Assembly: GCA_963665235.2 (NCBI GenBank)
Contig: CAXXLX010000001.1
Coordinates: 64,001 to 128,000 of the forward strand
DNA from: Candidatus Poribacteria bacterium
Lineage (GTDB): Bacteria > Poribacteria > WGA-4E > WGA-3G
Length of the DNA: 64,000 nt
Reading direction: 5' to 3'
Under the pieces are notes generated by a model. The model ran no database searches, was not told where the DNA came from, and saw only the letters and a program-made list of their open reading frames with translations. Of the stretch, positions 1 to 64,000 are shown piece by piece. The first letter of the stretch is position 1. Each line of letters opens with the position of its first letter. The position numbers were made by a program, and so were the translations under genes.

Positions 1-740
1 TGATCCTCACGTTGTCTCTTGATTTTACGGTGTTTGCGCGCCACATCTAAGCGGGAACGCTCACAGTTGTTGCTACCCTTTACTTTCTTAGCATGGGCAC
101 GTTGGGCTACAGACAAATCCGCCATAGAGGTTTTATAGAACTCAGGAGACTCATATTCTGTGCCATCGGAACAGGTGAACATCGTTTTGATACCGAAATC
201 ATACCCTGCAGCACTACCCGTCTTAGGTAGGATTTCAGATACCGTGTCATCTGTTACAACACACATATAGAAGTCACCAACGCTATCTGCTTTGATAGTG
301 ACTGTCTTAATATTACCTACTATCTCGCGGCTTAGATTAAACCGATATTGTTTTTCCATTATACGGACCCTATCACCATAGAAACTATAGCCAGAGGGGG
401 ACATTGTGAATGAATACGGTTTGCGCCATGAACGAAACTTAGGCGGACGCTTCGCAATACACTTAAAAAAACGCTGATACCCGGTGTCTAAACGCCGCAG
501 TATATCACGCGCCGCCCAAGAGTCTAACTCACGCCAATGCGAAAACACTTCAGGATGTGAGTTCCTAAGGACGGTAAAGGCACGCGACATCTCAGGAAGC
601 GACATATACGCAAGACCAAGAGAATAGCGCGTCCGCTGCCAACCTAAAAAATAGTTCCAAACATCATGGGCCACCCACGTTAAACGCTTGAGATTACGAT
701 TACGCGGGGCACGAAAAAGTTTGTATTTTGTGGTATACAT
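1..740 (-). CDS. tnpB: IS200/IS605-family RNA-guided endonuclease TnpB (partial, runs off window start)
   Basis: Manual translation from ATG at 740: MYTTKYKLFRAPRN...VWNYFLGWQ...RLDTGYQRFFK...PPKFRS...GYDFGIKT (RuvC-I Asp)...KKVKGSNN...ARKHRKIKRQREDH. Absent from the ORF track because no stop codon lies in the window. Confidence 0.9.
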   Translation of the reverse strand, partial: MYTTKYKLFRAPRNRNLKRLTWVAHDVWNYFLGWQRTRYSLGLAYMSLPEMSRAFTVLRNSHPEVFSHWRELDSWAARDILRRLDTGYQRFFKCIAKRPPKFRSWRKPYSFTMSPSGYSFYGDRVRIMEKQYRFNLSREIVGNIKTVTIKADSVGDFYMCVVTDDTVSEILPKTGSAAGYDFGIKTMFTCSDGTEYESPEFYKTSMADLSVAQRAHAKKVKGSNNCERSRLDVARKHRKIKRQRED

Positions 741-827
741 CTAAGGGTATCCTGCCTTGAAAAGTTGCTACCTGCCTCTAAAAAGGGGCGGAGAAGTCTA
801 TAGATTCTCCGCTAAGGCATTAAATAG

Positions 828-856
828 AGTATACCCCATTTTTCAGGAAAAGTCAA
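828..856 (-). promoter_or_regulatory. sigma70-like promoter of tnpB
   Basis: Minus strand TTGACT-17 bp-TATACT upstream of the tnpB ATG. Confidence 0.6.
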
Positions 857-1014
857 ATTAAAATTTCAACTCATGCACCGCTACTACATCCCCCAGCTAA
901 AGCATGGGGGTTTTGTAGCGGAAGATTTGATAAAATGACCGATGCGATGTCTCCGTCTGATAAAGATACTAAACTTTAGACAATTTTAGGGTGCGTAACG
1001 TCCTTGTCAAAGGG

Positions 1015-1135
1015 ATAGGTGGAAGGGTGGAAAATTGGAAGGGCGGATTTCGCGTGTGTTGTCAGAATGCCCGTCGCATTTGGGCGAGTACGCCGCAAAT
1101 CACGGAAAGCACGGAGAACGCGGAGAACGCGGAGT
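1015..1135. repeat. Short tandem repeats (8-mer GGAAGGGT-like; 9-mer CGCGGAGAA-like)
   Basis: ggaagggt ggaaaatt ggaagggc and cacggaaag cacggagaa cgcggagaa cgcggag. Confidence 0.6.
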
Positions 1136-1166
1136 GTCCGGTGCGTAACAATCTCTTTGGCAATTT

Positions 1167-1277
1167 TCAGCGATTGGCAATTGGAAACCAGAAGAAGAGG
1201 GTTTTGACGCGCGACAGAGATATGCTTAGCATCACAACCTCTTGCTAAATGCTATAAGCGAACAGCCAATAGCCAAC
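1167..1277. repeat. Heptamer-flanked palindromic element, copy 1 of 3
   Basis: Core GAAGAGG..TGACGCGCG...ATCACAACCTCTTGC flanked by 7-mer repeats. Also at 2753-2867 and 39946-40062. Confidence 0.6.
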
Positions 1278-1280
1278 ATA

Positions 1281-1360
1281 CTATAAACATATCGCCCCGA
1301 TGGGGCTAGCTTGTGTGTTGTTTGGGTTTTCTATAAACATATCCCCCCGATGGGGCTAAG
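1281..1360. repeat. Two REP-like units CTATAAACATATC(G/C)CCCCGATGGGGCTA
   Basis: Direct repeats at about 1281 and 1331, overlapping the 3' end of the GT9 gene. Confidence 0.6.
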
Positions 1361-2394
1361 AGCGGACTGTTACCCTTCCTGACATTAACCACGGCCTCCA
1401 ACACCTGCGCCACCGTAATCCCATCAATCACCGCGCAGCTGCCTGCACCACACCCGCCAGGATTCCGCCCCGGATGACACGGATTACATCCCAAATCGAT
1501 TCCGCTGTGCACAACTGTATGCATATCACCATACGGACCGCTACGAATGTGATTCGTTGAGCCGAAGAGTGCAACGACAGGGGTTTGGACAGCCGCAGCA
1601 ATATGCATCGGACCCGTGTCATTGCCGATATAGACATCACACGTTGCAATCAACGCTGCAACTTCCCGAAGATTTTCTGTTTCAACTACGACCGGCGGGG
1701 TGTCCATCATGCTGGCTACCTGTGCTTGACGGTCCCGTTCGTTTGGACCGGCGAAGAGCAAAATGGCACCGTCCTGCTCTTTACACAATCTGCTTGCAAG
1801 CTCTGCGTATTTTTCGGGGTTCCACAATTTGTATTCCCAATTCCCACCTATATGGATACCGATTAACACCTTTTCTGGTGGCAGTCCTGCTTCGGTGAGA
1901 AAACGTTGTGCCGCCGCATGCTCCAAATCGGTCAACTGTAAGGACGGTTGTCCCTCCGTTGTGTCAACCCCGTGTCTTTGTAGCACCTCTATATATCGAG
2001 TGACAGCATGCCGATTCCTATCTCCACCATGCACTAATCCCCAATGTTTCGCCCCGATACATCGGGCAATAAAGCTATCTCGTAAATTGATAACAAGGTC
2101 GAATTTTTCACGCCGTAGGGTTTTTACAAGTTTCATTCTCCCTTTCAAACCAGCGTGTTCGCCTCGGTTGTCGTAGACAAGAATGGCATTAAGTTGCGGG
2201 TCGTTTTTGAGGATGGCGGAGGCACCGGGCCCGACTATAAAGGTAATATGTGCATCCTGAAAATGGTGTCGCAGCGGCGCAATGACAGCAGTAGATAGCA
2301 CCGCATCGCCTATGAAACTGAAGCTAAAGACAACAATTTTGATGTGTCCTTGCGGTCTGATAAACGGAAAGGCTGTGATACGCTCCGGTGCCAT
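1306..2394 (-). CDS. GT9 glycosyltransferase (LPS heptosyltransferase-like)
   Basis: FIGDAVLS, GNDTGPMHIAAA, ALFGST and C-terminal CNPC motifs. Confidence 0.9.
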   Translation of the reverse strand: MAPERITAFPFIRPQGHIKIVVFSFSFIGDAVLSTAVIAPLRHHFQDAHITFIVGPGASAILKNDPQLNAILVYDNRGEHAGLKGRMKLVKTLRREKFDLVINLRDSFIARCIGAKHWGLVHGGDRNRHAVTRYIEVLQRHGVDTTEGQPSLQLTDLEHAAAQRFLTEAGLPPEKVLIGIHIGGNWEYKLWNPEKYAELASRLCKEQDGAILLFAGPNERDRQAQVASMMDTPPVVVETENLREVAALIATCDVYIGNDTGPMHIAAAVQTPVVALFGSTNHIRSGPYGDMHTVVHSGIDLGCNPCHPGRNPGGCGAGSCAVIDGITVAQVLEAVVNVRKGNSPLLAPSGGYVYRKPKQHTS

Positions 2395-2438
2395 ATATCC
2401 CCTCCCCGCTTGTACTGGCTGTTACCCACAAATTCAGA

Positions 2439-2684
2439 CTACTTGCCGTTTGTTACCAAAGCCCGCATGAACGAAGCGAGACTTTCTGCCTGCGCAGCTG
2501 TTCGGAGCAGTGCTTTGAGACGTTGCATGTCTTCTATCCCCTCAAGCGATAGCTGTAATGTTTGCTCTGTGCCTATGTGGAATCGAGCGTCGAGGACATT
2601 TAAGATGTTTTCAACAGTAGTTTGTTGCCGACCTTCTTCGAAGCCTATCTGTAAGATATATCGGTAAGTTGATGATTCAAGCAT
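2439..2684 (-). CDS. Stand-alone C-terminal part of an Rpn/YhgA-like (DUF4351-like) protein; RpnS-like
   Basis: MLESSTYRYILQIGFEEGRQQ...ILNVLDARF...LKALLRTAAQAESL, with a GGAGG RBS before ATG 2684. No upstream nuclease domain. Confidence 0.55.
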   Translation of the reverse strand: MLESSTYRYILQIGFEEGRQQTTVENILNVLDARFHIGTEQTLQLSLEGIEDMQRLKALLRTAAQAESLASFMRALVTNGK

Positions 2685-2752
2685 AGAACCCTCCATTAGA
2701 TGTTTGATTTCTTCGGGGTCAGCGATTAACCCGCTCAAAATCCATTGCCATA

Positions 2753-2867
2753 TTAGCGATTGGCAATTAGCGGTTGGCAATTAGCAAGAGGAAGAGGACT
2801 CTGACGCGCGTTAGAGTTCGGACTATTAATCAGAAAATCTTGCCAATAGCCATTAGCCAGCGAAGCA
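2753..2867. repeat. Heptamer-flanked palindromic element, copy 2 of 3
   Basis: gcaattagcggttggcaattaGCAAGAGGAAGAGGACTCTGACGCGCG...AATCTTGCcaatagccattagcc. Confidence 0.6.
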
Positions 2868-2994
2868 TAATAGAATGTTATCCTTTTAATACAATATAGG
2901 GATGATAAGGTGTAGCTAATATGAATATTATACACTTAAATTGGAACCGCTGCCAATCTTTTTCTGCGAAAATGGCGAGAAGAGATGTGCGGTG

Positions 2995-4242
2995 TTAATT
3001 TCTTCGTAATGGAAAGGATTCAATCAGTTCAACCGCCGTTGTCAAGCCATCCTCAGATTCCATTTGTGTGCCCAACGTTTCTGCTTTTTCAGTCATTTCG
3101 GATGTGCTTAAAACCTGTTCAATCCGTTGTGCAAGGCGTTTGGCAGTGAGTTTACGTCGATGTAGACTTTTCGGGGCAACGCTTAAATCAAAAAGTAATT
3201 TCCCCCAATAAAACTGATCGGCGATGTGTGGCACAACGACAGATGGAACTTTGGCACGACATACTGAGGCGGTAGTGCCAGCTCCCCCGTGATGCACGAC
3301 ACAACTTGCCTTCGGAAATAGCCATTGATGTGGTACGTATTCCGTGCAAAAAATGTCTTTTCCAGCGTCCTGATTGCCTAAAAGTCCCCATCCCGCTTGG
3401 ATAATCGCCCGTTGGTTTGTCATTTTGACAGCATCAATTAAAATCTCCGTTGTTTCCGTACCATCGCTCCCCCCCATAGACCCGAACGTAATGACAATAG
3501 GTGGCGGTCCATCATTTAAAAAATCTGTGAGTTCGGAAGGCGGGACGTAGTCCGGCTGCGTAAGATGCCAAATGCCGGTAAATTTGTGGTTTGCAGGAAG
3601 ATTGACAGGGGGACAGATTACTGGCGACGCAGCGATAAGGTTCAGATGGGGTGAATACATCTGGTCTGACGCTACTGATGCCCTCGGTTCGCCACCGACA
3701 GCCGTAATAAACTGATTGAATAGCGGGTCAACAGTATATTTGAGGCGGAGTCTTACCAATTTCCACACAAGCGCGTTAAATGTTCTACTCCAATTCGGAA
3801 ACGGATAGGGGGGATTATCAGCGGTTTTAATGAACCCCGGACAATACGTCACAGTCAACCACGGTAACCCGTTTCGGATAGCTGCCTCCTGCGCGGGGAT
3901 GTCTATGGAATGACAGATAACTAAATCATATCCTTTCATCGCTTCGAGGCAATCGTTATACCACTTTTCGCCCCGGCGCAGAATACCCTCCTTCGCGATA
4001 AGCAGCAGTGGTGCCATAGGGTCGCGCATTGCCATGACAGTATCCATCGCCTCATGAAATTCTGCTAACTCAAAAGCGACTCCCACCTCGTAGAAGTCAG
4101 CACCAATCTGAAGAATCTTCTCCTCGTAAAGGGAGGGCGCGCAGACGCGTACCTGATGGCTCCTTTCAAGTAAACGTTCCGCAAGTGCTAGGAGCGGATA
4201 TACATCCCCTGTTGTTCCCCATGCTGACATGGCAATTTTCAT
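2995..4242 (-). CDS. GT1 glycosyltransferase (sterol/UDP-glycosyltransferase-like)
   Basis: MKIAMSAWGTTGDVYP, ITFGSM, VPHQWL, HHGGAGT, DQFYW. Start overlaps the upstream GT9 stop. Confidence 0.9.
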   Translation of the reverse strand: MKIAMSAWGTTGDVYPLLALAERLLERSHQVRVCAPSLYEEKILQIGADFYEVGVAFELAEFHEAMDTVMAMRDPMAPLLLIAKEGILRRGEKWYNDCLEAMKGYDLVICHSIDIPAQEAAIRNGLPWLTVTYCPGFIKTADNPPYPFPNWSRTFNALVWKLVRLRLKYTVDPLFNQFITAVGGEPRASVASDQMYSPHLNLIAASPVICPPVNLPANHKFTGIWHLTQPDYVPPSELTDFLNDGPPPIVITFGSMGGSDGTETTEILIDAVKMTNQRAIIQAGWGLLGNQDAGKDIFCTEYVPHQWLFPKASCVVHHGGAGTTASVCRAKVPSVVVPHIADQFYWGKLLFDLSVAPKSLHRRKLTAKRLAQRIEQVLSTSEMTEKAETLGTQMESEDGLTTAVELIESFPLRRN

Positions 4243-5306
4243 TTTCCCCTCGCCTCCACGGTCAGAGTCGTTGCATCCCATACCATTTCCACAGGAAGTT
4301 TTTTAGTGCATTCCCATCCGATTTTGCACTTATGTGCGCTACAGGGCCAGCACGGCATATCGCGCCGCACAATAGAGGCGTTTTCACTCATCGGGTGCCA
4401 TGCAACATAGTCGGTCGGTCCGAAGATTGCAACCGTCGGTACGTCCAAAGCTGCGGCTATATGCATCGGTCCGGAATCATTGCACACGACTAGATTGCAT
4501 CGCGAAAGCAGCCCCCCCAATTCACGAACTGTCTTCGGTGCGTAAACGATTGGTGTGGACTGCATCGCTTCTTGGATGTTGCGGACCAGTTCCACTTCGT
4601 TAGGCCCGTGTAAAAGAAGGATTGTACCGTTGTAATGCGCTACGAGTCTGTCAGCAAGTTCAGCGAACCGTTTCTCGGGCCAACGTTTATCAAACGAGCT
4701 CCCCCCCGGATGAATGCCGATTAGGTATGTATCGTCGCCGAGTCCCCAGGATGCGCGGCACAATTCGACATTTTCAATCTCCTCCGGCAGCAGATTGAAA
4801 ATAGGTTTGCGTCCTACACCCTCGTCACGACAGATTAATCGTACCAATTCTAGGTTTCTATCCACTTCATGGGTTTCCCCTTTTCGATATTTTCCTTTCC
4901 ATGCATGTGTGAGCGTAGATTTAAACCGTTTCTGATACCGACCTAGGCGGTACGGCGCGCCAGAAAGAGAAGCGATGAGATGGGGCCATGTAGCGGTCTG
5001 CATCGCAACTACGAGATGAAACTGCTTACGGCGCAGGGTGTGATAAAATTGAAGACGTGCTGTTAATCGACTGTGTTCGCCGCCCCGGTCAAACACAATA
5101 ACCTTATCAACATCGGGATTGCCGGTTAAGAGGGGGGCATTAAGCGGACGTGCTAACACCGTAATTTCTGCGGATGGATAATTCTGTCGTAATAACGCTA
5201 TCGCTGGTGTTGAATTCAGCAAATCGCCAATCCCATCCGTGCGGATGATGAGTATTTTATCGATGTTAGGAAGCGGCTCTCCGTTCGTTAAATCTCGATG
5301 TGGCAT
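4239..5306 (-). CDS. GT9 glycosyltransferase (heptosyltransferase-like)
   Basis: IRTDGIGDLL, CNDSGPMHIAAA, AIFGPT, CWPC. Confidence 0.9.
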   Translation of the reverse strand: MPHRDLTNGEPLPNIDKILIIRTDGIGDLLNSTPAIALLRQNYPSAEITVLARPLNAPLLTGNPDVDKVIVFDRGGEHSRLTARLQFYHTLRRKQFHLVVAMQTATWPHLIASLSGAPYRLGRYQKRFKSTLTHAWKGKYRKGETHEVDRNLELVRLICRDEGVGRKPIFNLLPEEIENVELCRASWGLGDDTYLIGIHPGGSSFDKRWPEKRFAELADRLVAHYNGTILLLHGPNEVELVRNIQEAMQSTPIVYAPKTVRELGGLLSRCNLVVCNDSGPMHIAAALDVPTVAIFGPTDYVAWHPMSENASIVRRDMPCWPCSAHKCKIGWECTKKLPVEMVWDATTLTVEARGK

Positions 5307-5441
5307 AAGTGTTTCACCTTCGTCCTGCGGTTAAGTACTTTTGTCTATTATAGCATAAAGTGAACGGAAAGACAAAGGATTACAAATATTTCCTCAAAAA
5401 TATTTATTGCATCAATACCGACGGTATGGTATCATAAAACT

Positions 5442-7334
5442 ATGCACCAAAAAGACCCTCGCGCCCTACAGGAACTTGAAAGACCATCAACGTGGCGTTT
5501 TATCGTTGGTACCCTCGGCCTCGGCTCCGTTCTCATTCTTCTGACCTGCTATTGGATTATCTCCGCAGAAAACCGGGTCGTGTGGGAACTCACAGATTTC
5601 TCAATCTTTCCCACTGTGATTTTCACGTTCTTTCTGCTCGCTGTGCTTGCCCCTTTTCTAAGGAGACTCCTCAAACGGGCCGCACCAACCGAGCGCGAAT
5701 TGGCCCTGACGTACATCATGGTCTCAGTTGCCACCGCGCTTGCAGGGCACGACATCGTTCGGCAATTGGTGCCGATGATAGCAAACGCAGGATGGTATGC
5801 GACCCCAGAAAACGAATGGGCCGATATCTTCTTCCGATTTCTTCCGCCGTGGTTAACCATTACCGACCGTAAAATCTTGACAGGTTATTTTGAAGGCGAT
5901 GATACGTTTTGGCAACCCCATTATATGGAGGCGTGGTTTTGGCCGATTGTCGCCTGGAGCGGTTTGGTGATTGTGCTGCTGTTTATGATGCTATGTATCA
6001 ACATCATCATTCGAAAACAGTGGATTGACCATGAAAAGTTGAGTTATCCGCTGACAACGCTGCCCGTTGAACTGCTCGGCAATACGTCCGCCCTCTTTCG
6101 GAATAAACTGATTTGGCTCGGTTTCGGCATAGCCTTCGGCCTTGAAATCTTATCGGGACTGAATTATCTGTTTCCAGTGATACCCTCGCTCAAAATTAAA
6201 TATCAGCTCTACTTTTCAGACCGGCCGTGGAATGCGATAGGCCGTTTGCCGATTTACGTCTATCCGTTTGCCATAGGGCTCGGTTATTTGATGCCGTTAG
6301 ATTTAGCACTCTCTTTTTGGGCGTTCTACCTATTTTGGGGAGGACAACGTATCTTTTTCAGTGCAACAGGTTGGACAACCGCTATCGGGTTTCAAACCGA
6401 GCAACGGGCAGGTGCATGGCTCGGTATAGGCTTGCTCGCCCTAGTGACGAGTCGTCGGCAAATTTTACAAGTGCTCGGCGGCGTATTCTCCTTCAGGTCA
6501 AAAGACGGCTTATATCAACTCGCTGTATTTGGGTTGATATTTGGATTAGCCGTTGTCCTGATATTTTGGTATTTCGCTGGACTATCACCGTGGGTTGCGC
6601 TCGGTTATTTCAGCATCTATTTGGTGTTGTGTATCGGAATGACGCGCATGCGCGCCGAACTTGGCCCGCCGACACATGAGTTACACGGCATGCATCCCGA
6701 CCGGATGATGCTGCTATTTTTAGGCAGTCGTCCGTTGGGTGCACAGAATTTGACCAACACAACGTTATTGTCCTGGCTCGCCTACGGCTATCGGTGTCAT
6801 CCGATGCCGCACCAGTTGGAAGCATTTAAAATCGGCAGGTATTTCCGCCTCAGCGAAAATCGGTTAGTTGTTGCCTTGATAGTCGCCTCTATTGTTGGCG
6901 CGTTCATCTCCGTTATTGGGCATGTCGCGCTCTACTATGAGTACCGGTTTGCCCGCTGGGGTGTCGGTGAGTTTAATCGCTTGCAAAACTGGATTACTGC
7001 CCCGCGTGCCCCGAATTTCGCTGCTATTCAACACATGGGGGTTGGCTTCCTCTTCGCCTGCATGTTGACCTTTCTCAAACGACAATTTTTGTGGTGGCCG
7101 TTTTACTCGGTAGGATATGCCGTTGGCAACGGCTGGGCTATCGGATGGATGTGGTTCTCAATCTTCTTAGGATGGCTCTTCAAAAAATTACTATTCACCG
7201 GGAGTGGTGTACGTGCATATCGCAAGGCGTTGCCGCTGTTCTTAGGTCTTATCTTCGGGCAGTTTCTCGCGGGTAGCCTCTGGAGTCTGTTAGGCGTATT
7301 GCTAAACATGAACATGTACACCCTTTTCCCTTAA
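5442..7334 (+). CDS. Polytopic membrane protein, DUF6785/DUF6784-like (putative peptide transporter)
   Basis: 630 aa with many transmembrane segments; RKQW...EKLSYPL, RMRAELGPP, FLWWPF.S.GYA and PLFLGLIFG motifs. Confidence 0.7.
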   Translation: MHQKDPRALQELERPSTWRFIVGTLGLGSVLILLTCYWIISAENRVVWELTDFSIFPTVIFTFFLLAVLAPFLRRLLKRAAPTERELALTYIMVSVATALAGHDIVRQLVPMIANAGWYATPENEWADIFFRFLPPWLTITDRKILTGYFEGDDTFWQPHYMEAWFWPIVAWSGLVIVLLFMMLCINIIIRKQWIDHEKLSYPLTTLPVELLGNTSALFRNKLIWLGFGIAFGLEILSGLNYLFPVIPSLKIKYQLYFSDRPWNAIGRLPIYVYPFAIGLGYLMPLDLALSFWAFYLFWGGQRIFFSATGWTTAIGFQTEQRAGAWLGIGLLALVTSRRQILQVLGGVFSFRSKDGLYQLAVFGLIFGLAVVLIFWYFAGLSPWVALGYFSIYLVLCIGMTRMRAELGPPTHELHGMHPDRMMLLFLGSRPLGAQNLTNTTLLSWLAYGYRCHPMPHQLEAFKIGRYFRLSENRLVVALIVASIVGAFISVIGHVALYYEYRFARWGVGEFNRLQNWITAPRAPNFAAIQHMGVGFLFACMLTFLKRQFLWWPFYSVGYAVGNGWAIGWMWFSIFLGWLFKKLLFTGSGVRAYRKALPLFLGLIFGQFLAGSLWSLLGVLLNMNMYTLFP

Positions 7335-7338
7335 ACGT

Positions 7339-7683
7339 TTAGAAGTCCTCCAATGCCTCCTCAACGCTTTCAAAAACGCCGATGCTCTGTGTTAACCCGA
7401 TAGTACTGAAGATAGTCCGCACCTGTGTAGCCGGATGTACGATGCGCAGCGTTTGCCCTTTATCCCGAGTCTTCCAAAGTAATTTGATAATAGTGCCGAA
7501 CCCACTGCTAGTGATAAAGCTCTGTTGGTGAAAGTTAAGCAAAATTTTCGCTGCTTCCTGTACCCCCTCTTTATCATAAGCTTCATTAATGACATCTTCC
7601 GATTCGTTGGTTAGGTAACCGGTAACGTCAAATATTGCAAGGTCTTCTATGTATCGGATAGATATTTGCGGATGTGCTCTCAC
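7339..7683 (-). CDS. STAS-domain anti-sigma factor antagonist
   Basis: 114 aa; FITSSGFG phosphorylation-site motif and VFESVEEAL terminus. Confidence 0.85.
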   Translation of the reverse strand: MRAHPQISIRYIEDLAIFDVTGYLTNESEDVINEAYDKEGVQEAAKILLNFHQQSFITSSGFGTIIKLLWKTRDKGQTLRIVHPATQVRTIFSTIGLTQSIGVFESVEEALEDF

Positions 7684-7780
7684 ATTTTCCTCCTCAAGGA
7701 TAGCATCCTTTATAGTCTTCGTATGTCGGGCTGAGCTTGAGAAACCCGAGCTAAACCGTTGCTAAATTTTCGTAAACAAT

Positions 7781-8725
7781 TTAGTCTTCCGTGAAACTGC
7801 GCGTGAGCGGTGTATGCTCCGATTGTTCATGCACGACAGTTCCGTCGTCGAGATGGAGCCATGTCTCAAATTGATGCGCGCCTTCTTGTAATGCAACGAC
7901 CCGCGCCCCGCGCGGAAAACCTTCCCTACCGTAAGTGTTGTAACCGGTAGCTCTGCCGTAGCAGAGCCGAATGCCGTGCAAATCCCCCCAGAAATCGTTG
8001 ATATGGTCATGCCCGACAAAGGTGCCCATAACGTCGCCCGCTTCATGCAGGGCAGCAAAAAAGCCTGTATTTATTTGAGGCGGGCAGACGTTCTCATATT
8101 TTGCCCCGTAGCAGGTGTGAAAATCCCAAACTTCATCATATTCCGGAAGTGGGATATGGAAAAACGCCAGCGCAGGAAGCGGCCCGCCTGCCGAAGCAGT
8201 GAATTTTGCCGATTCGCCGAGAAACCACGCTATCTGTTCACGTCTAATCCAGTCGTACCCGCCGATATCCGTTGGGGCGTAACTGCCTGAATCTATAAAG
8301 TAAAGCAGCGCAGCAGGGTCGACCCCTTCAGAACTTTGCACCGTCAAAATATAATTGCCAACCCCTGGAACGTCCACCGGGCCGGGTTCTGACAGCGATA
8401 ACGCGCTTTCCTGCATGACCTCCATCAACTCGTCACGGGTGGCGGTGCCTTCATCGTCATGGTTGCCGAAAACAGCTGCCCAAGGGGTATTCCATTGTTC
8501 CAAAATCTGGGCAATCTGTCGAAGGGATTCGGAGGCATCATCGCATCCGCCCCCGGACAATATGTCTCCTGTCAGCACAATTAAATCCGGAGATTCCGCG
8601 TGTACGACCTTCTCCATCAAAGCCGCCGATTGCTGGTCAGCAGACTCACCGTTGTGCCAATGGATATCGGTAAATTGGACAATTTTGAAACGTCTCATGT
8701 CGCCAAATTTTAATCTGTTTTTCAT
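7781..8725 (-). CDS. Calcineurin-like metallophosphoesterase (Dcr2/PAP-like)
   Basis: DIH, TGD, GNHD, FFHIP and GHDH motifs. Confidence 0.9.
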   Translation of the reverse strand: MKNRLKFGDMRRFKIVQFTDIHWHNGESADQQSAALMEKVVHAESPDLIVLTGDILSGGGCDDASESLRQIAQILEQWNTPWAAVFGNHDDEGTATRDELMEVMQESALSLSEPGPVDVPGVGNYILTVQSSEGVDPAALLYFIDSGSYAPTDIGGYDWIRREQIAWFLGESAKFTASAGGPLPALAFFHIPLPEYDEVWDFHTCYGAKYENVCPPQINTGFFAALHEAGDVMGTFVGHDHINDFWGDLHGIRLCYGRATGYNTYGREGFPRGARVVALQEGAHQFETWLHLDDGTVVHEQSEHTPLTRSFTED

Positions 8726-8914
8726 GAGCTACTTTTTCCTCCTATGTAACTATAACACAATTTTGAAAAATTGCAAGCAAATTTTTCTACTATTTGCTTT
8801 TTTTGTGTTTTTGTGGTATTCTAGATTTCGCTATTTGAACCTCTTCAGTCACCGAGGCTCGTAGCTATTATTGAAAATACACAATCACGGATACGCTCTC
8901 GACTTTATTAGGAA

Positions 8915-9186
8915 AACGTGAGCTTGATAATAAATGTCCGTTGGTTTCCCTAACCTCTATAAATATATCGTCCTTAAAGAGCGGGAAACCGTTTGCCCGA
9001 ATACTGGGACTAAAAAGAGGCGAGGCAACGCTTTTCTATAAATATATCGTCCCTACGGGACTTACTTGGGGCAGAAACGGCTTCTATAAATATATCGTCC
9101 CCACGGGACTAAAAAGAGGCGAGGCAACGCTTTTCTATAAATATATCGTCCTTAAAGAGCGGGAAAACTTTTTTCAAACTCACGTT
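8915..9186 (+). mobile_element. MITE family A, copy 1, with CTATAAATATATCGTCC REP-like cargo
   Basis: TIR AACGTGAGCTTGATAA / TTTTCAAACTCACGTT, flanking AGGAA duplication, four internal CTATAAATATATCGTCC units. Confidence 0.8.
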
Positions 9187-9214
9187 AGGAAAGACAGACG
9201 AAAATCTACAATAC

Positions 9215-10021
9215 ATGAACCTTATGAATACTTATGAAATCCACACCACTATCCGCTCTAACGAGAAGGTCGCTGAAGCGCATTACCTGTTACGTTGTGA
9301 ATGTGCTGAAATTGCTCAGCACGCACGACCGGGACAATTTGTCCATGTCCTGATTTCACATGGGGCAGGGCTCTTACTCCGCAGGCCGTTTACAATTTAT
9401 ACGGTTGACGGTGATGAAATAACGGTGCTCTATCAAATCATCGGTGAGGGAACACAACGGTTGTCAGAAATGTCGAAGGGAACATCGCTACAGGTGTTGG
9501 GCCCACTCGGCAATACGTTTGACACGACAAATACACCGGCACCAGCGATTTTGGTTGGCGGTGGGGCAGGTATCGCCTCTTTGATGTTGTTGGCTGTGGC
9601 GTTGCACACACACGGTATACAGACACTTGGATTGGTAGGGGCACAACACCGCGCTCGACTGCTGAGCGTTGCAGACTTGGAGGCAATAGGCATCGCAGTG
9701 CATATCGCTACAGACGATGGAAGCGTCGGGCATCACGGGTTTGTTACCGACCTTTTAGCTGACCTGCTCCATAAAAATCGTTGGCACCGCCCCACAATTT
9801 ACGCCTGCGGTCCGCATGCAATGCTTGCCACCGTCACAAACATTGCTATTGATTTTGACGTGCCAGCACAAGTTGCTATGGAAAATCGGATGGGCTGCGC
9901 ATTAGGGGTCTGCCTCGGATGCGTTTGTCCTATCCGTATCAATGCGAATCAAATTGAATATCAACGGGTTTGCACCGAAGGGCCTGTTTTTAATGCAACT
10001 GACATTGCATGGGACATCTAA
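9215..10021 (+). CDS. pyrK: Dihydroorotate dehydrogenase electron transfer subunit
   Basis: PGQFV, LRRPF, GPLGN, GGGAG, ACGP and MGCALGVCLGC...VCTEGPVF 2Fe-2S motif. Confidence 0.9.
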   Translation: MNLMNTYEIHTTIRSNEKVAEAHYLLRCECAEIAQHARPGQFVHVLISHGAGLLLRRPFTIYTVDGDEITVLYQIIGEGTQRLSEMSKGTSLQVLGPLGNTFDTTNTPAPAILVGGGAGIASLMLLAVALHTHGIQTLGLVGAQHRARLLSVADLEAIGIAVHIATDDGSVGHHGFVTDLLADLLHKNRWHRPTIYACGPHAMLATVTNIAIDFDVPAQVAMENRMGCALGVCLGCVCPIRINANQIEYQRVCTEGPVFNATDIAWDI

Positions 10022-10060
10022 ATAAGGTTGAATAACAGGAGCAAAAAATCTAGTTTTTTC

Positions 10061-10089
10061 TTGACATTTCTATAAAAATGTGTTATAAT
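10061..10089 (+). promoter_or_regulatory. Consensus sigma70 promoter of IS607 tnpA, hit by a MITE
   Basis: TTGACA(10061)-17 bp-TATAAT(10084). Confidence 0.75.
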
Positions 10090-10268
10090 ACCATTTTTAT
10101 TAATTATTCTATCATTACCGGTTGTTAGAAATGAAACGGAGAACGGAAGACACAAACTAAAAGTTTATGCTACAATAAAGAGCACAAACTGGAAGTTTAT
10201 GCTACAATAAAGAGCACAAACTGGAAGTTTATGCTACGATAAAGAGACATTTTCAATTAAAAATGGTA
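10089..10268 (-). mobile_element. MITE family B, copy 1 (three 32-bp REP-like units)
   Basis: TIR TACCATTTT...AAAATGGTA with TAA duplicated (10086-88 / 10269-71). Reverse complement of 38054-38425 apart from repeat number. Confidence 0.85.
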
Positions 10269-10278
10269 TAATATACCT

Positions 10279-10866
10279 ATGGCTTATGTATCAGCAAAGA
10301 AAGCAAGTAAACTATTGGATTATACCCCGGATCACTTACGGAGATTAGCAAATGAAGGAAAGATTGATATTATCCGCACAGGAGGCGGGCATAGACGCTA
10401 CGATGTTGACGGATACATCAAAAGCAAATCAAAATCAATTACCACTCTTTGCTATTGCCGGGTGTCCAGTAGCAAGCAAAGAGATGACCTTGAGCGACAA
10501 GTCGCATTTATGCGAAGTATCTACCCCGAAGCAGAAATCATCAGAGACATCGGCAGTAGTATCAACTTCAAAAGAAAAGGGCTTAGAACCTTATTGGACA
10601 GGGTTATGCAAGGTGATAAGCTCGAGGTTGTTATTGCCCATCGGGACAGACTCGCCCGGTTCGGTATCGACCTTATACGATACCTCATTGAACAAAACGG
10701 TGGCGAACTCGTGGTTCTTGACCAAACAGAACACAGTCCACAAGAAGAGCTCACGTCGGATCTTCTCGCCATCCTGCACGTCTTCAGTTGTAGATTGCAC
10801 GGACTCCGAAGTTACCGTGATAAAATCAAAGAAGATAAGAGTTTATCCGACAACTCATCAGCGTGA
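10279..10866 (+). CDS. tnpA: IS607-family serine transposase TnpA
   Basis: N-terminal MerR-like HTH (RTGGGHRRY), YCRVSS catalytic Ser, DLERQ, DIGS, DRLARFG, FSCRLHGLRS. Confidence 0.95.
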   Translation: MAYVSAKKASKLLDYTPDHLRRLANEGKIDIIRTGGGHRRYDVDGYIKSKSKSITTLCYCRVSSSKQRDDLERQVAFMRSIYPEAEIIRDIGSSINFKRKGLRTLLDRVMQGDKLEVVIAHRDRLARFGIDLIRYLIEQNGGELVVLDQTEHSPQEELTSDLLAILHVFSCRLHGLRSYRDKIKEDKSLSDNSSA

Positions 10867-11590
10867 GACGCTGCGGCAATGGATAGGCACAGCACGTTGG
10901 GCATACAACAAAACGGTTGCTTTGTTGAACGGAACGGACACAAAAGCGAACTGGATAGCGATTAAGACAGGTATCCTTGACGACTTACCCGATTGGGCAA
11001 AACCTGTTCCACATCAAATTAAGTCAGTTGCTATCCGTGACGCTTGCCTTGCTGTTCGCGCAGCAAAGCAGAAATACCAGAAAACAGAAGCGTTTCAAAA
11101 AGTTTCCTTTAAATCTAAACGGACACCTTCAGATAGTATCTTCATCCCGAAAAGTGCTATAAAAGCACAAGGTGTTTATTACACAAAATTAGGAAAACTT
11201 CGGCTGAGTGAGCGTCTCCCTGAAAATATCAAAGACTCGCGCCTGGTCAAAGATGGAAACCCACACTATTATTTGTGTGTCAGTTATAGTGTGACGACAC
11301 AGAAGCGAAAACCAAACGGACGTGTCGTCGCACTTGACCCCGGTGTGAGAACATTCCTCACATATTTTCATGAGCATGGGTTCGGCTGGAAACCTGGACA
11401 CCATGCAATTAATCGTATTCAAAGACTTTGTTCATATCTTGACGACCTACTCTCCCGCGCTGCAAAAGCAAAACGCCCACAACGCAGGAATATGAGACGT
11501 GCCGCTAACAGGATTAGAAAACGAAGATGTGAAATACCTAGTATTGCACAGGCTTCAGGCTACAAGCCTGCTCTTCAATGGACAGGTTAA
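10817..11590 (+). pseudogene. tnpB: IS607 TnpB, C-terminally truncated
   Basis: KIRVYPT...RWAYN, VVALDPGVRTF (RuvC-I) and bridge helix are present. The ORF then stops with no RuvC-II, zinc finger or RuvC-III. Confidence 0.8.
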
Positions 11591-11636
11591 TATCATCGGT
11601 AAGTAGGCACACACCGTGTGTCGTTATAACAGAAAT

Positions 11637-12722
11637 ATGGACGCTACATTCTATCACACCTTAACAACTACAAGCCTTGACAATGAACTGCTCTCCGATG
11701 TTCAGTGTGAAAAACTGCTAACCGATTCGGAGGTAGAATTACTGCCATTATTAAACGCTGCGTATCAGGTGAGAAAAACCTATTTCCGGAATACCGTTCA
11801 ACTGCATATCCTCAATAACGCGCAGAACGGCAATTGCCCAGAGGATTGCCACTACTGCGTCCAAGCCAAAACAGCAACGACAGATATCGAGACGTATTCT
11901 TTAAAACCGGAGTCTGAAATACTCGCTGAAGCCGAGCGGGCATATCACGCGGGCGCGTACCGCTACTGCCTCGTCATGAGCGGGCGCGGCCCCTCCCCGA
12001 AACGGGTTGCACATCTTGCCCAATTGATTCAAACAATTAAAGCGCGATACCCGATTGAGGTGTGTCTCTCTGTTGGATTGCTCAATGAAACCGCAGCACG
12101 CACTTTGAAAGCGGCGGGATTGGACAGGTTAAACCACAATCTCAATACGTCAGAATCTCACTACCCCCAAATATGTAGTACACATACCTATCAGGACAGA
12201 ATGGATACATTGCAAGCAGCACAGGCAGTTGGACTCGCCTGCTGCTCAGGGGTGATTGTGGGGATGGGTGAAAAAAACAGCGATATAATCGCGGTAGCCA
12301 AGGAGCTGCGTAGATTGGAGGTCGCCTCAATTCCGGTCAACTTTTTCCTGCCAATAGCTGGGACGCAGTTGATGAAAACACCGCCGCTTACGCCAGACTA
12401 TTGTCTCCGGGTGCTCTGTCTGTATCGATTCCTGAATCCGCGGGCGGAGATACGCGTCGCCGCTGGTAGGGAGCATTATCTGCGAAGCATGGAGGTGATG
12501 GCCCTTTACCCGGCAAATTCTATGTTTATAGAGGGATATCTGAATGCAGCAGGGGCGACAACACAGCGTACCCTTCAGATGCTCACGGACGCAGGATTTA
12601 CCATCGAAACAAACGGCGAAGACATCGCACAAATTGTTCAAGAACCGAAGAAGGGAGCGGATGTCCCTCTCAAGGAATTGAAGATGCTCCGACCGCGGAT
12701 GGAACCGAAGGCGAAGGAGTAG
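11637..12722 (+). CDS. bioB: Biotin synthase
   Basis: CPEDCHYC radical SAM motif, NHNLNTS, CSGVIVGMGE, IPVNF, EIRVAAGRE. Confidence 0.95.
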   Translation: MDATFYHTLTTTSLDNELLSDVQCEKLLTDSEVELLPLLNAAYQVRKTYFRNTVQLHILNNAQNGNCPEDCHYCVQAKTATTDIETYSLKPESEILAEAERAYHAGAYRYCLVMSGRGPSPKRVAHLAQLIQTIKARYPIEVCLSVGLLNETAARTLKAAGLDRLNHNLNTSESHYPQICSTHTYQDRMDTLQAAQAVGLACCSGVIVGMGEKNSDIIAVAKELRRLEVASIPVNFFLPIAGTQLMKTPPLTPDYCLRVLCLYRFLNPRAEIRVAAGREHYLRSMEVMALYPANSMFIEGYLNAAGATTQRTLQMLTDAGFTIETNGEDIAQIVQEPKKGADVPLKELKMLRPRMEPKAKE

Positions 12723-12783
12723 GTACACACAGACTATTGAGGGAATGGCACGTTTTCCTAATAGAATAGCAGAGATTACGCAC

Positions 12784-15700
12784 ATGACGAACAAAGAAAC
12801 CATCAAAGTTTCACTATCAGCAATGTCCACCGGCGATTTTCTTGAAAAATCAAAGGATCTTCTGGCAACTTTGGGCTACCGCAGTGAACGCACCCTATCA
12901 CTCTCTGGCGCGGCAGATGAATTTATTGAAGAGTTTCCAGCAGAGAACGTCAACACTAAGACCGAACAGGAATTCCGTGAGAACGCCGAATCTGTCCAAA
13001 TAGTGTTCCAATTCACAAGTGACGAAGTCGCCAGGGAGCAGCAGTTGACGCTTCTTGAGGCAGCATCGTTTGATAAAGGAAATACAAAAAGTTTCCTTTT
13101 CTGTGCAGTGGAATTGAAAAATAACACCTACTCCCGGACCAAATACGCTACCTTTACACGCGAAATCAATAAACGTTTAATTGCACCGACTGTGGTCCTA
13201 TTCCGCACAGCAAATCGTCTCACCGTGGGCTTTACCAACCGCCGCCCAGACAAAACTGACGACAACCGCGATGTGCTCGGACAGGTCACCCTCATCAAAG
13301 ACATCCATCTCAGCAACCCACACCGCGCGCATCTCGATATCCTCTCCGAACTTTCGCTACAAACATGTGCAGATTGGATGGATGCCAACGAAAAACCGAA
13401 AAACTTCGATGGACTGCTATCAGCCTGGCTCGCCAAACTGGATACGGAAGAACTCAACAAGCAGTTCTATCGGAAATTGTTCGCCTGGTTTGAATGGGCA
13501 ACAGCGGAGGCAACGTTCCCGACAGATGAAAAGCTCGTCTTAAAACCGGAGGAGCATGTGATACGCCTCATCACACGTCTGCTCTTTATCTGGTTTATCA
13601 AGGAAAAAGGGTTGGTGGCGGAGGAGCTGTTTAACAAAGCACAAATCCAAGCTCTACTCAAAGAGGAGAACTTTGATACCGATGACTCTTACTATCGCGC
13701 TGTGCTACAAAACCTCTTTTTCGCTACACTAAACACGAAAATAGGCAAACGTAAGTTTAGCAAGGGAGGGAATTCTAATCACCGTAATTTCTCTCGGTAT
13801 CGCTATAAATCGCAGATGCATGACCCTGATAAACTGCTATCCCTCTTTGCACAAACACCCTTTATCAACGGTGGTTTGTTTGATTGTTTGGATAGCGAGG
13901 AGGCAACCGGAGAAGGTGGCTACAGAATAGACTGTTTTTCTGATGAACAGTACCACAAACTATCTATCCCCAACCACCTCTTTTTTGACGCACAGCGAGG
14001 ACTTCTCCCCCTACTTGAACATTACAAATTCACTGTCGAGGAGAACACACCAATCGAGCAGGAGGTGGCCCTTGACCCCGAGCTGCTCGGCAAGGTGTTT
14101 GAAAACTTACTCGCCGCCTATAACCCCGAAACCGGTGCTACGGCACGAAAACAGACCGGCTCCTACTACACCCCCCGCGCTATCGTCGACTATATGGTAG
14201 AGACAGCATTGGTCGCGACGCTCTCCCAAAAATGCAACCCAACCGACGGGGATGCAAAACTGTGGAAGGAACGGCTCCACTATCTCCTCGACTATGCACA
14301 GCTGTTTGACGATGCCAACGAATGGTTTGACGATGTCGAGACAGATGCTATTGTTCGCGCAATTTCCGAACTCAAAGTCCTCGATCCCGCGGTCGGTTCC
14401 GGTGCGTTCCCAATGGGAATGCTCCACAAACTAACGCTGGCACTTCGGCGGCTTGACCCGGATAACACCCGATGGGAAAGGTTACAGAAGGAACGCGCTG
14501 TCCAACGCGCAGAAGCCGCTTTTGATACACAAGACGATAAAACACGCCGTCAAGAACTCGTTGAAATTGATGAAACTTTCAAACGTTATAGAGATTCAGA
14601 CTTCGGACGCAAGTTATACCTAATCCAAAACAGCATCTTTGGTGTGGATATTCAACCGATTGCATGTCAAATCGCTAAACTCCGCTTTTTTATCTCGCTT
14701 GCAATTGAGCAGGAACCGATGCAGGCCGCAGAGAACTTCGGCATCAAACCGCTGCCGAATTTGGAGACACGGTTTATCGCTGCAAACACGCTGATTGGTC
14801 TGAAAGGCGATCTGACACTAACAAGTGAAAAGGCACGGCGTTTGGAACGTAAACTGCTTGCTAACCGCGAACAGCATTTCCACGCTACTACCCGCAAACG
14901 CAAACGTACCTGTAAGACTAAGGACAAAAAATTGCGAACAAAATTGGCAACCGAGCTAAAACATGTCGGTATGCTTGCCGATGATGCGGAAAAAATTGCC
15001 CAATGGGATGTATACGACCAGAACGCCACCGCTGATTGGTTTGCCCCGGAATGGATGTTTGGGGAGACAGATGGGTTTGATGTAGTCATTGGCAATCCAC
15101 CGTATGTTCAATTGCAAAAAGATGGGGGGAGGCTTGCAAATCTTTATCAAGATGCAAGTTTTGAAACCTTCGCCCGCGCTGGTGATATTTACTGTTTGTT
15201 CTATGAAAAAGCGAATCAACTTCTGAAAAACAACGGACATGTCTGTTTTATTACCTCTAATAAATGGATGCGCGCTGGCTACGGTAAAAAGTTGAGGGAT
15301 TATCTTGTAACGCTTACCCAACCGATTCAACTGTTGGATATGGGACCAGATGTGTTTGATGCTACCGTTGACACAAACATCCTGCTTTTTCAAAAGATTG
15401 TATCCGATGCACCTGCTACCTTCATAGGTGTATCCCTCGAAGCGGACTTTGACAGACGGGCCGACAACATAGCTCAGTATTTGAGTAACAATGGCGCGAC
15501 TATAGAGATGCCCGCTAAAGGTGAACCGTGGGCAATACTCTCATCTGTTGAACTTGCACTCAAACGCAAAATTGAGGATGTCGGCATTCCACTTAAAGAC
15601 TGGGATATAAACATCTATCGTGGAATTATAACAGGTTGTAACGAAGCATTCATCATAAATGAAGTAGGACGTAAAGAACTTATAGCTCGGCATCCGAAGT

Positions 15701-16377
15701 CAGCAGAAATCATCAAACCACTTCTGCGTGGACGCGATATTAAACGTTACCATGCCAAGCAAGCAGGATTATATTTACTTGCAACAGGGTACAATCTGAA
15801 CATTCCAAAGAGGTATCCAGCTATCTACGAACACCTTGAGACTATAGGGGAACAGATAGAATCGGGAAAAATAAAAACAAGAGGTAAAGGACTATTCTAT
15901 AGAGATGATCAAGGTGAGAATTGGTGGAATCTCAGAGCTTGTGCTTACTACTCCGAATTTGATAAGGAAAAGATCGTTTATCCAGAGACAACTCATTCCG
16001 CAAACTTTTTCTATGACAAGGGGGAGTTTTTTTTAGATAAAACTTGCTTTATGATTAGTGGGAGCGAGCTAAAAATTTTGGTGGGATTGCTAAGTTCTAC
16101 ATTGATGACCTTTGCTTATAAACGGTACTGTAGTGGAACTGTGCTGGGCGCAAAAGGGTATCAGTATAACAAACATGCTTTAGAGAGACTCCCTGTCGCC
16201 AAGATTCCTACCTCACAACAACAATCTTTTATCACTTTAGTTAATCAAATTCTTGATGCTAAACACACCAACCCCGACTTGGGCGTTTCCAATCTTGAAA
16301 AAGAGATTGATGAACTAGTGTATGATTTGTATAATTTGACAGGAGATGAGATTGCGATTGTGGAGGGAAGTTTCTGA
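12784..16377 (+). CDS. Type IIG restriction-modification enzyme (Eco57I/TaqI_C-like N6-adenine methyltransferase)
   Basis: RLLFIWF, PFINGGLF, DPELLGKVFENLL, GSYYTP, DPAVGSGAF, GNPPY, and a C-terminal EKIVY...EIDELVYDLYNLT. Confidence 0.9.
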   Translation: MTNKETIKVSLSAMSTGDFLEKSKDLLATLGYRSERTLSLSGAADEFIEEFPAENVNTKTEQEFRENAESVQIVFQFTSDEVAREQQLTLLEAASFDKGNTKSFLFCAVELKNNTYSRTKYATFTREINKRLIAPTVVLFRTANRLTVGFTNRRPDKTDDNRDVLGQVTLIKDIHLSNPHRAHLDILSELSLQTCADWMDANEKPKNFDGLLSAWLAKLDTEELNKQFYRKLFAWFEWATAEATFPTDEKLVLKPEEHVIRLITRLLFIWFIKEKGLVAEELFNKAQIQALLKEENFDTDDSYYRAVLQNLFFATLNTKIGKRKFSKGGNSNHRNFSRYRYKSQMHDPDKLLSLFAQTPFINGGLFDCLDSEEATGEGGYRIDCFSDEQYHKLSIPNHLFFDAQRGLLPLLEHYKFTVEENTPIEQEVALDPELLGKVFENLLAAYNPETGATARKQTGSYYTPRAIVDYMVETALVATLSQKCNPTDGDAKLWKERLHYLLDYAQLFDDANEWFDDVETDAIVRAISELKVLDPAVGSGAFPMGMLHKLTLALRRLDPDNTRWERLQKERAVQRAEAAFDTQDDKTRRQELVEIDETFKRYRDSDFGRKLYLIQNSIFGVDIQPIACQIAKLRFFISLAIEQEPMQAAENFGIKPLPNLETRFIAANTLIGLKGDLTLTSEKARRLERKLLANREQHFHATTRKRKRTCKTKDKKLRTKLATELKHVGMLADDAEKIAQWDVYDQNATADWFAPEWMFGETDGFDVVIGNPPYVQLQKDGGRLANLYQDASFETFARAGDIYCLFYEKANQLLKNNGHVCFITSNKWMRAGYGKKLRDYLVTLTQPIQLLDMGPDVFDATVDTNILLFQKIVSDAPATFIGVSLEADFDRRADNIAQYLSNNGATIEMPAKGEPWAILSSVELALKRKIEDVGIPLKDWDINIYRGIITGCNEAFIINEVGRKELIARHPKSAEIIKPLLRGRDIKRYHAKQAGLYLLATGYNLNIPKRYPAIYEHLETIGEQIESGKIKTRGKGLFYRDDQGENWWNLRACAYYSEFDKEKIVYPETTHSANFFYDKGEFFLDKTCFMISGSELKILVGLLSSTLMTFAYKRYCSGTVLGAKGYQYNKHALERLPVAKIPTSQQQSFITLVNQILDAKHTNPDLGVSNLEKEIDELVYDLYNLTGDEIAIVEGSF

Positions 16378-16429
16378 ATCGCGGATTATCTCTGTGTTTT
16401 CCGGGATTCAGACAAAAAAGATGTAACAT

Positions 16430-16771
16430 AACGTGAGCTTGATAATAAATATCCGTTCGCTACAGACACTTTTCAGGCCGAAAAAAGCGGGATGAGTGGA
16501 ACAGAAACTGCTTCTATAAACATATCGTCCCTACGGGACTAAGAGGAGAGGCGGAAATCCCCTGCTTCTATAAACATATCGTCCCTACGGGACTAAGAGG
16601 CGGGTAGAAACTGCTGCTTCTATAAACATATCGTCCCTACAGGACTAAGAGGAGAGGCGGAAATCCCCTGCTTCTATAAACATATCGTCCCTGGGAGCAG
16701 GCTGGTTGACCAGTATTCGGGCAAACAACCCGCTCCTCATACGAGGGAAAAACTTTTTTCAAACTCACGTT
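16430..16771 (+). mobile_element. MITE family A, copy 2
   Basis: Same TIRs; AACAT/AATAT flanks; four CTTCTATAAACATATCGTCCCT units inside. Confidence 0.8.
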
Positions 16772-16826
16772 AATATAAGTACAAAAACTTTACACACTAG
16801 ACTGATAACTATTCCATAGACAAAAA

Positions 16827-17813
16827 ATGCGAAATTTGTTAAAATACCAACGTAGTTTTTTCAGTGTCCTTTTGTATGGACTGGTGCTCTGTAGGTGCAT
16901 GCTTTTCGTCGAGAGTGCTTTTTGTGAACAGACACCACCTGCCACTATAGCGTTTGCTTCGGATGTAAGCGGCAATTGGGAAATCTATCTGACAAATACC
17001 GCTGGACAGCAGCCTGTGAACCTTACACACAACCCTGCTGCCGATTATTACCCGATGTGGTCGCCGGATGGAACTACAATTGCTTTCTTCTCGAAACGCG
17101 ATGCGAACTACGAAATTTATGTGATGCACGCCGATGGCACGCAGCAGAGACGGTTGACACACCATCGTGCAAAAGATAAAGCCCCCGCGTGGGCACCGGA
17201 TGGCAACCGACTCGCTTTCATCTCAAATCGTAGAGGGCACTACGACCTCTATCTGCTATACTTGGAGACTGGCGTAGTCGAAAACCTGACTGCAAATGGG
17301 TTTGCGGATGAAGCACCATCCTGGTCGCCAGATGGAGAACGTTTAGTGTTCCATTCAAAACGGCACCTGAACTGGGACATCTACACAATCAATGTTAAAA
17401 CACGTGAGGAACAGCGATTGACGCATCAGCCCTTGATGGACACCTATCCTGCATGGTCGCCCGATGGGAAGCGAATTGCGTATTCCTCTATGCGGATAGG
17501 GGCAGAGCAGGCTGATTTTGACATCTATCTCATGGATGCTTTAGATGGGGGAAACAAAAACGCACTCACGGATACCCCAACAGATGATGCCGTTCCAGCG
17601 TGGTCACCAGATGGCAGCCAAATCGCTTTTCAAGCTGAACGGGATGGCAGATGGGTTATCCATCTCATAAATGCAGACGGAACCGAACGCCGTGAACTGA
17701 TTGACAACGGCGCATGGGCAGCACAACCGAAATGGCAGCACCGCGCAGCTAGCCTGCCCATAGCACCACGATTTTTGCAATATCAACAATGGGGTAAAAT
17801 CAAAACCCCATAG
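16827..17813 (+). CDS. Secreted TolB-like PD40 beta-propeller protein
   Basis: Signal-peptide-like N-terminus, repeated P.WSPDG..IAF motifs, C-terminal WGKIK. Confidence 0.9.
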   Translation: MRNLLKYQRSFFSVLLYGLVLCRCMLFVESAFCEQTPPATIAFASDVSGNWEIYLTNTAGQQPVNLTHNPAADYYPMWSPDGTTIAFFSKRDANYEIYVMHADGTQQRRLTHHRAKDKAPAWAPDGNRLAFISNRRGHYDLYLLYLETGVVENLTANGFADEAPSWSPDGERLVFHSKRHLNWDIYTINVKTREEQRLTHQPLMDTYPAWSPDGKRIAYSSMRIGAEQADFDIYLMDALDGGNKNALTDTPTDDAVPAWSPDGSQIAFQAERDGRWVIHLINADGTERRELIDNGAWAAQPKWQHRAASLPIAPRFLQYQQWGKIKTP

Positions 17814-17837
17814 GGTGCTGTCAATTTTAAAGGAGAT

Positions 17838-18494
17838 ATGTTTATGTTGAACAAGACATCTATTTTTAGTTTATTTTTTATAGCTGGTTTATTACTGCTA
17901 AACGGTATCAGTTACAGTTACGACCGTGCGATTGAGGCTGAAATGGCAGATACAATTGAGGCACCAATGGTCATCGCTGAAGATGCGGAGGCATCCGGCG
18001 GAAAATACGTCTGGATGGAAGGCCCACCAGCCACAGGCGGTGGGGACCAAGGATGGGCAGAATTTATCATCAACATCCCAGAAGCGGGCACTTACGCGTT
18101 ATGGGCGCACGTCTTTGTGTGGGATGGCAACAGCGACTCATTTTGGGTGACATGGCAACCTGCCGACCCTGACGAAAATGCACAGGAGACCAAAAATACG
18201 CAATACCGATGGAGTATTCAAACAAAAAATGCATGGCACTGGGATCGGATTAACCATTGGTTAAATGGGGGTACGTTTGACCGCGAGTGGGAGCTCCCTG
18301 CCGGTGAAACAACCTTACGTGTTGCTGTTCGAGAGGATGCGGCGAGGTTAGATGTTATTTTTATCACCGACAATCTCTCCGAAAATGTGGATGATGTCAA
18401 CCCGCGCTATCCTGGGCCCGAAGACACTATCACCCCCGTTGAACCGCAAGATAAACTCACGACAACGTGGGCTAAAATTAAAGCTCGGAAATAG
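17838..18494 (+). CDS. Secreted carbohydrate-binding-module-like beta-sandwich protein
   Basis: Signal peptide, IEAE...ASGGKYV...GTYALW...DSFWV...REDAARLD, C-terminal VEPQDKLTTTWAKIK. Confidence 0.7.
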   Translation: MFMLNKTSIFSLFFIAGLLLLNGISYSYDRAIEAEMADTIEAPMVIAEDAEASGGKYVWMEGPPATGGGDQGWAEFIINIPEAGTYALWAHVFVWDGNSDSFWVTWQPADPDENAQETKNTQYRWSIQTKNAWHWDRINHWLNGGTFDREWELPAGETTLRVAVREDAARLDVIFITDNLSENVDDVNPRYPGPEDTITPVEPQDKLTTTWAKIKARK

Positions 18495-18503
18495 TTTATT
18501 GTT

Positions 18504-18618
18504 CAGGACTTACGCATCGCGTTGATAAACCCTTATGATAGTGGGATTTAGAGGGAGACCTCGCGGGCGAGGTGACCTCGCCCCTACGAGGCTTAGTGCT
18601 AAATTTGCGTAAGTCCTG
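18504..18618. mobile_element. MITE with perfect 13-bp TIR CAGGACTTACGCA carrying a REP hairpin
   Basis: CAGGACTTACGCA...TGCGTAAGTCCTG; flanks TTGTT/TTGTC; internal GGGCGAGGTGACCTCGCCCCTAC. Confidence 0.75.
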
Positions 18619-18746
18619 TTGTCCTAAAAGGAGGACAGAGGCATCCTAGTCCTATCGGGGTGACAAGCGTATAGAGAAACACCCGGGTTGCCTCGCCCTC
18701 CACGGCAAAATTGTTGCTACATACCGAAAGAGTAGGGAGGTTTATT

Positions 18747-19421
18747 ATGAAACACAATGTAATTTTTTTCTTGGTTATATTGACAGCGAGCTTATGCACA
18801 GTCGCCGGGCTGAATGCGGATGTCGAGATTGCACTTGAAGCCGAGTTAGCGAACACACTACAAGACCCGATGGTCATTGCAGAGGATGAACTGGCATCTG
18901 ATGGAAAATACGTTTGGATGGAAGGTCCACCAGCTACAGGCGGTGGGGACAAAGGGTGGGCAGAATTCATCATCAACATCCCAAAAGCGGGCACCTATGC
19001 GTTGTGGGGACACGTCTTTGCATGGGATGGCAACAGCGACTCATTTTGGGCGACATGGCAACCTGCCGACCCTAACGAAAATGCACAGGAGACCAAAAAT
19101 ACGCAATACCGATGGAGTATTAGGACAAAAAACGCCTGGCACTGGACTCGGGTTAATCACTGGTTAAACGCGGGTACGTTTGACCGCGAGTGGAAGTTTG
19201 ATGACCCCGGGGAAACGGTTTTGCGGATAGCTGTCCGTGAAGATGCCACCAAGTTAGACGCTATTTTTGTCACCTCAAACGTAGCTGCCAATACAGAAGG
19301 GGCAGCAAACGTTCGTCTTCCAACGGATAAGGATAGAAAGCTGCAGATTGAAGGGTTAGCTGTTGATGCGAAGGGTAAAGTGGCAACCACCTGGGCACTC
19401 CTGAAACGCGCGTATCGGTAA
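18747..19421 (+). CDS. Paralogue of 17838-18494 (secreted CBM-like protein)
   Basis: Near-identical core (YVWMEGPPATGGGD.GWAEFIINIP...), GGAGG RBS, C-terminal AVDAKGKVATTWALLK. Confidence 0.75.
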   Translation: MKHNVIFFLVILTASLCTVAGLNADVEIALEAELANTLQDPMVIAEDELASDGKYVWMEGPPATGGGDKGWAEFIINIPKAGTYALWGHVFAWDGNSDSFWATWQPADPNENAQETKNTQYRWSIRTKNAWHWTRVNHWLNAGTFDREWKFDDPGETVLRIAVREDATKLDAIFVTSNVAANTEGAANVRLPTDKDRKLQIEGLAVDAKGKVATTWALLKRAYR

Positions 19422-19788
19422 GCGGTGCCGACGATTTCGGCACGTGAATCCCTATAAAACCGTGCCATACTGAATCTAGGGGGCCGTTATATATGAAACG
19501 GTTGTTGCGAAATATATAGTACTGTTGCCTGTAGTAATTGACGCACCAGTGGTCAAATCCGCGTTCAAATTGAGTAACGCGTTTCGGTGGTCCGAGGCGG
19601 GCTTGTAAGTTCTCTGTCGCTCGTTTATCGCGCGTGACAAGTGTATGCGTTAGATAACCCACCCCCGATAGAATGCCGACAAGTGCCAGTTTTCCTTTGG
19701 ATTTACTTGAGAGGCTGGCCACAGGTAACGTTAACCCCCCAATTAGGCTTATAATAAGTATGCAACAGAGCCCTTTTTTTCCGTTCAT
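19270..19788 (-). CDS. Hypothetical membrane or secreted protein
   Basis: MNGKKGLCCILIISLIGGLTLPVAS signal-like start plus a second hydrophobic segment. The 3' part overlaps the convergent gene, so the end is uncertain. Confidence 0.35.
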   Translation of the reverse strand: MNGKKGLCCILIISLIGGLTLPVASLSSKSKGKLALVGILSGVGYLTHTLVTRDKRATENLQARLGPPKRVTQFERGFDHWCVNYYRQQYYIFRNNRFIYNGPLDSVWHGFIGIHVPKSSAPLTDTRVSGVPRWLPLYPSHQQLTLQSAAFYPYPLEDERLLPLLYWQLRLR

Positions 19789-19834
19789 CTTGAGTTGAGA
19801 ATTGACCAAATTTTGGAATTTCCGTGTATTAACC

Positions 19835-19974
19835 TTGACAAAAAAAGAATTTGCGGGTATCCTATTAAGAATAAAAAGACTTGCTAACAAATACGTATGT
19901 CTGTCTATCCCCGAAAAATGGGGACTCTTTTTAAGACATGACCCTGTTAGCGATTGACTTGGAGCGTGATTAGC
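19835..19974 (+). promoter_or_regulatory. nadA promoter and structured 5' leader
   Basis: TTGACA-17-TATCCT, followed by nested stems TTGCTAACA/TGTTAGCGA, TATGTCT/AGACATG and TCCCC/GGGGA. Confidence 0.5.
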
Positions 19975-21135
19975 ATGCCTAAAGGCCACGCGGAACGAAA
20001 TATAGAAAGCACAGCAGCAACTTCCGGTATAGAAAATGGGTCGGAAAATCAAAATCGGGAGCTTGTGCCTACGCTTAGCCTTGAAGATGTTAAACGTGAA
20101 TTATATAATCGGCATCACCCGAGTTTAACGTTTCTTGACATAGAAGCACATGCCGAAACTATCTACAAGATACGAGACCTGAAGCAGAAACATGATGTTG
20201 TGATGTTAGGTCACAACTATATGGAGCCGTTAGTTTTCGGCTTGTCCGATAAAGAGGAGCAAGGCGATTCGCTGGGACTGAGTATGTATGCAGCGAAGAC
20301 AGAAGCCCCGTATCTCATCTTTAACGGTGTGCCGTTCATGGCAGAAACGGCGAAAATTCTAAGTCCGGACAAAACCGTGTTAGTGGCGGACAAAACAGCG
20401 GGCTGTTCACTTGCCGATAACTTTGGTGCCGAGGATGTGAAGGCGTTGAAATCCCTTTATCCGGGTGCCCCGGTCATGATTTACGTGAACAGTTATGCAG
20501 AGGCGAAAGCGGAATCCGATATCTGCTGTACGTCCGCGAACGCTGCACACATTGCGAAGTCTATGCCGGGGGATACGTTGATTTTCGTGCCAGATATCTT
20601 CTTCGCACAGAATTTGGAAGAGGAGCTGAAGGGCGAAAAGCACATCGTTTACCCGGGCAAAAACAACACAGCGCGCGGGGCAGTCTGCGAAGTTCACGAG
20701 CGGTTCACACTATCTGACCTGCTTGCCATACGTGAATCGTTTGAGATTCCGAAGGGACATCCGCAGCGCCAGCTGTATGCACATTGGGAATGCCGTCCGG
20801 ATGTTTTAAAAGAGGCCGATTTTTACGGCAGTACCAGCCAAATTATGAAGGATATTGCCAAAAAAGTAGAAACAGGACAGCTGGAACGTGCCTTTGTCGC
20901 CTCAGAGTGTGAGTTAACCTCCAATTTGGCACAAGAATTTCCGACTGTCCAATTCTGGACAGCGTGTTCGGTGCGATGCTCGCACATGGCGAAGGTGAGG
21001 TTGGATAAAATTGCCAATATCTTAGAGGCAATTGACAGCGGCGATGACCTTGACGACTATGAGGTTACGTTGAGTCCTGAAGTTATTGAAAAAGCGCGCT
21101 CGCCAATTGAGCGGATGCTTGAAATGAGCGTGTAG
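19975..21135 (+). CDS. nadA: Quinolinate synthase
   Basis: GHNYM, GDSL, FMAETAKILSP, AGCSLA, YVNS, CCTSAN, CEVH, AHWEC, CSHMAK. Confidence 0.95.
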   Translation: MPKGHAERNIESTAATSGIENGSENQNRELVPTLSLEDVKRELYNRHHPSLTFLDIEAHAETIYKIRDLKQKHDVVMLGHNYMEPLVFGLSDKEEQGDSLGLSMYAAKTEAPYLIFNGVPFMAETAKILSPDKTVLVADKTAGCSLADNFGAEDVKALKSLYPGAPVMIYVNSYAEAKAESDICCTSANAAHIAKSMPGDTLIFVPDIFFAQNLEEELKGEKHIVYPGKNNTARGAVCEVHERFTLSDLLAIRESFEIPKGHPQRQLYAHWECRPDVLKEADFYGSTSQIMKDIAKKVETGQLERAFVASECELTSNLAQEFPTVQFWTACSVRCSHMAKVRLDKIANILEAIDSGDDLDDYEVTLSPEVIEKARSPIERMLEMSV

Positions 21136-21166
21136 TGGCATCGTTCGCTTCGCTTTCACTTCCTAT

Positions 21167-21332
21167 CGGGCGGGGAAACCCCGCCCCTACGATACACACC
21201 TCAATAACGAAAGCGGACGGGGAAACCCCGCCCCTACGATACACACCTCAATAACGAAAGCGGACGGGGAGACACTGCCCCTACGATACACACCTACCGG
21301 GCGGGGAAACCCCGCCCCTACGATACACACCT
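21167..21332. repeat. Tandem REP-like array between convergent genes (4 copies)
   Basis: GGGCGGGGAAACCCCGCCCCTACGATACACACCT x4, which reads GTAG + hairpin on the minus strand. Confidence 0.8.
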
Positions 21333-21359
21333 TCAATTAGTTACGGAAGCCGCGATGAT

Positions 21360-22322
21360 TCAAAACCTTGTGATAAAGGAGATGCGGTGCCCGTTTCCGA
21401 CATTAGCATCAGGGATAAAAGCGTAATCGAATTGGAAGTCGATATTTGCTAATGCATCCTGCCCGCTTCGTCGGACTCCGATGCCTAGTGCTAAGCCGTT
21501 GCTCGGATTTTCATTTAAATCGATACGGTAACCGATACGTGCTGCGACACTCTCGTAAAACCACCGTTCTGCCCCTATATGAAAGCTAGGATGCGCATCG
21601 ATAAGCGGTAGATTCGCGTCTGCGACAAATGTGTAGAGTGGTTTTTTGACTGCCTCTACGGGCTGTTTGTAGGTTCCGTAAGCGATGCCCGCGCGGACAG
21701 CCATCGGTAGGGTATCGTCTCCGTCTAGGATACCCGCATTTTGGACAGCAACGCCTATTCCGAGGTGTTCGTCAAGCAGCCGCAAAATTAAACCGACATC
21801 TGCGGCCGCGCCGTAAACGTTCTCAATATCGAGCTGCTGTGAGATAAGTTTAGCAGTACCGCCGATAGACACGTTTGTTCCTATAGGATAGGCGATAGAT
21901 AGACCGGTAGCAAAGCCGCCGACGGTAACGGTGCTGTCAGGCGTTTCAGTCGGTCCCTGCCGACGTTCGATTTCTGTAAAACTTCCTATAAAACTTGCCC
22001 CCCACACGAACCGATTGGCACGTTGCGCGTACCCAATGGATTGATTGTTAATGTCCGCATAAGAGAAGTGTTGCATTGCGGTTAGCTCGCGGGTATGAAC
22101 AGCCGTTAATCCTGCGGGGTTCCAAAAGATAGTGTTAATATCGTTAGCAAGTCCCGCGAAGGCTCCGCCCATTCCGACCGGTCGGCTGCCACCGTCAATT
22201 TTGAGAAAAGCTGCGCCAGCGGTTCCGGCACCTTCATGGATATCAACTGCCCAACTCGGGGTTACAATAAGAAGAGCTATTACAATCATCACGGTCATGA
22301 GACCGTGCCTACTTTTGTGCAT
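21360..22322 (-). CDS. PorV/PorQ-family outer-membrane beta-barrel
   Basis: AFLKIDGGSRPVGMGGAF, IFWNPAGL, FQFDYAF...GNGHRISFITRF with terminal Phe. Confidence 0.85.
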   Translation of the reverse strand: MHKSRHGLMTVMIVIALLIVTPSWAVDIHEGAGTAGAAFLKIDGGSRPVGMGGAFAGLANDINTIFWNPAGLTAVHTRELTAMQHFSYADINNQSIGYAQRANRFVWGASFIGSFTEIERRQGPTETPDSTVTVGGFATGLSIAYPIGTNVSIGGTAKLISQQLDIENVYGAAADVGLILRLLDEHLGIGVAVQNAGILDGDDTLPMAVRAGIAYGTYKQPVEAVKKPLYTFVADANLPLIDAHPSFHIGAERWFYESVAARIGYRIDLNENPSNGLALGIGVRRSGQDALANIDFQFDYAFIPDANVGNGHRISFITRF

Positions 22323-22363
22323 TATTTTTTCTCCTTTTGTCTATTTTTATGCACTCGCGTTTA

Positions 22364-25300
22364 CTAGTCGACGACAAGTATTTTGCCGACAGCATTTGCC
22401 CGATTTCCTGCTGCATTAACTGCCTCTAATCGGAAGATGTAGAGTCCTCGTGCCACAGTGGTACCTGCCTGATTTTCCAAGTTCCATTTAATCAATTGGT
22501 CGTTCCGTTTACCTGATGCAACGTTCGGATATGTCTGTGAGCGGACGATGTCTCCGCTCCAGTCGTAGATGTGCAAAGTCAGGTCTACCGTTTCCTCCGC
22601 GTTTAGGTCAAAGGAGAAGAAGGCAACACCGCCTTTTGTACGCCGCAGCGGGTTTGGCCATCCAAACGTTGCCCCTCGGAAGCTGAAAGAGACCGACATT
22701 GTATATTCACCGCCATCGTAAACAGAAAAGTTTCCTGCTTTGTCAGTGACCCGGATGTCTAAATCGTATTCGCCTGAGCGTGAGGGGAAGAAATCTATGG
22801 ACCATCGGCTCCACGGTTCCTCTTGTGCGTCGCTCTCATCCTCGGCGGGTACCGGTTCAATCGGTTGGCCATCAGGGCCGGTGCCGATGATTTCCACGAG
22901 CCATACGCCGGATGCTGGGACAGGGACTTCTCCGCCATCGCCGCCACCTTGGCCCCGCGGGCGTGTTCCCGCTGGGTCGGTCGCTGTGCCCTGTAAGGGG
23001 AGTGCTTCATCTGTGAGTTCCGTTTTACCGCCATCACTCGTTAGGGTAGCAGTTGGTTCTGTCGTCTCATAAAGGAATTGGGTTGTGATTGTTCCCCTCG
23101 GTGCGAATCCGAGCCGTTCGGAGTCGTTTCCGATACCGGTCACTGTAACCTGGTAGGGCCCTTGGAAATTCAGACCATCCGATTTGAAAATGAGCGTATC
23201 CACGCCGTTCTGCTGCGTGTTGCCCGAAATTTCTGCGCCCGTGGGGTCTCTCACAACGATGTTGGATTGTGAAAGGTCAACCCCAAGTCCCGTATCCGTG
23301 ACACTTGCTTGGATGACGACTCCGGTAGTAGTGGAGATGGCAGTCGGGTAATCGACAGCATTGGTGTCAACGAGAAGTGGGATATCATTGATAAGCAGCG
23401 TGCTGACATCAATGAACGGAGGCGTTGTATCGTAGGTAAAGACCTTTTCGTAAGACGTATCGCCATTACCTGCAAGGTCGATAGGCGTAATAGTAATACG
23501 ATACTCCCCATCAGCGGACCCGTTATCAGCTAGTGGGACCGTGAGTCGGAAGATGAGTGTGGCCTCACCGTTATGGGAGACGCGGCCCGATATTTGCGTT
23601 GCGTTCGGTGAGAGTTGTTCAAAGGTTATCCACTCTTCATCTAGATTTTTCCAATCAATTCCGGCACTGTTATCGGTGAGGTCGGCATGAATTTCCATCA
23701 ATGCGTTATTCGCTGCCGGTTCAGCAACGATGAGCCGAATGGCTTCCGGTTCAATTTCGGGGCTCTGCGTGTCGTACATAAAAACCAATTTTTGCATGTC
23801 GCCGCTGCGTCCGGAGCCGCTAATTGGTGTGAATTCGATGGTATAGCGTCCATCTTCGGAGCCGTCTGTTGCAAGGGGCCGGACGAGGTTATAGATTAAG
23901 CGGTTAGGTTCGCGTTGCTGTTGGCCTGCGATGACCTGTCCCGCAGGGTTCAATAACTGAAGTGTTGACAAATGGTGTTCATCATCAGTTTGCAGCGCGA
24001 CCTCAATTCGCTCAACCTTTTCGCTGGTAAAGGCTTCATCTATTGGAGCAGTGGCAGGGACCGTCGAAACAATTGCGGGCAAGTGTCTACTCAGCAGGAA
24101 ACTGTGTTCAAAGATAGATGCGTTCCCGTTGCCTGCCCTGTCAACAGCATTGACGCGGATGATGTAGCGTCCATCCTCCACAAGTTGATTTGTATTCAGG
24201 GTTAGCTGTGTTTTACCGTCACTGGCGAGTTCGCCTGATATAGCTGTGCCGTTTGGGTCCACTAGTGTTACGGTGGTGTTTTTCCAATCGATTCCGCTTT
24301 CCCCTTTATCGTCAAGCGTTACCTGTATTTGTGTGATGTCCTCGGTGATAAGTGCTTTATCAGCGGGGTTGGTGCTGATAAGAGTGGGCACTTGGGTATC
24401 ATAGACGATTGTATGCTCAACATCGAGGACATTCCCGGCTTTGTCCGATAACGCAATAACGACGGTGTATTGTCCATCCCTACTACCGTCGAGCGGTAAC
24501 GGTTCGGTTAGTGTAAGAAACACTCTATATAACTCATTGTTATATGTCAATTGCGTAGGGAGTAGTCTTCCACTTGCGTCACGGAGGCTAATAGCCTGGT
24601 CAGCAAGTTCGAGGTCTGCGGGCCCAACATCCTGAATTGTGAGATTGAGTTGTGTTAAACTCTCGCTGATGTAAGAGACAGGTTGACTGAGGTCAACCGG
24701 TTCAGCAGCTGTTATCTTCGGTGCTTGGGTATCATAGATAAACTCACGATAGACAGTGCTTCCTTGACGACCTGCTTTATCAATAGGTGTAATATAGACA
24801 GCATATTTACCATCAGAGCTGCCATCTGTTGATAACGTTATCGGCTCCCATCGAATCAGGTCCGTACCATTTGTGGTAAGTGTGCCAGGGACAACTGTTG
24901 CATCAGGGGTTGTGACGGTTATGTTTGACCCGGTTTCATCAAGTGCTAACCCTACTCCGGCGGGGTCAAGGAGGGTGGCATCTATCCGCATATTGCGTGC
25001 GTTGGCGTAAGCAACATCACCACTTCCGGATGTGATGGATTCACCGATAACGACAGAGCCGACAGTCGGTAAAATGAATTGTAGCCGGAACGGGTATTGC
25101 ACTGCACTTTGGGAGATATTACCGGCTATATCCTGCGCGGTGACGCCGAAGGTATACAAACCGCTTTGCGTTAATCCGACCAAATGCGCTGTCAATTGAG
25201 AAATACCGTTGTGCTCTAGCGTAAGCGGAATTACCTCGTCAGATTCATTTGTTAATGTCACAGTCGTCATTTCGAAATCAACACGTGTTGTTTCTTCAAA

Positions 25301-28300
25301 CTGAACAGTTATGCTACTGATAGACTTCGCTAGCTCAGTGACCTGATGCGGAACGAGCGATAGGGGGTCCGGTGTCGTATTTACAAGCACGTCGCTTATC
25401 TTCGGCACTACCGAGTCGTAGACGAATATGTGTTGGGAATCGATACGATTTCCCGCCTTGTCAATCAGGGATACGTTTAAACTATACCTACCATCAGCAC
25501 TCCCATCTCCAGGAAACGGGGCTGGCAATGTCAGATAGAGCTGCTGCGTTAGCTCGTTACGCGTGAGAGCCGATAAAATAGGACGGTCAGCAACGTCGAC
25601 CAATGCGATTTTTTGCGCCTCCCAATCAAAACCAGCAGGTCCAACATCTTCAATGGTAAAGGTGAATTGGTGCAAACTGCCGCTGAGATAAGAGACAGGT
25701 TCGCTGAGAGTGATGGGCGATGCAGCGGTGATGCGCGGGGTTTGTGTATCATAAATGAACTGCCGTTGCACAGCAATACCTGTACGCCCCGCGTTATCCA
25801 TAGGTGTGATGGTCACTGTATAACGTCCATCCGCACTCCCATCCGTTGGCAATGACAGCGGGTGCCATATCAGTTGAGTGTCACCGTTCGCACGGGTTTC
25901 CCCCGGCACTGTGTTACCACTCGGACCTGTGACAATGATACTCGATTCACCCTCCGATAAGGCTAAACCCGCACCACTCCCATCGGTAAACGTGGCGATG
26001 ATTTCCGTATCAGGGCCATTTAGAAAAACAGCATCGCCTGATACACCGCCTAAGGACACAGTGCTGACGCGCGGTAAATCAAACATTAAGCGGAACGGGT
26101 ATTGCAACGCACCTTGAACAGCATTACCCGCTATATCCACCGGAGACACTGAGAGTGTATATCTACCGCCTTGGGTTAGCGCAACAAAACTGATTGTGAG
26201 TTGGTCAATGTTGTTGCTCTCTAAGGTAAATGGGATGGGGGTTCCGCTCTGTTCTACTAAGGTGACACTGGTATTGTCGAAGTCAACCCGCGTTCTCTCT
26301 TCAAAACGGACAGTTATGCTACTGATAGGAACATCCAGCTCGGTGACTTGATGGGCTACAAGTGTTATTGGGGTCTCTGCGGTATTTACAAGCACATCGC
26401 TTAGCTTCGGCACTACCGAATCGTAGACGAACGCGTGCTGCGAATCGACACGGTTGCCCGCCTTGTCAATCAGGGATACGTTTAAACTATACCTACCATC
26501 AGCACTCCCATCTCCAGGAAACGGGGCTGGTAATGTCAGATGGAGCTGCTGCGTCAGCTCATTATGTGTCATAGTGGCAGATACAGGTTCTTCGCTAGCA
26601 TCAACCAATGTGATTTTTTGCGCAGACCAATCAAAACCAGCAGGTCCAACATCTTCAATCGTAAAGGCGAATTGGTGCAAACTACCGCCGACATAAGAGA
26701 CCGGTGCGCTGAGAGTGATGGGCAATGCAGCGGTGATGCGCGGGGTTTGTGTATCGTAAATGAACTGCCGTTGCACAGCAATACCTGTACGCCCCGCGTT
26801 ATCCATAGGCGTGATGGTCACTGTATAACGTCCATCCGCACTCCCATCCGTTGGCAATGACAGCGGGTGCCATATCAGTTGAGTGTCACCGTTCGCACGG
26901 GTTTCCCCCGGCACTGTGTTACCACTCGGACCTGTGACAATGATACTCGATTCACCCTCCGATAAGGCTAAACCCGCACCACTCCCATCGGTAAACGTGG
27001 CGATGATTTCCGTATCAGGGCCATTTAGAAAAACAGCATCGCCTGATACACCGCCTAAGGACACAGTGCTGACGCGCGGTAAATCAAACATTAAGCGGAA
27101 CGGGTATTGCAACGCACCTTGAACAGCATTACCCGCTATATCCACCGGAGACACTGAGAGTGTATATCTACCGCCTTGGGTTAGCGCAACAAAACTGATT
27201 GTGAGTTGGTCAATGTTGTTGCTCTCTAAGGTAAATGGGATGGGGGTTCCGCTCTGTTCTACTAAGGTGACACTGGTATTGTCGAAGTCAACCCGCGTTC
27301 TCTCTTCAAAACGGACAGTTATGCTACTGATAGGAACATCCAGCTCGGTGACCTGATGGGCTACAAGTGTTATTGGGGTCTCTGCGGTATTTACAAGCAC
27401 ATCGCTTAGCTTCGGCACTACCGAGTCGTAGACGAACGCGTGCTGCGAATCGACACGGTTGCCCGCCTTGTCAATCAGGGATACGTTTAAACTATACCTA
27501 CCATCAGCACTCCCATCTCCAGGAAACGGGGCTGGTAATGTCAGATGGAGCTGCTGCGTCAGCTCATTATGTGTCATAGTGGCAGATACAGGTTCTTCGC
27601 TAGCATCAACCAATGTGATTTTTTGCGCAGACCAATCAAAACCAGCAGGTCCAACATCTTCAATCGTAAAGGCGAATTGGTGCAAACTACCGCCGACATA
27701 AGAGACCGGTGCGCTGAGAGTGATGGGCAATGCAGCGGTGATGCGCGGGGTTTGTGTATCGTAAATGAACTGCCGTTGCACAGCAATACCTGTACGCCCC
27801 GCGTTATCCATAGGCGTGATGGTCACTGTATAACGTCCATCCGCACTCCCATCCGTTGGCAATGACAGCGGGTGCCATATCAGTTGAGTGTCACCGTTCA
27901 CACGGGTTTCTCCCGGCACTGTGTTACCACTCGGACCTGTGACAATGATACTCGATTCACCCTCCGATAAGGCTAAACCCGCACCACTCCCATCGGTAAA
28001 CGTCGCTATGATTTCCGTATCAGGGCCATTTAGAAAAACAGCATCGCCTGATACACCGCCTAAGGACACAGTGCTGACGCGCGGTAAATCAAACATTAAG
28101 CGGAACGGGTATTGCAACGCACCTTGAACAGCATTACCCGCTATATCCACCGGAGACACTGAGAGTGTATATCTACCGCCTTGGGTTAGCGCAACAAAAC
28201 TGATTGTGAGTTGGTCAATGTTGTTGCTCTCTAAGGTAAATGGGATGGGGGTTCCGCTCTGTTCTACTAAGGTGACACTTGTATTGTCGAAGTCAACCCG

Positions 28301-31300
28301 TGTTCTCTCTTCAAAACGGACAGTTATACTACTGATAGGAACATCCAGCTCGGTGATTTGATGGGCTAAAAGTGCTGTCGGGGTCTCTCCGGTATTTACA
28401 AGCACTGCGCTTAGCTTCGGCACTACCGAATCGTAGACGAACGCGTGCTGCGAATCGACACGGTTGCCCGCCTTATCAATCAGGGATACGTTTAAACTAT
28501 ACCTACCATCAGCACTCCCATCTCCAGGAAACGGGGTAGGCAAGGTCAGATAGAGCTGCCGCGTCAGCGTATTATGTGTGATAGCGGCAGATACAGGTTC
28601 TTCGCTAGCATCAACCAATGTGATTTTTTGCGCAGACCAATCAAAACCAGCAGGTCCAACATCTTCAATCGTAAAGGCGAATTGGTGCAAACTACCGCCG
28701 ACATAAGAGACCGGTGCGCTGAGAGTGATGGGCGATGCAGCGGTGATGCGCGGGGTTTGTGTATCATAAATGAACTGCCGTTGCACAGCAATACCTGTAC
28801 GCCCCGCGTTATCCATAGGCGTGATGGTCACTGTATAACGTCCATCCGCACTCCCATCCGTTGGCAATGAAAGCGGGTGCCATATCAGTTGAGTGTCACC
28901 ATTCGCACGGGTTTCGCCCGGCACTGTGTTACCGGTCGGACCTGTGACAATGATACTCGATTCACCCTCCGATAAGGCTAAACCCGCACCACTCCCATCG
29001 GTAAACGTCGCTATGATTTCCGTATCAGGGCCATTTAGAAAAACAGCATCGCCTGATACACCGCCTAAGGACACAGTGCTGACGCGCGGTAAATCAAACA
29101 TTAAGCGGAACGGGTATTGCAACGCACCTTGAACAGCATTACCCGCTATATCCACCGGAGACACTGAAAACGTATATCTACCACCTTGGGTGAGGGACAC
29201 AAAACTGACCGTAAGTTGGTCAATGTTGTTGCTCTCTAACGTAAATGGGATGGGGGTGCCGCTCTGTTCTGATAAGGTGACACTGGTATTGTCGAAGTCA
29301 ACCCGCGTTCTCTCTTCAAAACGGACGGTTATACTACTGACAGGCACATCCAGCTCGGTGATTTGATGGGCTAAAAGTGCTGTCGGGGTCTCTCCGGTAT
29401 TTACAAGCACTGCGCTTAGCTTCGGCACTACCGAGTCGTAGATGAACGCGTGTTGCGAATCAACACGGTTCCCTGCCTTGTCAATCAGGGATACGTCTAA
29501 AGTATACTCCCCATCAGCACTTCCATCTCTAGGAAACGGGGCAGGCAATGTCAGATAGAGCTGCTGTGTTAGCGCATTATGTGTCATAGTAGCAGATACA
29601 GGTGCTTCGCCAGCGTCGACCAATGCGATTTCTTGCGCCTCCCAATCAAAACCGGCAGGACCAACATCTTCAATCGTAAAACTGAATTGGTGCAAACTCC
29701 CACCGACATAAGAGACCGGTTCGCTGAGAATGATGGGCGATGCAGCGGTGATACGTGGGGTTTGTGTATCGTAAATGAACTGCCGTTGTGCGGTGATGCC
29801 CGTTCTCCCTGCGTTATCCATAGGTGTGACGGTCACCGTATACCGACCATCCGCACTCCCATCCGTTGGGAGTGAAATCGGTTTCCACATTAGTTGAGTG
29901 CGTCCGTTTGTTTGTATCTGTCCTGGCACCGTATTTCCCGTGGGTCCTGTGACGATGATAGTTGATTCACCCTCTTTTAGTGCTAAGCCTGGGCCACTAC
30001 CATCGGCGAGTGTTGCGATGATTTCGGTATCATGAGCATTAATGTACCACAAACCGTCAATTTGCAAGCCGCCTAATGTCACGCTGCTGACGCTGGGTAA
30101 GGTGAACGTTAGATGGAACGGGTATTGCACTGCGCCTTGGACAGTATTACCGGCTATATCTTGCGGTGTCACTGAGAGTGTATATCTACCACCCACGGCT
30201 AAGGCAACAAAATTAACTGTGAGTTGGTCAATGCCATTGTTCGCTAAGGTGAGCGGGACCGATTGTGCATCCGGTCCTGTCAAGGTGATTAGCGTATTAG
30301 CAAAGTCAACGCGTGTTGCCTCCGCAAACGAAACGTTTATACTGCTGATTGCCAATCCCTCATTACTAATTGTTATATCAGTCAGTTGTTGTGATGTAAG
30401 GGGCACCGTAAGCCCCGCCGGGATTTCAGTCATGTTTACCAACACAGATTCGACTGCCGGTGCTTGGGAATCGTAAATGAATGTGTGTTCTGCCTCATAT
30501 TCATTTCCCGCTTTATCCAAGAGGTAAACGATTAGGGTGTATGGACCATCTGCGCTGCCATCTGTGGCTAACGTCTCAGTGAGCGTGAAAAAGAGTTCAA
30601 CAGGCTGCTCGCGGGGGATTTGGGGTGTGTGTGTCACCTTTCCATCAACGAGGTCGCCATTAGGTTTGACAAGTCTGACCCATGGTGCATCTAACACGAG
30701 GGATGCAGGGCCAACATCTTCCGCCGTGACGCTCAGGTATGTCAAACCGCCGCGGACATAACGGACCGGCTGACTCAAGTCAATTGGGTCGGCACCTATT
30801 ATCCGGGGGGCTTGTGTATCATAGACAAATTGCCGGGATGCAGCATCGCCGGTTCTACCCGCTTTATCTTTAGGGGTGACGGTCACCGTGTAGCGTCCAT
30901 CCGCGCTGCCATCTGTTGGGAGCGATAGGGGTCGCCATATAAGTTGCCAGACATTCTCCGAACGTTTTTCACTCCTACTGCTTCCGGGGATGGAAAGTCC
31001 AGCCGCATTTGTGACCACGATGCTAGATTCTCCTTCGTCTAACGCTAGGCCAGTGCCGGTTGTATCTGCCAACGTCGCGACGATTTCTACGCTCCCGCCG
31101 TTCACAAACGGAACAGCATCACTCTTACCCCCTATCAACATCCACCTCACAACAGGCACATCTATGTCTAGACGGAATCGATAGACAAACGGATATTGAG
31201 AGACATTGCCGATTTTATCCATTGGCGTAATAGCGAGCGTATAAATACCAGGTTGATATAAGCTTAGAAAATCAAGCGTCAAAACTGCATCGCTGTTATA

Positions 31301-34021
31301 ACTTCGGTTAATCGCGATATCGGTGTCGTTAGGGCCTTTTAGAGAGATTACACTGTTTTCAAAGTTAATGTCCTTATCAGTTGCAACCGTTATGTAGGAG
31401 AACGTTTCAGCAATGTTTGCTGTACTCTCACGAGAAAGTTCAACCATAGGGTACGTAGAAACGTGGACGTTGTGAATTTCGGGGAATTGCGTATCTAAGT
31501 CCACCTGTAAGTTTTGGCTAAAACCTTGCCCGGCAAAATCTATCACAGTCGCCTCGATACTGTATTCGCCATCTGCTGTGCCATCTCTTGGGATTAAAGC
31601 ATCGGTGTGCCAAGTTAACCGATTGTTCGCTGTATCGGTTTCTATCTTGGCTTGAGGGACAATCTGCCCTGCCGGATTTCGGACAACGAGTGTCGATGCC
31701 TCCAAATCAATGCCTGCACCTATATAATTGAGAATCTGCACGGTGATAGTACTTAAACTCGACACCGTTTCGCTGTGAGGCGTTATCAATTGTACCTGCG
31801 GTTGTTTTCGGCTGACAAGATAGAATTTCCGCCGAACAGCAGCCCCGGTATTACCTACGACATCCATTGCACTGACCTGAATTGTGTAGGTGTCATCATC
31901 TGAACCATCCAATGCAATCGGTTCCAAAAGTGTAAGTGTAGCGGTGTCTATACCGTCACTTGAAACATTTACTGGCACATCAACTTCGTTTCCACTGGAA
32001 CCGCGTACAAGTCGGAATGTGCTCTGTGCAAAATCGATGCTGGTAGTGACTTCATTGAGCGTGACCACAACTTCAGAGAGGTTTGAGACCGTCTCATTCG
32101 CTTCAGGCTCCGTTGAATTCAACGTTGGGGCTTGCGTGTCATAGACAATCTGGTATGTGTAAGTTTTGGTGTTACCCACGGAGTCTGTGGATTTAACATT
32201 GAGCCTATAGTTTCCATCTTGACTTCCATCGGTTTTCAGGAGCGGGGCATTTAAGATATAGGTTAGCACGCCGTTATCCACATCAGGAAAGGCGCGCCCT
32301 TGTATAGGGTTAGTGCTTCCATTCGATACCAGCTTGCCAAATACAATACCGGTAGGAGCGGGCACCCCATCTCGCCCGGTAAAGGCGACCCCGGTCCCGG
32401 CTGCGCCATCATTAAACGTAGCGACAAACCCTCTAAGTGGCAGGTTGTAGTAAATAGTATCCCCTATTATGTTAAAAGAGGTACCATCCCCCTCTATGGG
32501 ACGTAGCGAGACAAGTTCCGGGGCAAGATTATCAAAAGAGTATGATATCTGAATCGGTTCGGTTCGGTTACCTGCTTTATCGGCACCAACAATTTCAACC
32601 GTGTATTCGCCATCCGCGAGGCCATCTGCTGCTATTGGGTTCAGCAATTGCCAGCGGATTCTATTGTTTGCAGGAAACGTTTTCAGCCCAAGTAGCGCAA
32701 TGCCGCTCGGGGCCTTCCAGCTGATTGATGAATCGACTAAATTCAGTTCAATATTATCTGATAGTGTCGCTTCAACAAAAGTCGTCTCTCCCCTTAGCGC
32801 GTCACCGGAATTAAACACGCCTCTATTTGTAGCTACACTTCTTAGGGTGGGGGCGACGTTATCGAAGGTAAATGTAGCAGTACTTGACGCAATGTTACCT
32901 GCGCTATCGGCGATAACACCTGTAACTTCATAGCGCCCGTTTTCCGCAACTTCGTCAAGGGAATTGTTGAGGGTAAACCCAATTTTGTTTCCGTAAGTCA
33001 ATGTGCCGTTGAGAGGTGTGCCATTCGCCGGTCTAATCCGTATTTCTGTGTGCTCACCTGTCAAATCAAGCGGGGTACCGCCATCAGCGTCTGCCGTGAA
33101 ACTGATTGACTGAATGTTGTCTTTGACAAACGTCTCATTTATCAGCGGTATTACGTCATTTAGCGAAATATTGGTGATACGGGGTACCTTCGAGTCAATT
33201 GTGACCGTGTTTGTTTTAGGATAGGTTGTCGTTTTTCCGCTCTTGTCTTTAACCCGTAGTCTCAACGTATATTGTCCATCGGAGAAGGCTAAAGCGTCTC
33301 TATCCTTGCCGTTCCAATTGAAGGTGTGACTGCCCTGCTTTGTGTTTAATGGAATTGGCTGCCCAATTGAGGTATCTCCTGGAGCCTGTTGGAATTCTAA
33401 CAACACCTCAGCTACATCCTTGTTTAAACCGTAGTACACAGGGAGTATGTTTAGCCCCGGTGAAAACGCTGTTGCCCCAAGTCTTATAGAAATTTCTGAG
33501 ACTTTGGTATCTAACGTTACCACTGCCGTTAATTCCGACACCTGTCCTTCTGGAAGTTCAGTGTTATTCGGTTCTTCTGGAGCTGGAGCTGTAGTGTATT
33601 TGAGTTTAACACGAATCGTGTACGTGCCATCGGGCAATTTTTCAGTTTGACCTTGAGGCTTTCCATCCCATATTTCCGTTATCGTTTGATTTTTAGAGAC
33701 CGGACCGGTGGCAATAACATTTTTCCCCGCCGGACGGTCATCTATGGTAATGGTATAGGTGTATTCTATACCATCATCTCCGGAATCGTCGGTTGCAAAC
33801 GTGATTGTTAGCTTTTCATCGTCGCCGTTAAAAACTGCATCGCCGTTAGCGTCAACCTTTAAATTTTCGAGTCCAGCCCAAGCGGTAGGCTGCACAATTA
33901 GCAGCGCGATAAACAGTTGAAAAAAGAGAAAGAGTGATGTACGAAAACCGACCGCCGATTGCGTCCGTGTTTTCTTTTGATTGTAGCACGGAACAGATAA
34001 ACTATTTTTGATTTTTGACAC
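22364..34021 (-). CDS. Giant (3885 aa) secreted Ig-like repeat protein with FlgD-Ig/T9SS-like C-terminal domain
   Basis: Signal peptide ending AWA; many ~110-aa domains with DGSADG.Y...D.AGN; C-terminus WPNP...IYDWSGDIVR...WNLENQAG..VARGLYIFRL...KILVVD. Confidence 0.85.
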   Translation of the reverse strand: MSKIKNSLSVPCYNQKKTRTQSAVGFRTSLFLFFQLFIALLIVQPTAWAGLENLKVDANGDAVFNGDDEKLTITFATDDSGDDGIEYTYTITIDDRPAGKNVIATGPVSKNQTITEIWDGKPQGQTEKLPDGTYTIRVKLKYTTAPAPEEPNNTELPEGQVSELTAVVTLDTKVSEISIRLGATAFSPGLNILPVYYGLNKDVAEVLLEFQQAPGDTSIGQPIPLNTKQGSHTFNWNGKDRDALAFSDGQYTLRLRVKDKSGKTTTYPKTNTVTIDSKVPRITNISLNDVIPLINETFVKDNIQSISFTADADGGTPLDLTGEHTEIRIRPANGTPLNGTLTYGNKIGFTLNNSLDEVAENGRYEVTGVIADSAGNIASSTATFTFDNVAPTLRSVATNRGVFNSGDALRGETTFVEATLSDNIELNLVDSSISWKAPSGIALLGLKTFPANNRIRWQLLNPIAADGLADGEYTVEIVGADKAGNRTEPIQISYSFDNLAPELVSLRPIEGDGTSFNIIGDTIYYNLPLRGFVATFNDGAAGTGVAFTGRDGVPAPTGIVFGKLVSNGSTNPIQGRAFPDVDNGVLTYILNAPLLKTDGSQDGNYRLNVKSTDSVGNTKTYTYQIVYDTQAPTLNSTEPEANETVSNLSEVVVTLNEVTTSIDFAQSTFRLVRGSSGNEVDVPVNVSSDGIDTATLTLLEPIALDGSDDDTYTIQVSAMDVVGNTGAAVRRKFYLVSRKQPQVQLITPHSETVSSLSTITVQILNYIGAGIDLEASTLVVRNPAGQIVPQAKIETDTANNRLTWHTDALIPRDGTADGEYSIEATVIDFAGQGFSQNLQVDLDTQFPEIHNVHVSTYPMVELSRESTANIAETFSYITVATDKDINFENSVISLKGPNDTDIAINRSYNSDAVLTLDFLSLYQPGIYTLAITPMDKIGNVSQYPFVYRFRLDIDVPVVRWMLIGGKSDAVPFVNGGSVEIVATLADTTGTGLALDEGESSIVVTNAAGLSIPGSSRSEKRSENVWQLIWRPLSLPTDGSADGRYTVTVTPKDKAGRTGDAASRQFVYDTQAPRIIGADPIDLSQPVRYVRGGLTYLSVTAEDVGPASLVLDAPWVRLVKPNGDLVDGKVTHTPQIPREQPVELFFTLTETLATDGSADGPYTLIVYLLDKAGNEYEAEHTFIYDSQAPAVESVLVNMTEIPAGLTVPLTSQQLTDITISNEGLAISSINVSFAEATRVDFANTLITLTGPDAQSVPLTLANNGIDQLTVNFVALAVGGRYTLSVTPQDIAGNTVQGAVQYPFHLTFTLPSVSSVTLGGLQIDGLWYINAHDTEIIATLADGSGPGLALKEGESTIIVTGPTGNTVPGQIQTNGRTQLMWKPISLPTDGSADGRYTVTVTPMDNAGRTGITAQRQFIYDTQTPRITAASPIILSEPVSYVGGSLHQFSFTIEDVGPAGFDWEAQEIALVDAGEAPVSATMTHNALTQQLYLTLPAPFPRDGSADGEYTLDVSLIDKAGNRVDSQHAFIYDSVVPKLSAVLVNTGETPTALLAHQITELDVPVSSITVRFEERTRVDFDNTSVTLSEQSGTPIPFTLESNNIDQLTVSFVSLTQGGRYTFSVSPVDIAGNAVQGALQYPFRLMFDLPRVSTVSLGGVSGDAVFLNGPDTEIIATFTDGSGAGLALSEGESSIIVTGPTGNTVPGETRANGDTQLIWHPLSLPTDGSADGRYTVTITPMDNAGRTGIAVQRQFIYDTQTPRITAASPITLSAPVSYVGGSLHQFAFTIEDVGPAGFDWSAQKITLVDASEEPVSAAITHNTLTRQLYLTLPTPFPGDGSADGRYSLNVSLIDKAGNRVDSQHAFVYDSVVPKLSAVLVNTGETPTALLAHQITELDVPISSITVRFEERTRVDFDNTSVTLVEQSGTPIPFTLESNNIDQLTISFVALTQGGRYTLSVSPVDIAGNAVQGALQYPFRLMFDLPRVSTVSLGGVSGDAVFLNGPDTEIIATFTDGSGAGLALSEGESSIIVTGPSGNTVPGETRVNGDTQLIWHPLSLPTDGSADGRYTVTITPMDNAGRTGIAVQRQFIYDTQTPRITAALPITLSAPVSYVGGSLHQFAFTIEDVGPAGFDWSAQKITLVDASEEPVSATMTHNELTQQLHLTLPAPFPGDGSADGRYSLNVSLIDKAGNRVDSQHAFVYDSVVPKLSDVLVNTAETPITLVAHQVTELDVPISSITVRFEERTRVDFDNTSVTLVEQSGTPIPFTLESNNIDQLTISFVALTQGGRYTLSVSPVDIAGNAVQGALQYPFRLMFDLPRVSTVSLGGVSGDAVFLNGPDTEIIATFTDGSGAGLALSEGESSIIVTGPSGNTVPGETRANGDTQLIWHPLSLPTDGSADGRYTVTITPMDNAGRTGIAVQRQFIYDTQTPRITAALPITLSAPVSYVGGSLHQFAFTIEDVGPAGFDWSAQKITLVDASEEPVSATMTHNELTQQLHLTLPAPFPGDGSADGRYSLNVSLIDKAGNRVDSQHAFVYDSVVPKLSDVLVNTAETPITLVAHQVTELDVPISSITVRFEERTRVDFDNTSVTLVEQSGTPIPFTLESNNIDQLTISFVALTQGGRYTLSVSPVDIAGNAVQGALQYPFRLMFDLPRVSTVSLGGVSGDAVFLNGPDTEIIATFTDGSGAGLALSEGESSIIVTGPSGNTVPGETRANGDTQLIWHPLSLPTDGSADGRYTVTITPMDNAGRTGIAVQRQFIYDTQTPRITAASPITLSEPVSYLSGSLHQFTFTIEDVGPAGFDWEAQKIALVDVADRPILSALTRNELTQQLYLTLPAPFPGDGSADGRYSLNVSLIDKAGNRIDSQHIFVYDSVVPKISDVLVNTTPDPLSLVPHQVTELAKSISSITVQFEETTRVDFEMTTVTLTNESDEVIPLTLEHNGISQLTAHLVGLTQSGLYTFGVTAQDIAGNISQSAVQYPFRLQFILPTVGSVVIGESITSGSGDVAYANARNMRIDATLLDPAGVGLALDETGSNITVTTPDATVVPGTLTTNGTDLIRWEPITLSTDGSSDGKYAVYITPIDKAGRQGSTVYREFIYDTQAPKITAAEPVDLSQPVSYISESLTQLNLTIQDVGPADLELADQAISLRDASGRLLPTQLTYNNELYRVFLTLTEPLPLDGSRDGQYTVVIALSDKAGNVLDVEHTIVYDTQVPTLISTNPADKALITEDITQIQVTLDDKGESGIDWKNTTVTLVDPNGTAISGELASDGKTQLTLNTNQLVEDGRYIIRVNAVDRAGNGNASIFEHSFLLSRHLPAIVSTVPATAPIDEAFTSEKVERIEVALQTDDEHHLSTLQLLNPAGQVIAGQQQREPNRLIYNLVRPLATDGSEDGRYTIEFTPISGSGRSGDMQKLVFMYDTQSPEIEPEAIRLIVAEPAANNALMEIHADLTDNSAGIDWKNLDEEWITFEQLSPNATQISGRVSHNGEATLIFRLTVPLADNGSADGEYRITITPIDLAGNGDTSYEKVFTYDTTPPFIDVSTLLINDIPLLVDTNAVDYPTAISTTTGVVIQASVTDTGLGVDLSQSNIVVRDPTGAEISGNTQQNGVDTLIFKSDGLNFQGPYQVTVTGIGNDSERLGFAPRGTITTQFLYETTEPTATLTSDGGKTELTDEALPLQGTATDPAGTRPRGQGGGDGGEVPVPASGVWLVEIIGTGPDGQPIEPVPAEDESDAQEEPWSRWSIDFFPSRSGEYDLDIRVTDKAGNFSVYDGGEYTMSVSFSFRGATFGWPNPLRRTKGGVAFFSFDLNAEETVDLTLHIYDWSGDIVRSQTYPNVASGKRNDQLIKWNLENQAGTTVARGLYIFRLEAVNAAGNRANAVGKILVVD
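25060..30130 (-). repeat. Intragenic tandem repeat, 1005-bp (335-aa) unit
   Basis: Near-identical opposite-strand ORFs recur at 25878, 26883, 27888 and 28893. About four near-identical copies plus diverged flanking copies; boundaries approximate. Confidence 0.9.
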
Positions 34022-34100
34022 GCGTTTCCCCCTACTACCGCGAAGCCGGGTCTATTCCTATTTTTCAACTTCGCGTGGATTCACAAGTATTAATTTCTTT

Positions 34101-34254
34101 AACGTAAGCTTGATAATAAATATCCGTTTGCTCTAAACCTTTTTCATCGCGAAAAAAGCGGAATAATTGTAGCATAAACTTCCTAGTTTGTGCTGTTCTT
34201 TGCTAAAACTACCACAGAACGCTCTAGGTCAAAACTTTTTTTCAAACTCGCGTT
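34101..34254 (+). mobile_element. MITE family A, copy 3, with GTAGCATAAAC REP cargo
   Basis: AACGTAAGCTTGATAA...TTCAAACTCGCGTT; internal GTAGCATAAACTTCCTAGTTTGTGC. No clear TSD. Confidence 0.75.
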
Positions 34255-34550
34255 ATTTAGTGTACAGATAGCATTCAACAACGTAGCTGGCACGTTCCGG
34301 CGTGCCGTTACACGGATGTCTATGCTACCAGTGGCTCGCCTATATCTTTATTTTTTGCAGGAGTAAGCTCCCATCGTGACTTTTTGAAATCCCAGAATTT
34401 AACAGATTCGGGCTATTATTTCGTCCTGATGTATTAGACGCAATATTTTCAATTAGGTTGATTTAAAACGGATAGCGGGTACTTTTCAATCTATTTTTTA
34501 GGGCAGGTTTGCGACCTGCCCGAGTTAAAAGAAAGCCGCCCGCGCTAAGA

Positions 34551-35555
34551 TTAACCGATGTCCCCGTTCTCAAGCATCGTTAGCAAAGCGGAGTCTTCTG
34601 TGGTGAGCGGTAAATTAATTTTCGCTCGCCGCCGACTGGACTCGTAAGTGGCAAAAATAAGTTCGGTTGCCTGAATTGCCTTGCGTCCGCTGAGTTCCGG
34701 CTCGCGTCCTGTTTTCACGCTGTCAATGAGGTCAAGAACAGAGAGCACGGTGTCGTTGCCTCTCGGTGTAACGTCGCTGAGGTCGGGCTTTTCCCATTCA
34801 GCTGACCCTTCTCTCAGGAGACGTACCGGTGCACCGCCGCCGACATCAATAATGCCCTTCGTGCCGATAAGCCGATTGGAGAATCCCTTTAAGGAGACCC
34901 CGCCGGTGGTCAACAACCCTTCTACACCGTTTTTCCAGCGGAACCACGATAAACCGCTCGTCTCTACCTGTGTACCGAAGACAATTTTTTCAGCGTCCAC
35001 GTCTATTTGACCAATAACCCACTCAACAGGTTCGTCATTATTGTAAAAAAAGAACATATCGAACCAGTGAGTGCCCCAGTCAAGTAAATTTGGGCACGAC
35101 CCTTCAAGGCGGCGGAGCTCCCCGATTACGCCGTCGTTTGCCAGTTGCCGCGCTTTGATGAACTGTGCACCAAAACGACGTTGATGACAGAACGTTATGA
35201 CTACGTCGTTATCCACACATGCCTGATAAAGTGCTTTTGCATCTCCCCAGGTGGGTGCCATCGGTTTTTCAGAATGGATGGCTTTGATGCCGCTGTTCGC
35301 TGCGGCGATAACCATGTCTCTGTGAAGTGCAATCCACGTGCAGACGCTGACGAAGTCGAGGGATTCTTCCTCGAGCATTTCGTTATAGTCTTCGTAAGGT
35401 TTGACACCTTCGAACTGCTCAGCGAATTTGTTTCGCGCGCCCTCAACGGGGTCCGCGCATGCCACAATCTCGACATCCGGTGATGCCTGATATCCCTGTG
35501 CATGAGCGCGTCCGCGCCCACCACAACCGATAATACCTGCTTTAAAAGTTGCCAT
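34551..35555 (-). CDS. Gfo/Idh/MocA family oxidoreductase
   Basis: GIIGCGGRG, SEKPMA, HQRRF, DWGTHWFD. Confidence 0.9.
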   Translation of the reverse strand: MATFKAGIIGCGGRGRAHAQGYQASPDVEIVACADPVEGARNKFAEQFEGVKPYEDYNEMLEEESLDFVSVCTWIALHRDMVIAAANSGIKAIHSEKPMAPTWGDAKALYQACVDNDVVITFCHQRRFGAQFIKARQLANDGVIGELRRLEGSCPNLLDWGTHWFDMFFFYNNDEPVEWVIGQIDVDAEKIVFGTQVETSGLSWFRWKNGVEGLLTTGGVSLKGFSNRLIGTKGIIDVGGGAPVRLLREGSAEWEKPDLSDVTPRGNDTVLSVLDLIDSVKTGREPELSGRKAIQATELIFATYESSRRRAKINLPLTTEDSALLTMLENGDIG

Positions 35556-35775
35556 CTCAATTTCCCTCTTTTGAGTTCCGGGTTTCAGTACAAACTGTCC
35601 CCATTAACTTACATTTTGGAATGCATGACTTGTAACCCGATAGTGCAAGTTAAACGTTGACCTCTGTTTTTTATCTATGCTATACTTTACCATGAATTAA
35701 GTTGAAACGCAAGTCACTTTTTTGCGTCCATCCTGATATGTTAAAATTTTCTGATAAACTACAAGGTGGCCCGGT

Positions 35776-37359
35776 ATGAAGGTAGTCACTGCAGCGGAAA
35801 TGCGCCAAATTGACCACGACACGATTGAAGGTATCGGTATTCCCGGTATTGTGCTCATGGAAACAGCGGGAAGTGCCATCGTCCGAACGATTGAACGGCA
35901 TTACCCAACGTGTCAACAGATTAGCATTTTTGCTGGAAAAGGCAATAACGGCGGCGATGGCATTGTTATCGCACGTCAACTTGCCCACGCAGGCAGAAAA
36001 ACCCATCTCTACCTCGTCTCCTCGGGAGAAAGTTTCACCGGAGAGGCGCGGATTAATCTCAACATTGCAAAAAATCTGGGGTTACAGATTGAGGAGCTCT
36101 TGACAAATACAGCACTTCTCAACGCACTCAACCGCATCGGCAGTTGTGACCTAATTGTGGATGCCATTTTCGGCACAGGGTTGCGCGGGACTGTAGGTGG
36201 AACTATCGCTGAGGTCATCAAAACTATCAATGGTCTCTGTACACCTATCCTATCCGTTGACCTCCCCTCCGGGCTGGATGCAAATACAGGCAATATATTA
36301 GGCGCATGTGTAGAAGCGGATAGAACGGTAACGATAGGTTTTCCAAAAAGGGGGGTGTTGTTGCATCCAGGGGCTGAACTATCAGGCAAATTAGAGGTCG
36401 TTGACATCGGTTTTCCGAAACAGGTCGTTGATGCTCAAAACATTGCGGTGAATTGGACAACAGCAGGCCAAGCCGCACAATGGATGCCGAGTCGCCCTGC
36501 CGCTTCTCATAAAGGCAGTTACGGCCGTGTGCTCGTCATTGCAGGGTCAACCGGAATGACAGGCGCGGCGGCTCTCACAAGCGAAGCCGCATTGCGGACC
36601 GGCGCAGGGTTGGTGACGCTCGCTATGCCGCGAAGCTTGAATACAATCTTGGAGGTAAAGCTGTCTGAGGTGATGACGTTACCGCTGCCCGAAACGACAG
36701 AAGGCAGCCTAGCGGAATCTGCCACCCCGACCATCCTTGAATTCGCAGAAAAAACCCAATCTGTGCTTGCCATCGGGCCGGGGCTCTCTCAACATCCTGA
36801 GACGGTGACGTTCGTTCACCGATTGGTTCAGGAAAATCGGGAACAGGGGCTGGATTTACCTACGGTTATTGATGCAGATGCATTGAACGCCTTAGCGCAA
36901 GCCCCGGATATTCTCTCACTGCTCGGAGCAGAAACAGTGCTCACACCGCACCCGGGGGAAATGGCACGTTTAACGAATACGCCTATCCAGACACTGGAAG
37001 CGGATAGAATTAGCACAGCACAGCAATTTGCTACCCAATACGGTTTAACACTCGTGTTTAAAGGGGTGCCGACCGTCATCGGATGGCAGAACGCTGATGT
37101 TTGGCTCAATTCAACCGGCAACCCCGGCATGGCAACGGCTGGCATGGGCGATGTGCTTACAGGTATGATTGCAGGGTTGATAGCCCAAGGCATGTCAAGT
37201 GAAACGGCAGCAGTGCTGGCGGTTTATCTACACGGCGCAGCGGGAGACCTGGCTGCTGAAACGGTCGGACTGCATGGACTTATTGCTAGGGATGTGTTAC
37301 AAGCAGTGCCGCAGGCAATATCTTCGCTGATACCTAATATAACGCAAGTTGCCACATAG
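35776..37359 (+). CDS. nnr: Bifunctional NAD(P)H-hydrate epimerase/dehydratase
   Basis: GKGNNGGDG, DAIFGTG, DLPSG, HKGSYG, DADAL, TPHPGE, GMGDVL. Confidence 0.95.
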   Translation: MKVVTAAEMRQIDHDTIEGIGIPGIVLMETAGSAIVRTIERHYPTCQQISIFAGKGNNGGDGIVIARQLAHAGRKTHLYLVSSGESFTGEARINLNIAKNLGLQIEELLTNTALLNALNRIGSCDLIVDAIFGTGLRGTVGGTIAEVIKTINGLCTPILSVDLPSGLDANTGNILGACVEADRTVTIGFPKRGVLLHPGAELSGKLEVVDIGFPKQVVDAQNIAVNWTTAGQAAQWMPSRPAASHKGSYGRVLVIAGSTGMTGAAALTSEAALRTGAGLVTLAMPRSLNTILEVKLSEVMTLPLPETTEGSLAESATPTILEFAEKTQSVLAIGPGLSQHPETVTFVHRLVQENREQGLDLPTVIDADALNALAQAPDILSLLGAETVLTPHPGEMARLTNTPIQTLEADRISTAQQFATQYGLTLVFKGVPTVIGWQNADVWLNSTGNPGMATAGMGDVLTGMIAGLIAQGMSSETAAVLAVYLHGAAGDLAAETVGLHGLIARDVLQAVPQAISSLIPNITQVAT

Positions 37360-37484
37360 TAGCATAAACTTCCTAGTTTGTGCCATAAGGGCGCGAACTA
37401 GGAAGTTCACGCTACAATTATCAGCAGTTTTTGACTAAAAGCGGCGTTCCCAAGTCTAAAAATTTATAGGTGGCAACTTAGGTT
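37341..37484. mobile_element. MITE family C carrying a REPIN-like inverted REP pair; supplies the nnr stop codon
   Basis: TIR AACGCAAGTTGCCAC / GTGGCAACTTAGGTT; AATAT duplication; internal GTAGCATAAACTTCCTAGTTTGTGC...GCGCGAACTAGGAAGTTCACGCTAC. Confidence 0.8.
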
Positions 37485-37537
37485 AATATATCTCACCGTT
37501 TGTAGGCACGCCTACAAACGTCCTACAAGGAAAGAAA

Positions 37538-37948
37538 ATGGAAAACTATAAAATTTATCCAGTTGCGGCGGCGGATGCCTCAACCGCTTTTCAGGTGGAA
37601 TTGGACAGACACGCAATTGCTGCTACAGAAGAGCTCGAAAATAGCGGTGCCCAAGGCGCAGAACGTGAGGAAATTCTACGGAAACACCTCGGTGTCGATT
37701 ATGAAAAAGGCTACCGCGGCACTGCATGGGGTTTACACGGCATCTCTGACGGTTTGACCCCGGCACGGCTGGCAACGCTACTCGAAGCACACGGTGAATC
37801 CTTTGACCCCTGTGCTGAACGTGAAACTTATGACCACAGTTTGATGGTTAACGTTGAAGAGGAGCTGGCATCGCAACTAGACGATGTCCTCGAATCTGTA
37901 TTGGACGCAATTGTTGAGACGTATAAAGCTGCGTTGTTAAATGCATAA
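37538..37948 (+). CDS. Hypothetical acidic protein
   Basis: 136-aa ORF with AAGGA RBS; no recognised motif. Confidence 0.6.
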   Translation: MENYKIYPVAAADASTAFQVELDRHAIAATEELENSGAQGAEREEILRKHLGVDYEKGYRGTAWGLHGISDGLTPARLATLLEAHGESFDPCAERETYDHSLMVNVEEELASQLDDVLESVLDAIVETYKAALLNA

Positions 37949-37949
37949 T

Positions 37950-38775
37950 TAACGCTCCTCCGTCAAATCCCCATGCTTTAGCTTGTGGGATGTAGATGGC
38001 TAAGAGGTCGTGGTCTAAAATAAATTTGACATTCATAACAAAATGTGATATAATACCATTTCTAATTGAAAATGTCTCTTTATTGTAGCATAAACTTCCA
38101 GTTTGTGCGCTTTATTGTAGCATAAACTTCCAGTTTGTGCGCTTTATTGTAGCATAAACTTCCAGTTTGTGCGCTTTATTGTAGCATAAACTTCCAGTTT
38201 GTGCGCTTTATCGTAGCATAAACTTCCAGTTTGTGCTCTTTATTGTAGCATAAACTTCCAGTTTGTGCGCTTTATTGTAGCATAAACTTCCAGTTTGTGC
38301 GCTTTATTGTAGCATAAACTTCCAGTTTGTGCGCTTTATCGTAGCATAAACTTCCAGTTCGTGTCTTCCGTTCTCCGTTTCATTTCTAACAACCGGTAAT
38401 GATAGAATAATTAATAAAAATGGTATAATATTACCAGCATCGTGGATAGCATTCTTACCCGTAGTTTCTCAATTACGGTGCTATCCCTCAATCGTAAGAA
38501 GTTGTGAGATGCTAGTGCGAAATCACTCAAAACATTTTAGGACGGACCGACGATACATGTGGAGTAGAATCCCAGTCAACTGTGTCCGTCTGTCACTTCT
38601 ATTTCTAAAACGGGCGGGCATAGCCAGCAACCATCCTGCTGATAACTCTGATCCACGTTCAGTGTTTCAGACAATCGCCCTAAGTGGAGACGACATAAGA
38701 CGGGTTGTCCCCCAGGGATAAACGCTGTTGTCGAGGAAGCACAAGCCCCTACCTTTAGGTGGTGGGTACTATGAC
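37950..38775 (+). mobile_element. Non-autonomous IS200/605 derivative (left end, promoter, structured RNA, reRNA-like right end), no protein
   Basis: Left hairpin CCCCATGCTTTAGCTTGTGGG; TTGACA-17-TATAAT (38026-38054); tnpB-3'-like GGGCGGGCAT...CGCCCTAAGTGGAGACGACATAAGAC; right end CAAGCCCCTACCTTTAGGTGGTGGGTACTATGAC. Confidence 0.6.
38054..38425 (+). mobile_element. MITE family B, copy 2, with nine tandem 32-bp units
   Basis: TAA|TACCATTT...AAATGGTA|TAA; unit TATTGTAGCATAAACTTCCAGTTTGTGCGCTT; 372 bp = 180 bp + 6 x 32. Confidence 0.9.
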
Positions 38776-38828
38776 CAGAGGTTTGTGACGAGGCACAGCG
38801 GCCTCGCCACTGAATTGATTCGTAGATT

Positions 38829-39923
38829 TTAGTAATCGGCAACCGAGCCATCCGCTAATCTGGCATTTGGCCAGGTAAACTTTCTGCCCTGCTGACTGAC
38901 TTCAATCACCTTCGCTTCGTCTACTTCAACCCCTAGACCGGGCCCTTCAGGGAGGGACACGTAGCCTTCCTCGTCCATCTGCCAATTTTTGTGGGCAACC
39001 CCAGCGGGTAGGACGTTCTCGTAGCCTTCATGGATGAGGAAAAACGGGACTGAAGCGGATAGCTGAAAACTCGCGGTGAGCCCCAGATAGGACATCGTGC
39101 AGTGCGGTGCTATCGGCACGTGATGTGCCTCAGCAAGGGCAGCCACCTTTTTCACCTGGGTAATGCCACCACCGTGCCCGCAATCCGGCTGTAGAATATC
39201 GATGACCTGTGCTTCAAGGATTTCTCGTACCTCCCATATTGTTCGGTCCCGTTCGCCGGTTGCCAATGGAACAGGGACAGATTCTCGGACCTTCCGCATA
39301 ACTTCAACGTTGCCCGGTACCCATGCCTCCTCAAGGAAGAGCAGGTCGTCAGGTTTTAGATACCCTGCAAACTGTTTGAGGATAGGTGGGGGTAGACAGC
39401 TATGTGCATCAAACATAACAGCCCCATCTGGTCCAACTTTCTCGCGGGTATCGTGAATCCGTTGTACCATGTTGGCAATCTCATCGGGGGTACCCGCAAA
39501 GGGTTTAGAGCCGCCCGGACCTGTTTTTATTGCCTTCGGGCTCGGATACTTCCAAATTTTATCCCGGCAAGGCCCGCCGAGCAGGCGATAGACTGGAACA
39601 CCCCACAGCTTTCCGGCTATATCCCACAGTGCCATATCAATAGCCGAGAGTGTGTGAATCATTAAGCCGCCGCCCCGGATGTTTCTGTGGGCACGAAACA
39701 TCCGTTGCCAGTGATGCTCAATGCGTGTCGGGTTCTCGCCTATAATCAGTTCGGATAGGGAACGTGCCAAAGCACAGGTGACAGTTGTCTCCATATTGTT
39801 GATTTCACCCCATCCTGTAACGTCCATGTTGGTTTCAATCTTAACGTAGGCTTTGACCCCCATAGGGAAAGCCTCAAGGTTTGTCACGCGAATCTGTGAA
39901 CCTTTATCTTCATAGTCAGCCAT
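38829..39923 (-). CDS. Mandelate racemase/muconate lactonizing enzyme family (galactonate dehydratase-like)
   Basis: SAIDMALWDIAGK...PVYRLLGG, FDAH, LEE, ATGER, LQPD, APHC, GPGLGVE. Confidence 0.9.
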   Translation of the reverse strand: MADYEDKGSQIRVTNLEAFPMGVKAYVKIETNMDVTGWGEINNMETTVTCALARSLSELIIGENPTRIEHHWQRMFRAHRNIRGGGLMIHTLSAIDMALWDIAGKLWGVPVYRLLGGPCRDKIWKYPSPKAIKTGPGGSKPFAGTPDEIANMVQRIHDTREKVGPDGAVMFDAHSCLPPPILKQFAGYLKPDDLLFLEEAWVPGNVEVMRKVRESVPVPLATGERDRTIWEVREILEAQVIDILQPDCGHGGGITQVKKVAALAEAHHVPIAPHCTMSYLGLTASFQLSASVPFFLIHEGYENVLPAGVAHKNWQMDEEGYVSLPEGPGLGVEVDEAKVIEVSQQGRKFTWPNARLADGSVADY

Positions 39924-39945
39924 TGTGATAATTCCTCCAATTGGT

Positions 39946-40062
39946 GGTTGGCTGTTGACTTATGGCTATTGGCAAGAGAAAGAGGTCTCTGACGCGTGTC
40001 AAAAAACTGTTTAGAATCACAAACTCTTGCTAATTGCCTCTTTGCTAACTGCTATTCGCTAA
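39946..40062. repeat. Heptamer-flanked palindromic element, copy 3 of 3
   Basis: ggctattgGCAAGAGAAAGAGGTCTCTGACGCGTG...AATCACAAACTCTTGCtaattgcc...gctaactgctattcgctaa. Confidence 0.6.
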
Positions 40063-41292
40063 TTAACCATTTGCTGATAACAGTGTATCCACCGTGATAG
40101 TTTGTAAAGTTTCGGCCTGATGTGTGTGAAATTCAGTTAGTGTTTGAGATGTCTTTTTCGCAAGCGGGTTTCCTTCAGGTAAACGCAGTGTTAGCGTTCC
40201 TTCCACGGCACTGATAATTTCCCAAAGCGTAATTTCGCTAAGTGCGCGGGCGGGGAGATATCCGAGCGTGTCTCCTTCAACTTCGTAGATGAGCTCCGCT
40301 GCTTTGAAACGTGCGAAAATTCCATCTATAAGCTCCGCAGGAAACCCCGACAGGGCGACGAGGTTTTCCATATCAGATGCTCCCTCCCCTTGCTGAAACC
40401 GTTCCGCGACCCTCAGGAACAATTCTAGCACCCCGCCTGCCGTGATATAGTTGTCCATAGCGTAGGGTTGATTCTGCCCCAAATCCCCTCGCTGAAAATT
40501 GTGAGCGACATGTGTCACCTCTGCCCCGAACAGAATTATCACCCAGGTGACATAAATCCATAGTGCTAGGACGACAAGCAGTGCAAGCGCGCCGTAAATC
40601 TCATTATAGTTTTTCCACACTAGCTCAAGATATCGGCCAAATGCCAGCCGCGCAATTTGGAATAACGTGCCTGCACTCAATGTACCAAGCAATCCAGAAT
40701 GCCACGTCACCGACGTGTTCGGCAGAGCGATATACATGAGGAGGAAGAGGCAGTAGACCAGAAACCACGGCAGAAAATGCCCGAATAACCAATTGGCGGT
40801 AGTGGAAAAGAAAAGCCAGATTAAGAGTGGCCCCACCGATAACAACGTGTAAAATACCGCATACTTTTGGAACGCTTGTACCAACGGTAACCGTCGTCGT
40901 GCTCCCCAAATGTCGTTGAAGTGCTGTTCAACCGACATGAAAAGCATCGTTGACACCACCAAAAACAGGAGAAATCCGCCAGCACCGAGCCGTCCGAGAT
41001 TTTGGTTGGCAAAATCAGAGAGTCGTGTTACAATTTCTTCAGCCCCGTAGCGCGGCAAGAGGTTATTTTGTAGGGCAACGATTAAAGGAGATGCCGCATT
41101 TTCAAAAACGCCAAAGGTTTTCAGCAGGAACAGTGCCAACGCTGATAACGGCACAAGGCAAAGAAGCGTGTTAAATGCTAAGGATGAAGCTTGCTGCAAG
41201 CACTTGTGTCTCAAAAATTGTTGCCACGTCTTTAAACTGATGTGCACTATGTATCTGGAAAGGTGATGTAACAGTTCGCGTGGTTTTTCCAT
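40063..41292 (-). CDS. YihY/BrkB family inner-membrane protein with C-terminal winged helix
   Basis: ASSLAFNTLLCLVP, FNDIW, LPN, IYGALA...LWIY..W.IILFGAE, YLPAR. Confidence 0.9.
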   Translation of the reverse strand: MEKPRELLHHLSRYIVHISLKTWQQFLRHKCLQQASSLAFNTLLCLVPLSALALFLLKTFGVFENAASPLIVALQNNLLPRYGAEEIVTRLSDFANQNLGRLGAGGFLLFLVVSTMLFMSVEQHFNDIWGARRRLPLVQAFQKYAVFYTLLSVGPLLIWLFFSTTANWLFGHFLPWFLVYCLFLLMYIALPNTSVTWHSGLLGTLSAGTLFQIARLAFGRYLELVWKNYNEIYGALALLVVLALWIYVTWVIILFGAEVTHVAHNFQRGDLGQNQPYAMDNYITAGGVLELFLRVAERFQQGEGASDMENLVALSGFPAELIDGIFARFKAAELIYEVEGDTLGYLPARALSEITLWEIISAVEGTLTLRLPEGNPLAKKTSQTLTEFHTHQAETLQTITVDTLLSANG

Positions 41293-41480
41293 AAGAGTTT
41301 CGTTATTTTGTCAGGTTTCGCCGCGTCCAACCCGGCCTACAATACTTTCGGACAACTGATAACCGTCCTCGGATTATAGCATATCATCGATTATTTGAAA
41401 AGTGATTTTTTTCATAGCGGATTTTACGAGCGTATCAAAATTTCACACCCTTTTCTTCTTTGCATGGAGCCCCTGGCGTT

Positions 41481-42206
41481 ATGATTATTAATGACATTAA
41501 ACAGAGGTTGCGACAAAACCGATGGTTGGCACCTTTGATGGGATGCCCCTATCCAGCCCCTCGCTGGAACCGCGCTGTTAAACGTATTATCCGAGCGTTG
41601 GGGCCGGACGCACGTATCTTAGATGTAGGCTCCGGGATGCACCGCCGCGCACCGAATGTGACGAATCTGGAAATTGAACCTACCCCGGCAGTCGATGTCG
41701 TCGCAGATGGGCACTGCCTTCCATTCAGGGATAATACCTTTGATGCTGTTATCTCGGAAGCGGTGCTGGAGCATGTTCGTGACCCGCAGCGTGTCGTAGC
41801 GGAAATGTACCGTGTCCTGAAGCCCGGCGGATATGTTTGTGCAGCGGTGCCGTTTTTACAAGGCTATCATGCATCGCCTCACGATTATCAGCGATGGACA
41901 GTGTCAGGCTTTGAGGCGTTGTTTTCAGCATTTGACGCAGTTGAGCAGGGGGCATGTGCTGGTCCAACGGCAGCACTCCATTGGGTTTTCAGGGAATACG
42001 TTGGACTTCTCTGTTCATTCGGGAGTTTGGTAGTTGCGAAAGCGGTATCGCTCTTGGTCGGATGGTTGACGTTTCCGTTGGTGTGGTTGGATAGTGTGTT
42101 GTTATTGCATCCGCATTCGCACATTTTGGCATCTGCGGTGTATTTTGTCGGCAGGAAAAATTCAAACGGGCAAGCATATAGGCACCGCATCCGTACATCC
42201 ACCTAA
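41481..42206 (+). CDS. Class I SAM-dependent methyltransferase
   Basis: ILDVGSG, ADGHCLPF, VLEHV, VLKPGG, PHDYQRW. Confidence 0.85.
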   Translation: MIINDIKQRLRQNRWLAPLMGCPYPAPRWNRAVKRIIRALGPDARILDVGSGMHRRAPNVTNLEIEPTPAVDVVADGHCLPFRDNTFDAVISEAVLEHVRDPQRVVAEMYRVLKPGGYVCAAVPFLQGYHASPHDYQRWTVSGFEALFSAFDAVEQGACAGPTAALHWVFREYVGLLCSFGSLVVAKAVSLLVGWLTFPLVWLDSVLLLHPHSHILASAVYFVGRKNSNGQAYRHRIRTST

Positions 42207-43600
42207 GGCATCCACCGGTTCTACAAGCTCGGATTTTAAGTCATTCAACGAAAGAACTTGCGGCTTCATGGGACTGAACAGGACAGCGTCAAGTAGCTCT
42301 TTCGCATGTTCAACATATTCTGTCTCCTTTTCACAAAGGAGAAAATATCTTTCATGGGCCAGTGCAACGTGTCCGACAGTCCCGCTACCGCCAAATGGGT
42401 CGAAAACCAGATCGCCTTTAAAGGAGTAAAATTGCACAATGCGTGCCGCTAATTCTGCTGGAAAAACTGCAGGATGAACCTTGTCTGTTGCTGGATTAAT
42501 ATGCCATAGGTTCGTTTTTTCATACTCTCCCTAACTTTGCTTGCCTCAACTGTTTCGTCGTCATATTGCCGAATATTCCAGTCAATTAACTTATCCGTTT
42601 TCTTTCGGTATACCATAACGCTTTCAGTGACAGAATTTGTCTTGTAACCGAGGGGTTTACGATGCTGAAAAAAGCCGCCGTTTCTGTTCTTTGCAGCGTA
42701 GTCAGGTTTCGTCCAAACGATGTCATCAATAAACTCCCATCCGATTTCGGTGAGGCGTGGGTGCATATCGTAAGGGATAGCATACCGCTTACTGGAATGT
42801 GCTCTACTGATACGTGGCACAATAACGGGAGACGTATTAAGCACGAAGAACCGTCCCTCTTTGGTAATACGATGCACCTCTTTGAAAACAGCCGTTAGCA
42901 GGTCAAGATAAGCCGCGTAACTCTGATAAATCGTGTAATCTCGAGCGTTGTAATACGGAGGGGAGGTGAAGGTAAGATGGATTGATTCGTCTGGGATTGT
43001 CTTTAGTACCTCTTGCACATCGGCATGGACAATCACATTTTTGAGTGTATCTGGACTAGCGGGGTGATGCTGGTCTTTCTTAACGTTTTGCGGTCGGGTG
43101 TGCTTCACTTGGCTAGCGAGATGCTCGCGAATGAGTTCGTTCGGATGTTCGCGTAGCGAGTCTAAAGCGGTTTGGACTTCGGGCTTCTCTTTAAAATAGA
43201 GTAACCCGCGCAGGGCTTGCAGGATAACCTTCGGATCGGAATCGGTAAGGGTCTGTATCAAAATCGGGAGTGCTTTCTCGCTTCTCATACGTCCAATAGC
43301 AGAAATCGCCTCGCGGCGGGCAAACGTATTATTTTCAGCGGCTGCGAATTGTGAGAGCTCCGTTAAAAACCTTTCGTTTCTGAGTTTGCCAACATTTTTT
43401 ACGGCGAGTAAGCGAATTTTCGGATTCGTATGCGTGAGTAAAGGGACAAACAATTCGCCATTAAACCCTTCTGGCAACTTACCAAGGTTATCGAGCAGAG
43501 ACAATAGGGTGGATTCATCACGAGTCGGTGATAGGGCATTCTTGAAAAAGGGTGAGTTTAGATTTAACTTTTCTGCCTCAATTTGAGATTTCGTAAACAT
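42162..43600 (-). pseudogene. HEAT-repeat + beta-class DNA methyltransferase fusion, frameshifted near 42515-42531
   Basis: ORF 42449-43600 has HEAT repeats and FTSPPY. The -1 frame continues GEYEKTNLWHINPATDKVHPAVFPAELAARIVQFYSFKGDLVFDPFGGSGT. Confidence 0.8.
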
Positions 43601-43654
43601 GTTCTCTTGTTTCCCATGTCTATGATAATGTTAAGCCTCCGGCTCGGCTAGCAG

Positions 43655-43765
43655 TAAAAGCGTTTATCGTAGGTTAACAGTTTATAGTAGGGCAATGAAT
43701 TACCCTACTACAACCATTAATTGTAGGCACGAACTCTGCTCGCGAAAGGCAAGCACGCCTACGAA
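43655..43765. repeat. GTAG-type REP-like hairpins
   Basis: GTAGGGCAATGAATTACCCTAC and GTAGGCAC...CACGCCTAC. Confidence 0.5.
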
Positions 43766-43767
43766 GT

Positions 43768-45021
43768 TTATTGAGATGATGGCGGCGGTTGAAACTCGCT
43801 CGCCTCCACATGATACAAGAAACCGATACACATCTCATCCGTTGTTTTGTCTCCCCATCCGACAGGAATAGGGGGACTATGCGGATTTGCCGGGTTTTTC
43901 TCCGAATTGTCGAAATGTGCAACTAATGAAACACGCGTCCCTGCGGGTAGGAAAATCGGCTCACGATAATGATAGATATCTTGCCAGTTGAAATCCCACT
44001 CCTGAATCCAGATTAGGTCAATCGGGTCGCCTTTAGGGGGTTTCGCAATAAGGCGCATGTCGCGTCCGAGCAGGTGCATGTGCGGCATCGTCGCTAACAG
44101 ATAGGTATCCCTTTTGAACCGCTTCCCGGCTTTGACTACATAGTTCGCGTCACCGGGGGGAATAGTGAATTCACTGTTGATTGCGGAGCTGATACGCAGT
44201 GCTGTTGTATTTGGGTTCTTGGAGAAATAGAGCCCCATGCGCGATTTGTCGCGTTCGACGTGTCCGGTGCGGTAGTAGTGCATCTGCAAGACAATATCCG
44301 CACCCTTCGGTAACAGATAACCAACACCGTCTGGCAAAACGTGAGGTGTCATGCCCGGTGCCCATCCCCCAAGTATTCCGGAGGATTCAAACCCTGGTCC
44401 GGTGCCTTCTGTGACATACCCCGGTTTCGGGTCTTGGGCATCCAATTTTCTGGCTTCCCCTTTCGTATCTAAGTAAGCGATGACGTGATGTACCGTCTTG
44501 CGATTGCCAGGTTCCACATCGACAGCTTGCACATAGGTATCGGTGTCAAAGTTTGTGGGTATGATAAAATGTCGGTATTCGTCTTCACCTTCCGGTTCGA
44601 TTTCATATTCGACAGGCATTTCAACGATATGGTCAGGTTCGCCAAGTTCCCATCCATCAGGGAATGCTGGAATGGGGGGAACTTTGGAGAGGTCGCCTGG
44701 CGGCGCGCCTGCTTCTGCCCACTCTGTTATCATGTTAATCTCTTTATCGGTGAGCCGGCGTTCGTTTTTGAAGGTACCGTAGCCGGGCGTAGGTTTCCAG
44801 GGTGGCATGAGACGTGCCTTCGTATATTCGGCGATTTCGGTTGCCCATGCTTTCGCATCAGCGTAGTCTGTGAGTGAGAAGGGGGCAACTTCGCCTTGCC
44901 GATGACAGGTTTGACACTGCCGCTGTAAGATGGGAGCAATATGCTCGCTATAGATCAACTCTGCCCGGATACTCGGTGCCAGAAGTGTTAAGGTGCTAAG
45001 TAAGATTAAAAGTTGTTTCAC
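43768..45021 (-). CDS. Secreted c-type heme / copper type II ascorbate-dependent monooxygenase-like protein
   Basis: Signal peptide, CQTCH, MPPW, VHH, QMHY, HMH, WDFNWQ, DEMC. Confidence 0.85.
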   Translation of the reverse strand: MKQLLILLSTLTLLAPSIRAELIYSEHIAPILQRQCQTCHRQGEVAPFSLTDYADAKAWATEIAEYTKARLMPPWKPTPGYGTFKNERRLTDKEINMITEWAEAGAPPGDLSKVPPIPAFPDGWELGEPDHIVEMPVEYEIEPEGEDEYRHFIIPTNFDTDTYVQAVDVEPGNRKTVHHVIAYLDTKGEARKLDAQDPKPGYVTEGTGPGFESSGILGGWAPGMTPHVLPDGVGYLLPKGADIVLQMHYYRTGHVERDKSRMGLYFSKNPNTTALRISSAINSEFTIPPGDANYVVKAGKRFKRDTYLLATMPHMHLLGRDMRLIAKPPKGDPIDLIWIQEWDFNWQDIYHYREPIFLPAGTRVSLVAHFDNSEKNPANPHSPPIPVGWGDKTTDEMCIGFLYHVEASEFQPPPSSQ

Positions 45022-45152
45022 TGTTTGATGCTATCCTCCATTGCTGTGTTATTTTTTAATGAATTATACCGTACTTAAGCGTGAATGTCAAGGAAAAAAG
45101 TGCGGGAACTTTTCCTATTCCATAAAAGCACTTTCTTTCTACTGTTATAGCC

Positions 45153-46931
45153 TTAGGCATCAGGGTCCAATTCCTTTGCCTTTGCAAAGTCGGCTTCCGC
45201 TGCTTCGTGCTGTTCGAGTGCCTTTTTTGAAAGTCCACGGTCGTGATAGTATAGTGCTTTCTCCGGTATGAGTTGGATGCATTCACTGAAATCCTCAATT
45301 GCACCACTATGGTCACCGAGGGCAGCCTTCGCAGCACCACGGGTGTGATAACTAGCAGACCGGTATGTGGCATTCTTTATCTCCTCTAACCGTAAAGCCT
45401 CATCCCCATCAGATACCGCCTCTTGAAATAGTCTCTGTGCTTCCATCTCGTTTCCTTGTTCGGTTTCAAGTTTTCCGAGGAGATATTTCGCCCATCCCCT
45501 CTCATTATAAATTGGAACAGGTTCTGATTTCAGTCGAAGGGCTTCCGTCCAATCAGCTATTGCTGCTTCATAAAGTACATGCGCTGCTTCCATATCTCCC
45601 TGGTCGGTTTTGGATTGCCCGAATTCCCGCTTCGCAGTCGCTCGAATGTTGTATGAATCAGCATCTTCAGGGTTCAGCTGTATGGCGTTATCACAGTCTT
45701 CAATAGCTCCTTCAAAATCATCGAGATAGTATTTTGCTATGCCGCGACTGTTGTATGCTGCCGTGTATTCAGGATCTAGTGTGATAGCCTTATCATAGTC
45801 TTTTATAGCCCCCTCAAAGTCATCGAGATAACATTTTGCTGTGGCACGATTAATATACGTGCCAGTATGTTCAGGACTTAGTTTGATAGCTTTATCATAG
45901 TCTTTTACAGCCCCTCGAAAATCACCAAGTTCTCGCTTTGTTATGCCACGATTAGAATAAACACAAGCATCTCGAGGATTTAGTTTGAGAGCGTTATTAT
46001 AGTCTTTTATAGCCCCTCGAAAATCACCAAGTTCTCGCTTTGCCTCACCCCGTTTTAAGTAGGTGTCAACCAAATTGGGGTTCAGTAGAAGGGCGACATT
46101 GTAGTGTTCTATTGCCTTTTTAAGTTTCCCTGCCTCCCGTGCTATGTTGCCTAAATTTGTTTCGGTGTAGGCATGTATCTGTGGTCGCTTCCGCCACTCC
46201 GCTATGTGTTCGACTTGTCCTGAGTTCGCTAGTACCCTCTCCAGCACGGCTAACGGAATGACATTAGCGAAAGAATGAACACCGCCATCACCGTTATTTG
46301 ATCCTGGCTCCCTAAGAGAGACAAAAACGCCAATGACTTCACCTTTGCTGTTTAGCACAGGTCCGCCACTGTGTCCATCAACTTGTGTAGGAGGCACTTT
46401 TATTTTTATCTCGAATGCTTTGTTTTTATTATGTTTACTAGTAATGGTCCCGGCTATGCCTTTGTCGTAACCGACAATGTAAACCTGCTCACCATTCTCA
46501 AGCGCACCAATGTCTCCAAACGGAAGCGGTGTGCCTGTTTCAGCAACCTTTAGCAGCACAAGGTCGTTTTTGTCATTACACCCTACTACACCTTCAACTG
46601 TATGCGCTGTTACGACTTTGCTAAGTTCAGATTGCTTCGGTTGCCGGTTTAAGCCGCGGAATAACCGATGGAACAGGTTGTGAACTGCTTGAGAGATACG
46701 TTTAGAGATAGGCGTTTTTCCGATGTCAAGCTGTTTTGCGGTGATTGCTTTGATTTTGAAATTGGGTGCTCCTTCAATAATGTGAATGTTTGTGGCAATT
46801 TTGTCCGGGGCCACAAAAAAACCGCTTCCGCTTTGAATCGGCAACCCGATAAATTTGGTTTTCAGGCAAACAACAGATCCTTTACTGCTTTCAACGATTT
46901 TTTGGAGTGGAGCATCTTCTTTCGCTGTCAT
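45153..46931 (-). CDS. Trypsin-like serine protease + TPR repeats
   Basis: GSGFF, TNIH, NDL, GHSGGP triad motifs; about 9 TPRs. Confidence 0.9.
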   Translation of the reverse strand: MTAKEDAPLQKIVESSKGSVVCLKTKFIGLPIQSGSGFFVAPDKIATNIHIIEGAPNFKIKAITAKQLDIGKTPISKRISQAVHNLFHRLFRGLNRQPKQSELSKVVTAHTVEGVVGCNDKNDLVLLKVAETGTPLPFGDIGALENGEQVYIVGYDKGIAGTITSKHNKNKAFEIKIKVPPTQVDGHSGGPVLNSKGEVIGVFVSLREPGSNNGDGGVHSFANVIPLAVLERVLANSGQVEHIAEWRKRPQIHAYTETNLGNIAREAGKLKKAIEHYNVALLLNPNLVDTYLKRGEAKRELGDFRGAIKDYNNALKLNPRDACVYSNRGITKRELGDFRGAVKDYDKAIKLSPEHTGTYINRATAKCYLDDFEGAIKDYDKAITLDPEYTAAYNSRGIAKYYLDDFEGAIEDCDNAIQLNPEDADSYNIRATAKREFGQSKTDQGDMEAAHVLYEAAIADWTEALRLKSEPVPIYNERGWAKYLLGKLETEQGNEMEAQRLFQEAVSDGDEALRLEEIKNATYRSASYHTRGAAKAALGDHSGAIEDFSECIQLIPEKALYYHDRGLSKKALEQHEAAEADFAKAKELDPDA

Positions 46932-46957
46932 AATAGGGCCCCTCCCGATAGGATAAC

Positions 46958-48100
46958 TTACTTTTGAGTGTTGGTGTCTAATTCCTTTGCCTTTTGGAAG
47001 TCAGCTTCTGCTGCTTCGTGCTGTCCGAGTGCTTTTTTCGCACGTCCCCGATTTCTGTATGTTGGCGCGTATTCAGGGTCTAGTTTGATAGCCCTATCGT
47101 AATCGGCTATTGCGCCTGCGAAATCATCAAGTTTGTACTTTGCTAAGCCGCGATTGTTATGTGCTGCGTCCTCCTCAGGGTTTAGTTTGATAGTCATATC
47201 GTAATCGGTTATTGCGCCCGTAAGATCGCCGAGCTCCTCCTTCGTATCAGCCCGTTTTAAGTAGGTTTCAGCCAAATTGGGGTTCAGTCGAAGGGCAGCG
47301 TCGTAGTATTCTATCGCCTTTTCAGGTTTCCCCGCTTTCAGTTCCCTGTTCCCTAAATCTGTTTTAGTGTAGGCACGTATCTGTGGTCGCTTCCGCCACG
47401 CCGCTATGCTTTCAACTTGTCCTGAGTTCGATAGTAACGGCTCCAACACGGTTAACGGGATGACCTTAACGAAAGAATGAACATCTCTATCCCCCTCATT
47501 TGATTTTGGTCCCCGAGCCGCGACAACAACGCCAATGACTTCACCTTCGCTGTTTAGCACAGGCCCGCCGCTGTGTCCATCAACCTGTGTATGAGGCCCG
47601 TTTATTCTTATCTGAAATTCTGTGTTTCTATTATTTTTACTAGAAATGGTTCCTGCTATGCCTTTGTATTGTGTGCGAGTGTACCCGACAATGTAAACCT
47701 GTTCATCACTTTCAACCGCGTCAATGTCTCCAAACGGAAGCGGCATGCCTGTTTCAGCGACCTTTAGCAGCACAAGGTCGTTTTTGTCATCATACCCCAC
47801 CACACCTTCAATCGTATACGCTGTTCCCGCTGAGCCCCGGAATAACCGATGGAACAGGTTGTGAACTGCCTGAGAGATACGATTAGAGATAGACGTTTTT
47901 CCGGGTATCCCTTCAATAACGTGAATGTTCGTGGCAATTTTGTCAATAACGTGAATGTTTGTGGCAATTTTATCTGGTGCTACAAAGAAACCGCTTCCGT
48001 TTTGAAGCGTCAACCCGATAAATTTGGTTTTCAGGCAAACAACAGATCCTTTACTGCTTTCAACAATTCTTTGGAGTAGGTCGTCTTTTTTCGCTGCCAT
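46958..48100 (-). CDS. Trypsin-like serine protease + TPR repeats
   Basis: Same triad motifs; about 4 TPRs; internal duplication DKIATNIHVI. Confidence 0.9.
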   Translation of the reverse strand: MAAKKDDLLQRIVESSKGSVVCLKTKFIGLTLQNGSGFFVAPDKIATNIHVIDKIATNIHVIEGIPGKTSISNRISQAVHNLFHRLFRGSAGTAYTIEGVVGYDDKNDLVLLKVAETGMPLPFGDIDAVESDEQVYIVGYTRTQYKGIAGTISSKNNRNTEFQIRINGPHTQVDGHSGGPVLNSEGEVIGVVVAARGPKSNEGDRDVHSFVKVIPLTVLEPLLSNSGQVESIAAWRKRPQIRAYTKTDLGNRELKAGKPEKAIEYYDAALRLNPNLAETYLKRADTKEELGDLTGAITDYDMTIKLNPEEDAAHNNRGLAKYKLDDFAGAIADYDRAIKLDPEYAPTYRNRGRAKKALGQHEAAEADFQKAKELDTNTQK

Positions 48101-48123
48101 AATAGCCCCCCCTATAGGATAAC

Positions 48124-50322
48124 TTACTTTTGAGTGTTGGGGTCTAATTCCTTTGCCTTTGCAAAGTCGGCTTCCGCTGCTTCGTGCTGTCCGAGGGCTT
48201 CTTTCGCCCGTCCCCGATTTTTGTATGCTGACGCGTATTTGGGTTTTAGTTTGATAGCACTATTGTAATCCGCTATTGCACCTTCATAATCATTAATCTG
48301 ATACTTCGCATACCCCCGATTGTGATATGCTGTGGCGTATTTAGGGTTAAGTTTGATAGCACTATCGTAATCGGCTATTGCACCTTCACAATCCCCGAGT
48401 TGCCGCTTCGCAAATCCACGCCAAAAGTATGCGTTATCATTTTTCGGATTGAGTTTTATTGCGTTATCATAGTCTTCAATAGACCCTTCAAAATCATCGA
48501 GTTTTCGCTTTGCCTCACCCCGATTTCTGTATGCTGACGCGTATTTAGGGTTAAGTTTGATAGCACTATCGTAATCGGTTATTGCCCCTTCATAATCATT
48601 AATCCTATACTTCGCGTACCCCCGATTGTTGTGTGCCGTGGCACATTCAGGGTTAAGTTTGATAGCACTATCGTAATCGGTTATTGCACCTTCACAATCC
48701 CCGAGTTGCCGCTTCGCAAATCCACGATGAGAGTATGCGCTATCATTTTCCGGATTGAGTTTGATAGCGTTATCATAGTCAGCGACTGCCCCTTGATAAT
48801 CCCCGAGTTCACCCTTCGTCTGCCCCCGATTAAAGTATGCGCTGGCATCTTCAGGATTGAGTTTGATAGCACTATCATAGTCGTCAATAGCCCCTTCAAG
48901 ATTGCCGAGTGCTTTTTTGGCAAGGCCCCTATTGTAATATGTGTCCGCTTTAGGATTGTGCTCGATAGCGTTATCATAGTCAGCGACTGCCCCTTGATAA
49001 TCCCCGAGTTCACCCTTCGTCTGCCCCCGATTAAAGTATGCCTTAGCATTTTCAGGATTGAGTTTGATGATTTTACTGTAATCGGCTATTGTCCCTGTAA
49101 AATCCCCGAGTTTCCGCTTCGCAACAGCCCGATTAAAGTATGCCTTAGCATCTTCAGGATTTAGCTCTATGGCGTTATTGTAATCCGATATTGCCCCTGC
49201 GAAATTATCCAGTTTGTACTTCGCAAGTCCCCGATTAAGGTATGCACTATCATATTCCGGGTTTAGGTCTATAGCTATATCGTAAGCGATTATTGCCCTT
49301 GCGAAATCATCGAGTTTGTACTTCGCAAGTCCCCGTCTGTTAAATTCCTTGGGAAATTCAGGGTCTAATTTGAGGCACAAGCTTCTAAGTTTGTCGGCGA
49401 GCTTCATTCTAGGCCTGATATAGAGCCCCCTTAGAAAAAATTTGACAATTTTCCACCTATCGGAGAGGAACACGCCAAAACCGGAAAAACTCAGTCGTTC
49501 TGCTTCAAGTTTGAGAGCCGCACGCGAATCAGCAAGTGCCTCATCATGTTTGCGTAAGGCACGCTTAACTTGTGCTCTGTTCATGTGAATTCCGGGAATA
49601 GCGGGATTGAGTTGAAGTGCTGTATCATAATGTGCTATTGCCGCCTTATACTCACCGTGTGCACGACCCTGCTCGGCGGCACCTGCTATTACATAAGCAT
49701 GTATCTGCGGATGCCTTTGCCACACATCAAGTGGTTCCACCGTTTGCGTCTCTGTGAGCAGAGGTTTGAGAACACTAGCGGAAACGGTTTTGCCTCTTTC
49801 TGGAGCTGGCGGAGCCACATATCCAGATTGCGCAACGGCGATGACTTCACCTTTACTATTTAGTACAGGCCCCCCACTATACCCCGGCCCTGCGGATGGC
49901 TTAAAATCTATCAAGAGACGTTTACTGCTATTCCGAACACTATGGACAGTTCCTTCTACGGTGGTCGCTTTTTTCTCAGGATACCCTATAAGACAGACGT
50001 TGTCCCCTTTTCGAACAGTGCTGCTATCCCCAAGCGGAAAGGGTGTCCCTTTTTCGGCAATCTTCAGAACGGCGATGTCGTTTTTGTCATCAAAGGCTAC
50101 AATCCCTTCAAAGGTATAGACTGTCTCTGTCTCAATGCACTTTACGGTAATCGCTGCAGCACCAGCAAGCACATGAATATTTGTGACAATTTTGTTTGGT
50201 GCTATGAAAAACCCACTGCCCCCGCCTACATTTTTATCATGATATTCTTTTTCCAAAAAAACCGTGGTGCCTGTGAGTCCTTCGGGTGACTGCTGAAGTG
50301 TGCTATCTTTTTGTTGTTCCAT
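48124..50322 (-). CDS. Trypsin-like serine protease + long TPR array
   Basis: MEQQKD start after AAGGA; TNIH, NDI, GYSGGP; more than 12 TPRs. Confidence 0.9.
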   Translation of the reverse strand: MEQQKDSTLQQSPEGLTGTTVFLEKEYHDKNVGGGSGFFIAPNKIVTNIHVLAGAAAITVKCIETETVYTFEGIVAFDDKNDIAVLKIAEKGTPFPLGDSSTVRKGDNVCLIGYPEKKATTVEGTVHSVRNSSKRLLIDFKPSAGPGYSGGPVLNSKGEVIAVAQSGYVAPPAPERGKTVSASVLKPLLTETQTVEPLDVWQRHPQIHAYVIAGAAEQGRAHGEYKAAIAHYDTALQLNPAIPGIHMNRAQVKRALRKHDEALADSRAALKLEAERLSFSGFGVFLSDRWKIVKFFLRGLYIRPRMKLADKLRSLCLKLDPEFPKEFNRRGLAKYKLDDFARAIIAYDIAIDLNPEYDSAYLNRGLAKYKLDNFAGAISDYNNAIELNPEDAKAYFNRAVAKRKLGDFTGTIADYSKIIKLNPENAKAYFNRGQTKGELGDYQGAVADYDNAIEHNPKADTYYNRGLAKKALGNLEGAIDDYDSAIKLNPEDASAYFNRGQTKGELGDYQGAVADYDNAIKLNPENDSAYSHRGFAKRQLGDCEGAITDYDSAIKLNPECATAHNNRGYAKYRINDYEGAITDYDSAIKLNPKYASAYRNRGEAKRKLDDFEGSIEDYDNAIKLNPKNDNAYFWRGFAKRQLGDCEGAIADYDSAIKLNPKYATAYHNRGYAKYQINDYEGAIADYNSAIKLKPKYASAYKNRGRAKEALGQHEAAEADFAKAKELDPNTQK

Positions 50323-50490
50323 TTTTAAGATTTCCTTGCGGTTTGATAAGGCGGGTTTCCTGAAAAAGTGTCCCTCGCCATATATCCAGCACTGCACGTT
50401 GCTTGTTTTTAAGATTTCCTTGCGGTTTGATAAGGCGGGTTTCCTGAAAAAGTGTCCCTCGCCATATATCCAGCACTGCACGTTGCTTGT
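50323..50490. repeat. 84-bp tandem duplication of the 5' region including the RBS
   Basis: TTTTTAAGATTTCCTTGCGGTTTGATAAGG...CACGTTGCTTG occurs twice with period 84. Confidence 0.85.
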
Positions 50491-50625
50491 GCTTACGCTC
50501 TTGAATTATGATTTCTAAGTTTTGTTCCCATATCCAATTATACATCAAATTCCGTATTTAATACAAAAAAAATCAGAGGTTTTCTACACTACCTCACACC
50601 TACGGGAGAGATTGCTTTAGAGGCA

Positions 50626-51051
50626 TTGCTGGACAACTTTCGGGATTTTATTGTGCGTGCGGGTTTCAGGATTCTACAGGTGCCGGATACACCGCGTGAG
50701 TCTGTCGGGAGACTATTACTGCTATCCTATCTTGATCAGTTTGTGAAACTTGTCGGGGGTGTGATGCACATAGAGGTGCCAACGGGGCGGGGTCGGATGG
50801 ATTTGCTGATTACGCATGAACAAAAGAAATATATCGTTGAAACCAAGGTATGGCGCGGGGCGGTGTATTATGAGGCGGGCAAAAAACAGCTGGCGGCACA
50901 TATCAAAACAGAGGGGGCAGTAGAGGGGTATTATGTCGTCTTTGACCATCGGCGCACACCGATGCCGCTTGTGGAGACAGAGACAATTGATGGTGTCACA
51001 ATTCGAAGTTACGTCATCCCTGTGTTACGGGAACAGCCCTCCTCTGCTTAA
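50626..51051 (+). pseudogene. C-terminal fragment of an AAA-ATPase/PD-(D/E)XK nuclease protein
   Basis: EVPTGRGRMDL...IVETK...GKKQL..Y...GYYVVFD. No N-terminal domain and no clear start. Confidence 0.65.
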
Positions 51052-51147
51052 GGCATGTGCAATCCGCGCTTCTCACGAACTATAGACTCCATCATGCAAC
51101 AAAATTCGCGCCCGACATGCCTCGCTTACCTCTTTCTGCAAAAAAAT

Positions 51148-51177
51148 TTGACATTGCTATATAGCATGTGGTATCAT
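51148..51177 (+). promoter_or_regulatory. Promoter of the ileS leader
   Basis: TTGACA-18-TATCAT. Confidence 0.6.
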
Positions 51178-51224
51178 TTTAACAGACGCTTTTAGCGCAA
51201 ACTTTTATCAAATAGGATTATCGG

Positions 51225-51362
51225 ATGTTTTATCATACGCTCACCACATCGACATTGCAATACAAACACCCTGCGGATGCCACTGTTCTGCGGCAGTGCT
51301 CTCTTCGCGCCATAAACATAATTATTATTGCTATTGCTATTCGTCGCGCTGTGGTGGGTTAA
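51225..51362 (+). CDS. Ile-rich leader peptide (45 aa) of the ileS attenuator
   Basis: MFYHTLTTSTLQYKHPADATVLRQCSLRAINIIIIAIAIRRAVVG*, with an AGGA RBS and 7 Ile in 10 codons. Confidence 0.75.
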   Translation: MFYHTLTTSTLQYKHPADATVLRQCSLRAINIIIIAIAIRRAVVG

Positions 51363-51395
51363 TCGCAAGCAGATATAAACCGTCCTATTGAGATG

Positions 51396-51439
51396 CCCAT
51401 CACTGAAAAAATCTATTTCGGTGATGGGTTTCGTTTTTT
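51396..51439 (+). terminator. Attenuator terminator upstream of ileS
   Basis: CCCATCACTGAAA / TTTCGGTGATGGG stem followed by TTTCGTTTTTT. Confidence 0.8.
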
Positions 51440-51470
51440 AATAACTAAAGCTACATGAGGAGAATTTTGC

Positions 51471-54400
51471 ATGTTTGAAGAGGTATCACCACAATTCACC
51501 TTCGCTGAGAAGGAAAAACAGACCTTGGCGTTCTGGCGTGAAAACGACATCTTTCAGAAGAGTATGGAAATACACAAAGATGCACCCTCCTTTGTTTTCC
51601 TCGAGGGACCGCCGTTTGCGAATGCCCCGCCGGGTGTACATCACGTCCTTGCACGCATTATGAAGGATGCTGTCTGTCGCTATAAAACGATGACTGGCCA
51701 CTACGTCCACAGAAGAGCCGGTTGGGACACACACGGCCTGCCTGTCGAATACCAGGTCGAGAAACAACTCAATATCAAAAATAAAGCGGAATTGGAGGCT
51801 TACGGCGTTCAGAATTTCATTGAGAAGTGTAAGGAGAACGTCTTTCAATACGAACAGGATTGGCGACGTATGACCGAACGTATCGGCTTCTGGGTGAACT
51901 TAGATGAGGCGTATATTACCTTGTCGAACGACTACATTGAAAGCGTTTGGTGGGTGCTGCGGCAAGCGTGGGACAAAAAGTTATTATATCAAGGACATAA
52001 GGTGCAACCGTATTGCTATCGGTGCGGCACAACCTTGGCAAGCCACGAGGTTGCACTTGGGTATCAAGAGGTCCCCGACCCCTCTATCTTTGTTCGGTTT
52101 CCACTTAAAAATAGGGAAAATAGCTATCTGCTTGTCTGGACAACGACTCCGTGGACATTGCCCTCCAACGTAGCGGTTGCTGTCGGTGAGGATTACGATT
52201 ATGTCGCCGTTGAACATAATGGACAACACCTCATCCTCGCGAAGGAATGCATACCGCGTCTCTTTGGCGATGAACCCCCGCAAATCGTTGAAAACTATAT
52301 CGGAGCTCACTGCCCTTATAGCTTTCCGGGCAGTGAGCTCCGAGATTGGGAATATGAACCGCTTTTTGACAGCGGACAGCACACCGAAAAATCTCATTAT
52401 GTTGTCACCGCAGATTTTGTGACGACAACAGAGGGAAGCGGTTTGGTACATATCGCGCCAGCTTTCGGGCAAGATGACTACGACATTGGGCAGGAATATA
52501 GCCTACCGTTCGTGCAATTGGTCGGTGCCGATGGCAAATTTATCCCTGAAGTGAAAGATACATGGGCAGGCGAATACGTCAAAGACGCTGACCGACAAAT
52601 CATCGCGAACTTGGATAGCCGTGGGTTGTTGTTCAAGGATGATGAGTATACGCACCAATATCCGTTCTGCTGGCGATGTGATACCCCGCTCCTCTATTAC
52701 GCACGCGAATCGTGGTTCATCCGAACTACCGCTATCCGAGACCAAATGCTGCAAAACAATCAGGAAATCAACTGGTACCCTGAGCATATCAAAAACGGAC
52801 GGTTCGGCAAGTGGCTGGAAAACATCATTGACTGGGGATTGAGCCGCGAACGTTATTGGGGCACACCCCTACCGGTCTGGATATGTGACGACTGCGGACA
52901 TCAACACTGCATCGGCAGTATTGCCGAATTGAGAGAACTCGGCACCGATGTACCCACGGATATTGAACTACACCGTCCCTATGTCGATGACGTTGTGCTT
53001 ACCTGTGAGAAATGCAGCAGCCCGATGCACCGCGTCCAAGATGTAATCGATTGCTGGTTTGACTCAGGTTGTGCACACACCGCGCAGTGGCACTATCCGT
53101 TTGAAAATAGAGAGCTGTTTGAACAAGCCTATCCTGTAGATTTCATCTCCGAAGGAATCGATCAGACACGTGGATGGTTTTATAGTCTCTTAGCAACGGG
53201 GACGCTCCTCTACGACAAACCTGCCTACAAAAATTGCCTCTGTCTGGAGCTCATCATGGGACCTGATGGCCAGAAGATGAGTAAGAGCCGAGGAAACACC
53301 GTAGACCCATGGACAATCTTGGACGAACAGGGTGCAGACGCAATGCGGTGGTATATGTTCACAGCATCTCCGCCCTGGGCACAGCGCGCTTTCAAAGCGG
53401 AGGGCATTGATGAAGCGTTGAAGAGGTTTATGGGTACCCTTCACAATGTCTATAGCTTCTTCGTGATGTATGCTAATTTAGAGCAGGTTGATGTTCTGCA
53501 AGATGCTCCCCCGGTTGCAGAACGTGCCACCGTAGATAGGTGGATATTGTCACGGCTGCATACTTTAATTGAGAAGGTGTGTGCCGATATGGAAAATTAC
53601 CATCTCACGAATGCCCCACGCGCTATTGAGGCGTTTGTAGATGACCTTAGCAACTGGTATGTACGCCGTTCGCGCGACCGTTTCTGGGGGGCGGAGGCTG
53701 GACAGGACAAACAGGCCGCTTATGCCACGCTTTACGAAGTGCTTGTCACCGTTGCGAAGCTCGCTGCACCCTTCGTCCCATTTTTAGCGGATGAACTCTA
53801 TCGTAATTTAGTCGGTTCGCTTGACTCCGGCGCGCCCCTGAGCGTTCACCTATCGGAATATCCCGTTGCAGATGCTGCGTTGATAGACGTTGACTTGGAA
53901 AACGATATGGCGTTCACACGCGAGGTTATCCGCATGGGACATGCCGCACGGAACCGTTCCGGTATTAAGACGCGGCAACCGCTTGCGGACATCACCCTCG
54001 GCGGTCTCTCCGATGCAGAAAAAGCGACCGTAAATCGGCTTGCAGAGCTTGTCTTGGACGAGCTCAATGTTAAAACCATCGTCTTCACAGAGGAGTTGGA
54101 TGCGTTCGCGCAGGTTACGCTCAAACCGAACTTCAAGGTCTTGGGGCCGAAGTACGGAAAAGGGGTGCAGGCAATTGCTAAAGCTCTCGCCACTGCCGAT
54201 GCAATGCAGCTAAAAACGGAGTTGGAGGCGAATGGAAGTTTGCAAATTGAAGCAGCTGGTGAAACCTATACGTTGGAACCATCAGAAATTGACGTGCAAA
54301 CCCAAAATCAGGAAGGCTTTTTTGTCGAGGTAGATGCAAGGAAATTCGTCGCGCTCTCAACGGAACTGACGCACGAGTTGGTCCTTGAAGGGTTGGCACG

Positions 54401-54641
54401 TGAACTGGTCAATAAAATCCAGAATATGCGGAAGGAGGCAGACTTTAACGTGTCCGATCGGATTCGGCTCAGTGTGGATACGTCATCTGAGCTGGTGGCG
54501 GAAGCGTTTGAAACGCATCGGGCGTACATCCTCGCGGAAACGTTGACAACAGCCGTAGTTGAATCTCCGGGGGAAAAAGCGTTCAGTCTCAATCAAAACC
54601 TTAACGGTGAACTGGCAACACTTAGCGTTGAGCAGGTATAG
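51471..54641 (+). CDS. ileS: Isoleucine--tRNA ligase, type 2, GVHH signature
   Basis: EGPPFANAPPGVHH, GWDTHGLPVE, WTTTPWTLP, SRERYWG, DQTRGWF, KMSKS; type-2 C-terminus (EGLARELVNKIQNMRK) with no terminal Zn motif. Confidence 0.97.
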   Translation: MFEEVSPQFTFAEKEKQTLAFWRENDIFQKSMEIHKDAPSFVFLEGPPFANAPPGVHHVLARIMKDAVCRYKTMTGHYVHRRAGWDTHGLPVEYQVEKQLNIKNKAELEAYGVQNFIEKCKENVFQYEQDWRRMTERIGFWVNLDEAYITLSNDYIESVWWVLRQAWDKKLLYQGHKVQPYCYRCGTTLASHEVALGYQEVPDPSIFVRFPLKNRENSYLLVWTTTPWTLPSNVAVAVGEDYDYVAVEHNGQHLILAKECIPRLFGDEPPQIVENYIGAHCPYSFPGSELRDWEYEPLFDSGQHTEKSHYVVTADFVTTTEGSGLVHIAPAFGQDDYDIGQEYSLPFVQLVGADGKFIPEVKDTWAGEYVKDADRQIIANLDSRGLLFKDDEYTHQYPFCWRCDTPLLYYARESWFIRTTAIRDQMLQNNQEINWYPEHIKNGRFGKWLENIIDWGLSRERYWGTPLPVWICDDCGHQHCIGSIAELRELGTDVPTDIELHRPYVDDVVLTCEKCSSPMHRVQDVIDCWFDSGCAHTAQWHYPFENRELFEQAYPVDFISEGIDQTRGWFYSLLATGTLLYDKPAYKNCLCLELIMGPDGQKMSKSRGNTVDPWTILDEQGADAMRWYMFTASPPWAQRAFKAEGIDEALKRFMGTLHNVYSFFVMYANLEQVDVLQDAPPVAERATVDRWILSRLHTLIEKVCADMENYHLTNAPRAIEAFVDDLSNWYVRRSRDRFWGAEAGQDKQAAYATLYEVLVTVAKLAAPFVPFLADELYRNLVGSLDSGAPLSVHLSEYPVADAALIDVDLENDMAFTREVIRMGHAARNRSGIKTRQPLADITLGGLSDAEKATVNRLAELVLDELNVKTIVFTEELDAFAQVTLKPNFKVLGPKYGKGVQAIAKALATADAMQLKTELEANGSLQIEAAGETYTLEPSEIDVQTQNQEGFFVEVDARKFVALSTELTHELVLEGLARELVNKIQNMRKEADFNVSDRIRLSVDTSSELVAEAFETHRAYILAETLTTAVVESPGEKAFSLNQNLNGELATLSVEQV

Positions 54642-54664
54642 AATCACAGGACATTCAGTAAATT

Positions 54665-55501
54665 ATGAAAAAATATTTTCATCTCTTGTCAATAGTTATG
54701 CTTGTCGCCTGGTTTGCAGTTGTAATCACCGGCTGCGATGAGCAGGGCATGGTCAACGCTCAGGACATGGTGCTGATTCCTGCTGGCGAATTTCGGATGG
54801 GGGGTAGTGAAAACAATGAGAAACCGGTGCATTCTGTCTATGTAGATGCGTTTTACATGGATAAGTACGAGGTCACCAATGCCCAATATGCTGAGTTTCT
54901 GAATGCCAAAGGCAAACATGCCGAAGGTGGTATCACATGGTATCATACAGAGGGGTCTCTTTCTAGGATTGAGTTTGTATCCGATAAATATAGCGTGAAA
55001 ACGGGGTATGAGAATCATCCTGTAACTAATGTGACTTGGTACGGTGCGATGGCTTATGCTATCTGGAAAGGAAAACGTCTACCGACAGAGGCGGAGTGGG
55101 AGAAAGCTGCACGTGGCGGTTTAGCTGGGCAAAAATACCCTTGGGGCAACACTATAGATTCCACGAAGGCGAACTACAATCGGCATATTAACGATACCAC
55201 AGCAGTTGGGACGTATCCTGCAAATGGATATGGTTTGCATGACATGGCAGGGAATGTTTGGGAGTGGTGTTTGGACGAGTATAACAGAGGCTTTTATGCG
55301 ATTTCTCCGGCTCGGAATCCGCTGTCGGGTGCAAACAGCATCAAATGGTTGATAGATAATTATCAAGTTGTTGAAAGCCCCCGTATGTTGCGTGGTGGCT
55401 CCTGGTCTTTAGCCGTTCCGGTTGCCGATCGCGTCAGCAATATGCCATTCCTTTCATCCAACGACTTCGGTTTTCGTTGTGTGAAGGCTGTAACCCCTTA
55501 A
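54665..55501 (+). CDS. Formylglycine-generating enzyme (FGE-sulfatase) domain lipoprotein
   Basis: ITGC lipobox, FRMG, YEVTN, RLPTEAEWEKAARGG, DMAGNVWEW, RGGSW, GFRC. Confidence 0.9.
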   Translation: MKKYFHLLSIVMLVAWFAVVITGCDEQGMVNAQDMVLIPAGEFRMGGSENNEKPVHSVYVDAFYMDKYEVTNAQYAEFLNAKGKHAEGGITWYHTEGSLSRIEFVSDKYSVKTGYENHPVTNVTWYGAMAYAIWKGKRLPTEAEWEKAARGGLAGQKYPWGNTIDSTKANYNRHINDTTAVGTYPANGYGLHDMAGNVWEWCLDEYNRGFYAISPARNPLSGANSIKWLIDNYQVVESPRMLRGGSWSLAVPVADRVSNMPFLSSNDFGFRCVKAVTP

Positions 55502-55656
55502 TTCTTAACTGTTTTACATCGGCGGGGTTTTGTACCTCGCCTTTTCTTATGCTGCTAGTGAGGGTTCATGCCGACTTGTTTGGAAGAAATTGATGTTGCA
55601 TTAATCAGAGAAATTCTGTATAATTGCTTTTAGAAAAAATTTTGTAGGAGGAAATC

Positions 55657-56007
55657 ATGGCAAATGAAACCCTTATAGTTCCCAAAGAACAGTGGGAGAT
55701 GCCTGTGTCCATAACCCCCGACGGGCGATGGATTACTTTACGGGAATTTGCAGAGAAAAAAATAGCTACGCTTTCATCCGGAAGTTTGCCTGAACAGTTG
55801 GTACCTGCTGGGCAAGAAGCGAAATTGGTTGAGAAACGCATCGCACAACGCCCCGATTTTAAAGTGGCTATGATAGGCATTGGTATAGTGGATCAGGAAC
55901 GAGCTATGCAGGAAGTACGAAACAAAACATCTGCCGGCCGTACATTGATAAATATTGAACTACGTACGATCGCGAATGTAATAGAACGTGTTCGTGGAGA
56001 CCACTAA
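55657..56007 (+). CDS. Hypothetical protein coupled to the downstream protease-like gene
   Basis: GGAGG RBS; 116 aa; stop codon 1 nt before the next ATG. Confidence 0.7.
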   Translation: MANETLIVPKEQWEMPVSITPDGRWITLREFAEKKIATLSSGSLPEQLVPAGQEAKLVEKRIAQRPDFKVAMIGIGIVDQERAMQEVRNKTSAGRTLINIELRTIANVIERVRGDH

Positions 56008-56252
56008 TATGCCAAACAACGAAGGAACTCCGCAAGTTCTCGCCATTGATCCCAATCACGACGCTGTTACTCAGATAGTCCACGACTACCGGAATCAGCA
56101 TGTTTATCCGTACTTGGAATCCAACGGATTTAGACTTGTCTATGGTCAAGGACAAGCGGCACTTCGTGAAAATGTCGCGTCAGAAGCATCCCAAGACAGT
56201 ATCGTCTACATCACTGGCTCTGGCCACGGCAATTATACAACATATATCGGAA

Positions 56253-56463
56253 GTCAATAACCCCCAGCTAAAGCATGGGGGCTTGTCTTTGATGCCCGCC
56301 AAGGCTATCACAGAGACAAGGGTAACTTGTTGACTACAGTAATATATCGGGGGTTCTGGGCGTGGCAGCCTAAAGTATGTTTCGGATGCTCCCCAAGTCT
56401 GATCCCACTACGAACCCCTGATCTGGATGGGGCAATATATACCCGAAAGGAGAAAACAAACTT
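56253..56463 (+). ncRNA. omegaRNA scaffold (guide = host sequence immediately upstream)
   Basis: About 210 nt of non-coding sequence between the element end and isrB, with GTCAA...TTGAC pairing, GGATGCTCCCCAAGTC and CCGAAAGG features typical of IscB/IsrB omegaRNAs. Confidence 0.75.
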
Positions 56464-57543
56464 ATGTTTGTGCCAGTCAAAACAAAGGATGGACAACAGC
56501 TGATGCCGATGCATGCTGCACGTGCAAGGAAACTTGTCAAACGCGGTGAGGCAACGCCTTATTGGAACAACGGTGTCTATTGTGTCCGTCTCAACAAAGA
56601 ACCGAGTGATAGAGAAACACAAGACATCGTTGTCGGTGTGGATCCGGGAAGTAAGAAAGAGGGATTTACTGTCAAATCTGAGGCCCATACGTATCTGAAC
56701 GTGCAGGCAGATGCACATAACAAAGTTGGAAAGAAGGTTGAGAAAAGACGTGAACTCCGCCGAGGTAGGCGTTCTCGGAAGTGTCCCAACCGCAAGCACC
56801 GCACCAATAAAGGTGCGAACAGACAGAAACTCCCCGCAGGCACGCGTGCCCGTTGGGATTGGAAACTCCGCATTCTGGATTGGTTGTCTGACTTGTATCC
56901 TGTCACAAAAATCTGTTTGGAGGACATCAAGGCAAGAACAAAACCGGGTAAGAAGAGATGGAACACATCTTTTAGTCCGTTGGAGGTTGGTAAACGCTGG
57001 TTTGTCTCTGAGTTGATAGCACGCTATGGCGTTGGAAATGTGTTTTGCTATAAAGGCAGGTGGACTTCCGCGCGGAGGAAGGCATTAGGATTAGAGAAGA
57101 GCCAAGACAAACTCTCTGATGACTTCTATGCACATTGTGTTGATAGTTGGGTGATGGCACATTCGGTTGTCAATGGCAACACAAAGAAAGCCATGGCACT
57201 GAAACCCGACAATACATCCGTTTTTTGCATATCCCCGATACCCGTAGCAAGGCGGAACTTGCACCGAGAACAACCTGCAAAGGGCGGAATGCGGTCAAGA
57301 TATGGCGGAACTGTGTTAGGCGAAGGACTTGTGAAAAACACGCTGATAAAGCACGGCAAACACGGTATCACACGTCCGAGGTCCCACCGAGGACATCCTA
57401 TTACGGGTATTAATGCGAAAGGGGTGTTTTCTATCTATAGCTTAGAAGGTCAACGCCTCACAACGGGTGCGAAACGCACAGATTTTCAAGTCCTCACACG
57501 CTTGAACTTTCAATATAGGAGCGGTGTTTCCTCCCCGTGCTAA
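56464..57543 (+). CDS. isrB: IsrB RNA-guided nickase (RRXRR domain, no HNH)
   Basis: QLMP (PLMP-like), ARARKL, GVDPG (RuvC-I), RRELRRGRR bridge helix, LEDIK (RuvC-II), HCVDS (RuvC-III); 359 aa with no HNH. Confidence 0.88.
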   Translation: MFVPVKTKDGQQLMPMHAARARKLVKRGEATPYWNNGVYCVRLNKEPSDRETQDIVVGVDPGSKKEGFTVKSEAHTYLNVQADAHNKVGKKVEKRRELRRGRRSRKCPNRKHRTNKGANRQKLPAGTRARWDWKLRILDWLSDLYPVTKICLEDIKARTKPGKKRWNTSFSPLEVGKRWFVSELIARYGVGNVFCYKGRWTSARRKALGLEKSQDKLSDDFYAHCVDSWVMAHSVVNGNTKKAMALKPDNTSVFCISPIPVARRNLHREQPAKGGMRSRYGGTVLGEGLVKNTLIKHGKHGITRPRSHRGHPITGINAKGVFSIYSLEGQRLTTGAKRTDFQVLTRLNFQYRSGVSSPC

Positions 57544-57710
57544 AGCAACGGGGTCTCCACACCGAAGATTTTGATGATAATTTGCCTATTTTTCAGGTAG
57601 GGGACTATCAACCCGAAGAAGTCTATGGCAAAGTTGTCCATCTTATCTCCTGCCAAACGGCGGCTGAACTTGGTCCGGATTTTGTCACAAAAGGATGCCG
57701 CGCTTACTTT

Positions 57711-57877
57711 AGACACTATAATGATTTAATCAGAGTACACCTGCGAACCTTGTAGGAGCGAGGTCCCCTCGCCCTGTTGTCCACATGGATAACCTCAAAG
57801 CGGGCGGGGAAACCCCACCCCTACGCCCCGCGCCTGCTAACGAAACAGAGGACTACAATTAAACCGGTATAATGTCT
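57711..57877. mobile_element. MITE family D with REP cargo and TTT target duplication
   Basis: Imperfect TIR AGACACTATAATGATTTAAT / ATTAAACCGGTATAATGTCT; TTT at 57708-10 and 57878-80; internal GTAGGAGCGAGGTCCCCTCGCCC and GGGCGGGGAAACCCCACCCCTAC. Confidence 0.8.
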
Positions 57878-58235
57878 TTTGGTTATAAGGAAAATTTCAC
57901 TTTTAGATTGGAACCACATCTTATTGATATCTTTCTTGAATGCGACTCTGAAATAGATCTTGCATTTGCTGATGGTTTAACAGCGGAAGAAGTGCACGAC
58001 CGCGTAGTCGCCCTCTATGAACAAAGAATCTCTGAACTTAATGATGCGGGTGAAATTGAGGCGGCTTCTACGCTGAGGGAGAACCTCGAGTATCTCTGTA
58101 CACCTTCAGTTAATCCAAGCTACGGGGATGGTCAAGCTTGTATCCTTAATAGTAACACTTAGGTATCGACGCATGAAAACGATTTTTGAAGCAAAGTAAC
58201 ATCTCACAGCCCATTCAGGTGGTTTCGTAGGGCTA

Positions 58236-58577
58236 CTAGGATTGGCAAGAGAAGTTAGAGCAGATATTCCCGCGCTTACGTCGAACTATCCAACAACCCC
58301 AGAAAAGCGGAAGCAGGACGAAGAATAATATTTTGAATGCTACAAGGCGTTTTTCCGCATGCAAGGTAAAACGAACATGGTGTTTCTCCGGGACGTATAC
58401 CTCACCCCACCAGTCAGCGGTGACAGGTTGTCCTGAGGTTATCGTTTCCTGCAAAAGCTGATACGCATCTACCGGATGATGCGGTACAAGTAGGAATGAC
58501 AATCCAAACGCTAATACCCCTACACAAATTAAACTGAGTATGAAATAACCGGAGAGAGATAAACACTTCATGAACAT
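58236..58577 (-). CDS. Small two-transmembrane membrane protein
   Basis: GGAGG RBS and two hydrophobic segments. Confidence 0.55.
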   Translation of the reverse strand: MFMKCLSLSGYFILSLICVGVLAFGLSFLLVPHHPVDAYQLLQETITSGQPVTADWWGEVYVPEKHHVRFTLHAEKRLVAFKILFFVLLPLFWGCWIVRRKRGNICSNFSCQS

Positions 58578-58621
58578 TTTCTATACCTCCAATGGGATTT
58601 TGACTGTGCAGCAGGCCCATC

Positions 58622-60361
58622 CTACTTTTCCGGATGGAGATTATATTTGAGCACGTCATCTGCATCGGTAAAACGGACGTATAATCCCCAAGTCCAACCG
58701 TTCTGCTCAACGCTACACAAAATCTGGTTCCATCCCGCTTTTAGGTGACACGGAATTGCATCCGCATCCGGTGTTATCCGCCGATAAATCCGATTTTGGT
58801 GAATCTCTGTGCCATTTAACCAGACCTTAACCGTCTCATCGCTTCCTAACAGGAGGACAGTGTCCACGGCTTTCGGCGCATAGACGTAGGTGAACGCGTA
58901 TCCAATCCCGCGAGCATTCATGCCGATTTTCGAGCGGAAATTTAGCATACCGTTCGGTTGTGCAGCAGCTTCACGCCAACGGATAGTTTTATCATCAACG
59001 CCTTTGTGGGTTTCGCTCGGATTGAGCGATGGGAGTGTTGTTGTGTTTACATCTGTCTTCGGAAAGGGGCCTATAACCATGTAACGCTGAACAAACGGAG
59101 AGGCATGTCGGACCTGATAGGAATCGACCCCGACTTTGTAACCGATTGCTTCGGTTGATTTTCCAACGTTGCTTAAAGTGAGCGTGTTATCGCCTCGGTT
59201 CAGCGGTAGGACACCATAAGTTACCAGCGTCCCTGCGACCCGTTCGGGATGGTAGCAATTATAGGGTTGTCCGACTGCTGTGCCGTTGACTGTGAGTTGT
59301 GCATGTCCATATTCCGGGCCGCGCGTCAAAATAGCCCTGATTTCATAGCGGTTTGTATAGGGGGCTTCAACGTTTAGATGCACGACCGCCCCGGCGGTTT
59401 TAGCATTCAAGGCGACATGCCCACCATCGATATCAATTCCCGCCGCTCGATAGCTTTCTATCCGGTAGTCCGTCGACTGTTGGGCAATTAGCAAGGATGC
59501 GGCGGGTTGTGTGTTTTTAGGTGGCAATTTCCATGCTTTCTCATACCAAAATTGGGGCAGTGCATAGATGTCGCGTGCTTCGTTTGTGAGGTAAAGGTTG
59601 TACTCCTCGAAGCAGATTGCCTCGCCTGTAAAATTGTGTTGCAATACCCACGGTTTTCGGTTAATCATTTGTGTGAAGTTGTCCGCAGTGCCGTGATACA
59701 CCCAAAGGGAATTGTAGGTGCAAACAGCAAGCCGTTTTCCATCCGCTGATATTTCTGCACCTGTAACGAATTTTGCATCTGTGAGTTCGCCGACGCGTGT
59801 CAAAACTTGTTTGGTGTCCGCTTTCAATTCGGGAAACCGGTAAAGCACGGCGCGTTCTGCCTCCTTGGAGATGATATAGGGTATGCCGTTAGCGATAAAA
59901 AGCCCTTCTGCATCTACGTTCGTGTCGGGGTAGCGAAACGGATATTTTGCAATGATTTCTGTTTCTGTCTCCGTAAACGGGTTCGGTTCCGATGTGACGA
60001 GCACCTTCAGGTCAAATCGCATTCGGCTGTTATTGCCGATGTCGCCAATCCAGAGTTGTCCGTTATTATCAATACCGAGTGCTTCCCAGTCGACGTTTCG
60101 GGTGCCGCGTACCTGAATTTCTTGGATTAGCTCGCCGGTGCGTTTCGTTGCGTAAAGTACGGCAGGGTTGCCGGAGTCGTTCAATGTCCAATAGACCCCC
60201 TCAAACTGTCGGCTTGCGACGATGCCAGAGCTCTCTCGGATATCGGGATGTGTGTATTTTCCGAGGGGTTGCCACGGTGGCGCGCCGAACAGAGCTGGGT
60301 TTTCAGCAGTAGCAATTGTGGTCGCGAGGATAAAAATGAGAGCGTAACGGAGCAAATTCAT
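58622..60361 (-). CDS. Secreted multi-domain protein (beta-propeller + CBM-like + PA14-like)
   Basis: Signal peptide; ESSG..S...WTLNDSG, DWEAL, GDIGNN, DAEGL; C-terminal LLGSDETVKVWLNG...LKAGWN. Confidence 0.7.
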   Translation of the reverse strand: MNLLRYALIFILATTIATAENPALFGAPPWQPLGKYTHPDIRESSGIVASRQFEGVYWTLNDSGNPAVLYATKRTGELIQEIQVRGTRNVDWEALGIDNNGQLWIGDIGNNSRMRFDLKVLVTSEPNPFTETETEIIAKYPFRYPDTNVDAEGLFIANGIPYIISKEAERAVLYRFPELKADTKQVLTRVGELTDAKFVTGAEISADGKRLAVCTYNSLWVYHGTADNFTQMINRKPWVLQHNFTGEAICFEEYNLYLTNEARDIYALPQFWYEKAWKLPPKNTQPAASLLIAQQSTDYRIESYRAAGIDIDGGHVALNAKTAGAVVHLNVEAPYTNRYEIRAILTRGPEYGHAQLTVNGTAVGQPYNCYHPERVAGTLVTYGVLPLNRGDNTLTLSNVGKSTEAIGYKVGVDSYQVRHASPFVQRYMVIGPFPKTDVNTTTLPSLNPSETHKGVDDKTIRWREAAAQPNGMLNFRSKIGMNARGIGYAFTYVYAPKAVDTVLLLGSDETVKVWLNGTEIHQNRIYRRITPDADAIPCHLKAGWNQILCSVEQNGWTWGLYVRFTDADDVLKYNLHPEK

Positions 60362-60425
60362 GTCAATACCTGATTTTAAGTTTATGCAAATTATATACGA
60401 TACATCGGCAAAATTCAATATTAAA

Positions 60426-60578
60426 AACGCGAGTTTGAAAAAAGTTTTGACCTAGAGCGTTCTCTGGTAGTTTTAGCAAAAAACTGCACAAACTAGGAAG
60501 TATGTGCTACAATTATGCTGCTTTTTTCGCGGTGAAAAAGGTTTAGAGCAAACGGATATTTATTATCAAGCTCACGTT
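60426..60578 (-). mobile_element. MITE family A, copy 4 (inverted, closely similar to copy 3)
   Basis: AACGCGAGTTTGAAAA...TTATCAAGCTCACGTT with ATTAAA on both sides. Confidence 0.8.
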
Positions 60579-60741
60579 ATTAAAAAAATAGGTTGACATT
60601 TATTTAAAGATATGTTAAAATAGATGTAACCGAATAACTTGTGATGAAGTTTTTGTGTCATTAATTCACGTTTAACGTTTGCCGGGGTAAGTTTCACCCC
60701 CTGCTTTGTTTACTAAAAAATATAAAAAAAAGGATTGTTCC

Positions 60742-62082
60742 ATGAAAAAAAAACACTATTGCTATTGCGGTTTACTCCTTTTCGTCGTCATTATTATTTC
60801 TTGTGCTTCGCCGACGGAGCACCCGAGCGATTGGGAGCTGTTGAATTCGATTGAGAACGCTTTTGTTAGTATCGCGGCGCAAAGCAAACCTGCTATTGTG
60901 GGGGTTGTTGCGATGGATGTGCATCGCGCTGAACGTCTTCCCCGATTGGAGGGGTCCGGATTCATTTTTCGGGAAGATGGGTATATCCTAACGAATGACC
61001 ATATTGTACGCGGGGCAAGACACCTTCGAGTGAAACTGTTAGATGGCAGCACCCTTGAAGCGAAAATGGTCGGAACAGATGTTAGCACCGATATCGCTGT
61101 GCTAAAGGTGGATAGGGAAGAACCGTTTCCGATGCTAAAGTTGGCGGATTCAGCGAAGGTTCGGGTCGGTCAATTCGCTATCGCTATCGGTAATCCGTTT
61201 CGGCTCGATTACACTGTAACGACAGGGGTTGTCAGCGGTAAAAGCCGGGCTGTCCTTGGCGGTTCAAGCATCATTCGTTATCAAGATTTCATCCAAACGG
61301 ATGCCTGGATTAATACCGGCAGCAGCGGGGGACCTCTGCTGAATATCCGAGGTGAAGTGATAGGTATCAATGCGTTAATTCGGAAGACTGAAGACACGCC
61401 GGCCCCAGCAAGAGCAGGAGCCGGATTCGCAATTCCTAGCAATCTGATAAAAACAATTGGGAATCAACTGATTGTGAACGGTAAAGTTATCCGCGGTTAT
61501 CTCGGTATTCGGATGCAAGAGGTCCCGCAGGGCATCCGCGTTACAGGTGTAAATTTAGATACACCTGCGTACCGAGGTGGGTTAGTGCACAATGATATTA
61601 TCGTTGAATACAATGGGGAGCGGGTGCAAAAATCTATTGACCTCCAGCTGTTAGTTGCTGAATCGCAGGTCGGGAAGCAATCTATTATCAAGGTGTTGCG
61701 GCGGGGTAAGGAGAAATTGCTGAATGTGACTATCGGTGCAATGCCGCCGGAGCTAATGGGACAGTCTGTTGAGATTAAATCTGTTTCTTGGAAAACGCTT
61801 GGGTTAGCTGTGCGAAAATTGCGACCGGGGGATTTTGAGCGATATACCTATCTAACAGATGCGGACCGGGGGGTTATCGTTGAAAGGGTTAAGGAGAACG
61901 CCCCTGGATACAGGGCAAAGATTCCGCGCGGCGCGCTTATTATGGCTATTAACGGAAAAGAGATTCGCGATGTGCAAACCCTTGAAGCGTCACTGCAGCA
62001 AGCACAAGATGCACTCGAACTGATTCTCGATATTAAAAGTAGTCACGGCACAGAAAAGCTAACGGTGAAGTTGAAAGAATAG
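60742..62082 (+). CDS. HtrA/DegP-family serine protease lipoprotein with two PDZ domains
   Basis: GSGFI, TNDH, TDIAV, AIGNPF, IQTDAWINTGSSGGPL, GFAIP, RGYLGI. Confidence 0.92.
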   Translation: MKKKHYCYCGLLLFVVIIISCASPTEHPSDWELLNSIENAFVSIAAQSKPAIVGVVAMDVHRAERLPRLEGSGFIFREDGYILTNDHIVRGARHLRVKLLDGSTLEAKMVGTDVSTDIAVLKVDREEPFPMLKLADSAKVRVGQFAIAIGNPFRLDYTVTTGVVSGKSRAVLGGSSIIRYQDFIQTDAWINTGSSGGPLLNIRGEVIGINALIRKTEDTPAPARAGAGFAIPSNLIKTIGNQLIVNGKVIRGYLGIRMQEVPQGIRVTGVNLDTPAYRGGLVHNDIIVEYNGERVQKSIDLQLLVAESQVGKQSIIKVLRRGKEKLLNVTIGAMPPELMGQSVEIKSVSWKTLGLAVRKLRPGDFERYTYLTDADRGVIVERVKENAPGYRAKIPRGALIMAINGKEIRDVQTLEASLQQAQDALELILDIKSSHGTEKLTVKLKE

Positions 62083-62166
62083 CAATGCCTTGCGGGCGGG
62101 GAGACCCCGCCCCTACGAACAGAAGAAGCACGGCACAGAAAAGCTAACGGTGAAGTTGAAAGAATA
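62044..62166. repeat. 38-bp direct repeat of the degP 3' end bracketing a REP hairpin
   Basis: CACGGCACAGAAAAGCTAACGGTGAAGTTGAAAGAATA at 62044 and 62129, with GCGGGCGGGGAGACCCCGCCCCTAC between. Confidence 0.85.
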
Positions 62167-62196
62167 ATTAACCTGTAACGATATTGCGGAAAAATT

Positions 62197-64000
62197 ATGA
62201 CACAAATTTCTAAACCTCTCACACTTCGGGACATTTTTAGTCCTGGGGGTATTATCTCACAGCATCTGCCGATGTATGAGTTTCGGCAGGAGCAGCTTGC
62301 GATGGCGAATGCGGTTGCTCGCGCATTTGCTGCCTCGGAGCATCTGATTGTGGAAGCTGGGACTGGGGTAGGTAAAAGTTTTGCCTATCTGATACCCGCT
62401 GTCTCGCTATCGCTCAAGGCGAATCAGACAGTTGTCATTTCGACCAATACGATTAGTTTGCAGGAGCAGCTTGTTACGAAAGATATTCCGTTCCTTCAGC
62501 GTGTGCTTCCGCGTGATTTTAAAGCAGTTCTCGCCAAGGGCCGCCGCAACTATCTCTCTCGCCGCCGGCTGGACAGTCTACTCAATTATGAACGCGGTTT
62601 GTTTGAAACAAAAGAGGAGGCCGAACAGGTGCAGGACATTGTCGAATGGGTTAACGTGACAGAGGATGGAAGTCGTGCTGATCTGCCGAGGCAACCGATG
62701 CAGCAGGTTTGGGATAAGGTCGCCTCGGACCGGGATAACTGCCTGAGACACAGATGCCCTACATACAATACGTGTTTCTATTTCAAGGCGCGGAACGAGA
62801 TGTACGATGCTGATCTGCTGATTGTGAATCATCATCTGCTTTTTAGCGATTTGGCGATTCGGAGTGTCGCTCCCGGCTCCGGTATTCTTCCCGATTATGA
62901 CTATCTGATTCTGGACGAAGCCCATCACTTGGAAGCCACAGCAACACGGCACGGCAGTTTGGAGGTCAGCAACACCCGTATCAAATGGTTTTTCGACTCA
63001 CTGCACAACCCGAAAAACGACAGTGGGGCGGCAGCACGTTTCAACTCACCACACCTAATAGCAGAGGTAGCCGATGCACGCGAACAGGCAAACCTACTGT
63101 TTGAAACAGCTTTTGAAAACCTCGGAGATGCAAATGCCGATAGGCACACTGTGACAAAACGGATTGAACCGGAGAATCTGACGAAAATTTTTCAGAAAGG
63201 CAATCTGTTAGATAGTCCTTTGGCACGTCTTGAAAGGACGCTTAAACAGTTGCAACATACCGCACAAACAGAGGATGATGAACAGGAGCTTAACTCCCAT
63301 TATAGTCAATGCCAAAACCTGCGAGCGGACCTGGACCTAATGATTCAGCATACGGACCCTGGTTATGTCTATTGGGCGGAAGCCTCAACATCGCGAGGGA
63401 TGCCGCGGATTGTTCTGAATGCTACCCCGGTGAATATCAGCCGGATGTTGCGTGAAAATCTCTTCACCGAAAAGCAGAGCGTTATAATGACGAGTGCTAC
63501 ACTTGCGACTAATCGGAATTTTGATTATTTCAAAGAGCGCATCGGTATCCAAGAATGTCGCGAGCTGCTGGTAGATTCGCCATTTGACTTTAAGCGACAA
63601 GTCCAAATTCATATCCCGCGTAGGATGCCACACCCGAATAGCGATGAATTTACACCAGCGGCGATTCGGGAGATTAAACACTACCTCAAGTTGACACACG
63701 GCAAAGCGTTTGTGCTTTTTACCAGCTACAAGATGATGGATGAGGTTTACGAGGAGGTTGCGCCATATTTAGAGCTGCTCAGTATTGATGTCTTCAAACA
63801 GGGGGGTGAATTGTCACGGACAGATATGCTACAAGCGTTTCGTGAGGATACACATTCGGTCCTGTTTGGGACAACCAGTTTTTGGGAGGGTGTTGATGTA
63901 CGCGGGGAGGCGTTGAGTAATGTTATCATCACGCGACTGCCGTTTGAAGTACCGAAGCACCCTGTGATGGAGGCGCGTGTTAAAGAGATTAAGGAACGGG
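62197..64000 (+). CDS. DinG/YoaA-family ATP-dependent helicase (partial, runs off window end)
   Basis: Manual translation: RQEQ, EAGTGVGKS, KGRRNY, VNHHLL, LDEAHH, TSATL, SPF, LFTSY, SFWEGVDV, RLPF. Confidence 0.92.
   Translation, partial: MTQISKPLTLRDIFSPGGIISQHLPMYEFRQEQLAMANAVARAFAASEHLIVEAGTGVGKSFAYLIPAVSLSLKANQTVVISTNTISLQEQLVTKDIPFLQRVLPRDFKAVLAKGRRNYLSRRRLDSLLNYERGLFETKEEAEQVQDIVEWVNVTEDGSRADLPRQPMQQVWDKVASDRDNCLRHRCPTYNTCFYFKARNEMYDADLLIVNHHLLFSDLAIRSVAPGSGILPDYDYLILDEAHHLEATATRHGSLEVSNTRIKWFFDSLHNPKNDSGAAARFNSPHLIAEVADAREQANLLFETAFENLGDANADRHTVTKRIEPENLTKIFQKGNLLDSPLARLERTLKQLQHTAQTEDDEQELNSHYSQCQNLRADLDLMIQHTDPGYVYWAEASTSRGMPRIVLNATPVNISRMLRENLFTEKQSVIMTSATLATNRNFDYFKERIGIQECRELLVDSPFDFKRQVQIHIPRRMPHPNSDEFTPAAIREIKHYLKLTHGKAFVLFTSYKMMDEVYEEVAPYLELLSIDVFKQGGELSRTDMLQAFREDTHSVLFGTTSFWEGVDVRGEALSNVIITRLPFEVPKHPVMEARVKEIKER

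Follow-up and report, generated by a model that had tools for sequence, protein, structure and literature searches.

What is a folded RNA doing inside a mobile element that has no protein gene of its own? This question is raised by window positions 37954 to 38775, the window being the whole stretch of 64,000 nucleotides analyzed here (positions 64,001 to 128,000 of contig CAXXLX010000001.1, assembly GCA_963665235.2, Candidatus Poribacteria bacterium). The initial annotation read the locus as a protein-free IS605 derivative in which a promoter, a pseudoknotted RNA and a guide cassette for a trans-encoded TnpB are fused, and regarded it as a candidate for an undescribed RNA system. Here, we identify it, with a probability of about 0.75, as an internally deleted, tnpB-less element of the IS200/IS605 type (TnpB-only, IS1341-like) that carries a PATE-type guide-RNA cassette. 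Protein-less IS200/IS605 guide cassettes are a known kind of element; the folded leader of this one appears to be undescribed.

Results

The ends of the element (Table 1) match those of three MITE-free sister cassettes of ~400 bp and of two full-length tnpB elements of ~1.5 kb. A MITE-free cassette is found, for example, at C1:494613-495012. The empty site is found in contigs of a related population (one DNA run and three RNA-library runs), which join 37952 to 38776 and skip 823 bases; one base of this join is ambiguous, and it reads one C shorter than simple expectation. As in other IS200/IS605 elements, insertion is 3' of a short conserved target, here TTAAC, without duplication. Inverted terminal repeats are absent, and the two ends instead carry imperfect hairpins of the same shape (37969-89 and 38746-66) that are kept in seven related elements; the right end finishes with TATGAC at 38770-75. 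Inside the element, only short ORFs were found, none with a Pfam match; a 70-aa frame, judged by eye, is a piece of tnpB still in frame, and it is closed in the sister copies. ARAGORN detected no tRNA or tmRNA gene in 37900-38900. The left-end hairpin, the promoter, the lack of a credible ORF and the TATGAC end described in the initial annotation were all recovered in place, and its protein-free IS605-family derivative is borne out, the right end being the omegaRNA-coding tail of a TnpB element.

Table 1. Features of the tnpB-less element and its flanks (window coordinates)
Feature	Position	Strand	Basis or remark
TTAAC target/TAM	37949..37953	+	directly 5' of LE in 8/8 family-A elements of the genome
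Whole tnpB-less element, including inserted MITE	37954..38775	+	ends common to relatives; empty site in related contigs
LE subterminal imperfect hairpin	37969..37989	+	read from sequence; shape as RE hairpin
LE promoter TTGACA-17-TATAAT	38026..38054	+	12/12 consensus matches; TG before -10
Inserted MITE	38054..38425	+	terminal inverted repeats; TAA duplication 38051-53/38426-28; tandem hairpin core 38078-38363
Rebuilt extended -10, TGgTATAAT	38421..38429	+	right MITE junction, 6 nt before P1; read from sequence; putative activity
Leader fold: P1, P2, P3, P4 and 7-bp bulge-loop pseudoknot	38436..38513	+	MFE, CM R1/R2 matches, covariation
P1	38436-41/38508-13	+	
P2	38444-51/38479-86	+	
P3	38459-65/38472-78	+	
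P4, short fourth stem	38489-92/38501-04	+	
7-bp pseudoknot pairing	38452-58/38494-500	+	read from sequence
Small hairpin holding vestigial tnpB GTG start (38515)	38514..38527	+	4/4 pairs covary
Long hairpin with conserved loop, 5' part of guide-RNA scaffold	38541..38590	+	stem 38541-47/38584-90
OmegaRNA-like scaffold	38610..38775	+	last 14 tnpB codons, stop 38719-21, RE hairpin 38746-66
Flank, putative guide	38776..38795	+	directly after RE; equals right side of empty site; presumed guide use

The right part of the element resembles an omegaRNA at the sequence level, with a scaffold that begins at the tnpB 3' end and extends across the RE and a guide that would come from the flank. Its identity to the 3' ends of two full-length elements, C1:1303437 and C2:528790, is 97-99% over 99 nt; both encode a 383-aa TnpB (C1:1303490-1304641 in the first) with OrfB_IS605 and Cas12f1-like TNB domains and with conserved RuvC and zinc-ribbon residues. 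Both the GACGGAC/GTCCGTC hairpin and the tnpB-tail-like segment of the initial annotation are present, and the tail consists of the last 14 tnpB codons. The stem at 38541-38590 differs in sequence between the window's copy and sister copies while pairing is kept and the loop is conserved (by eye); in the window's copy, the first stem of the scaffold is also longer by a 53-nt extension that is missing from C1:1303437 and C2:528790, a difference that counts against our reading. The initial annotation had set a simply decayed tnpB coding sequence against its own reading. This is what was found in part, because the cassette is an internal tnpB deletion that retains a vestigial GTG start as well as the last tnpB codons; by eye, the sequence after the GTG at 38515 resembles the start and first codons of a 368-aa TnpB family. 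The trans-encoded TnpB that had been postulated has plausible sources, in that intact tnpB genes (383 aa) and TnpA genes are found elsewhere in the genome, which contains 44 matches to the TnpB zinc ribbon and 13 to Y1_Tnp (12 above the curated cut-off; candidates for TnpA in trans). We infer that TnpB made elsewhere would be loaded with the cassette RNA, that the flank would serve as guide and that the fold has a role.

The 78-nt fold is a compact three-way junction with a pseudoknot formed by the P4 loop and the 7 nt that bulge out between P2 and P3. All stems and the 7-bp loop pairing reported in the initial annotation are present as described and are real by covariation. Minimum free energy folding of 38436-38530 recovers the nested stems with a z of −2.71, and 3 of 200 shuffles fold equally well; chance is excluded mainly because of the covariation across 36 distinct copies. 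In these 36 distinct cassette sequences, 95.1% of cells are paired, a level reached by none of 500 shuffles, and 33 of the 36 fold pairs are changed on both sides. This covariation extends to the pseudoknot and P4, both of which are absent from the model behind the alignment. The fold in the window scores 86.6-89.3 bits (CM R1/R2), with all helices paired. P2 is almost invariant (GGAYAG/CTRTCC), the junction nucleotides are conserved, and the helices contain many G-U and U-G pairs.

Covariance-model searches identified 11 strong copies of the fold in the genome itself, and 83 of the 151 Poribacteria genomes searched, this one included, have a match. The element is multicopy and its fold covaries strongly; therefore, two of the findings that the initial annotation had set against itself, a single copy and a lack of covariation, do not hold. 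With ~350 matches in all, the fold may represent a new RNA family, several hundred members strong, in this sponge-symbiont phylum. It is kept in all 57 cassette copies examined, across at least four families of ends (TATGAC, TATCAC, TGTCAG and TGTCAA), and an intact tnpB directly follows a cassette-type fold at 0 of 50 loci. A promoter with at least 9 of 12 consensus matches lies upstream of 46 of the 57 copies; in 43 of these 46, the -10 ends 1-3 nt before the model start, and P1 begins 5-7 nt after the -10. By these distances, the cassette fold is predicted to start at about +1 of the transcript. A blastn search with 38431-38790 for spread beyond Poribacteria gave no match among plasmids and phages, and 27 TnpB relatives from other phyla yielded four weak descriptor matches, all 126-141 nt from the ATG and close to the background of the relaxed descriptor (33 of 600 random windows).

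Searches against Rfam 15 gave 0 matches in the window at gathering score, and only chance-level miRNA and snoRNA rows in 37800-38950 (E up to 10) and in 12 further cassette loci (E up to 1), so that the fold, which the initial annotation had called unexplained, is without a family match at all of these loci. In the openly available text of the literature, outside subscription papers and figures, we found no description of such a tnpB leader and none of TnpB in Poribacteria. RNA-library contigs cover 38472-38806 at a word depth of 121-768 compared with 7.4 for a neighboring gene (run X8), values that are at most a hint of expression, that may stem from paralogues or DNA and by which expression cannot be ranked.

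The same architecture lies upstream of intact tnpB genes. Of 16 Poribacteria tnpB relatives, 10 have it at a distance of 11-18 nt from the ATG and one more at 34 nt; in the genome studied here, it precedes at least 4 of 37 tnpB genes. A MAFFT alignment of 13 such tnpB leaders is 98.6% paired, and 17 of 34 pairs are changed on both sides. In these 13 leaders, the 5' strand of P1 can pair with either of two tandem 3' segments that are 7 nt apart; the two registers are 97.4% and 94.9% paired, each with three pairs changed on both sides, and 6-9 nt separate the end of the second segment from the ATG. In the cassettes, the second register is 60.5% paired compared with 55.1% in shuffles, in an alignment fitted to the first register. 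The cassette fold is, thus, a subfamily of a Poribacteria-wide leader in the 5' UTR of intact tnpB genes, and the proposal that a separate structured RNA had been fused to the cassette is not supported. The full-length family-A parents C1:1303437 and C2:528790 lack the fold and have a tnpA remnant as leader; the window's cassette is therefore a mosaic and not a simple deletion of these elements.

Two ideas on how the leader might act were set aside. Sequestration of a Shine-Dalgarno sequence by the purine-rich 3' strand of the pseudoknot together with P4 is not general, because the distance to the ATG is ~27 nt in the 420-aa TnpB family; in the cassette subfamily, this strand looks, by eye, like a Shine-Dalgarno sequence. 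Mimicry of a TnpB site was suggested by an 11-nt word common to J4/1 of one leader and the family-A omega tail, and was dropped because the word is absent from the tail of that leader's own element.

The initial annotation had set the promoter and the RNA down as one cassette, and in doing so had overlooked a 372-bp MITE between them. The MITE inserted in the -10 hexamer and thereby separated the promoter from the leader RNA. It has terminal inverted repeats (start TACCATTT, finish AAATGGTA), a short target duplication, many dispersed copies and no gene, as expected of a MITE, and its core is made of 8.9 copies of a 32-bp hairpin unit (TRF). Blast returned 69 matches in the genome, and counting its ends gave 148 left and 151 right ends, i.e., ~150 copies per genome. 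The copy at C1:1548495-1549010 has the same ends as the one in the window's element, and 13 of 14 copies inspected by eye have the same 3-bp TWA flank left and right. The MITE is an unrelated passenger outside the TnpB cassette proper. It carries 8 terminator-like hairpins on the + strand compared with 0.6 expected, an array that probably blocks the strong LE promoter in the window's copy. A promoter scan found no -35 for the rebuilt -10 at 38421-38429. Only this rebuilt extended -10 probably remains, and the window's copy is therefore probably weakened; the MITE may even have silenced it. The locus would thus be a case of one mobile element disarming another, whose -10 box it has entered.

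Discussion

In the scenario that we suggest, an internal deletion of tnpB would give rise to a cassette that keeps the left end with its promoter, a leader of ~80 nt from about +1, the vestigial tnpB start, the omegaRNA scaffold and the right end. Transcripts reading through the right end would acquire their guide from the next 16-20 nt of the flank, TnpB from a full-length sister element would cut the empty TTAAC site, and homologous repair after the cut would restore the element. TnpA encoded elsewhere in the genome would move it.

Structures that stabilize a 5' end and leaders of IS transposase mRNAs that mask a ribosome-binding site are known, for example from the IS200 leader stem-loop and the ompA 5' hairpin; they lie near +1, just upstream of the start codon, and are expected to limit translation and 5'-end-dependent decay. 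We tentatively propose as the likeliest role, at odds somewhat below even, that the Poribacteria leader limits TnpB translation and protects the transcript 5' end in the parents, and that in cassettes it may serve as a 5'-terminal stabilizer or folding insulator of the guide-RNA precursor. In contrast to the IS200 and ompA leaders, it has a three-way junction, a 7-bp pseudoknot and two P1 registers, and it is retained in elements without the gene. For protection of a 5' end, a plain hairpin would suffice. Something more specific is suggested by the invariance of P2, by the 7-bp pseudoknot and by the covariation of both P1 registers in the tnpB leaders. A bolder and rather doubtful possibility is that the leader represents a new riboregulator class of RNA-guided transposons, a pseudoknotted sensor whose two P1 registers would switch TnpB translation in full-length elements; in guide-only cassettes, it would govern how stable the guide RNA is, how it is processed or how it is loaded into TnpB. 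If so, gene-less elements could compete for a nuclease that is not their own.

Other accounts of the fold make different use of the same observations. A sensing switch, riboswitch-like or responsive to a protein such as bound TnpB, might gate TnpB translation and the output or fate of the cassette guide RNA via the alternative closings of P1. The covariation of both registers in the 13 tnpB leaders, with the second segment 6-9 nt before the ATG, the near-invariant P2, the conserved junction nucleotides and a compact pseudoknotted shape such as that of many aptamers are all consistent with a switch. However, neither a terminator nor clear Shine-Dalgarno sequestration follows the fold, the second register in cassettes is barely above control (60.5% vs 55.1%), and there is no match to a riboswitch or other family in Rfam. 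Moreover, the gene context offers no candidate ligand because the sole downstream gene is tnpB, and mimicry of a TnpB site is without support as the shared 11-nt word is missing from the element's own tail. We consider a switch unlikely. Still less probable is that the fold is without present function in cassettes and is a remnant of a tnpB leader that controlled translation and was carried along as elements spread recently. The cassette is clearly a deletion derivative with a vestigial start codon, and full-length tnpB genes have this architecture immediately before their ATG, as a leftover would predict; but all 57 cassette copies retain the fold although their ends and scaffolds belong to at least four end families, and neutral decay would break pairs, whereas 33 of 36 are compensatory in the 36 distinct cassettes. 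Part of this variation could, however, predate independent deletions and have arisen in full-length ancestors.

By its size of ~80 nt, its pseudoknotted three-way junction and its conserved junction nucleotides, the fold is within the range of small self-cleaving ribozymes, and such a ribozyme could trim the transcript to free a guide RNA or tnpB mRNA with a defined 5' end. Its position also fits, in that it would open the RNA of a mobile element, and an HDV-like ribozyme has been reported at the 5' end of the L1Tc retrotransposon mRNA (PMC3185411). Nevertheless, a ribozyme is very unlikely: the fold lies at the predicted transcription start, so nothing upstream is left to remove, and no Rfam ribozyme family matched the window (E ≤ 10) or the 12 further loci (E ≤ 1). 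To our knowledge, its helix order is also unlike the HDV-like, twister, pistol, hatchet and hammerhead topologies, which we count against cleavage. Finally, the structure could act in single-stranded DNA, on the top strand handled by TnpA, as an accessory site for excision or integration; it shares its strand with the LE and RE hairpins and, in MITE-free copies, lies ~60 nt inside the LE. This is the least probable account and hardly credible, in that the fold starts at the predicted transcription start, is rich in G-U and U-G pairs that are weak in DNA and give A-C mismatches on the other strand, and in the parents occupies the 5' UTR just before the ATG.

Parts of this organization are known from other systems. 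PATEs are protein-less IS200/IS605 elements of Geobacillus stearothermophilus that encode omegaRNAs (Meers et al., bioRxiv 10.1101/2023.03.14.532601). As far as the description in that preprint extends, PATEs and the Poribacteria cassettes have in common IS605-type ends, the lack of a protein gene and a right-end omegaRNA that needs TnpB and TnpA in trans; the Poribacteria cassettes differ in having their own promoter (at least 9/12 in 46 of 57 copies) and a covarying pseudoknotted leader of ~80 nt before the scaffold. Accordingly, the RNA-only element as such is not the undescribed system that the initial annotation took it for, guide-only PATEs having been described in that preprint, whereas the leader fold appears to be undescribed. 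IStrons are IS605/IS607 elements with a group I intron on the left and an omegaRNA on the right (bioRxiv 10.1101/2023.11.20.567912). They resemble the cassette in combining a left-end structured RNA with a right-end guide RNA and in having tnpB-less derivatives. Compared with their far larger group I introns, the fold is ~80 nt, has no Rfam group I match, lies directly downstream of a promoter and gives no sign of splicing. Among Rfam motifs, IS605-orfB-II is also transposon-associated, and the IS605-orfB-I/II and HEARO motifs correspond to guide RNAs and are not known as 5' leaders. The Rfam 15 paper names IS605-orfB-I (RF03065) and HEARO (RF02033) as transposon-associated (PMC11701678). All of these, like the fold, are structured RNAs tied to IS605-family accessory genes, and the cassette loci (the window and 12 others) match neither IS605-orfB-I/II nor HEARO.

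Altogether, cassettes across the phylum share a promoter and a covarying leader although their ends and scaffolds differ, and the same fold precedes the start of intact tnpB genes. The leader is, thus, a testable RNA element for two questions, the control of TnpB expression and the stabilization or insulation of natural guide RNAs, and it bears on how guide-only derivatives secure their expression and compete for a nuclease made elsewhere.

Results

The tnpB-less element of IS200/IS605 type at 37954-38775 lies in the interval between two convergent genes, and its parts are listed in the table. All stems that the initial annotation had placed in this structured RNA were found at its coordinates, but it had not mentioned the tandem array upstream of the fold. 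The fold is a three-way junction closed by stem P1. One of its arms consists of P2 and P3, with 7 nt bulging out on the 5' side, and this bulge pairs with the loop of P4, a short hairpin, in a pseudoknot. Minimum free energy folding of 38436-38530 (−26.3 kcal/mol, z −2.71) recovered P1, P2, P3, the small hairpin and a fourth, short stem.

Features of the element and its relatives in the same genome (window positions unless on contigs C1 or C2 of that genome)
Feature	Position	Remarks
Flanking genes, convergent	37538-37948 (+) and 38829-39923 (-)	element in the interval between
TTAAC	37949-53	left of left end
Left-end hairpin	37969-89	imperfect
Sigma-70-type promoter	TTGACA 38026-31; TATAAT 38049-54	17-nt spacer; TG precedes -10; 12/12 consensus matches
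Inserted MITE	38054-38425	372 bp
Tandem array in MITE core	38078-38363	32-bp unit x 8.9, 97% matches
Leader fold	38436-38513	78 nt
Small hairpin	38514-27	directly after fold
Longer hairpin	38541-90
Right-end hairpin	38746-66	second imperfect hairpin, near tail end; TATGAC terminates at 38775
Insertion-free copies (~400 bp)	C1:494613-495012; C1:1263165-1263558; C1:851207-851606	n = 3
Full-length copies (~1.5 kb)	C1:1303437-1304961; C2:528790-530267	n = 2

The MITE has inverted ends (start TACCATTT, finish AAATGGTA); the genome contains 148 instances of the left end and 151 of the right. Its flanks are TAA or TTA, a 3-bp TWA duplication whose two sides agree in 13 of 14 copies compared by eye. 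About 150 further copies exist besides that in the window (e.g., C1:1548495-1549010), with a variable tandem array. The duplicated TAA of the window copy falls within the -10 hexamer and, because the MITE starts with T and finishes with TA, TATAAT is rebuilt at both junctions. The left junction retains the strong promoter, now directed into the MITE, while the right junction reads TGgTATAAT, 6 nt upstream of P1, and has no recognisable -35. The 32-bp hairpin units resemble intrinsic terminators, with 8 such sites on the + strand vs. 0.6 expected. Judging from the junctions and these units, expression of the window copy is probably weakened, perhaps not silent.

When 37950-38800 was blasted against its own genome, all 69 matches were confined to query positions 91-488, i.e., the insertion; relatives of the outer element were recovered by blasting the non-insertion parts separately. 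Besides the insertion-free and full-length copies, they include an internally deleted copy and a variant. In 8 of 8 elements, TTAAC adjoins the left end and TATGAC closes the right end (family A). The protein encoded by the full-length copies has 383 aa and contains OrfB_IS605 and Cas12f1-like TNB domains; when it was aligned with five further TnpBs from this genome, the acidic residues and the four cysteines of the zinc ribbon showed no variation. The final 99 nt of the window element, which contain the last 14 tnpB codons and the stop codon, match the 3' ends of these copies at 97-99% identity. Genome-wide, 13 matches to Y1_Tnp and 44 to the TnpB zinc ribbon were found. Moreover, contigs from a related population (one DNA run and three RNA-library runs) represent the empty site: they join 37952 to 38776, omitting 823 bases, and the skipped stretch is exactly the outer element, with one base of the join ambiguous, one C fewer than simply expected and, in one run, four other letters. 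The 170-nt leader between promoter and tnpB in both full-length copies holds, by eye, a remnant of the tnpA C-terminus, suggesting that the TnpB-only elements of family A descend from a tnpA-tnpB element. The C1 full-length copy (within C1:1303380-1305020) carries an extra hairpin of ~45 nt in its left-end hairpin loop that is absent from its sister on C2.

The fold is a genuine conserved structure. The initial annotation had looked to copies elsewhere and to covariation for support of its RNA, and both are present. A profile from seven copies detected 11 in the genome; a covariance model confirmed the same 11 and added one weak match. Among 40 relatives, this model had matches in 13 of the 24 that belong to the same family and in none of the 16 from three other families. 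A second model, built from 38 matches, had matches in 83 of 151 genomes of the phylum, the window's own included (75/99, 1/10 and 6/26 in three families; 0/15 in six further families), with at most 26 scored matches per genome. In the alignment of 38 sequences (36 distinct rows), 95.1% of cells pair, vs. 71.6% in shuffles and 32-43% with slid partners, and both partners vary in 33 of 36 pairs. At 0.636 vs. 0.211, the covariation score was reached by 0 of 500 shuffles. Compensatory pairs make up 6 of 7 in the pseudoknot and 4 of 4 in P4; because both were absent from the model that made the alignment, these counts are not biased by it. The frequent G-U pairs assign the strand. As the annotation had supposed in leaving the RNA unassigned, the window and 12 other loci matched no Rfam 15 family, IS605-orfB-I included.

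Cassettes, i.e., tnpB-less copies with the fold, have a near-constant order in the window's genome and at 47 loci of relatives: left-end hairpin, promoter, fold, small hairpin, A-rich linker, long hairpin and scaffold, and right-end hairpin. Left-end hairpins, scaffolds and end words (TATGAC, TATCAC, TGTCAG, TGTCAA) vary. Searched by tblastn with 20 TnpBs of the genome, 50 loci gave matches at three, of which two are short C-terminal remnants right after the fold, in the scaffold region, and one is a separate neighbouring element; thus, none of the cassette-type folds at these loci is followed by an intact tnpB. A promoter with at least 9/12 consensus matches lies within 45 nt of 46 of 57 copies. 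For 43 of the 46, the distance from the end of the -10 to the model start is 1-3 nt, which would put the first P1 nucleotide at about +1.

Individual copies depart from this order. At six loci of relatives (L051, L065, L066, L069, L074 and L094; at least 6 copies), fold and promoter are present, a recognisable right end is absent, and ORFs follow within 100-250 nt, with an ATPase-like gene further on at one; they could represent domesticated leaders or elements that carry cargo. A family-B cassette at C1:892300-893300 has a 34-nt internal duplication inside the fold and a ~17-copy tandem array of a 19-bp unit within a scaffold stem. Two extreme mini-cassettes in relatives (L057 and L063) comprise promoter, fold, right-end hairpin and end word, the scaffold being absent.

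The fold also occurs upstream of tnpB. A Python structure descriptor (P1, P2, a 7- to 8-nt bulge, P3, and P4 with a bulge-complementary loop) matched, in its strict form, 3 of the 38 regions upstream of tnpB in the genome vs. 3 of 400 random windows; the matches end 12-13 nt upstream of the ATG and have pseudoknots of 6-7 bp. A six-TnpB alignment searched against one genome per species gave 79 loci. A locus was kept if its match began no later than residue five and its upstream sequence measured 150 nt or more, which left 27 from other phyla and 16 of Poribacteria type, one of them bearing just the label "uncultured bacterium". The descriptor matched 11 of the 16, ending 11-18 nt before the ATG in 10 of them, and 4 of the 27, all weakly and 126-141 nt from the ATG; reverse complements gave 0/43 and shuffles 1/43. 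Under the relaxed descriptor (background 33/600 random windows and 3/37 reverse complements), true and chance matches are told apart only by position and pseudoknot length. When 13 tnpB leaders, two of them missed by the descriptor, were simply aligned with MAFFT, 17 of 34 pairs changed on both sides and the structure fitted 98.6% of cells; the fold, therefore, defines a family of Poribacteria tnpB 5' leaders.

The cassette fold is a diverged subfamily of these leaders. The small hairpin and linker of cassettes resemble, by eye, the GTG start and first codons of a 368-aa TnpB family; cassettes are thus internal deletions in which the leader, a few initial codons and the guide-RNA portion remain. 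Because its full-length family-A relatives have no fold, their leader being the tnpA remnant, the window cassette is a mosaic in which a 5' module with the fold is combined with ends of family A.

In 13 tnpB-linked leaders (L099, L100 and L105-L115; columns 95-107 of their alignment), the P1 3' strand is duplicated in tandem at a spacing of 7 nt. Both copies covary with the 5' strand, pairing at 97.4% and 94.9% and having three both-side-changed pairs each, and the second ends 6-9 nt upstream of the tnpB ATG. In cassettes, by contrast, it is the small hairpin that the second copy forms, and pairing of this copy with P1 does not clearly exceed the control.

Discussion

The outer element belongs to a known kind, the protein-less IS200/IS605 element encoding an omegaRNA. 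The results above establish its anatomy and mobility, the presence of the proteins encoded in trans, and the conservation and covariation of the fold. We suggest that the left-end promoter would drive an RNA with its first nucleotides locked in P1, which would continue through the scaffold and beyond the right end into the flank; guided by this RNA, TnpB from a full-length sister could then target the empty TTAAC site. This scenario follows the homing model of Meers et al., who also describe PATEs as often encoding omegaRNAs acted on in trans.

We tentatively favour, at a probability of roughly 35%, a fold that stabilises the 5' terminus or insulates folding in cassettes and damps translation in their parents. 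In the latter, the duplicated P1 strand looks as if P1 could close in two ways, one of them masking the ribosome landing site; that the fold is a true switch we consider unlikely. It is quite improbable that the fold has no present function. The IStron, with a ribozyme at its left end and a guide RNA at its right end, comes closest in layout; the fold here is not a group I intron, and that it is a ribozyme we consider very improbable. In RNA-library contigs, the word depth of the 3' half of the fold, the scaffold and the right end is far above that of the neighbouring gene, whereas the DNA run has raised depth at the right end and MITE only; these figures include a contribution from paralogues, and contigs cannot rank expression. 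Action of the fold at the DNA level is scarcely credible.

Neither Rfam 15 nor the literature searched holds a description of this leader, and the search returned no paper on Poribacteria with TnpB. The guide-only cassette itself is already known; the conserved tnpB leader fold appears to be undescribed.
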